Shown here: in pieces, positions 1-6,871 of the stretch
Numbering within the stretch: position 1 is the stretch's first letter
Layout of the letters: each line of letters starts with the position of its first letter
Virus record (IMG/VR): IMGVR_UViG_2690316346_000011
Length of the DNA: 6,871 nucleotides
Reading direction: 5' to 3' (one strand)
From: a virus
Taxonomy: Duplodnaviria; Heunggongvirae; Uroviricota; Caudoviricetes
The notes under the pieces: generated by a model
The model's input: only the letters and a program-made list of their open reading frames with translations
The model's database searches: none
What the model was told of the DNA's origin: nothing
Made by a program: the position numbers and the translations under genes

Positions 1-35
1 CAGCACGTTTAACGTCCTGTGCCGTTTTTCAGGTA

Positions 36-60
36 TAAAAAAACCCGCATAAAGCGGGCT
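36..60 (-). terminator. Rho-independent terminator downstream of the Q-like gene (candidate tR'-type)
   Basis: Minus strand: GC stem CCCGC (44-48) / GCGGG (54-58) with a 5-nt loop, immediately followed by a run of 7 T (complement of A37-A43). Lies about 80 nt downstream of the Q-like stop (138-140). Confidence 0.55.
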
Positions 61-119
61 CTTTCAAATGTCCATGTCTGCTATTCGCCTCGCGGTACAG
101 CTTTGCGAAGCGTACAAGA

Positions 120-148
120 ATTGAAGCAGTTTTTACGTCAAAAAGCAA
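120..148 (-). promoter_or_regulatory. Candidate late promoter (pR'-like) overlapping the 3' end of the Q-like gene
   Basis: Minus strand extended -10 TGcTTCAAT (plus 128-120) with a weak -35 TTGCTT (plus 148-143) at 17-bp spacing; predicted start near 113, giving a roughly 75-nt RNA ending at the 36-60 terminator. Motif match only. Confidence 0.2.
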
Positions 149-692
149 TAACTTTTTTCTCTATACCAAAAGCCATAACCATTGGTTTGTACAAAATAAA
201 TTCTGCCACCTTTAGCCAATGCTCAATGCGTCTTTCACAGGTTCTTAAACTCCATTTCGGGTGTGCATCATTCAGCAGTTCAGCCATTTTGCGTTTGGTC
301 ATCCCCCGCCCCTCATACCGTTGCCGAAGGACGCTAATCAATCCTGGATGCTCTGCCAGCACCTCACTTATGACCCGATCAATACATAACGCCTCTGCAT
401 CAGTACAATGCGCCAGCCAGCTCTTTTGCTTACCGTTAATCATATCCCGCAAAAAAGCCTCAAGTTCAGACTTGTTCAGACCTGCTTTTTTCATCCTCCG
501 GAGCGCCTCGTTAATTGCCGTTTTTGTCAGCTTTTTAGAGGTCAACATCAGGTTAAACATATTCCCCGTCTTACCGCCACCAATATACGACCAGCGCCCC
601 CACATACGTAGTTTTCCCTGAATCCAGACACTTTCCAGCGTGGTGAGACGAAGGTGTTCTCCGCTTTTTCCTGTATTCGTTGGGTAAATCAT
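138..692 (-). CDS. Phage antitermination protein Q-like (184 aa)
   Basis: Minus-strand ORF (track 138..812). Preferred start is ATG at 692-690, preceded by AGGAGG 7 nt upstream and overlapping the upstream stop as ATGA. It is the last gene before the terminator and follows a YbcO-like gene, as in lambdoid nin-Q regions. A W-G-x-W segment (LRMWGRWSY) recalls 21/933W-type Q proteins; this is recollection, not a search result. Confidence 0.5.
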   Translation of the reverse strand: MIYPTNTGKSGEHLRLTTLESVWIQGKLRMWGRWSYIGGGKTGNMFNLMLTSKKLTKTAINEALRRMKKAGLNKSELEAFLRDMINGKQKSWLAHCTDAEALCIDRVISEVLAEHPGLISVLRQRYEGRGMTKRKMAELLNDAHPKWSLRTCERRIEHWLKVAEFILYKPMVMAFGIEKKVIAF

Positions 693-979
693 AAATATCC
701 CTCCTTTCTCCAGATTTCTTGTGTGCGAAAAACACCTTCTGCATGCATCAGGCGTAATTCTTCTTTGGTGTAATCGCTGGTTTTTACCCGCCCGTCGATT
801 AAATCGTGGCACGAGCTACAGGCAATCGCTGCCTGCATATCGTGTGGCTTTATCGCTGTTCCGCACGTTCCCGCCAGTCGGTAATGCGCCAGCACAGACG
901 TTTCCGGATCGTGATTGCAGTAGCCAGGAATTCTGACGGTGCACATCTGCCCCCGCGCCGCTTTACGTAAATCCACCAT
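689..979 (-). CDS. DUF1364 / YbcO-like phage protein (96 aa, Cys/His-rich putative nuclease)
   Basis: ORF 689..979 translates MVDLRKAARG...CTVRIPGYCNHDPETSVLAHYRLAGTCGTAIKPHD...CSSCHD; the length and Cys/His pattern match the YbcO family of lambdoid prophages as I recall it. Start ATG overlaps the upstream stop (TAATG); stop TGA overlaps the Q-like ATG. Confidence 0.7.
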   Translation of the reverse strand: MVDLRKAARGQMCTVRIPGYCNHDPETSVLAHYRLAGTCGTAIKPHDMQAAIACSSCHDLIDGRVKTSDYTKEELRLMHAEGVFRTQEIWRKEGYL

Positions 980-1578
980 TACGCAAACTCCAGCAGCTGC
1001 GCGGCCACATTTTCGACTTGTTCCGGAGAGGAAAATTTACGGAACAGAATCCAGTTCCACAGCACATTCAGAACAGATTTATAAACCTGCTGAAACTCGG
1101 TTTCGTCCATATTCGCAAAAGCGATGGATTTTGCCCGACGCCCGCGGCTACCGTCCGGATAAAAATGTTCGGTGTAAAATCCAGCCTGAATGGTTACCCA
1201 CTCGCGAAAAGCCTCAAACGACTTTAGCAATGCCGTATCCCGGGTTCTGCGTGTCGCAACTGTATTCAGATATTGCTCTGCGGCTTCGCTCAGAGCTGGC
1301 GTATGTTCCCGACCTACTGATTCGCACAGGTAATCAACGAAACCAGACAGCAGTTCTCGTTCGCGAGGCGTGATCGCCCCACCGACCGGAGTCCAGTAAT
1401 CGAATCCCAGTTGCAGGAGTTTGAAAAAACGCTTGTGGAATGCGTAGTTACGCACACGCTTAAAGTCTGCGTGTATCCACTCACCTATTTTGATTTGATG
1501 CAGAAAATCGCAACTCTCCGGCGTCGCCGGGAGAAGTAATCCGGAAGAGGTTTGTTTGATCAGTTGTATATGCGCCAT
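979..1578 (-). CDS. Prophage protein of unknown function (199 aa, DUF1367-like by recollection)
   Basis: ORF 979..1578 starting MAHIQLIKQTSSGLLLPATPESCDFLHQIKIGEW; GGAGAA motif upstream of the ATG at 1578; stop overlaps the next start. Its 5' third is repeated at 4766-5072. The family name is from memory. Confidence 0.6.
   Translation of the reverse strand: MAHIQLIKQTSSGLLLPATPESCDFLHQIKIGEWIHADFKRVRNYAFHKRFFKLLQLGFDYWTPVGGAITPRERELLSGFVDYLCESVGREHTPALSEAAEQYLNTVATRRTRDTALLKSFEAFREWVTIQAGFYTEHFYPDGSRGRRAKSIAFANMDETEFQQVYKSVLNVLWNWILFRKFSSPEQVENVAAQLLEFA
1272..1578. repeat. Dispersed direct repeat (about 307 bp, about 97% identical) with 4766-5072
   Basis: Two copies of the DUF1367-like 5' region; flanks diverge beyond about 20 nt upstream of the ATG. 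Confidence 0.85.
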
Positions 1579-1649
1579 CGTAGTTCTCCGCTGGCGCAGT
1601 AGAATGGGTGTTCAGCCCGTTATGTAGTATACCAGAATTAATGCCAATA

Positions 1650-1862
1650 CTAACAGGATGCTCTGACTCGCAATTCATCCAGCAGTTTATCATTTCCCAT
1701 AATGTCACTTACCCTCATCGGTAAAAAAATTGCCTTTCGACCATTACGATACATCATTGATTTTTTGGTTTCAGGGAAGTAATCCATTTCGACTATAACT
1801 GACAGGTCATCACGACGTATGACTGCGTATTTACTACTAAATAGTTTCTTTATTTTTTCCAC
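1650..1862 (-). CDS. Small hypothetical phage protein (70 aa, GTG start)
   Basis: ORF 1650..1862 with GTG start (plus 1860-1862 = cac) preceded by GGAGG. It is a positional and sequence paralog of the 95-aa ORF at 5111-5398 (shared M-KI..L..FS...YAV.R.....IV and RK.GA..F segments). Confidence 0.45.
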   Translation of the reverse strand: MEKIKKLFSSKYAVIRRDDLSVIVEMDYFPETKKSMMYRNGRKAIFLPMRVSDIMGNDKLLDELRVRASC

Positions 1863-1913
1863 GATGCCTCCAGGTTTATAAGTACAAACGGTTATATCAA
1901 CATAGAGACAAAA

Positions 1914-1936
1914 GGTGATGCTGCCAACTTACTGAT
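1914..1936. repeat. IS1 left terminal inverted repeat
   Basis: 23-bp GGTGATGCTGCCAACTTACTGAT, inverted match to 2659-2681. Confidence 0.9.
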
Positions 1937-1968
1937 TTAGTGTATGATCGTGTTTTTGAGGTGCTCCA

Positions 1969-2244
1969 GTGGCTTCTGTTTCTATCAGCTGTCCCTCCTG
2001 TTCAGCTACTGACGGGGTGGTGCGTAACGGCAAAAGCACTGCCGGACATCAGCGCTATCTCTGCTCTCACTGCCGTAAAACATGGCAACTGCAGTTCACT
2101 TACACCGCTTCTCAACCCGGTACGCACCAGAAAATCATTGATATGGCCATGAATGGCGTTGGATGCCGGGCAACTGCACGCATTATGGGCGTTGGCCTCA
2201 ACACGATTTTACGTCACTTAAAAAACTCAGGCCGCAGTCGGTAA
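1969..2244 (+). CDS. insA: IS1 InsA (91 aa)
   Basis: ORF translation [46 protein letters not shown]... matches IS1 InsA as I recall it. Confidence 0.95.
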
Positions 2245-2666
2245 CCTCGCGCATACAGCCGGGCAGTGACGTCATCGTCTGCGCGGAAATGGACGAACAG
2301 TGGGGCTATGTCGGGGCTAAATCGCGCCAGCGCTGGCTGTTTTACGCGTATGACAGTCTCCGGAAGACGGTTGTTGCGCACGTATTCGGTGAACGCACTA
2401 TGGCGACGCTGGGGCGTCTTATGAGCCTGCTGTCACCCTTTGACGTGGTGATATGGATGACGGATGGCTGGCCGCTGTATGAATCCCGCCTGAAGGGAAA
2501 GCTGCACGTAATCAGCAAGCGATATACGCAGCGAATTGAGCGGCATAACCTGAATCTGAGGCAGCACCTGGCACGGCTGGGACGGAAGTCGCTGTCGTTC
2601 TCAAAATCGGTGGAGCTGCATGACAAAGTCATCGGGCATTATCTGAACATAAAACACTATCAATAA
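2163..2666 (+). CDS. insB: IS1 InsB reading frame (transposase made as InsAB' by -1 frameshift)
   Basis: ORF in the -1 frame relative to insA, translation ...[28 protein letters not shown]...; the 5' limit shown is the first in-frame start of the ORF track, while the functional product is the frameshift fusion. Confidence 0.9.
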
Positions 2667-2681
2667 GTTGGAGTCATTACC
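2659..2681. repeat. IS1 right terminal inverted repeat
   Basis: ATCAATAAGTTGGAGTCATTACC, inverted match to 1914-1936. Confidence 0.9.
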
Positions 2682-2759
2682 CAGAATGTCTATTGAAGTT
2701 CTGTTGCAAAAAAACAGTGAATTGCAGATTGTCCTGAAAACGGATGATTACCGCATAAC
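2682..2759. other. 78-bp orphan segment between the IS1 right end and the IS2 end
   Basis: Belongs to neither IS1 (ends 2681) nor IS2 (starts 2760) and does not continue the IS600-like orfB reading frame. No flanking target duplications. Confidence 0.6.
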
Positions 2760-2801
2760 TGGATTTGCCCCTATATTTCCAGACATCTGTTATCACTTAA
2801 C
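2760..2801. repeat. IS2 terminal inverted repeat (right end of the element, window-left)
   Basis: Imperfect inverted match to 4050-4090. Confidence 0.8.
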
Positions 2802-3676
2802 CCATTACAAGCCCGCTGCCGCAGATATTCCCGTGGCGAGCGATAACCCAGCGCACTATGCGGATGCCATTCGTTATAATGCTCGAACGCCTCTGCAAGG
2901 TTCTTTGCTGCCGTTAACCCGTCTGGTTTGGGCATGATACTGATGTAGTCACGCTTTATCGTTTTCACGAAGCTCTCTGCTATTCCGTTACTCTCCGGAC
3001 TCCGCACCGCCGTGTTCTTCGGTTCAAGTCCCAACATCCGGGCGAACTGGCGTGTTTCATTAGCCCGGTAGCATGAACCATTATCCGTCAGCCACTCCAC
3101 TGGAGACGACGGAAGATCGTTGCCGAAGCGGCGTTCCACCGCTCCCAGCATGACGTCCTGTACTGTTTCACTGTTGAAGCCGCCGGTAGTCACCGCCCAG
3201 TGCAGTGCCTCACGATCACAGCAGTCCAGCGCGAACGTGACACGCAGTCTCTCTCCGTTATCACAGCAGAACTCGAACCCGTCAGAGCACCATCGCTGAT
3301 TGCTTTCTTTCACGGCCACTCTGCCTGTATGTGCCCGTTTCGATGGCGGTACAGCAGGTTTTCGCTCAAGCAACAGCGCATTCTGGCGCATGATCCGGTA
3401 AACACGTTTGGCATTGATCGCAGGCATACCATCAAGTTCTGCCTGTCTGCGAAGCAGCGCCCATACCCGACGATAACCATACGTGGGCAGCTCTCCGATA
3501 ACATGGTGTATACGGAGAAGCACATCCGTATCATCAGTGTGACGACTGCGGCGGCCATCCATCCAGTCATCGGTTCGTCTGAGAATGACGTGCAACTGCG
3601 CACGCGACACCCGGAGACAACGGCTGACTAAGCTTACTCCCCATCCCCGGGCAATAAGGGCGCGTGCGCTATCCAC
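2771..3676 (-). CDS. insD: IS2 InsD (OrfB transposase, 301 aa, GTG start)
   Basis: ORF 2771..3676, translation ...[38 protein letters not shown]...[12 protein letters not shown] typical of IS2 / IS3-family OrfB; overlaps insC in the -1 frame. Confidence 0.9.
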
Positions 3677-3999
3677 TTTTTTGCCCGTCCATATTCAACG
3701 GCTTCTTTGAGGAGTTCATTTTCCATCGTTTTCTTGCCGAGCAGGCGCTGGAGTTCTTTAATCTGCTTCATGGCGGCAGCAAGTTCAGAGGCAGGAACAA
3801 CCTGTTCTCCGGCGGCGACAGCAGTAAGACTTCCTTCCTGGTATTGCTTACGCCAGAGAAATAACTGGCTGGCTGCTACACCATGTTGCCGGGCAACGAG
3901 GGAGACCGTCATCCCCGGTTCAAAGCTCTGCTGAACAATTGCGATCTTTTCCTGTGTGGTACGCCGTCTGCGTTTCTCCGGCCCTAAGACATCAATCAT
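3634..3999 (-). CDS. insC: IS2 InsC (OrfA, 121 aa)
   Basis: Translation from ATG at 3999: [56 protein letters not shown]...; the ORF-track 5' extension to 4044 is rejected. Confidence 0.9.
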
Positions 4000-4049
4000 C
4001 TGTACTCCAATGACTAGTCTAAAAACTAGTATTAAGACTATCACTTATT

Positions 4050-4090
4050 TAAGTGATACTGGTTGTCTGGAGATTCAGGGGGCCAGTCTA
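4050..4090. repeat. IS2 terminal inverted repeat (left end of the element, window-right)
   Basis: TAAGTGATACTGGTTGTCTGGAGATTCAGGGGGCCAGTCTA, imperfect inverted match to 2760-2801. Confidence 0.8.
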
Positions 4091-4092
4091 GT

Positions 4093-4722
4093 GACCGACT
4101 GGCACGTCTTCGTAAGGAGCTAAGGCTACGCTGTAAGCAGAAACGCAAGTTCAGAGCGACTACGAACTCGAACCACAATCTGCCAGTTGCGCCAAATCTG
4201 CTGAACCAGACGTTCGCTCCTACAGCACCAAATCAGGTCTGGGTGGCGGACCTGACGTATGTTGCCACACAGGAGGGATGGTTGTACCTCGCTGGCATCA
4301 AAGATGTTTATACGTGCGAAATTGTCGGCTACGCCATGGGAGAGCGCATGACAAAAGAGCTGACAGGTAAAGCCCTGTTTATGGCGCTCAGGAGCCAGCG
4401 CCCACCTGCCGGGCTAATCCACCACTCTGATCGAGGTTCACAGTACTGCGCATACGATTACCGGGTCATACAGGAGCAGTCTGGTCTGAAAACATCAATG
4501 TCGCGTAAAGGTAACTGTTACGACAACGCTCCGATGGAAAGCTTCTGGGGAACGCTGAAAAATGAGAGCCTGAGCCACTATCGTTTTAATAACCGGGATG
4601 AAGCCATCTCAGTAATACGGGAATACATTGAGATTTTCTACAATCGTCAGCGTCGTCACTCTCGTCTGGGGAATATCTCCCCGGCAGCCTTCAGGGAAAA
4701 ATATCATCAGATGGCTGCTTAA
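4093..4722 (+). pseudogene. IS3-family transposase OrfB, N-terminally truncated
   Basis: Frame translation DRLARLRKELRLRCKQKRKF...VWVADLTYVATQEGWLYLAG...HSDRGSQYCAYDY...CYDNAPMESFWGTLKNE... has the DDE-region signatures of IS3-family OrfB. The ORF-track start at 4063 lies inside IS2 and is artefactual. Confidence 0.85.
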
Positions 4723-4765
4723 AAAAAGAACAAATGGTAGTGTCCGCTATTGCCAGTACACCTCA
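4715..4765. repeat. 51-bp terminal segment of the IS600-like element, repeated inverted at 6821-6871
   Basis: 4715-4765 is the exact reverse complement of 6821-6871 by direct comparison. Confidence 0.9.
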
Positions 4766-5072
4766 ATTGCTCTGCGGCTTCGCTCAGAGCTGGCGTATGT
4801 TCCCGGCCTACTGATTCACACAGGTAATCAACGAAACCGGACACCAGTTTTCGTTCGCGAGGCGTGATCGCCCCACCGACCGGAGTCCAGTAATCGAATC
4901 CCAGTTGCAGGAGTTTGAAAAAACGCTTGTGGAATGCGTAGTTACACACACGCTTAAAGTCTGCGTGTATCCACTCACCTATTTTGATTTGATGCAGAAA
5001 ATCGCAACTCTCCGGCGTCGCCGGGAGAAGTAATCCGGAAGAGGTTTGTTTGACCAGTTGTATATGTGCCAT
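4766..5072 (-). pseudogene. 5' fragment (about 102 codons) of a second DUF1367-like gene, truncated by the IS600-like end
   Basis: From ATG at 5072 (MAHIQLVKQTSS...) the sequence is co-linear with 1272-1578 with about 8 mismatches in about 307 nt by eye, then runs into IS sequence at 4765. The ORF-track N-terminal extension to 5114 is rejected. Confidence 0.8.
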
Positions 5073-5110
5073 CGGCTTTCTCCGGTGGCACGGTGTTACA
5101 CAGCAGGAGT

Positions 5111-5398
5111 TCAATCCTGCTCAAGATTGTAGATGAGTTTATTCTTCAGCAAAAGCAGAAAACCAGCCTTAAAACCAATCTCTTTCAAAACCCGTAATGA
5201 TGTGACAAATTCGTCCTCACGCAAAATAAAACCGTCCGTCAGAAGTCCATTACAAAAATAAAATAACACAGCACCGCTCTTCCTTTGTTGAGATTGCAAA
5301 CATCTAATGCGGCAATGGCTGACAATCGCTCCATTCTCAACGCGCACAGCATAGAGGCCATTTTCACTAAAAATTTCACGCAATTCTTCGATTTTCAT
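5111..5398 (-). CDS. Small hypothetical phage protein (95 aa), paralog of the 70-aa ORF at 1650-1862
   Basis: ORF 5111..5398 with ATG start and GGAAGGA upstream; holds the same position, directly upstream of the DUF1367-like gene, as the 70-aa ORF and shares its N-terminal pattern. Confidence 0.45.
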   Translation of the reverse strand: MKIEELREIFSENGLYAVRVENGAIVSHCRIRCLQSQQRKSGAVLFYFCNGLLTDGFILREDEFVTSLRVLKEIGFKAGFLLLLKNKLIYNLEQD

Positions 5399-5516
5399 CT
5401 TCAGAATCCTTCCAGATAAATAGCTCTCCCCTGTTCGGGGTCCATCCCTCTTCTCCCTGCGCGCTACTTAAGTGAGTCGATTCTATCTGCGAAGGTGCGC
5501 GAATCAAATTCACCGG

Positions 5517-5572
5517 AAATAAACAACAAAAAACCCGCCGAAACGCTGAGAGATCACAGCGATGGGCGGGTT
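5517..5572 (-). terminator. Rho-independent terminator downstream of hok
   Basis: Minus strand: outer stem AACCCGCC (5572-5565) / GGCGGGTT (5539-5532) with an inner CGCTG/CAGCG stem (5544-5548 / 5557-5561), followed by TTTTGTTGTTTATTT (complement of 5531-5517). Confidence 0.5.
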
Positions 5573-5611
5573 AAGTGCGGGTGCGTTGAGGATGCCTGAC
5601 ACATCAGAGGT

Positions 5612-5639
5612 GGGCGGGGATGGGATCAGCTCCCCGCCC
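5612..5639 (-). promoter_or_regulatory. GC-rich hairpin 9 nt past the hok stop (candidate fbi-type 3' element)
   Basis: GGGCGGGGA (5612-5620) / TCCCCGCCC (5631-5639) perfect 9-bp inverted repeat with a 10-nt loop and no following U-run; hok mRNAs are known to carry structured 3' ends. Confidence 0.35.
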
Positions 5640-5647
5640 GGTCACTC

Positions 5648-5803
5648 TTACTTCCTGGATTCGTAGTCTACGAAGACAGCGACCTCCGTCTGGCCGGTTC
5701 GGATTCGTACCTCACAGAGGTCTTTCCTCGTTACCAGTGCCGTCACTATGACGGTTAAACAGATGACGATCAGGGCGATTAACATCGCCTTTTGCTGCTT
5801 CAT
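5648..5803 (-). CDS. hok: Hok/Gef-family type I toxin (51 aa)
   Basis: Translation MKQQKAMLIALIVICLTVIVTALVTRKDLCEVRIRTGQTEVAVFVDYESRK: a single hydrophobic helix then the conserved RKDLCEVRIRTGQTEVA motif, close to HokD/Gef as recalled. ATG at 5803 has AAGGAG 9 nt upstream; the ORF-track in-frame extension to 5860 is rejected as the start. Confidence 0.9.
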   Translation of the reverse strand: MKQQKAMLIALIVICLTVIVTALVTRKDLCEVRIRTGQTEVAVFVDYESRK

Positions 5804-5979
5804 AGCCTGCTTCTCCTTGCCTTTCGGCATGTAAGAGGCTAACCTACATGTGCAAAGCATGAAATTGGCCTCAGATTAATGTTAAGCGTCTTGCCGGACG
5901 CGTAATGTTAACTGGGGCTTTTCTCTATCTGCCTTTTGGTGTTCATGCCTGAAGCAGATAGCCTCAAGCACCCGCAGTC

Positions 5980-6009
5980 ATTCTACTTACCTCGCCAATA
6001 TGAAATCAA
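5980..6009 (-). promoter_or_regulatory. Candidate sigma70 promoter for the hok transcript
   Basis: Minus strand -35 TTGATT (plus 6009-6004), 18-bp spacer, -10 TAGAAT (plus 5985-5980); predicted start near 5973, giving a leader of about 170 nt, in the range known for hok mRNAs. Motif match only. Confidence 0.3.
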
Positions 6010-6030
6010 TCAGAAAGGTGCCCCATAAAA

Positions 6031-6717
6031 TCACTCCTTCTCTTCTTTACCGTAGTGGAGTTGACCAATTTTGATAAGAGGGCGTCCCTGAGATTTGCGG
6101 TGTAGATTGGTATCGCGCAGAGAATACACACAGCCACAATATTCCTGCTGATAGAATTTTTCGCGCTTGCTGATTTCAATCATACGGGACGAGCCGCCCT
6201 GCTTGCGCCAGTTATAATCCCAGTACACCATGCCCGGATAATGCGCGACGGCTCGCCGCCCACAGTCGTTAACCTGCTGCATATTTTTCCAGCGTGAAAT
6301 GCCCAGTGAACTGCTGATCACACTGAAACCATTTTCAGCGGCGTACAGCGCTGTCCGCTCAAAACGCATGTCAAAACACATGGTGCAACGGATCCCTCGT
6401 TCGGGCTCCCATTCCATTCCTTTGGCTCGTTCAAACCAGTTGTCTGTGTCGTAATCAGCATCAATAAACGGCACGCCGTGTTGTTCAGCAAAGCGAATAT
6501 TCTCATCCTTACGAATTAAATACTCTTTCTGAGGATGAATGTTCGGGTTGTAGAAAAAGATGGTGTAGTCGATTCCCGAGGCCTGAAGCGCCTCCATCAC
6601 CTCACCGGAACATGGAGCACAGCAAGAGTGCAGTAGTAGTTTGTTTGCCCCGTTTGGGAGCTCCAATTTGGGCCGTTTGAAATCAGCAACTGTCATAAAT
6701 ATGTTTATTGGGGTCAT
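6031..6717 (-). CDS. queH: QueH-like protein (DUF208 epoxyqueuosine reductase family, 228 aa)
   Basis: Translation carries the family signatures as I recall them: [11 protein letters not shown] near the N-terminus, [19 protein letters not shown] and YCGCVYS (Cys ligand pattern of the QueH Fe-S site). Neither candidate ATG (6717, 6696) has a good Shine-Dalgarno, so the start is uncertain. Confidence 0.75.
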
Positions 6718-6820
6718 AAAAATATCAAAGAGTGTAGCATTAGAACGGGGCTATCGGAAACAGATGTGTGACTGCTCCCCGCCCTTTCGGGTGGTCTCCT
6801 GATGATTTGAGGGTGCAGAA

Positions 6821-6871
6821 TGAGGTGTACTGGCAATAGCGGACACTACCATTTGTTCTTTTTTTAAGCAG
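6821..6871 (-). mobile_element. Terminus of a second IS600-like (IS3-family) copy, inverted; the element continues beyond the window
   Basis: TGAGGTGTACTGGCAATAGCGGACACTACC... begins with the TG terminus and is the exact reverse complement of 4715-4765, including the orfB stop region. Confidence 0.8.

Follow-up and report, generated by a model that had tools for sequence, protein, structure and literature searches.

Shigella genomes are well known for IS expansion, pseudogenization and IS-mediated rearrangement. Three described insertion sequences are relevant to the locus analyzed here. Elements of the IS1 family are about 768 bp long, carry roughly 23-bp imperfect terminal inverted repeats and the insA and insB' frames (a zinc-ribbon/HTH InsA and a DDE InsB), and are expected to be flanked by a 9-bp target-site duplication (TSD). 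IS2, a member of the IS3 family, is characterized by a length of 1331 bp, imperfect inverted repeats, orfA and orfB (HTH_Tnp_1 plus rve) and a 5-bp TSD. IS600, which also belongs to the IS3 family, measures 1264 bp when complete and is expected to leave a 3-bp TSD. A further relevant system is the short-read assembly pipeline of the Sanger Institute, which combines Velvet, SSPACE and GapFiller. The paper describing it, in which 299 S. sonnei assemblies had a mean of 405 contigs, states that 'greedy algorithms... can lead to false joins' and that repeats exceeding the fragment length force breaks (Page et al. 2016, PMC5320598).

The window, which is the whole stretch of 6,871 nucleotides analyzed in this study, is the entire record CXEQ01000243.1 (6871 bp) of the draft assembly GCA_001258815.1 of Shigella sonnei. 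Records with the CX prefix are listed as S. sonnei drafts of Holt et al. 2012. Judging from this accession series, the record was probably assembled from Illumina reads by Velvet, SSPACE and GapFiller. No finished genome in the collection examined represents the sublineage of the source isolate. The record is gap-free, with an N count of 0, and the record series suggests that its gaps had been closed. In the same series, three sister records are scaffolds that contain N runs; two of them have these runs exactly at IS600 edges. In the same two scaffolds, the junction between IS600 and the second prophage segment of the window is joined to two more partners, each different. The window record itself stops exactly 51 nt inside an IS600, as is typical of a primary contig that has run into a repeat. 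The features of the window are listed in Table 1.

Table 1. Features of the window. Prophage A and prophage B denote the segments 1-1913 and 4766-6820, respectively.
Feature	Position	Strand	Basis or remark
DUF1133 (Q-antiterminator-like), 184 aa	138..692	-	ORF; PF06576/PF06530; annotated in E. coli prophages
DUF1364/YbcO, 96 aa	689..979	-	ORF; PF07102; annotation of relatives
Complete DUF1367, 199 aa	979..1578	-	ORF; PF07105
Hypothetical, 70 aa	1650..1862	-	Last unique gene before IS1
IS1, complete	1914..2681	+	768 bp; boundaries from sequence and alignment
insA; insB'	1969-2244; 2163-2666 (in IS1)	+	ORFs; PF03811/PF12759 and PF03400 on called genes
Chromosomal fimZ relic, nt 45-122	2682..2759	+	78 bp; fimZ reading frame; 100% identity
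IS2, complete	2760..4090	-	1331 bp; PF01527 and PF00665; annotated 'IS3-like element IS2'
IS2 orfB; orfA	2771-3676; ending at 3999 (in IS2)	-	ORFs
IS600, 3' 675 bp (nt 590-1264 of 1264 bp)	4091..4765	+	Alignment to full 1264-bp copy
Second DUF1367, 5' 307 bp (4766-5072)	4719..5072	-	Cut by IS600 right end; ORF runs 15 codons into IS600
Rem-family gene, 95 aa	5111..5398	-	ORF; PF27490
hok toxin gene	5648-5803	-	PF01848; hokD annotation in relative
sok antisense RNA region	5798-5973	-	Rfam RF01794, 117 bits, E = 6e-27
Epoxyqueuosine reductase QueH	6031..6696	-	ORF; PF02677; annotation of relative
Second IS600 right end, inverted, 51 nt	6821..6871	-	Perfect inverted repeat with 4715-4765

The IS1 copy of the window agrees with the IS1 copies of S. 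sonnei in length, terminal inverted repeats and the insA and insB' frames, and is 99.6-99.9% identical to them over its full length. Its terminal inverted repeats, GGTGATGCTGCCAACTTACTGAT at one end and GGTAATGACTCCAACTTATTGAT at the other when reverse-complemented, are alike at 18 of 23 positions. The left junction reads ...GAGACAAAA/GGTGATG and the right junction ...CATTACC/CAGAATGTC, and the 9-bp TSD is absent, since the flanks are GAGACAAAA and CAGAATGTC. The IS2 copy likewise shows the length, the orfA and orfB frames and the imperfect terminal inverted repeats (2768-2800 and 4049-4081) of the described element, and is 99.9-100% identical to IS2 copies of finished genomes. It also has no 5-bp TSD (ATAAC versus GTGAC). 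At 4090/4091, its right end is fused directly to nt 590 of IS600. The truncated IS600 (4091-4765), which is 100% identical over nt 590-1264 to copies annotated 'IS3-like element IS600', retains most of orfB and the right inverted repeat TGAGGTGTACTGGCAATAG, but has lost orfA and the left inverted repeat and falls short of the 1264 bp of a complete element. No 3-bp TSD was found for it, and none is possible for a truncated copy.

The original prediction, in which IS1, IS2 and an IS600-like fragment without TSDs were piled up, was therefore right in the identities and boundaries of the elements, as judged from sequence and alignment, and in the missing duplications, since no flank pair around IS1, IS2 or the truncated IS600 forms a direct repeat. 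It had also described the three elements as abutting. This description applies to IS2 and IS600, while IS1 and IS2 are separated by the 78-bp scrap of fimZ. The statement that IS2 interrupts the orfB of IS600 was not confirmed as far as a simple insertion is concerned. The 5' half of IS600 is absent beyond IS2, both in the window and in finished genomes, and IS2 simply abuts IS600.

The 78-bp piece of fimZ is 100% identical in 3,682 of 5,426 complete E. coli genomes. Its native setting in Shigella was reached via the 83-aa IS1-fimZ-IS2 fusion ORF of the window. In the finished genome LR213449.1, the same 78 bp lie between IS1 and IS2 within the native envY-fimZ-sfmF locus, where window positions 1914-4028 are contiguous. 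On the other side of the fimZ IS1 from this piece, fimZ(1-53) is intact. Both elements are flanked there by perfect TSDs, CAGAATGTC on either side of IS1 (9 bp) and ATAAC on either side of IS2 (5 bp). The IS1 and IS2 in fimZ of LR213449.1 are simple insertions. The window copies have only one half of each of these pairs, and the right-end neighbor of the window IS2, IS600 nt 590, belongs to another IS2 copy, located at mdtG-lpxL. A search with truncated FimZ homologues in two forms gave a 3.9-kb draft contig starting from fimZ nt 121 and an error-rich assembly free of IS. The unit of IS1, the 78 bp and IS2 was found in none of the 5,426 complete E. coli genomes by a junction search. Exact-pattern scans for the IS1-fimZ and fimZ-IS2 junctions gave no hit in species-representative genomes, among which Shigella is presumably not kept separate.

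The part of the window comprising prophage A and IS1 (1-2681) is 99.9% identical to the chromosome of S. sonnei 53G (HE616528.1) and to three more finished chromosomes. All four have the same left junction of IS1 after the 70-aa gene, and beyond IS1 comes the hok region of the prophage itself. Prophage A adjoins zntB-dbpA-ttcA in finished S. sonnei, and at its junction with IS1 135 bp beside IS1 are missing in comparison with an E. coli prophage. A location of prophage A at argU, next to fimZ, combined with one IS1-adjacent deletion was considered and rejected on account of these neighbors and of the intact fimZ(1-53) past the fimZ IS1. The IS1 of the window is a mosaic of copy-specific SNPs. 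The C at 1949, 36 nt into the element, is shared with the prophage A copy in two of the four finished genomes, and the T at 2112 is that of generic copies, the prophage A copy having C there. For IS2 and IS600, no copy-specific SNPs were found, the relevant copies being identical over the stretches compared. The prophage A DUF1367 allele recurs identically in nine other assemblies, and all of them break off at the edge of IS1 or no more than 102 nt into it.

The block composed of IS2 and the truncated IS600 (2760-4765) is present without mismatch in finished genomes between mdtG and lpxL, where it is followed by the lpxL-side flank GTAATCAGGG. The adjoining part of the window (4091-6820) is 99.96% identical to S. 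sonnei counterparts, including finished chromosomes. In these counterparts, the IS600 is complete and is followed by an integrase remnant and modABC-gal. The full IS600 at the prophage B junction is flanked by ...CGAAC and ATT... and shows no 3-bp TSD. The 117-aa DUF1367 product of this junction has exact matches in 521 blocks; some of these are finished S. sonnei chromosomes, in which the adjoining IS600 is full-length. The insertion point of the second IS600, 6820/6821, was not seen in the finished genomes examined; an IS600 lies 32 nt beyond this site in CP022459.1. The two prophage segments share 300 bp of DUF1367, positions 1272-1571 being repeated at 4766-5065 with 98% identity, and they are 98.5% (A) and 99.85% (B) identical to one E. 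coli prophage. The original prediction that two different prophage modules are joined in this record was thus borne out.

Comparison with the finished genomes therefore yielded four native loci: a ttcA-side prophage (prophage A and IS1), fimZ (IS1, 78 bp and IS2), mdtG-lpxL (IS2 and truncated IS600) and the modABC-gal side (full IS600 and prophage B). These loci were documented across different finished genomes, not all in one. The prophage A and prophage B loci are 1.1 Mb apart in CBDDMI010000001.1. In JBDZZZ010000011.1, the IS2-IS600 locus and the locus with the full IS600 and prophage B are about 0.38 Mb apart, and the two IS600 copies are direct repeats. Because of this orientation, the join in the window would be the product of an excised circle or a tandem duplication, and not of a deletion or an inversion. 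The pile-up was absent from every finished genome fetched, and among the 5,426 complete E. coli genomes a search with the whole window recovered nothing more than parts, none covering at least 80% of it.

The junctions, their native partners and the TSDs of native fimZ were all demonstrated. When the junctions were mapped against related genomes, as the original prediction had proposed, every junction between a flank and an IS was found, each with a different partner across the IS. Two observations had been named there as speaking against the pile-up, and both were made in substance. Matching direct repeats exist, in that both TSDs are present at fimZ of LR213449.1 and absent in the window. 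The signs of an assembly chimera were also seen, namely four modules at four distant loci and sister scaffolds with N-gaps at IS edges. The interpretation by IS-mediated deletion or recombination fared differently for the parts and for the whole. The prophage A-IS1, IS2-truncated IS600 and IS600-prophage B junctions have no TSD in finished genomes either, and these three are therefore real products of IS-mediated deletion or recombination, a process well known in the S. sonnei lineage. For the pile-up as a whole, the interpretation is probably wrong.

On the basis of these sequence comparisons, we consider it probable that the pile-up consists of three false joins through collapsed IS repeats, namely a scaffolding and gap-filling artifact rather than a structure of the living chromosome. 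Four small unique pieces, each ending in IS sequence, would have been chained by the short-read pipeline. The first would be the end of the ttcA-side prophage, running into IS1 at its left end. The second would span the IS1 right end, the 78 bp of fimZ and the IS2 left end. The third would link the IS2 right end to nt 590 of IS600, and the fourth would comprise the IS600 right end and the prophage remnant on the gal/mod side. Generic IS sequence would then have been used to fill the interiors of the three elements. Every crossing would thereby put together a left and a right junction that come from different copies of the IS, so that no TSD could appear. We infer that scaffolding and gap filling, and not the cell, produced the joins. 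All of them lie within multicopy repeats, and in finished genomes of the same clone the two flanks of each are found at different loci. The record comes from a short-read assembly, where a repeat exceeding the fragment length would not be bridged. Like the repeat-induced false joins described for scaffolded, gap-filled assemblies (Page et al. 2016, PMC5320598), the window stems from a short-read draft series. Its three questionable links lie inside repeats (768, 1331 and 675 bp) of the kind stated there to force breaks when they exceed the fragment, the flanks come from different finished-genome loci, and the sister records are N-gapped at IS edges. As a difference, the window is free of N and has the look of a clean contig, and its three joins follow one another over just 78 bp of unique DNA.

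It is worth noting that there are other possible interpretations of this record. The arrangement could be real if three homologous recombinations between IS copies had joined the four modules, each swapping the far flank and destroying the TSD pairing. The events would be a recombination of IS1 between the ttcA-side prophage and fimZ, one of IS2 between fimZ and mdtG-lpxL, and one between the truncated IS600 at mdtG-lpxL and the gal/mod-side IS600. Shigella is rich in IS copies, and S. sonnei genomes vary by IS-mediated rearrangements, the finished genomes differing in order around these very loci. The three junctions without TSD in finished genomes indicate that such events did happen in the lineage. 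The isolate's sublineage has no finished representative, and its private IS600 junction at 6820/6821, absent from finished genomes, leaves room for further rearrangements peculiar to it. Recombination between homologous IS copies would moreover leave the same set of junctions and the same IS1 SNP mosaic as a switch by the assembler, the mosaic being what a crossover in IS1 between nt 36 and nt 199 would produce. These points count against a misjoin. Nevertheless, three independent long-range events would have to converge on 2.85 kb with only 78 bp of unique DNA, and in the one finished genome with both IS600 loci placed the two copies are direct repeats 0.38 Mb apart, so that the join would require a 0.38-Mb tandem duplication or earlier inversions. 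Short paired reads cannot cross repeats of 768, 1331 and 675 bp, so that the record is no evidence of linkage; sister records link the same IS600 to other partners across N-gaps, and the nine other assemblies of the sublineage end at IS1. We therefore regard a real arrangement as unlikely. If the record were correct, the isolate would carry a recombination hub where three IS families exchanged partners. Fused in this hub would be the two prophages, from the ttcA side and the gal/mod side, the 78-bp fimZ relic and the IS2/IS600 remnant of mdtG-lpxL, and the isolate would differ from 53G and other finished genomes by three or more inversions or duplications of megabase scale.

Successive deletions in situ next to the IS elements, which the original prediction had suggested, would have removed the DNA between elements that were once neighbors, trimmed IS600, erased the TSDs and fused the two prophage copies. 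The 135-bp loss beside IS1 at the prophage A junction is consistent with such a process, as is the IS2-IS600 nt 590 fusion, which is a real truncation; the strand of the fimZ scrap would fit a prophage A sitting at argU beside fimZ. The prophage of finished S. sonnei, however, lies beside zntB-dbpA-ttcA and not at fimZ/argU, and the fimZ scrap is found within an otherwise intact envY-fimZ-sfm locus with both TSDs present. With the modules 0.38 to 1.1 Mb apart in finished genomes, joining them would delete large parts of the core chromosome. The core chromosome between these loci includes essential genes on the E. coli/Shigella map. This explanation is thus untenable in its stated form, and we consider it very improbable. 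Finally, prophage B might have moved beside the IS2/IS600 remnant as a mobile IS600 composite transposon, given that 51-nt perfect inverted IS600 ends bracket a segment of 2,055 bp. The left IS600, however, is a 5'-truncated copy that has neither orfA nor the left inverted repeat, and the right one is interrupted where the record ends. Both inward-facing ends are right ends, with no outer duplication that could be examined. The two functional copies and the outside TSD of a composite transposon are thus not seen here. In finished genomes, the segment belongs to a prophage remnant of greater length that a full IS600 adjoins on just one side, and the unit of prophage B between two IS600 copies has so far not been encountered at another locus. 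Such a transposon is scarcely credible.

The pile-up, read as a misjoin, is most likely no real biological feature, and the IS elements, the inactivation of fimZ and the decay of prophages in S. sonnei are already known. The inactivation of fimZ by IS1 and IS2, the truncation of prophages by IS600 and IS1, and the TSD-less junctions conserved across S. sonnei all agree with the pattern of IS decay in Shigella, and nothing in the window exceeds this pattern. The biological consequence is therefore small, and the practical value is a warning for IS-rich genomes. A gap-free record derived from scaffolded and gap-filled short reads can cross several complete IS copies, and TSD-less junction pairs from such records can mimic IS-mediated deletion. 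When draft Shigella genomes are mined for rearrangements, prophage fusions or IS nesting, long-read or PCR support is needed, and the 'missing' TSD should be looked for at another locus, as was possible for IS1 and IS2 in fimZ.

A minor observation concerns the DUF1367 gene of prophage A. Its exact allele, which carries A at 1487, was found in 14 short contigs only and in none of the finished genomes. An exchange between the two DUF1367 alleles (at 1487 and 4899) by assembly cross-talk was considered at one point. This idea was dropped because five other assemblies match the window across 1487 without mismatch and all 14 contigs encode the identical DUF1367 protein. The A at 1487 may be a real sublineage variant or the result of gene conversion.

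The window is the entire 6871-bp record CXEQ01000243.1 of the draft assembly GCA_001258815.1. At the junction level it showed 99.9-100% identity to S. sonnei 53G (HE616528.1) and S. sonnei 75/02 (CP019689), and the source is therefore S. sonnei. The features of the window are listed in the table, together with the junctions that their ends form at the native loci.

Features of the window and native partner junctions
Feature	Position	Strand	Remarks
Prophage A, late-regulation end, lambdoid	1-1913	all genes (-)	sequence and ORF reading, alignment to related loci
DUF1133 Q-like gene, prophage A	138-692	(-)	ORF, Pfam, annotation
DUF1364/YbcO, prophage A	689-979	(-)	ORF, Pfam, annotation
DUF1367 gene, complete, prophage A	979-1578	(-)	ORF, Pfam, annotation
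70-aa gene, prophage A	1650-1862	(-)	ORF
IS1, complete, 768-bp	1914-2681
fimZ piece, nt 45-122, 78 bp	2682-2759		100% identity to fimZ
IS2, complete, 1331-bp	2760-4090	transposase (-)
IS600, 3' 675 bp (nt 590-1264)	4091-4765		100% identical to annotated IS600 copies
Prophage B, part of a second lambdoid prophage	4766-6820		DUF1367 start, Rem-family gene, hok/sok, queH
DUF1367 gene of prophage B, first 307 bp only	4719-5072 (truncated ORF)	(-)
hok/sok type I toxin-antitoxin locus, prophage B	5648-5973	(-)	Rfam sok, 117 bits
queH (epoxyqueuosine reductase), prophage B	6031-6696	(-)
Other IS600 right end, inverted, 51 nt	6821-6871		perfect inverted repeat with 4715-4765
Native junction, fimZ 1-53/IS1			ATCATCAGAATGTC/GGTGATGCTG
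Native junction, IS2/fimZ 118-			GGCCAGTCTA/ATAACCATCGATT
Native junction, IS1/hok region			GAGTCATTACC/AAAAAAACCGCCG
Native junction, IS600/lpxL side			CAGTACACCTCA/GTAATCAGGG
Native junction, integrase remnant/IS600			GGCCGAAC/TGAGGTAGCC

The IS boundaries and flanks quoted in the original prediction were correct on reading the window sequence. In length, inverted repeats and ORFs, IS1, IS2 and IS600 agreed with their families, save for the truncation of IS600, for which a full-length reference (1264 bp, TGAGGT... inverted repeats) was taken from a related locus. Reading of the flanks in the window gave no target-site duplication (TSD) for any of the three, as had been claimed: neither the IS1 flanks (GAGACAAAA and CAGAATGTC) nor the IS2 flanks (ATAAC and GTGAC) form a direct repeat, and the IS600 piece ends ahead of ATT, again with no direct repeat. 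IS1 and IS2 had been described as abutting; they are separated by the 78 bp of fimZ, which had been overlooked. Nor does IS2 interrupt IS600, the 5' half of which is absent across IS2 both in the window and in finished genomes. fimZ is a chromosomal fimbrial regulator gene, and 3,682 of the 5,426 complete E. coli genomes contain the 78 bp. The relic is in frame with the left-end sequence of IS2, giving an 83-aa fusion ORF (2686-2937, plus strand; 89 aa if begun at a TTG in the IS1 right end); gene calls for this ORF exist in one finished chromosome and four short contigs.

The joining of two different prophage modules was borne out by alignment: segments A and B are distinct, with 300 bp of DUF1367 common to both at 98% identity. 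Compared with the intact prophage of E. coli FDAARGOS_944, segment A is 98.5% and segment B 99.85% identical, and the counterparts of A and B would form one unbroken stretch there. The hok/sok locus and queH of prophage B are also present in that near-identical prophage.

When the junctions were mapped against related genomes, each but J5 (6820/6821) was found, with the four modules at four separate loci in finished genomes. For J1 (prophage A/IS1), window 1-2681 differs at 2-3 positions from four finished chromosomes, 53G among them. Prophage A adjoins zntB-dbpA-ttcA there by gene order, and what comes after the IS1 right end is not fimZ but the hok region of the prophage itself (AAAAAAACCGCCG...). 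This IS1 (around 9182-9949 of the finished prophage A loci L036, L040, L041 and L044) is without a 9-bp TSD (GAGACAAAA vs AAAAAAACC), and 135 bp that the E. coli prophage L005 has at 6335-6469 are gone from beside it. By this alignment, the small deletion adjacent to IS1 is real.

J2 (IS1/fimZ/IS2) is on record, by its fusion ORF, in one finished chromosome, LR213449.1. Window 1914-4028 is contiguous there in the order nfrA-ybcH-envY-(IS1-78 bp-IS2)-fimZ remainder-sfmF-sfmH-sfmD. The duplications said to be missing were found at this native locus: the IS1 flanks (...ATCATCAGAATGTC/IS1/CAGAATGTCTATT...) form a perfect 9-bp TSD and the IS2 flanks (...CCGCATAAC/IS2/ATAACCATCGATT...) a perfect 5-bp TSD. 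Many S. sonnei drafts have FimZ products truncated by the end of a contig, and one such contig begins at fimZ nt 121. The gene has been inactivated by simple insertions of IS1 and IS2. In LR213449.1 the fimZ IS2 is itself split by a further element of about 1.15 kb (9343-10493 of the fetched fimZ locus, L047), a nested IS insertion encoding HTH and DDE_3 proteins (IS630-family-like).

For J3 (IS2/IS600), window 2760-4765 is identical in the fetched loci L028 and L032, and the block also occurs in L033. Gene order places it between msyB-mdtG and lpxL-yceA-yceI; GTAATCAGGG comes after the IS600 right end, and unrelated sequence adjoins the left end of IS2. The boundary of IS2 with IS600 nt 590 is a genuine, conserved truncation, and the remnant between mdtG and lpxL is conserved. 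For J4 (IS600/prophage B), window 4091-6820 matches finished genomes with one mismatch; IS600 is complete there (1264 bp), with an integrase remnant and modCBA-acrZ-modEF-galETK beyond it. In the collection, 521 blocks have the 117-aa product specific to this junction. It arises as DUF1367 of prophage B continues for 15 codons within the right end of IS600 until it meets a stop (tail LRCTGNSGHYHLFFF), and is a handy marker of S. sonnei J4. None of the finished genomes examined has J5. CP022459.1 carries an IS600 32 nt beyond the J5 point (8202-8313 of its fetched locus, L014), and the others examined carry none; the IS600 at 6821 may be a private insertion of the window's sublineage.

The pile-up as a whole is probably an assembly chimera and not a chromosomal structure, to judge from how its pieces are placed in other assemblies, and the fusion of the prophage A and B modules through it is most likely not chromosomal. 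J1 and J4 are 1.1 Mb apart in CBDDMI010000001.1, and J3 and J4 about 0.38 Mb apart in JBDZZZ010000011.1. All three links that unite the modules fall within IS bodies (768, 1331 and 675 bp), with only 78 bp of unique DNA between them; repeats of this kind cannot be spanned if they are longer than the fragment, which forces a break (PMC5320598). Nine other assemblies with the identical prophage A allele stop where IS1 begins or no more than 102 nt into it, and the window record alone among them passes through IS1. Two sister scaffolds tie the J4 IS600 across N-gaps to two further, mutually different partners, so that this junction has four partners, counting the finished genomes, the window and the two scaffolds. 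Greedy scaffolding yields such a number more typically than biology does. The record stops 51 nt into IS600, as primary contigs do at repeats. The nearest known kind is the repeat-induced false join in a scaffolded, gap-filled short-read assembly.

A real triple rearrangement in the source isolate seems unlikely. The set of junctions expected from homologous recombination between copies of the IS elements would be identical to the one observed. The IS1 sequence bears on both readings. At 1949, 36 nt from the unique flank, the window has C, a base shared with the J1 copy of two among the four finished genomes; its base at 2112 is T, as in generic copies, where the J1 copy has C in all four. This is the pattern expected of a collapsed or filled interior, and recombination could yield the same mosaic. 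None of the finished genomes in the collection is of the isolate's sublineage, finished genomes lack the DUF1367-A allele of the isolate (1487 A), and its junction with IS600 at 6821 is private. Across 1487, five independent assemblies agree with the window without mismatch, and all 14 contigs on record encode an identical protein. That the loci were joined by deletions in situ is highly improbable, because hundreds of kilobases of core chromosome would have been removed. In JBDZZZ010000011.1 the IS600 copies of J3 and J4 form direct repeats. Recombination between them would give the link seen in the window (IS2-truncated IS600-prophage B) as an excised-circle or tandem-duplication product, and not as the product of a deletion or inversion.

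A false join also fits the probable origin of the record. CX-prefixed WGS records are assigned to the Holt et al. 2012 collection by a paper tabulating S. sonnei genomes. The Sanger assembly pipeline uses Velvet, then SSPACE scaffolding and GapFiller, greedy tools that "can lead to false joins"; the public S. sonnei assemblies listed number 299, with a mean of 405 contigs (PMC5320598). Judging from the accession series, CXEQ01000243.1 was presumably produced in this way. The sister records fetched (CXIN01, CXFC01 and CXFK01) are scaffolds with N runs, which in CXIN01 and CXFC01 lie exactly at IS600 edges (L008 11436-11446; L012 4637-4673 and 11446); the window record has no N. In these two drafts the prophage B IS600 is linked to replication genes from a third prophage, an arrangement that none of the fetched finished genomes shows.

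Taken singly, each element and junction is real and nothing unusual for S. sonnei, and the prophage remnants are cut short by IS1 and IS600. Three junctions lack a TSD in finished genomes too, and are a record of old IS-mediated deletion or recombination. The original prediction of such events therefore holds in a limited sense, for these three junctions; the pile-up as a unit is most likely not a real feature, and its parts are already known.

At two of the 14 positions that separate the two DUF1367 copies in finished genomes, the window has the allele of the other copy: A instead of G at 1487 and T instead of A at 4899 (paralogous positions 4981 and 1405). Since 1487A recurs in other independent assemblies, gene conversion or a SNP of the sublineage may explain it, and not an error. 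Several independent contigs that carry prophage A begin at window position 19, and the window record begins at 1, just short of the prophage tRNA cluster of the fetched locus L001 (tRNA-Ile 53 nt beyond), which suggests that 1-19 is another repeat boundary.

Follow-up and report, generated by a model that had tools for sequence, protein, structure and literature searches.

Genes and insertion sequences at the locus

The window (the whole 6,871-nt stretch of DNA analysed) is the reverse complement of the complete draft contig CXEQ01000243.1 (GCA_001258815.1). It contains a 2,055-bp block (4766-6820) bracketed by IS600 ends, preceded on the left by a second DUF1367 gene, IS1, a short chromosomal fragment and IS2:

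979-1578, minus strand: second DUF1367 gene, full-length, from a different prophage (PF07105 positions 1-198)
1914-2681, plus strand: IS1 (99.6-99.9% identity to annotated IS1)
2682-2757, plus strand: internal fragment (76 bp) of the chromosomal gene fimZ, between IS1 and IS2 (BLAST hits under annotated fimZ)
2758-4090, minus strand: IS2, abutting IS600 nt 590 (99.85-100% identity to annotated IS2)
4091-4765, plus strand: 3' fragment of IS600, nt 590-1264, with the C-terminal part of orfB and the IRR terminus, lacking IRL and orfA (3' 675 bp of full 1,264-bp IS600 copies)
4243-4722, plus strand: orfB remnant, a called gene of 159 aa (rve, rve_2 and rve_3 domains)
4715-4765, plus strand: left arm, IRR end of the truncated IS600 (repeat search)
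4766-5072, minus strand: DUF1367 gene (irsA-like), 5' 102 codons, cut by IS600 (PF07105 positions 1-102 of 198)
5111-5398, minus strand: rem, 95 aa, one of the small genes in nin regions of the Rac/Qin type (PF27490 Rem on an identical product; 'rem' in Rac phage records)
5648-5803, minus strand: predicted hokD-type Hok toxin gene, 51 aa (PF01848, E = 1e-22; RefSeq hokD at the matching position of locus L001)
5798-5973, minus strand: match to the Rfam family 'sok' (RF01794) over the regulatory leader region of the hok locus
6031-6696, minus strand: QueH, predicted epoxyqueuosine reductase, 221 aa according to RefSeq (PF02677; RefSeq annotation in loci L001 and L002)
6821-6871, minus strand: right arm, first 51 nt of the IRR end of a second, inverted IS600, cut by the contig end (repeat search)

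The gene content assigned to the block by the initial annotation (a DUF1367 fragment, a 95-aa ORF, hok and a QueH-like gene) was borne out by Pfam and RefSeq annotation. The truncated DUF1367 gene forms a chimeric ORF that runs into the IRR and stops at 4719; at locus L001, an intact DUF1367 continues across the truncation point. The hok frame has an in-frame upstream extension to 5860, and the sok match scores 117 bits against a gathering score of 59 (E = 5.9e-27). Together, the Hok/Gef ORF and the conserved sok/leader region define a predicted hok/sok type I toxin-antitoxin locus. Likewise, the open frame of queH extends to 6717 and its product matches PF02677 (QueH, DUF208) with 220.6 bits (cut-off 23.5) over profile positions 1-174 of 175, a full-length match that assigns it to the predicted QueH class of epoxyqueuosine reductases.

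The repeat search also recovered the previously noted pair of reverse-complementary 51-nt arms, which are 100% complementary and spaced 2,055 nt apart; by our own arithmetic, a perfect inverted pair of 51 nt would be expected by chance ~5e-24 times in 6.9 kb. Alignment to IS600 copies further confirmed that the arms are IS600 termini and that both copies point their orfB-proximal (IRR) ends towards the block. The IRR of full IS600 copies (...ACACCTCA) is the sequence of both arms, the IRL of such copies begins TGAGGTAGCC, and both arms have the 5'-TG...CA-3' terminal inverted repeats that mark IS600 membership. The contig stops 51 nt into the right-hand IS600. The arm length is a data artefact, because the short-read contig breaks inside the IS600 repeat, and the perfect repeat is the same IRR terminus seen twice.

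The left IS600 stretch is 99.3-100% identical to full 1,264-bp copies, in which window position 4091 corresponds to nt 590, and to elements that carry the annotation 'IS3-like element IS600 family transposase'; at locus L002 the matching stretch is annotated as IS600. The product of 4063-4722 carries the DDE transposase domain rve (PF00665, E = 6e-26) along with rve_2 and rve_3, and the orfB remnant ends at 4722, 43 nt short of the terminus at 4765. A complete element of ~1,264 bp with orfA, orfB and both ends is not present on this side; with IS2 directly adjoining nt 590, the left copy is limited to nt 590-1264 and has neither IRL nor orfA. The two 5-bp flanks of IS2 differ (ATAAC and GTGAC, read from the sequence) and therefore do not fit a simple insertion. 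The flanks of IS1 differ as well, and IS1 is therefore without a 9-bp target duplication.

The block within a Rac-like prophage

In E. coli FDAARGOS_944/943, a Rac-like prophage runs uninterrupted through the sequence of the block, with 99.9% identity, in collinear order and with no IS600 at either edge. Collinearity at 99.85-99.95% identity was likewise found with the uninterrupted prophages at loci L001, L002, L039 and L040, where the prophage continues on both sides. Among phage records, the best matches reach 86-93% identity and include phage Rac, whose record is annotated with irsA/DUF1367, rem, mok and hok, and other phage matches span hok to QueH. The genes of the block, their order and their orientation are the same as in the Rac/Qin-type lambdoid nin region (DUF1367/irsA, rem, hok/sok), but IS600 truncates the region on both sides in the window, where it has lost its replication and Q/lysis neighbours.

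We propose, with a probability of about 0.8, that independent IS600 events in a decaying prophage account for the bracketed block. It would represent a nin-region remnant of a Rac-like lambdoid prophage with the order QueH, hok/sok, rem and DUF1367, residing in a Shigella sonnei-type host genome and bounded by two unrelated IS600 events. At the left edge, an IS600 seems to have cut DUF1367 after codon 102, forming a junction that is widespread and probably old, while the right edge would be set by a second IS600 of opposite orientation in the AT-rich spacer upstream of QueH. The block itself would be immobile and persist passively, possibly with help from hok/sok as an addiction module, while the surrounding prophage is worn down by IS insertion, recombination between IS copies and adjacent deletions. 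For Shigella, inversions and decay associated with IS elements have been documented as the norm (PMC7819885). We infer that the organism is S. sonnei.

IS600 junctions on either side of the block

The contig joins, via multicopy IS elements, three regions that finished genomes place far apart, so the truncation of the left copy could be an assembly artefact. The succession of prophage A, IS1, 76 bp of fimZ, IS2, IS600 fragment and block might be a chimera produced by scaffolding or gap filling over collapsed IS repeats, a possibility to which we give somewhat less than even odds. The real left copy would then be a full IS600 followed by an integrase fragment and modC, as in other S. sonnei. 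Each unique-to-IS junction of the contig recurs in finished genomes, while the flank pairs across each IS do not. Window positions 1-2681 are collinear with loci where a different hok locus lies on the other side of IS1, and in GCA_965230885.1 that hok locus is ~1.1 Mb away from the block. The 2,010-bp composite of IS2 and the IS600 fragment is found in finished genomes in the msyB-to-grxB chromosomal neighbourhood. Moreover, all nine sister draft contigs fetched with the same DUF1367 allele break inside IS1, and neither IS1 nor IS2 has a target duplication. On the other hand, homologous recombination between IS copies would produce exactly the same pattern, and heavy rearrangement is typical of Shigella genomes. 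In E. coli 720632, what looked like an IS1-spacer-IS2 match proved to be an unrelated adjacency in ycgH. SNPs were uninformative about the parent of the IS600 fragment because the two candidates, the DUF1367-adjacent and the IS2-linked copies, are identical over 675 bp. A chimeric join would change the state of the left copy only and is compatible with independent IS600 events in a decaying prophage.

The junction between DUF1367 and the left IS600 is shared with many genomes. Across the assembly collection, 521 blocks index the DUF1367::IS600 fusion protein. Of the nine contexts shown, eight have no right-hand IS600 and continue past QueH into a 118-aa gene, DUF977 and ydaV; S. sonnei 75/02 (CP019689) is one of these eight. 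Between the window and genomes with the same left junction we counted a single SNP over 2,730 bp. A lineage-specific protein allele was considered for finding sister contigs and discarded, since the only private SNP of the block (4899) is synonymous.

These genomes also bear on the suggestion, made in the initial annotation, that an IS-mediated inversion separated the halves of DUF1367. Recombination between the inverted IS600 copies would have flipped the 2-kb block and split the gene, leaving its 3' half beyond the right copy. Inversion can occur between inverted IS copies, and IS-bounded inversions as small as ~700 bp have been reported in Shigella (PMC7819885). It is also consistent with such a flip that the outer neighbour of the left copy is IS2 and not the DUF1367 3' half, and that the flank beyond 6871 lies outside the contig. 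Nevertheless, we regard a flip of the 2-kb block as improbable, given that the junction of the DUF1367 5' part with the IRR is common (0-1 SNP) to genomes without the right-hand IS600. In those genomes the DUF1367 3' half is already absent at the IRL side, where the IRL abuts an integrase fragment, and the flanks of the IS600 copy in DUF1367 (ATT versus GTT) form no matching target duplication; a simple IS600 insertion at L003 4664-5927 has the 3-bp duplication GGT/GGT. The same junction of int fragment and IRL occurs in L036, a strain with an intact DUF1367 and the standard prophage order; this suggests that the gene was split by a larger inversion, between int and DUF1367. The part of the suggestion that concerns the 2-kb block was not supported, but an earlier and larger IS600-mediated inversion, with endpoints in int and DUF1367, is indicated by finished S. 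sonnei genomes.

The full-length DUF1367 gene at 979-1578, which forms a direct repeat of 300-324 nt with 4766-5089 in the repeat search, was considered as the missing half. Its 24 mismatches to L001 are spread over 966-1591, hence across the whole gene, and no IS600 adjoins it; it is therefore a different allele and not the missing half.

At the right edge, the junction of position 6820 with IS600 ('GAGGGTGCAGAATGAGGTGTACTGGCAATA') was found only in this contig among everything searched. It was not found in the 5,426 complete E. coli genomes. The exact junction had no match in GTDB representative genomes and JGI metagenomes either, a result that is uninformative because the left junction, common in the assembly collection, is absent there too. 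These searches suggest only weakly that the right junction is rare, as the DNA-scanned collections contain almost no Shigella. The right copy probably inserted afresh, either alone or together with an adjacent deletion. A simple insertion would place its IRL beside ...CCGGAGGGATTTC in the form '...TTAACCGGAGGGATTTC|TGAGGTAGCCTGAG', with a TTC duplication, and the sequence marker for the DUF1367 3' half beside the IRL is ...CAGATATT; ...GTATTCAGATATT. In the finished genome CP022459.1, an independent IS600 lies inverted at 32 bp from the site in the window, accompanied by a 2-kb adjacent deletion, and two full-length inverted IS600 copies enclose essentially the same cargo. As the right junctions are 32 bp apart in the two genomes that have one, they indicate separate events and not a moving unit.

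The initial annotation had further raised a composite-transposon-like unit, in which the two inverted IS600 copies would mobilise the hok/sok-QueH cargo together. The cargo does include an addiction module between two inverted IS600 ends, and the full-length pair in CP022459.1 is of the same form, but we consider such a unit very unlikely: with IS2 joined at 4090/4091 the left outer end is missing, which leaves a composite transposon unsupported; the IS bodies lie beyond the cargo and the IRR tips adjoin it, so the visible ends cannot define a segment that contains it; and the edges of the cargo are points inside a continuous prophage, with which the block is collinear. The search for the block elsewhere returned no IS600-flanked copy in 5,426 E. 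coli genomes, 72,556 plasmids and 50,697 phage records, and in the Shigella loci fetched the block always sits in the same prophage context. Equally hard to credit is that both copies are complete, the left truncation being an assembly artefact, and that an IS600-QueH-hok/sok-rem-IS600 unit moves or inverts as a composite element. If this were true, the independent, near-identical structure in CP022459.1 would hint at selection for the unit, and a small mobile hok/sok and queH unit would be of modest interest for the spread of toxin-antitoxin systems and for queuosine biology. A literature search on prophage QueH and on IS600 composite transposons yielded nothing relevant.

Relation to known IS600 and prophage systems

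In Shigella and EIEC genomes, IS600 (IS3 family) copies have an IRR terminus identical to the arms, and the orfB remnant has the rve DDE domains. However, full copies measure 1,264 bp, while in the window the left copy is reduced to nt 590-1264 fused to IS2 and only 51 nt of the right copy are visible. Tn10/Tn5-type composite transposons likewise have cargo between two inverted IS copies, but the window differs from them in its missing outer end, the absence of a second locus, the prophage-collinear cargo and the lack of a demonstrable target duplication, as neither outer flank is contained in the contig. Composite movement is less likely for IS3-family elements, which transpose by a copy-out/paste-in mechanism via an IRL-IRR circle junction. 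At stx, tandem amplification and deletion have been described between direct IS600 copies; such rearrangements would not apply to the inverted ones.

Another parallel is the IS600-containing Stx prophage region of S. dysenteriae 1 (PMC7819885), likewise an IS-eroded, rearranged lambdoid prophage with IS-bounded inversions. Compared with non-inducible Shigella prophage remnants, the fragment in the window is only 2 kb long and has no virulence cargo. The arrangement is a textbook case of the shredding of Shigella prophages by IS600, IS1 and IS2, and matters little beyond housekeeping. Draft contigs rich in IS elements may link parts of a genome that do not adjoin, and a perfect inverted repeat reaching the window edge in a genome scan can be a repeat-induced contig break.

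The inverted repeat and its IS600 arms

The inverted repeat described in the initial annotation was correctly observed, and the structure that it belongs to is ordinary and known in kind. Each component, whether IS600, IS1, IS2, a Rac-type nin region, hok/sok, or QueH, is known and receives routine annotation; in Shigella, prophage remnants bounded by IS elements and inversions associated with them are documented as the usual state (PMC7819885). In a repeat search, 4715-4765 and 6821-6871 formed the single outstanding inverted pair, with 51-nt arms at 100% complementarity, 2,055 nt apart, as had been claimed; the repeat is real, and the chance expectation for such a perfect pair in 6.9 kb is about 5e-24 (our own arithmetic). 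The left arm is the IRR (orfB-proximal terminus, ...ACACCTCA) of an IS600 fragment, because 4091-4765 match the 3' 675 bp of an annotated ‘IS3-like element IS600 family transposase’ and of full 1,264-bp copies at 99.3-100% identity and the reading frame that stops at 4722 encodes the rve, rve_2, and rve_3 integrase-core domains. The right arm is the reverse complement of the same terminus. Of the two IS600-like copies proposed to point their orfB-proximal ends inward, both thus present an IRR to the enclosed 2,055-bp block (4766-6820), but the left one consists only of nt 590-1264, window position 4091 being IS600 nt 590.

Features of the window (coordinates, strand, identity)
138-692, minus, DUF1133, Q-like
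689-979, minus, YbcO
979-1578, minus, full-length DUF1367
1650-1862, minus, 70-aa ORF
1914-2681, plus, IS1
2682-2757, plus, 76-bp internal piece of fimZ
2758-4090, minus, IS2
4091-4765, plus, IS600 nt 590-1264
4766-5072, minus, DUF1367 codons 1-102
5111-5398, minus, rem
5648-5803, minus, hok
5798-5973, minus, Rfam sok match (117 bits)
6031-6696, minus, QueH
6821-6871, minus, IS600 IRR

Contig ends and internal joins

Looking up the full-length DUF1367 protein led to the 6,871-bp NCBI draft contig CXEQ01000243.1 (GCA_001258815.1), which, reverse-complemented, is identical to the window, so that the window is an entire short-read contig. Both window ends are repeat boundaries: on the right the contig stops 51 nt inside a multicopy IS600, and on the left a cluster of prophage tRNA genes is ~50 nt away. 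Short-read assemblies usually break inside multicopy IS, and the arm length at the window edge therefore reflects a contig break and is uninformative for biology. We infer S. sonnei as the source organism, since S. sonnei 75/02 (CP019689; PMC5447701) is among the genomes with matching loci and the same paper assigns Sanger drafts with the CX prefix to the S. sonnei set of Holt et al. 2012.

Positions 1-2681 (prophage A and the whole IS1) are 99.9% identical to and collinear with finished genomes, where a different hok locus lies beyond IS1; in GCA_965230885.1 their counterpart and the block are ~1.1 Mb apart. The IS2::IS600(nt 590-1264) composite (2756-4765, 2,010 bp) is 99.95% identical to a copy in the msyB-to-grxB neighbourhood of finished genomes (fetched loci L025, L029, and L030, at about 8514-10523) and is therefore itself a dispersed repeat. 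Since these two stretches and the block map apart and each join runs through a multicopy IS, the window combines three regions that other genomes keep apart. Either several IS-IS recombinations brought them together in the strain itself, or the contig is a chimera made by scaffolding and gap filling across multicopy IS, a serious possibility that falls somewhat short of even odds; the nine fetched sister draft contigs carrying the same DUF1367 allele all stop within IS1. In a chimeric contig the true left copy would probably be a complete IS600 like that of other S. sonnei, and the conclusion on the block is the same either way. No matching target duplications flank IS1 or IS2 in the window, so each marks a rearrangement joint. 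The fimZ fragment stranded between them could be the mark of an IS-mediated deletion at the fimZ locus, which in E. coli K-12 adjoins argU and the DLP12 attachment site, or of a scaffold joint. The 70-aa ORF upstream of the full-length DUF1367 is without a Pfam match, and several finished genomes (L033-L038) conserve it together with this IS1 junction.

The block and the split DUF1367 gene

E. coli FDAARGOS_944 and FDAARGOS_943 match exactly 4766-6820, at 99.9% and 99.8% identity, within a continuous Rac-like prophage whose gene order is ydaV, DUF977, 118-aa gene, QueH, hokD, 95-aa gene, full DUF1367, DUF1364/YbcO, DUF1133, tRNAs, and lysis genes. IS600 is absent from both edges there and in two further loci (L039 and L040), and the block edges are therefore only two points within continuous phage sequence. 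Part of the gene set (irsA/DUF1367, rem, mok, and hok) is annotated in the phage Rac record, and other phage records match the hok-to-QueH stretch.

The DUF1367::IS600 fusion, encoding a chimeric 117-aa product, has 521 indexed blocks in the assembly collection; 24 contigs from these were inspected, with nine different contexts displayed. Against all of these, 4091-6820 differs by one synonymous SNP, and in 8/9 the 118-aa gene follows QueH without an IS600. DUF1367 is thus already split in genomes lacking the right-hand copy, which makes the suggested inversion of the 2-kb block superfluous and improbable as the event that separated the gene halves. What survives of that suggestion is a probable older and larger inversion. 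In genomes with the fusion, the outer (IRL) end of IS600 adjoins a phage-integrase fragment beside modC, and the 3-bp flanks of this copy do not match (ATT vs GTT), while a simple insertion nearby has GGT/GGT. The int-fragment/IRL junction is identical between L003 (DUF1367 cut; 10308-12028) and L036 (214-1934), yet L036 has an intact DUF1367 and standard prophage gene order, whereas early and nin genes of L003-type genomes run the opposite way relative to int. The most economical reading of this gene order and shared junction would be an IS600-IS600 inversion in S. sonnei with endpoints in int and DUF1367, which would have split DUF1367 without involving the window's right-hand IS600. In two Sanger draft contigs (L005 and L009, 10308-12400) the fusion leads instead to a second prophage's replication region, reflecting either further IS-mediated rearrangement or scaffolding across IS600.

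The full DUF1367 at 979-1578 was rejected as the missing half: up to 965 the sequence agrees fully with the FDAARGOS prophage, and 24 mismatches then spread over the whole gene, which makes it a different allele from another prophage. The 5' parts of the two alleles form a 324-nt direct repeat (1272-1595/4766-5089; identity about 96%, and 98% in the first 300 nt), and its exact start at the IS600 junction simply reflects the truncation of the second copy at that point. Within 4091-6820, CXEQ01000243.1 has a single private SNP, at 4899, which has the base of paralogous position 1405 and could stem from a small gene conversion or from consensus bleed-through between paralogues in assembly.

A composite-transposon-like unit, in which two inverted IS600 copies mobilise the block, is very improbable, as the outer IRL ends of both would be needed and the left copy has none (IS2 begins at the expected nt 589), the IRR tips touch the cargo with the IS bodies pointing away so that no segment set by these ends includes it, the block is collinear with prophages, and neither a second locus nor an IS600-flanked copy was found in the plasmid and phage records searched.

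The right junction upstream of QueH

The right IRR adjoins TTCTGCACCC within the AT-rich spacer upstream of QueH. This junction was not found in 5,426 E. coli genomes, nor in GTDB representative genomes or JGI metagenomes; only the E. coli result carries weight, because the left junction, common as it is, is missing from the other two sets as well. In the finished genome CP022459.1 (L011, 6900-8252), the same spacer contains a full IS600, inverted like the right-hand copy and 32 bp away from that copy's position in the window; next to it there is a 2-kb deletion and, ahead of it, a solo IRL fragment of 54 bp. IS600 has therefore reached the spacer at least twice independently, which is more in keeping with frequent IS600 activity than with a moving unit, and IS600 may have a local target preference for this AT-rich spacer.

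What the first reader, a model, noticed from the sequence alone, without database searches (positions are those of the whole stretch)
5517..6010. Apparently intact hok-type type I toxin locus with its own promoter, leader and 3' structures
Chromosomal and prophage hok genes are often inactivated, but this one has an intact 51-codon ORF, a strong Shine-Dalgarno, a candidate promoter about 170 nt upstream, a GC hairpin right after the stop and an intrinsic terminator. A plus-strand candidate antisense promoter (-35 TTGCCT 5817-5822, 17-bp spacer, -10 TAACCT 5840-5845) would give a Sok-like RNA complementary to the hok leader. No mok-type overlapping frame is evident; the only upstream ATGs (5860, 5830) are in frame with hok, which differs from the classic R1 layout.
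Basis: partly seen in the sequence, partly recalled or inferred. Interest (0 to 1): 0.5.

Follow-up and report, generated by a model that had tools for sequence, protein, structure and literature searches.

The report
Intact prophage hok/mok/sok toxin-antitoxin locus
This is a complete copy of the well-known hok/sok "host-killing" toxin–antisense RNA module, carried in a decayed lambda-like prophage and nearly identical to the hokW-sokW system of Shiga-toxin phages that has been tested in the lab, so it is real but ordinary.

Summary
Window 5528-6009 (minus strand) is a complete hok/mok/sok type I toxin-antitoxin locus. It has a promoter, a 170-nt leader that matches Rfam RF01794 (117 bits, threshold 59), and a 51-codon hok (Pfam HOK_GEF, 4e-23). 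It also has a GC hairpin, a 3' fbi box that pairs with the 5' tac box (-21.5 kcal/mol), and a terminator.

The mRNA is 91% identical to hokW-sokW of phage 933W/Sp5, and Hok is identical at 50 of 51 residues. That system is an experimentally shown type I TA.

A mok frame is present: it starts at the in-frame ATG at 5860 (70 codons). This matches the annotated mokW and mokC and 23 of 30 related loci. R1 itself uses the +1 frame.

RefSeq already annotates the identical sequence as hokD next to queH. The source is a Shigella flexneri/E. coli lineage, in the nin region of an IS-riddled lambdoid prophage. It is already known and of low interest. Activity of this allele is inferred, not shown.

The parts
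6004..6009 (-). hok promoter -35 (TTGATT)
   Evidence: Consensus scan, 9 of 12 matches with an 18-nt spacer. This hexamer lies outside the block conserved among relatives, so it is specific to this allele and junction.
5980..5985 (-). hok promoter -10 (TAGAAT)
   Evidence: A -10-like hexamer (TAGAAT, TATAAT, TACAAT or TATATT) sits at the same distance (6 nt) from the GGG(T/C)GCTTGAGG start in nearly all related loci.
5528..5973 (-). Predicted full-length hok (mok-hok) mRNA, about 445 nt
   Evidence: The 5' end is set by homology to the R1 hok mRNA +1 (GGCGCUUGAGG) and to the start of the Rfam model. The 3' end is placed at the terminator U-run. MFE -189.6 kcal/mol, z=-8.3, closed by a 5'-3' helix. 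Both ends are inferred, not mapped.
5962..5973 (-). tac (translational activator) box GGGUGCUUGAGG at the mRNA 5' end
   Evidence: Pairs with fbi at -21.5 kcal/mol. P(unpaired)=0.00 in the full-length fold. In truncated RNA it instead forms the 5' hairpin GUGCUUGAGGC/GCUUCAGGCAU.
5925..5961 (-). 5' leader hairpin (GCUAUCUGC...GCAGAUAG)
   Evidence: Helix 2: 92% of cells paired across 30 loci, 2 pairs with compensatory changes. Part of the Rfam RF01794 consensus structure.
5912..5918 (-). ucb / anti-SD box GCCCCAG, pairs with the mok Shine-Dalgarno in the closed form
   Evidence: Full-length fold. Helix 5: 90% of cells paired, 6 pairs with changes on both sides. Named by analogy with R1 (PMC9841398).
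5869..5872 (-). mok Shine-Dalgarno GAGG
   Evidence: Invariant GAGG(C) in all 30 aligned loci, 8 nt upstream of the mok ATG. Paired to ucb in the full-length fold.
5648..5860 (-). mok leader frame, 70 codons, in frame with hok and sharing its stop
   Evidence: ORF listed. The start aligns with mokW (933W), mokC (K-12) and R1 mok. The N-terminal extension is MLCTCRLASYMPKGKEKQA, against MokW MLNTCRLASYVPKGKEKQA.
5831..5841 (-). dcb-like box UAGCCUCUUAC, can pair with the mok SD to form the Sok target hairpin; overlaps the sok -10 on the other strand
   Evidence: Nearly invariant in 30 loci. The isolated segment 5875-5829 folds into the GAGGC/GCCUC hairpin at -13.6 kcal/mol. Its 5 core pairs are invariant, so covariation says nothing either way.
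5813..5818 (-). hok Shine-Dalgarno AAGGAG
   Evidence: CAAGGAG is conserved in the alignment.
5648..5803 (-). hok toxin gene, 51 codons plus stop
   Evidence: Pfam HOK_GEF 4.3e-23. 50 of 51 residues identical to HokW of 933W. Annotated 'type I toxin-antitoxin system toxin HokD', WP_014532198.1, in the identical RefSeq locus.
5613..5640 (-). GC-rich hairpin just after the hok stop (CGGGCGGGG...CCCCGCCC)
   Evidence: Full-length fold. A hairpin is present at this position in all relatives, with 3 pairs changed on both sides. Alignment indels lower the paired percentage to 66% (helix 16).
5579..5591 (-). fbi (fold-back inhibition) box CCUCAACGCACCC, complementary to tac
   Evidence: RNAduplex gives 12 bp with one bulged C, -21.5 kcal/mol. 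Coupled changes in relatives: tac position 4 U-A in 18 sequences versus C-G in 10; GAGA/UCUC in Photorhabdus and GAAG/CUUC in Citrobacter.
5528..5572 (-). Intrinsic terminator (AACCCGCC ... GGCGGGUU + U-run) with a nested hairpin in an enlarged loop
   Evidence: structure. Relatives carry the compact form AACCCGC-TTCG-GCGGGTTTTT. This allele has about 25 extra nt in the loop.
5817..5822 (+). sok promoter -35 (TTGCCT)
   Evidence: Sequence checked. Positionally homologous to R1 TTGCGC and hokC-group TTGACC.
5840..5845 (+). sok promoter -10 (TAACCT)
   Evidence: Identical to the sokW -10, whose mutation abolished antitoxin activity (primers YO-421/422 in PMC8621323). Only 3 of 6 matches to consensus, and not found by the scanner.
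5852..5922 (+). Predicted Sok antisense RNA, about 71 nt: single-stranded 5' tail covering the mok start, plus a terminator hairpin and U-run
   Evidence: Coordinates transferred from the annotated sokW of phage 933W through the alignment. Fold -30.2 kcal/mol, z=-4.9. The transcript itself is not shown here.

Best explanation
The region is a complete, sequence-intact hok/mok/sok type I toxin-antitoxin module of the hokW/hokC/hokD clade. It sits in the nin region of a lambdoid (Rac-like) prophage remnant.

Inferred mechanism, by homology with R1 hok/sok and Sp5 hokW-sokW:
1. A constitutive promoter makes a stable mRNA of about 445 nt.
2. The 5' tac box of that mRNA is locked to the 3' fbi box, and the mok Shine-Dalgarno is sequestered by the ucb anti-SD. 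The full-length RNA is therefore neither translated nor bound by Sok.
3. Slow 3' trimming removes fbi and the leader refolds.
4. Ribosomes can then start at the mok AUG (5860) and read across the hok SD. This produces the Hok membrane toxin, here directly as an in-frame 70-aa Mok-Hok product and/or as the 51-aa Hok by coupled initiation.
5. The unstable ~71-nt Sok RNA is made from the opposite strand (5852-5922). It pairs with the mok initiation region, blocks translation and triggers RNase III cleavage.
6. Toxin therefore appears only when Sok synthesis stops, for example on loss of the element, transcription shut-off or prophage induction.

Shown here: presence, integrity and conservation of every sequence and structure element. 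Inferred: transcription, processing, toxicity and the physiological trigger.
For: - Family models: Pfam HOK_GEF 4e-23. Rfam RF01794 covers the whole leader 5973-5798 at 117 bits against a gathering score of 59. PHROG 251.
- Annotation of relatives: the identical 701-bp stretch is annotated hokD next to QueH in two RefSeq genomes.
- Similarity to a tested system: 91.4% nucleotide identity over the mRNA and 50 of 51 aa to the mokW/hokW/sokW locus of phage 933W. In the Sp5 copy, HokW was shown to be toxic, SokW to be the antitoxin (dependent on its -10), and both RNAs were seen on Northern blots (PMC8621323).
- tac-fbi helix: -21.5 kcal/mol, with coupled compensatory changes across Escherichia, Kluyvera, Citrobacter and Photorhabdus loci.
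- Whole-mRNA fold: z=-8.3, closed by the 5'-3' helix.
- Covariation: projected on 30 loci, the structure is 85% paired against about 40% for slid controls, with 30 pairs changed on both sides against 9-15 in controls.
- Sok RNA fold: z=-4.9.
- mok start and SD are conserved in all 30 loci.
- No IS element or frameshift lies inside 5528-6009. The nearest IS600 end is at 4765.
Against: - There are no expression or toxicity data for this allele.
- The sok -10 (TAACCT) and -35 (TTGCCT) are poor consensus matches and were not picked up by the promoter scan.
- Simple MFE folding of 3'-truncated RNAs did not reproduce opening of the mok SD. The activation step therefore rests on homology with R1.
- Structurally intact chromosomal hok loci (hokA, hokB, hokC from various strains) were reported not to mediate post-segregational killing or rifampicin activation (summarised in bioRxiv 10.1101/2025.08.07.668861).
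- The terminator loop carries an unusual insertion of about 25 nt.
- The -35 hexamer lies outside the conserved module.
- The structure tested was derived from the window sequence itself, which inflates the paired percentage.
Confidence: 0.85

Rival explanations
1. The locus is sequence-intact but physiologically inert. It is a selfish passenger of a dead prophage: it is transcribed and kept silent by Sok, is never activated, and confers neither stabilisation nor lysis help nor phage defence.
For: - The surrounding prophage is badly decayed. IS1, IS2 and IS600 lie within 800 bp, a DUF1367 gene is truncated and duplicated, and the segment is bracketed by inverted IS600 ends. The lysis-assist role shown for hokW in the inducible Sp5 phage therefore cannot apply.
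- Intact chromosomal hok loci tested earlier did not give post-segregational killing.
Against: - All regulatory elements and the ORF are preserved without a single disabling change, although neighbouring genes are disrupted.
- Other copies in the same kind of genome have visibly decayed. L009 has lost the tac box. This shows that decay does happen when selection or addiction is absent.
- Hok peptides from diverse locations were toxic when tested (abstract of bioRxiv 10.1101/2025.08.07.668861).
Confidence: 0.12
2. This is a K-12-type hokD (relF): a hok ORF without its own antisense control, expressed as the tail of an upstream operon (here queH).
For: - PGAP names the protein HokD.
- The queH stop (6031) lies only about 20 nt upstream of the hok -35, so read-through is conceivable.
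Against: - K-12-type hokD loci (L010, L038) have the relE 3' end in place of the leader and lack tac, ucb, mok and the sok promoter.
- The window has all of these, with a full-length Rfam leader match.
- The architecture is that of hokW/hokC, not of relBEF-hokD.
Confidence: 0.02
3. The ORF, hairpins and hexamers are a chance coincidence or a pseudogene fragment.
For: The individual promoter hexamers are weak. The scan found 2 promoter-like sites against 0.7 expected.
Against: - Rfam E=6e-27, Pfam E=4e-23, mRNA fold z=-8.3, and hundreds of homologous annotated loci.
Confidence: 0.01

Closest known systems
hokW-mokW-sokW of Stx2 phages 933W / Sakai prophage 5 (Plunkett et al. 1999 annotation AF125520; Takada et al. 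2021, PMC8621323)
   Same: - 91% identical over the whole mRNA; Hok identical at 50 of 51 aa (R50 here, E50 in HokW).
- Same in-frame 70-codon mok.
- Identical sok -35 and -10 hexamers, Sok terminator hairpin, tac and fbi boxes.
- Both are carried by lambdoid prophages.
   Different: - Position in the phage genome differs: the nin region between queH and DUF1367/Q here, against the far right end next to L0136/L0139 in 933W.
- The flanks diverge upstream of the -10 and right after fbi. This allele has a terminator that 933W lacks at that place.
- There are 7-8 substitutions in the single-stranded 5' tail of Sok and the mok start region, so Sok specificity may differ.
- The host prophage here is defective.
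hok/mok/sok (parB) of plasmid R1, the paradigm type I TA (Gerdes and co-workers; Le Rhun et al. 2022, PMC9841398)
   Same: - Same order of elements: promoter, tac, 5' hairpin, ucb, Sok target, SDmok, mok, dcb, SDhok, hok, GC hairpin, fbi and terminator.
- The antisense promoter is embedded in the mok region.
- Same 19-codon distance from the mok start to the hok start.
   Different: - The Hok protein is only about 44% identical.
- R1 mok is in the +1 frame relative to hok (58-nt offset), whereas here it is in frame (57 nt).
- The Sok target hairpin carries an 18-nt longer stem here.
- R1 is plasmid-borne, with a proven post-segregational killing role.
hokC (gef)/mokC/sokC of E. coli K-12
   Same: - In-frame mok (mokC 16751-16960 and hokC 16751-16903 share a stop).
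- Same leader (Rfam RF01794 is subtitled CssrC) and the same tac sequence.
   Different: - In K-12 the 3' region after the GC hairpin no longer aligns with intact relatives, no fbi box is found there, and IS186 is annotated about 20 bp downstream.
- Here fbi and the terminator are intact.
hokD (relF) of the K-12 Qin prophage, the name PGAP gives this protein
   Same: The toxin sequence is about 90% identical (L010). The 3' UTR with fbi and terminator is homologous.
   Different: K-12 hokD has no leader, mok or sok and is fused behind relBE. The window locus is a full module, so 'hokD' describes the protein only, not the architecture.

Membership tests
[quoted passage not shown] | Small (~50 aa) Hok/Gef toxin with an N-terminal transmembrane helix and a conserved C-terminal domain | tested here: met
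   Pfam PF01848 HOK_GEF 81 bits, E=4.3e-23, covering residues 6-47. PHROG 251. The NCBIfam Hok subfamily scores 55 bits, below its strict cutoff of 73. RefSeq names the identical protein HokD.
[quoted passage not shown] | mok leader ORF with its own SD, starting about 57 nt upstream of hok and reading across the hok SD (translational coupling) | tested here: met
   ATG 5860 is preceded by GAGG and aligns with the mokW, mokC and R1 mok starts. It is conserved in 30 of 30 loci. The frame relative to hok is 0 in 23, +1 in 4 and +2 in 3. Coupling itself was not tested.
[quoted passage not shown] | Antisense Sok RNA gene on the opposite strand, complementary to the mok initiation region, with its promoter inside the mok/hok leader | tested here: met
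   At sequence level: -35 TTGCCT and -10 TAACCT with a 17-nt spacer, identical to sokW, whose -10 was shown to be required. The predicted 71-nt RNA folds with z=-4.9. The actual transcript is not testable with these tools.
[quoted passage not shown] | Long-range tac (5' end) - fbi (3' end) pairing that locks the full-length mRNA | tested here: met
   12 bp, -21.5 kcal/mol. It closes the MFE structure. Coupled compensatory substitutions occur in relatives.
[quoted passage not shown] | ucb anti-SD pairing with the mok SD in the closed form | tested here: met
   GCCCCAG (5918-5912) pairs with CUGAGGC (5874-5868) in the MFE. The helix is 90% paired, with 6 pairs changed on both sides (helix 5).
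[quoted passage not shown] | Refolding after 3' processing (tac/ucb stem, mok SD/dcb target hairpin) that activates translation and Sok binding | tested here: inconclusive
   The SDmok/dcb hairpin can form (-13.6 kcal/mol), but its core pairs are invariant, so there is no covariation signal. MFE folds of truncated RNAs kept the mok SD paired to ucb. 3' processing cannot be tested in silico.
[quoted passage not shown] | Toxicity of Hok and neutralisation by Sok | not testable with these tools
   Shown for HokW/SokW, which differs by 1 of 51 residues (PMC8621323). Not shown for this allele.
Rfam RF01794 (sok / hok mRNA leader) | Score at or above the curated gathering threshold over the full model | tested here: met
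   117 bits against 59, model positions 1-157 of 157, window 5973-5798. The match lies on the hok-mRNA strand, not on the Sok strand.
K-12-type hokD (relBEF-hokD arrangement) | hok ORF lacking leader, mok and sok, placed directly behind relE | tested here: not met
   The window has the full leader and sok promoter, and the upstream gene is queH, not relE.

The most novel reading that the evidence does not exclude
Here mok is in frame with hok, as in 23 of 30 relatives. Every ribosome that starts at the mok AUG would therefore make a 70-aa, N-terminally extended Hok (Mok-Hok) rather than a separate leader peptide. The locus could thus produce two toxin isoforms with different potency, membrane insertion or timing. 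The frame polymorphism among close relatives (0, +1, +2) would then reflect different regulatory designs rather than neutral drift. A second, related possibility concerns the invariant UACG at the Tyr47 codon (A5664). This is the site homologous to the low-level TadA A-to-I edits reported for hokC, hokD and hokE. Editing there would add a Tyr-to-Cys switch of toxicity to this prophage copy.
Probability: 0.1. Interest if true: 0.4.

Novelty: already known. Interest (0 to 1): 0.1.

Why it matters
It matters little beyond correct annotation. The locus is one more intact copy of one of the best-studied type I toxin-antitoxin systems. It lies in a genomic setting (lambdoid prophage) where hok is already known to be enriched, and it is one amino acid away from an experimentally characterised system.

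Its practical value is threefold:
- It shows that the PGAP label 'hokD' hides a full hokW-type module, with mok and sok left unannotated.
- It gives a clean example of tac-fbi covariation and of mok frame variability.
- It marks a toxin gene that could complicate cloning or deletion of this prophage segment.

Tried and rejected
1. The simple terminator scan found nothing in 5400-6150. This was rejected as a false negative: the hairpin has a long, internally structured loop, and it appears in the thermodynamic fold.

2. I tried to reproduce the 'open', translatable conformation by MFE and partition-function folding of RNAs cut at positions 395, 382, 375 and 365. The 5' end switched to the known metastable-type hairpin, but the mok SD stayed paired. 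The activation step is therefore not supported computationally and rests on homology.

3. I first labelled the 3'-UTR segment 5605-5592 as 'dcb'. On reading PMC9841398, dcb turns out to lie at the sok-promoter region (UAGCCUCUUAC, 5841-5831), so I dropped that label. The 3'-UTR segment is only a moderately supported extra long-range helix with the mok start region (60-62% paired, helices 6-7).

4. Covariation for the SDmok/dcb target hairpin was uninformative because the core pairs are invariant.

5. The MAFFT alignment mis-registers the Photorhabdus fbi by one column, because this clade has a bulged C. The counts for tac positions 7-12 therefore understate pairing. Per-sequence duplexes were used instead.

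6. RNAduplex on long flanks of loci that lack the tac motif gave meaningless long duplexes. Only the printed sequences from that call were used.

7. I considered the K-12 relBEF-hokD arrangement and rejected it.

8. A covariance model of the whole mRNA was not built because the alignment (404 columns) exceeds the 400-column limit.

Full report
**Observation**

On the minus strand, window 5803..5648 encodes a 51-residue peptide, MKQQKAMLIALIVICLTVIVTALVTRKDLCEVRIRTGQTEVAVFVDYESRK. It matches Pfam HOK_GEF at E=4.3e-23 and PHROG 251 'MokW-like host killing' at 1e-32.

- AAGGAG lies 9 nt before the ATG.
- A sigma-70-like promoter is present (TTGATT 6009-6004, 18 nt, TAGAAT 5985-5980). It places +1 at about G5973, 170 nt upstream of the hok ATG.
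- A GC hairpin sits at 5640-5613.
- A hairpin plus U-run sits at 5572-5528.
- The plus-strand hexamers TTGCCT 5817-5822 and TAACCT 5840-5845 are there with a 17-nt spacer.

The simple terminator scan missed the terminator because its loop is long.

The signal is far beyond chance. The Rfam model RF01794 matches 5973-5798 over its full length at 117 bits against a gathering score of 59, E=6e-27. That match is on the hok-mRNA strand, because the Rfam 'sok' model in effect describes the hok leader.

**What it is**

The 701 bp around the locus are 100% identical to two RefSeq E. coli chromosomes (FDAARGOS_943 and FDAARGOS_944). There the ORF is annotated 'type I toxin-antitoxin system toxin HokD' (WP_014532198.1), next to an epoxyqueuosine reductase QueH gene. 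Neither mok nor sok is annotated.

Partial matches occur in 4731 of 5426 complete E. coli genomes and in 79 phage records.

The best-documented relative is the mokW/hokW/sokW locus of Stx2 phage 933W / Sakai prophage 5. Over the aligned mRNA it is 91.4% identical, and Hok differs at one residue, R50 here against E50.

Takada et al. 2021 (PMC8621323) showed the following for the Sp5 copy:
- HokW is toxic.
- SokW counteracts it, and this depends on the SokW -10. In their 'pro-less' construct TAGGTTA on the hok strand is replaced, which is TAACCT(A) on the sok strand. This is the same hexamer as window 5840-5845.
- Both RNAs are detectable.
- HokW goes to the inner membrane.
- The system speeds lysis and doubles phage release after induction.

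**Anatomy and structure**

Alignment with 933W, K-12 hokC and an R1-type plasmid hok locus shows that every named element of the hok paradigm is present and in order:
- the -10 hexamer
- the mRNA 5' end GGGUGCUUGAGG (tac)
- the 5' hairpin
- AGCCCC (ucb, the anti-SD)
- the Sok-target hairpin
- GAGG (mok SD)
- the mok ATG
- UAGCCUCUUAC (dcb, overlapping the sok -10)
- CAAGGAG (hok SD)
- hok
- the GC hairpin
- CCUCAACGCACCC (fbi)

tac and fbi form 12 bp with one bulge, at -21.5 kcal/mol. The predicted 445-nt transcript folds to -189.6 kcal/mol (z=-8.3), and the 5'-3' helix closes the whole molecule. In that fold the mok SD is paired to ucb and the hok start region is buried.

In 47 related loci fetched from Escherichia, Shigella, Kluyvera, Citrobacter, Photorhabdus and others, tac and fbi change together:
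- GGGUGC/GCACCC against GGGCGC/GCGCCC
- GAGG/CCUC against GAGA/UCUC against GAAG/CUUC

I projected the window's structure onto a 30-locus alignment. It is 85% paired against about 40% when partners are slid. It has 30 pairs changed on both sides against 9-15 in the controls. One caveat applies: the structure was derived from one of the aligned sequences.

The predicted Sok RNA runs 5852-5922 on the plus strand, with coordinates transferred from the 933W sokW annotation. It has a single-stranded 5' tail covering the mok start, followed by a strong terminator hairpin (-30.2 kcal/mol, z=-4.9).

**The mok question**

In fact the ATG at 5860 is preceded by an invariant GAGG and aligns exactly with the mok start of mokW, mokC and R1.

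In 933W and in K-12, the annotated mok and hok share one stop codon, so they are in frame. In R1 proper, the mok AUG is at 116-118 and the hok AUG at 174-176, an offset of 58 nt, which is the +1 frame (PMC9841398).

Among 30 loci the offset is:
- 57 nt (in frame) in 23
- 58 nt (+1) in 4
- 56 nt (+2) in 3, giving a 19-codon mok ending in an ATGA overlap with the hok start

Even an R1-type plasmid variant has the in-frame version. This variability fits the published view that translation of mok up to the hok start matters and the Mok product does not. So mok is present, and the layout is the usual one for this clade.

**Context**

The locus lies between queH (6717-6031) and a phage ORF of unknown function (5398-5111, PHROG 340). 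After that come DUF1367, YbcO and a DUF1133/Q-like antiterminator. In the uninterrupted E. coli relative the upstream genes are cI/cro-like, ydaT and ydaV, which identifies the nin region of a Rac-like lambdoid prophage.

In the window the prophage is broken. IS1 (1969-2666), IS2 (2771-4044) and a truncated IS600 (4063-4765) follow. The 5' part of DUF1367 occurs twice. The 2055-bp segment carrying queH and hok is bracketed by perfect inverted 51-nt IS600 ends.

The window is 99.6% identical to Shigella flexneri SFBU1023 across this segment, including the IS600 junctions. No IS element or frameshift touches 5528-6009.

**Mechanism and confidence**

With about 0.85 confidence I hold that this is a functional-looking hok/mok/sok module regulated as in R1 and hokW:
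1. The full-length mRNA is locked.
2. 3' trimming unlocks it.
3. Translation of hok depends on mok.
4. Sok blocks that translation by antisense pairing, with duplex cleavage.

Presence and conservation of the elements are shown. Transcription, processing, toxicity and the trigger are inferred.

The physiological role in a dead prophage is uncertain. Addiction to, or stabilisation of, the segment is the most plausible role, and phage exclusion is possible. The lysis-assist role of hokW cannot apply without an inducible phage. The main rival, at about 0.12, is that the module is intact but never activated, as was reported for several chromosomal hok loci.

**Novelty**

The finding is already known. 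The exact sequence is in RefSeq with the toxin annotated. The family, its RNA elements, its enrichment in prophages and a near-identical experimentally tested system are all published. Interest is 0.1.

Noticed in passing
window 4715-4765 and 6821-6871: A perfect 51-nt inverted repeat, formed by IS600 terminal sequences in opposite orientation. It brackets the 2055-bp segment that carries queH, hok/sok, ORF95 and the 5' part of DUF1367. The segment looks like a composite-transposon-like unit or the product of an IS600-mediated inversion. The same junctions occur in S. flexneri SFBU1023.
   Followed up: partly
window 1272-1571 and 4766-5065: A 300-nt direct repeat (98% identical) made of two copies of the 5' part of the DUF1367 gene, one on each side of the IS1-IS2-IS600 cluster. 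The copy next to hok is truncated at the IS600 end. The full copy is preceded by a different small ORF (1862-1650, PHROG 1813). This suggests IS-mediated recombination between two lambdoid prophages.
   Followed up: partly
window 5663-5665 (Tyr47 codon UAC; A5664), within CUACGAA 5666-5660: TACGAA is invariant at nucleotide level in all 30 aligned hok loci and contains the UACG motif of TadA. Low-level A-to-I (Tyr-to-Cys) editing is reported for hokC, hokD and hokE at the position equivalent to HokB Cys46. A local +/-25-nt fold presents CUACGAA as a 7-nt loop, but the hairpin is weak (z=-1.4). This is a candidate editing site and has not been tested.
   Followed up: partly
window 5528-5572: The hok terminator of this allele has about 25 extra nt (forming a nested hairpin) in place of the TTCG tetraloop seen in most hokD/hokW-type relatives (AACCCGC-TTCG-GCGGGTTTTT). 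The effect on termination or 3' processing is unknown.
   Followed up: no
window 5480-5507 (minus strand): A second promoter-like site lies immediately after the hok terminator and upstream of ORF95 (5398-5111). It has the same hexamers as the hok promoter (TTGATT, 16 nt, TAGAAT).
   Followed up: no
window 6031-6717 (minus strand): A prophage-borne epoxyqueuosine reductase QueH gene (Pfam PF02677, 1.9e-65; PHROG 3217) lies directly upstream of hok. Its stop is about 20 nt from the hok -35. It is a tRNA-modification gene in the nin region of a lambdoid prophage.
   Followed up: no
related loci L009 (E. coli ECMA0423) and L010/L038: Decayed or rearranged paralogues exist in the same kind of genome. 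L009 keeps hok, mok, the sok region and fbi but has lost most of the tac box (GCATGTGGCTATG instead of GCGGGTGCTTGAGGCTATC). L010 and L038 are the relE-fused hokD form without a leader.
   Followed up: partly
alignment A1 (30 related loci); L004 (R1-type plasmid): The reading frame of mok relative to hok is not conserved. It is 0 in 23 loci, +1 in 4 and +2 in 3; the +2 loci have a 19-codon mok that ends in an ATGA overlap with the hok start. An R1-type plasmid variant has mok in frame, whereas R1 itself uses the +1 frame.
   Followed up: yes
window 5798-5973: The Rfam family RF01794, named 'sok antitoxin', matches on the hok-mRNA (minus) strand, and its consensus ends at the hok AUG. It therefore models the hok leader rather than the antisense RNA. 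Automated annotation based on it would place 'sok' on the wrong strand and make it too long.
   Followed up: no

Follow-up and report, generated by a model that had tools for sequence, protein, structure and literature searches.

The queH-hok/sok locus and its prophage context

The window considered here, a stretch of viral DNA analysed over its whole length of 6,871 nucleotides, is the remnant of a prophage that insertion sequences have interrupted, in which a gene for a QueH-family protein and a hok/sok unit share the minus strand (Table 1). A preliminary description of this DNA had recognised a queH-like gene as the direct upstream neighbour of hok in a prophage module, and this arrangement holds, with hok lying immediately downstream of queH on the same strand.

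Table 1. Features of the queH-hok/sok region and insertion sequences in the window
Feature	Position	Strand	Basis
Spacer of variable sequence ahead of the cassette; contains a weak GC hairpin (6794->6779)	6768..6820	minus	Alignment
Conserved 50-nt block, probable native queH promoter and short 5' UTR	6718..6767	minus	Prophage alignment
queH coding sequence, 221 aa plus stop, M8 start	6031..6696	minus	Pfam, PDB match, AF2/Foldseek, RefSeq, homolog N-termini
hok promoter-like site, TTGATT-18-TAGAAT	5980..6009	minus	Promoter scan; begins 22 nt past the queH stop
hok mRNA leader, complementary to Sok antisense RNA	5798..5973	minus	Rfam RF01794 (sok)
hok toxin gene, 51 aa	5648..5803	minus	Pfam HOK_GEF, E 9.8e-23; phrog_251, E 1.3e-32; RefSeq hokD
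Intrinsic terminator ending the hok transcript	5527..5572	minus	Hairpin of -24.7 kcal/mol, then U-run
IS1	1914-2681		
IS2	about 2760-4090		
IS600, 3' part	4091-4765		
IS600 end, runs off the window	6821-6871	plus	100% inverted repeat of 4715-4765

Judged by its sequence features, the hok/sok unit is an intact and standard member of its kind, with a promoter-like site and a terminator of its own. The leader matches RF01794 over the full model (1-157) with 117 bits (E 5.9e-27), against a gathering score of 59, and because this match lies on the hok-sense strand, it models the hok leader that is targeted by Sok. The -10 hexamer of the promoter-like site ends 7 nt ahead of the 5' end of the leader match (5973), in agreement with the earlier claim that hok has its own promoter. 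A longer, mok-like ORF of 70 aa (5648..5860) contains hok in frame, and is named MokW in some phage records. The hairpin of the hok terminator has a z-score of -4.1, with none of 200 shuffled sequences being equally stable; going downstream from queH on the minus strand, no terminator precedes it. No terminator was found in the interval between queH and hok, so transcripts reading through queH would enter the hok leader.

The surrounding gene order can be read from uninterrupted relatives, in which the sequence corresponding to window positions 6820->4766 is continuous with that corresponding to 1595->1. In the prophages of E. coli FDAARGOS_944 and 042, the genes cro-like, ydaT, ydaU, ydaV, (DUF1627), DUF977, queH, and hokD follow one another on one strand, and past hokD come DUF1367, DUF1364 (ybcO), DUF1133 (Q-like), tRNAs, holin, and lysozyme. 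The slot occupied by queH thus lies after the replication genes and ahead of the Q antiterminator in a lambdoid prophage of the Rac/Qin-like kind. In the equivalent slot, the Qin prophage of E. coli K-12 carries relB-relE-hokD-rem-ydfU-ydfT, which bears out the statement in the preliminary description that relB-relE stands upstream of hokD there. In K-12 Rac, ydaV-ydaW passes directly to rzpR'-trkG and the segment is absent; by this comparison of gene orders, K-12 Rac has lost a segment that is still present in the Rac-like prophage of strain 042. Presence and absence at one position, as is expected of a phage moron, is thus seen here (relBE in Qin, nothing in Rac, queH in 042). With regard to the promoter and terminator that a moron would bring with it, an extended -10 motif with a poor -35 lies upstream of queH, and a strong terminator is found only past hok.

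Homology to the uninterrupted prophages ends at 6820, which is the last base before the IS600 end and coincides with the end coordinate given to the locus previously. This IS600 end is inverted relative to the copy at 4091-4765, and its transposase would read on the minus strand, towards queH. It lies 104 nt before the first possible queH start (M1) and disconnects the gene from the early operon of the phage, so that queH must use either its own promoter or read-out from IS600. Despite these insertions, the queH of the window is intact and 100% identical to the copy in an intact-looking prophage; the queH of E. coli FDAARGOS_944 is likewise 100% identical.

Start codon and N-terminus of QueH

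The longest queH ORF comprises 228 aa (6031..6717, minus strand) and begins at an upstream ATG at 6717 (M1), but the start most likely lies at M8 (ATG 6696), in which case the 228-aa frame is over-extended by seven residues. This placement was chosen because four lines of evidence agree: the RefSeq annotation of queH begins at M8; QueH homologs from sixteen genera have their N-termini at or just past the M8 position; the seven codons upstream of M8 carry three amino acid changes in Escherichia phage HannyBb and one in E. coli 042, relative to only five and one, respectively, in the other 221 codons; and the spacing of an upstream promoter element (see below) is fixed relative to M8 and not to M1. 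A Shine-Dalgarno sequence is absent at both candidate starts. The start codon had previously been flagged as uncertain; M8 is its most probable position.

With the M8 start, 19 residues remain ahead of the Pfam domain. Within this segment, R15, L20, and P21 are invariant in Enterobacterales, Pseudomonas, Salinicola, and Lysobacter, and sequence conservation marks both the 19-residue segment and a basic C-terminal tail as features of the proteobacterial QueH subfamily. A phage-specific extension was considered and rejected on account of this conservation; as for the earlier remark that some 20 residues are added at the N-terminus relative to bacterial QueH, the segment is common to proteobacterial members of the family.

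Family membership, active site, and fold

The encoded protein is an ordinary member of the QueH (DUF208) family with an intact set of cysteines, as the preliminary description had proposed from the cysteine signature. A profile search places it firmly in Pfam PF02677 (QueH), with 220.6 bits (E 1.9e-65) against a cut-off of 23.5 bits and with profile positions 1-174 of 175 covered; no NCBIfam model matched the protein. Among proteins of known structure, the QueH of Thermotoga maritima (chains 7lc5/9dco/9d86) was matched at an E-value of about 5e-22 by the single sequence and at 1e-49 by a profile of 45 sequences. An AlphaFold2 model built from the 45-sequence alignment had a mean pLDDT of 95 and a pTM of 0.91, and the five best Foldseek matches in the PDB were all T. 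maritima QueH (target TM 0.90-0.93, rmsd 1.2-1.9 A). Superposed on 7lc5, the model gave a TM-score of 0.93 and an rmsd of 1.2 A over 179 columns, and the next matches after the QueH entries were TtuA and LarE, with TM-scores below 0.4.

Comparison of the active site with that of T. maritima QueH, which had been put forward as a check on the assignment, revealed no loss among the six cysteines: C9, C10, C87, C90, C169, and C171 of T. maritima correspond in the alignment to C25, C26, C104, C107, C187, and C189 here, with T. maritima residues counted from the alignment and the prophage protein given in 221-aa numbering. What we take to be the roles of the T. maritima residues comes from the titles of PDB entries (C9S, 9D86; D13N, 9DCO). 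The motif set of the family, consisting of an N-terminal CCxPC, a middle CxxC, and a C-terminal CGC, is complete. A functional QueH would be expected to bind a [4Fe-4S] cluster along with an adjacent iron. Asp13 of T. maritima aligns with Cys29 of the prophage protein; across 88 aligned sequences, this column holds Cys in 71 and a gap in 11, while Asp occurs in T. maritima only. Going by this column, CCAPC, with 71 of about 76 sequences, is the norm of the QueH family and T. maritima Asp13 is the exception, and the possibility that Cys29 reflects the loss of a residue was rejected because Cys is the family majority. In the 45-sequence alignment, in which identity falls to as low as 35%, fifteen columns are invariant (C25, C26, C29, N52, R62, E99, R103, C104, C107, R111, K137, Q184, C187, G188, and C189); the window protein served as the reference row, and all fifteen are present in it by construction.

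A conserved upstream block and a probable queH promoter

Upstream of queH, the 50-nt block is kept in all prophage contexts that were aligned, while sequence farther upstream diverges. Similarity among the prophages ends at 6767, 50 nt ahead of the M1 ATG; only with the FDAARGOS_944 type is the spacer at 6768..6820 shared as well, and there the similarity extends to 6820. Within the block, an extended -10-like element, TGCTACACT, occurs at 6739->6731, 43 nt before the M8 ATG. The same element, TGCTACA[AC]T, is found 43-44 nt before the chromosomal queH genes of Scandinavium, Kluyvera, Enterobacter quasihormaechei, and Symbiopectobacterium, and also in the E. albertii prophage, although the chromosomal and prophage upstream sequences are unalignable apart from it. 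Erwinia has GTGCTACACT at the equivalent position and one Enterobacter has CGCTACAAT, and looser elements (TGCTATATT and TGCTAAAAT) lie at -37 to -43 in Acerihabitans, Martelella, and an Enterobacteriaceae MAG. Overall, TGnTAnnnT occurs between -50 and -20 in 17 of 79 species-representative queH loci, where by our own arithmetic approximately 2.4 would be expected by chance. A scan for the sigma-70 consensus did not report a queH promoter, the -35 being poor. Because the element is held at a fixed distance amid unrelated upstream sequences, it is probably an extended -10 promoter signature, and queH would have a promoter of its own, with which the prophage would have acquired the gene.

Other signals were also sought in this region. 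A terminator upstream of queH, formed by the hairpin at 6794-6779, was rejected, as its stability (-8.6 kcal/mol, z -1.0) is no better than that of shuffled sequences; the upstream segment of the E. coli 042 type gave no stable structure, with the hairpin lying only partly within the segment that was folded. The idea that a terminator bounds the left edge of the cassette was dropped after these folding results. No riboswitch or other known RNA was found upstream of queH in Rfam at E-values up to 1, a search that returned, for the whole window, the hok/sok leader and two sub-threshold matches near 35-122.

The position and the promoter of queH both bear on when the gene would act. One reading has QueH produced mainly with the delayed-early operon (from pR) once the prophage is induced, where it would raise tRNA Q and thereby favour translation of the phage late genes instead of altering the lysogen. 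Such a role is favoured by the location of queH, which lies within the early-right operon and on its strand, after the replication genes and ahead of Q, and by the presence of queH in the isolated phage HannyBb. A promoter motif held in common with chromosomal homologs, however, suggests expression that is independent of induction, queH has stayed intact here even though IS600 severed the operon, and a change in the tRNA pool would be slow to take effect within one lytic cycle. We therefore regard this reading as rather doubtful, although it is compatible with a role in the lysogen and the two are not mutually exclusive.

Distribution and linkage to hok/sok

The survey of queH carriage and of host queG proposed in the preliminary description was carried out on complete E. 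coli genomes, 995 of 5426 of which (~18%) contain queH, almost always as one chromosomal copy. queG is present in all 5426, so every one of the 995 carriers has both enzymes, and the pattern usual for the family, though not a defining one, in which QueH replaces an absent QueG, does not hold in E. coli. The queG of K-12 was likewise found, in keeping with the previous statement that K-12 uses QueG. QueH thus duplicates a reaction that the host already performs with QueG.

The linkage of queH to hok/sok is close. At least 189 viral contigs in IMG/VR have queH, and all 80 IMG/VR loci retained for comparison have the upstream block, queH, a 57-nt spacer, and hok/sok at constant spacing, with gene sets varying downstream of hok/sok. 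Of the E. coli genomes, 985 contain a near-complete queH, and in at least 741 of these queH and hok are contiguous. Thus, queH and hok/sok travel as a cassette.

The GenBank phage set holds only one convincing isolated phage with queH, Escherichia phage HannyBb, whose protein (97.7% aa identity) is annotated as hypothetical; other GenBank phage matches to QueH were not counted, since they are either metagenomic fragments without annotation or "phage" records of very large size and bacterial appearance. The PHROGs family (phrog_3217) is listed as "unknown function," and its profile starts at residue 34, past CCAPC, which points to truncated gene calls. The analysis corrects these resources in that this family is QueH. 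The identity of the gene is already known, since RefSeq names the identical protein "epoxyqueuosine reductase QueH," whereas its phage setting appears not to have been discussed: no account of a QueH, DUF208, or epoxyqueuosine reductase gene in a prophage, phage, or lambdoid setting was found in the open literature. What is new here is the linkage to hok/sok, the conserved extended -10 element, the purifying selection described below, and the cut by IS600 from the early operon.

Origin and selection

Outside E. coli and E. albertii, the nearest queH genes are those of Scandinavium (92%), Kluyvera (91%), and Enterobacter (89-90%), at whose loci neither hok nor a match to the prophage genes tested was found. 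The queH genes of Erwinia, Providencia, and Photorhabdus are 80-86% identical and lie among core genes such as purL, glrK, and tmcA, and those of Sphingomonas and Pseudomonas are still 76-82% identical. The QueH family is therefore unusually conserved, and percent identity alone cannot date the capture. An ancestral chromosomal queH locus was looked for, and none could be named, as the flanking genes in Erwinia, Providencia, and Photorhabdus recur only within their own genera.

Compared with the alleles of E. coli 042 and HannyBb, the window allele shows dN of 0.002-0.012, dS of 0.09-0.22, and dN/dS of 0.02-0.05, values that indicate strong purifying selection on the prophage queH. This result weighs upon the simplest account of the cassette, namely that queH has no role and persists only through its physical linkage to hok/sok, an addiction module, and to a prophage family that has been successful. 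Such hitch-hiking would explain why queH always adjoins hok/sok, and it sits well with the presence of queG in every host and with carriage by only 18% of genomes; a gene without a role, however, would hardly show a dN/dS this low with dS up to 0.22, which signifies sustained selection, nor would it be expected to retain all of its catalytic residues and its native promoter motif, or to remain intact here while IS elements shredded its surroundings. Hitch-hiking is thus improbable.

Function of the prophage QueH

Given its homology to the QueH family, on which the assignment rests, the prophage gene very likely encodes a functional QueH that acts on tRNA and converts epoxyqueuosine (oQ) to queuosine (Q). 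The preliminary description had also raised, as speculation, an action on 7-deazaguanine-type nucleic-acid modifications. According to this view, the enzyme would act on 7-deazaguanines in DNA or would counter a defence based on them. However, we know of no report of an epoxide-bearing deazaguanine in DNA, and the genes annotated up to 9 kb from queH in two E. coli prophages, and up to 6 kb from it in HannyBb, include no dpdA, tgt, queC/D/E, or folE, so that the proposal is left unsupported for want of partner genes in three contexts. Moreover, the protein is 80-92% identical to chromosomal QueH encoded in non-phage contexts. Membership in a defence system was rejected and an anti-defence role is disfavoured, as PADLOC gave no hits. 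In favour of the proposal, DNA modification by way of the preQ0 pathway is known in phages (PMC6884629), and defence systems can include QueC-family proteins (PMC13639016). We consider this explanation very improbable. The 2019 survey of viruses that described the former pathway found no homologs of QueA, QueG, or QueH in the viruses analysed (Hutinet et al., PMC6884629).

A rationale for a second enzyme may lie in cofactor supply.

E. coli does not make corrinoids and must import them, and QueH is independent of cobalamin. QueH reduces oQ34 to Q34 on tRNA-Asn, -Asp, -His, and -Tyr by iron-sulfur chemistry, whereas QueG uses cobalamin (PMC4646009; PMC6063277; PMC9508795). The cobalamin dependence of QueG is given in PMC4646009, which cites Frey et al. 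(1988), and QueG is counted among the cobamide enzymes of E. coli (PMC11841063). In addition, a 2026 preprint describes an induction of queG and a shift from oQ to Q in Shewanella upon phage infection, indicating that this step can be limiting and responsive to infection; a rise in conversion during infection also lends some support to the lytic-cycle role considered above.

Taken together, these considerations lead to the following proposal. An Enterobacteriaceae chromosome would have been the source from which queH was captured along with its own extended -10 promoter, giving a cassette with the putative order promoter, queH, hok promoter, hok/sok, and terminator, which is carried as a compact cargo in Rac/Qin-like lambdoid prophages of E. 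coli, Shigella-like strains, and E. albertii. In the lysogen, QueH would be expressed from its own promoter and would provide the cell with a further way of converting oQ to Q. This B12-free route could be of use to cells that lack B12 or its receptor BtuB, and we tentatively suggest that queH may have been retained because it completes Q without B12, unlike the cobalamin-dependent QueG of the host. In the window, the cassette survives inside the IS-riddled remnant, where it would have to rely on its own promoter or on IS600 read-out. A more novel reading is one of lysogenic conversion, affecting the state of tRNA modification, in which a self-promoted queH would free the last step of Q synthesis in E. 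coli and Shigella from its need for cobalamin and hok/sok would keep the cassette in place; we assign it a probability of about 0.3.

Irrespective of the reason for its retention, approximately one-sixth of complete E. coli genomes contain a prophage-borne second enzyme, chemically different from the first, for a host step that depends on B12. If lysogenic conversion is correct, lysogens would contain Q in place of oQ under B12 scarcity or on loss of BtuB, and the prophage protein would be the first case of a phage carrying an enzyme from the part of queuosine synthesis that is specific to tRNA. Should the prophage queH shift the balance between oQ and Q, it would provide a simple example of a phage rewiring the tRNA modification of its host, as well as a natural system for asking if oQ and Q differ functionally.

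Comparison with known systems

The hok/sok unit resembles hok/sok of plasmid R1 and hokW/sokW of the Stx phage 933W in its Hok peptide, its RF01794 leader, its promoter-like site, and its terminator, and differs from both in that read-through from queH would enter the hok leader here. With relB-relE-hokD of K-12 Qin, the locus shares the lambdoid slot upstream of hokD and before the Q antiterminator, but this slot holds the type II toxin-antitoxin pair relBE in Qin and queH in the window prophage. The deazaguanine clusters of other phages (DpdA with FolE, QueD, QueE, and QueC; PMC6884629) likewise consist of phage-carried genes of the queuosine pathway; those clusters make DNA bases of the preQ0 type, whereas here a lone QueH, belonging to the late and tRNA-specific step, occurs without partner genes.

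The chromosomal queH genes of Enterobacterales are near-orthologous in sequence to the prophage gene, of equal length, and with the same start, and in Scandinavium, Kluyvera, Enterobacter, Symbiopectobacterium, and Erwinia, an extended -10 motif lies upstream as it does in the prophage. These chromosomal genes stand among non-phage, mostly housekeeping or metabolic genes, whereas the queH of the window is prophage cargo. T. maritima QueH (7LC5; with GMP, 7LC7; with queuosine, 9DEU) belongs to the same Pfam family and has the same fold and six cysteines, but is only ~31% identical, has Asp13 in place of Cys29, and lacks both the 19-residue N-terminal segment and the basic C-terminal tail of ~25 residues that are found in the prophage protein. 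Finally, E. coli QueG catalyses the same reaction, from oQ to Q in tRNA, and is present together with the prophage queH; the two enzymes are unrelated in fold and cofactor, and it is QueG that needs cobalamin (PMC4646009).

Possible mosaic structure of the window

The window carries a 324-bp duplicate (1272-1595 and 4766-5089, 96% identity) that spans the 5' portion of the DUF1367 gene. In the intact relatives L018 and L022, the Q-gene fragment directly abuts the queH fragment; the window therefore combines two halves with a nest of insertion sequences between them (see table), and these halves possibly derive from two related prophages. Two inward-facing IS600 ends enclose the DUF1367'-orf95-hok-queH fragment in an arrangement reminiscent of a composite transposon, and the IS load of the window suggests a Shigella-like host.

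Insertion sequences and further features of the window (positions in nt)
Feature	Position	Strand or orientation	Remarks
IS1	1914-2681		complete
IS2	about 2760-4090	minus	complete
IS600, 3' part	4091-4765		
95-aa ORF	5111-5398	minus	phrog_340; function unassigned
Promoter-like site, TTGATT-16-TAGAAT	5480-5507	minus	precedes the 95-aa ORF
IS600, second end	6821-6871	inverted	

A Pfam search with the 95-aa ORF returned no match; its promoter-like site has both hexamers, TTGATT and TAGAAT, in common with that of hok. At the other end of the window, sub-threshold Rfam matches to Trp_leader (23 bits) and isrK (20 bits) at 35-122 on the minus strand are due to a GC hairpin with a U-run, lying shortly downstream of the gene for the Q-like antiterminator, and this hairpin is probably the late-operon terminator (tR'-like) targeted by Q.

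Distribution of queH in prophages and phages

In E. coli 042, the Rac-like prophage contains an intervening segment comprising DUF1627, DUF977, queH, hokD, DUF1367, DUF1364, a Q-like gene, tRNAs, and lysis genes, whereas ydaV-ydaW run directly into rzpR'-trkG in the K-12 Rac prophage; the segment carrying queH has therefore been lost from K-12 by deletion. Contiguity of the cassette formed by the upstream block, queH, and hok/sok also varies: phage HannyBb has roughly 380 bp of extra sequence with small ORFs between queH and hok (6254-6810 of its locus), so queH and hok are not universally contiguous. Other phage-collection records with QueH homologs (H87-H110) are either unannotated metagenomic fragments or "phage" records of 280-380 kb, which have the appearance of bacterial DNA or of unresolved prophage regions.

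The PHROGs family of the queH product (window 6031-6696), phrog_3217, carries the label "unknown function", and the 188-position profile of this family starts at residue 34, past the CCAPC motif; many queH gene calls in phages and prophages are therefore probably truncated at the N-terminus. No NCBIfam model matched the product, though its RefSeq name is QueH.

Conservation of QueH and comparison with the T. maritima enzyme

The sequence of proteobacterial QueH is very strongly conserved: among the species-representative genomes (L092-L171), Sphingomonas, Pseudomonas, or Stenotrophomonas copies share 75-82% identity with the E. coli prophage copies. The chromosomal neighborhood of queH showed no conservation between genera in the same genomes. 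The crystallized T. maritima QueH has Asp at position 13, which is atypical for the family, whereas Cys occupies this column of the family alignment in 71 of about 76 members, including the QueH of the window; inferences from the D13N mutant may not be directly transferable to proteobacterial QueH.
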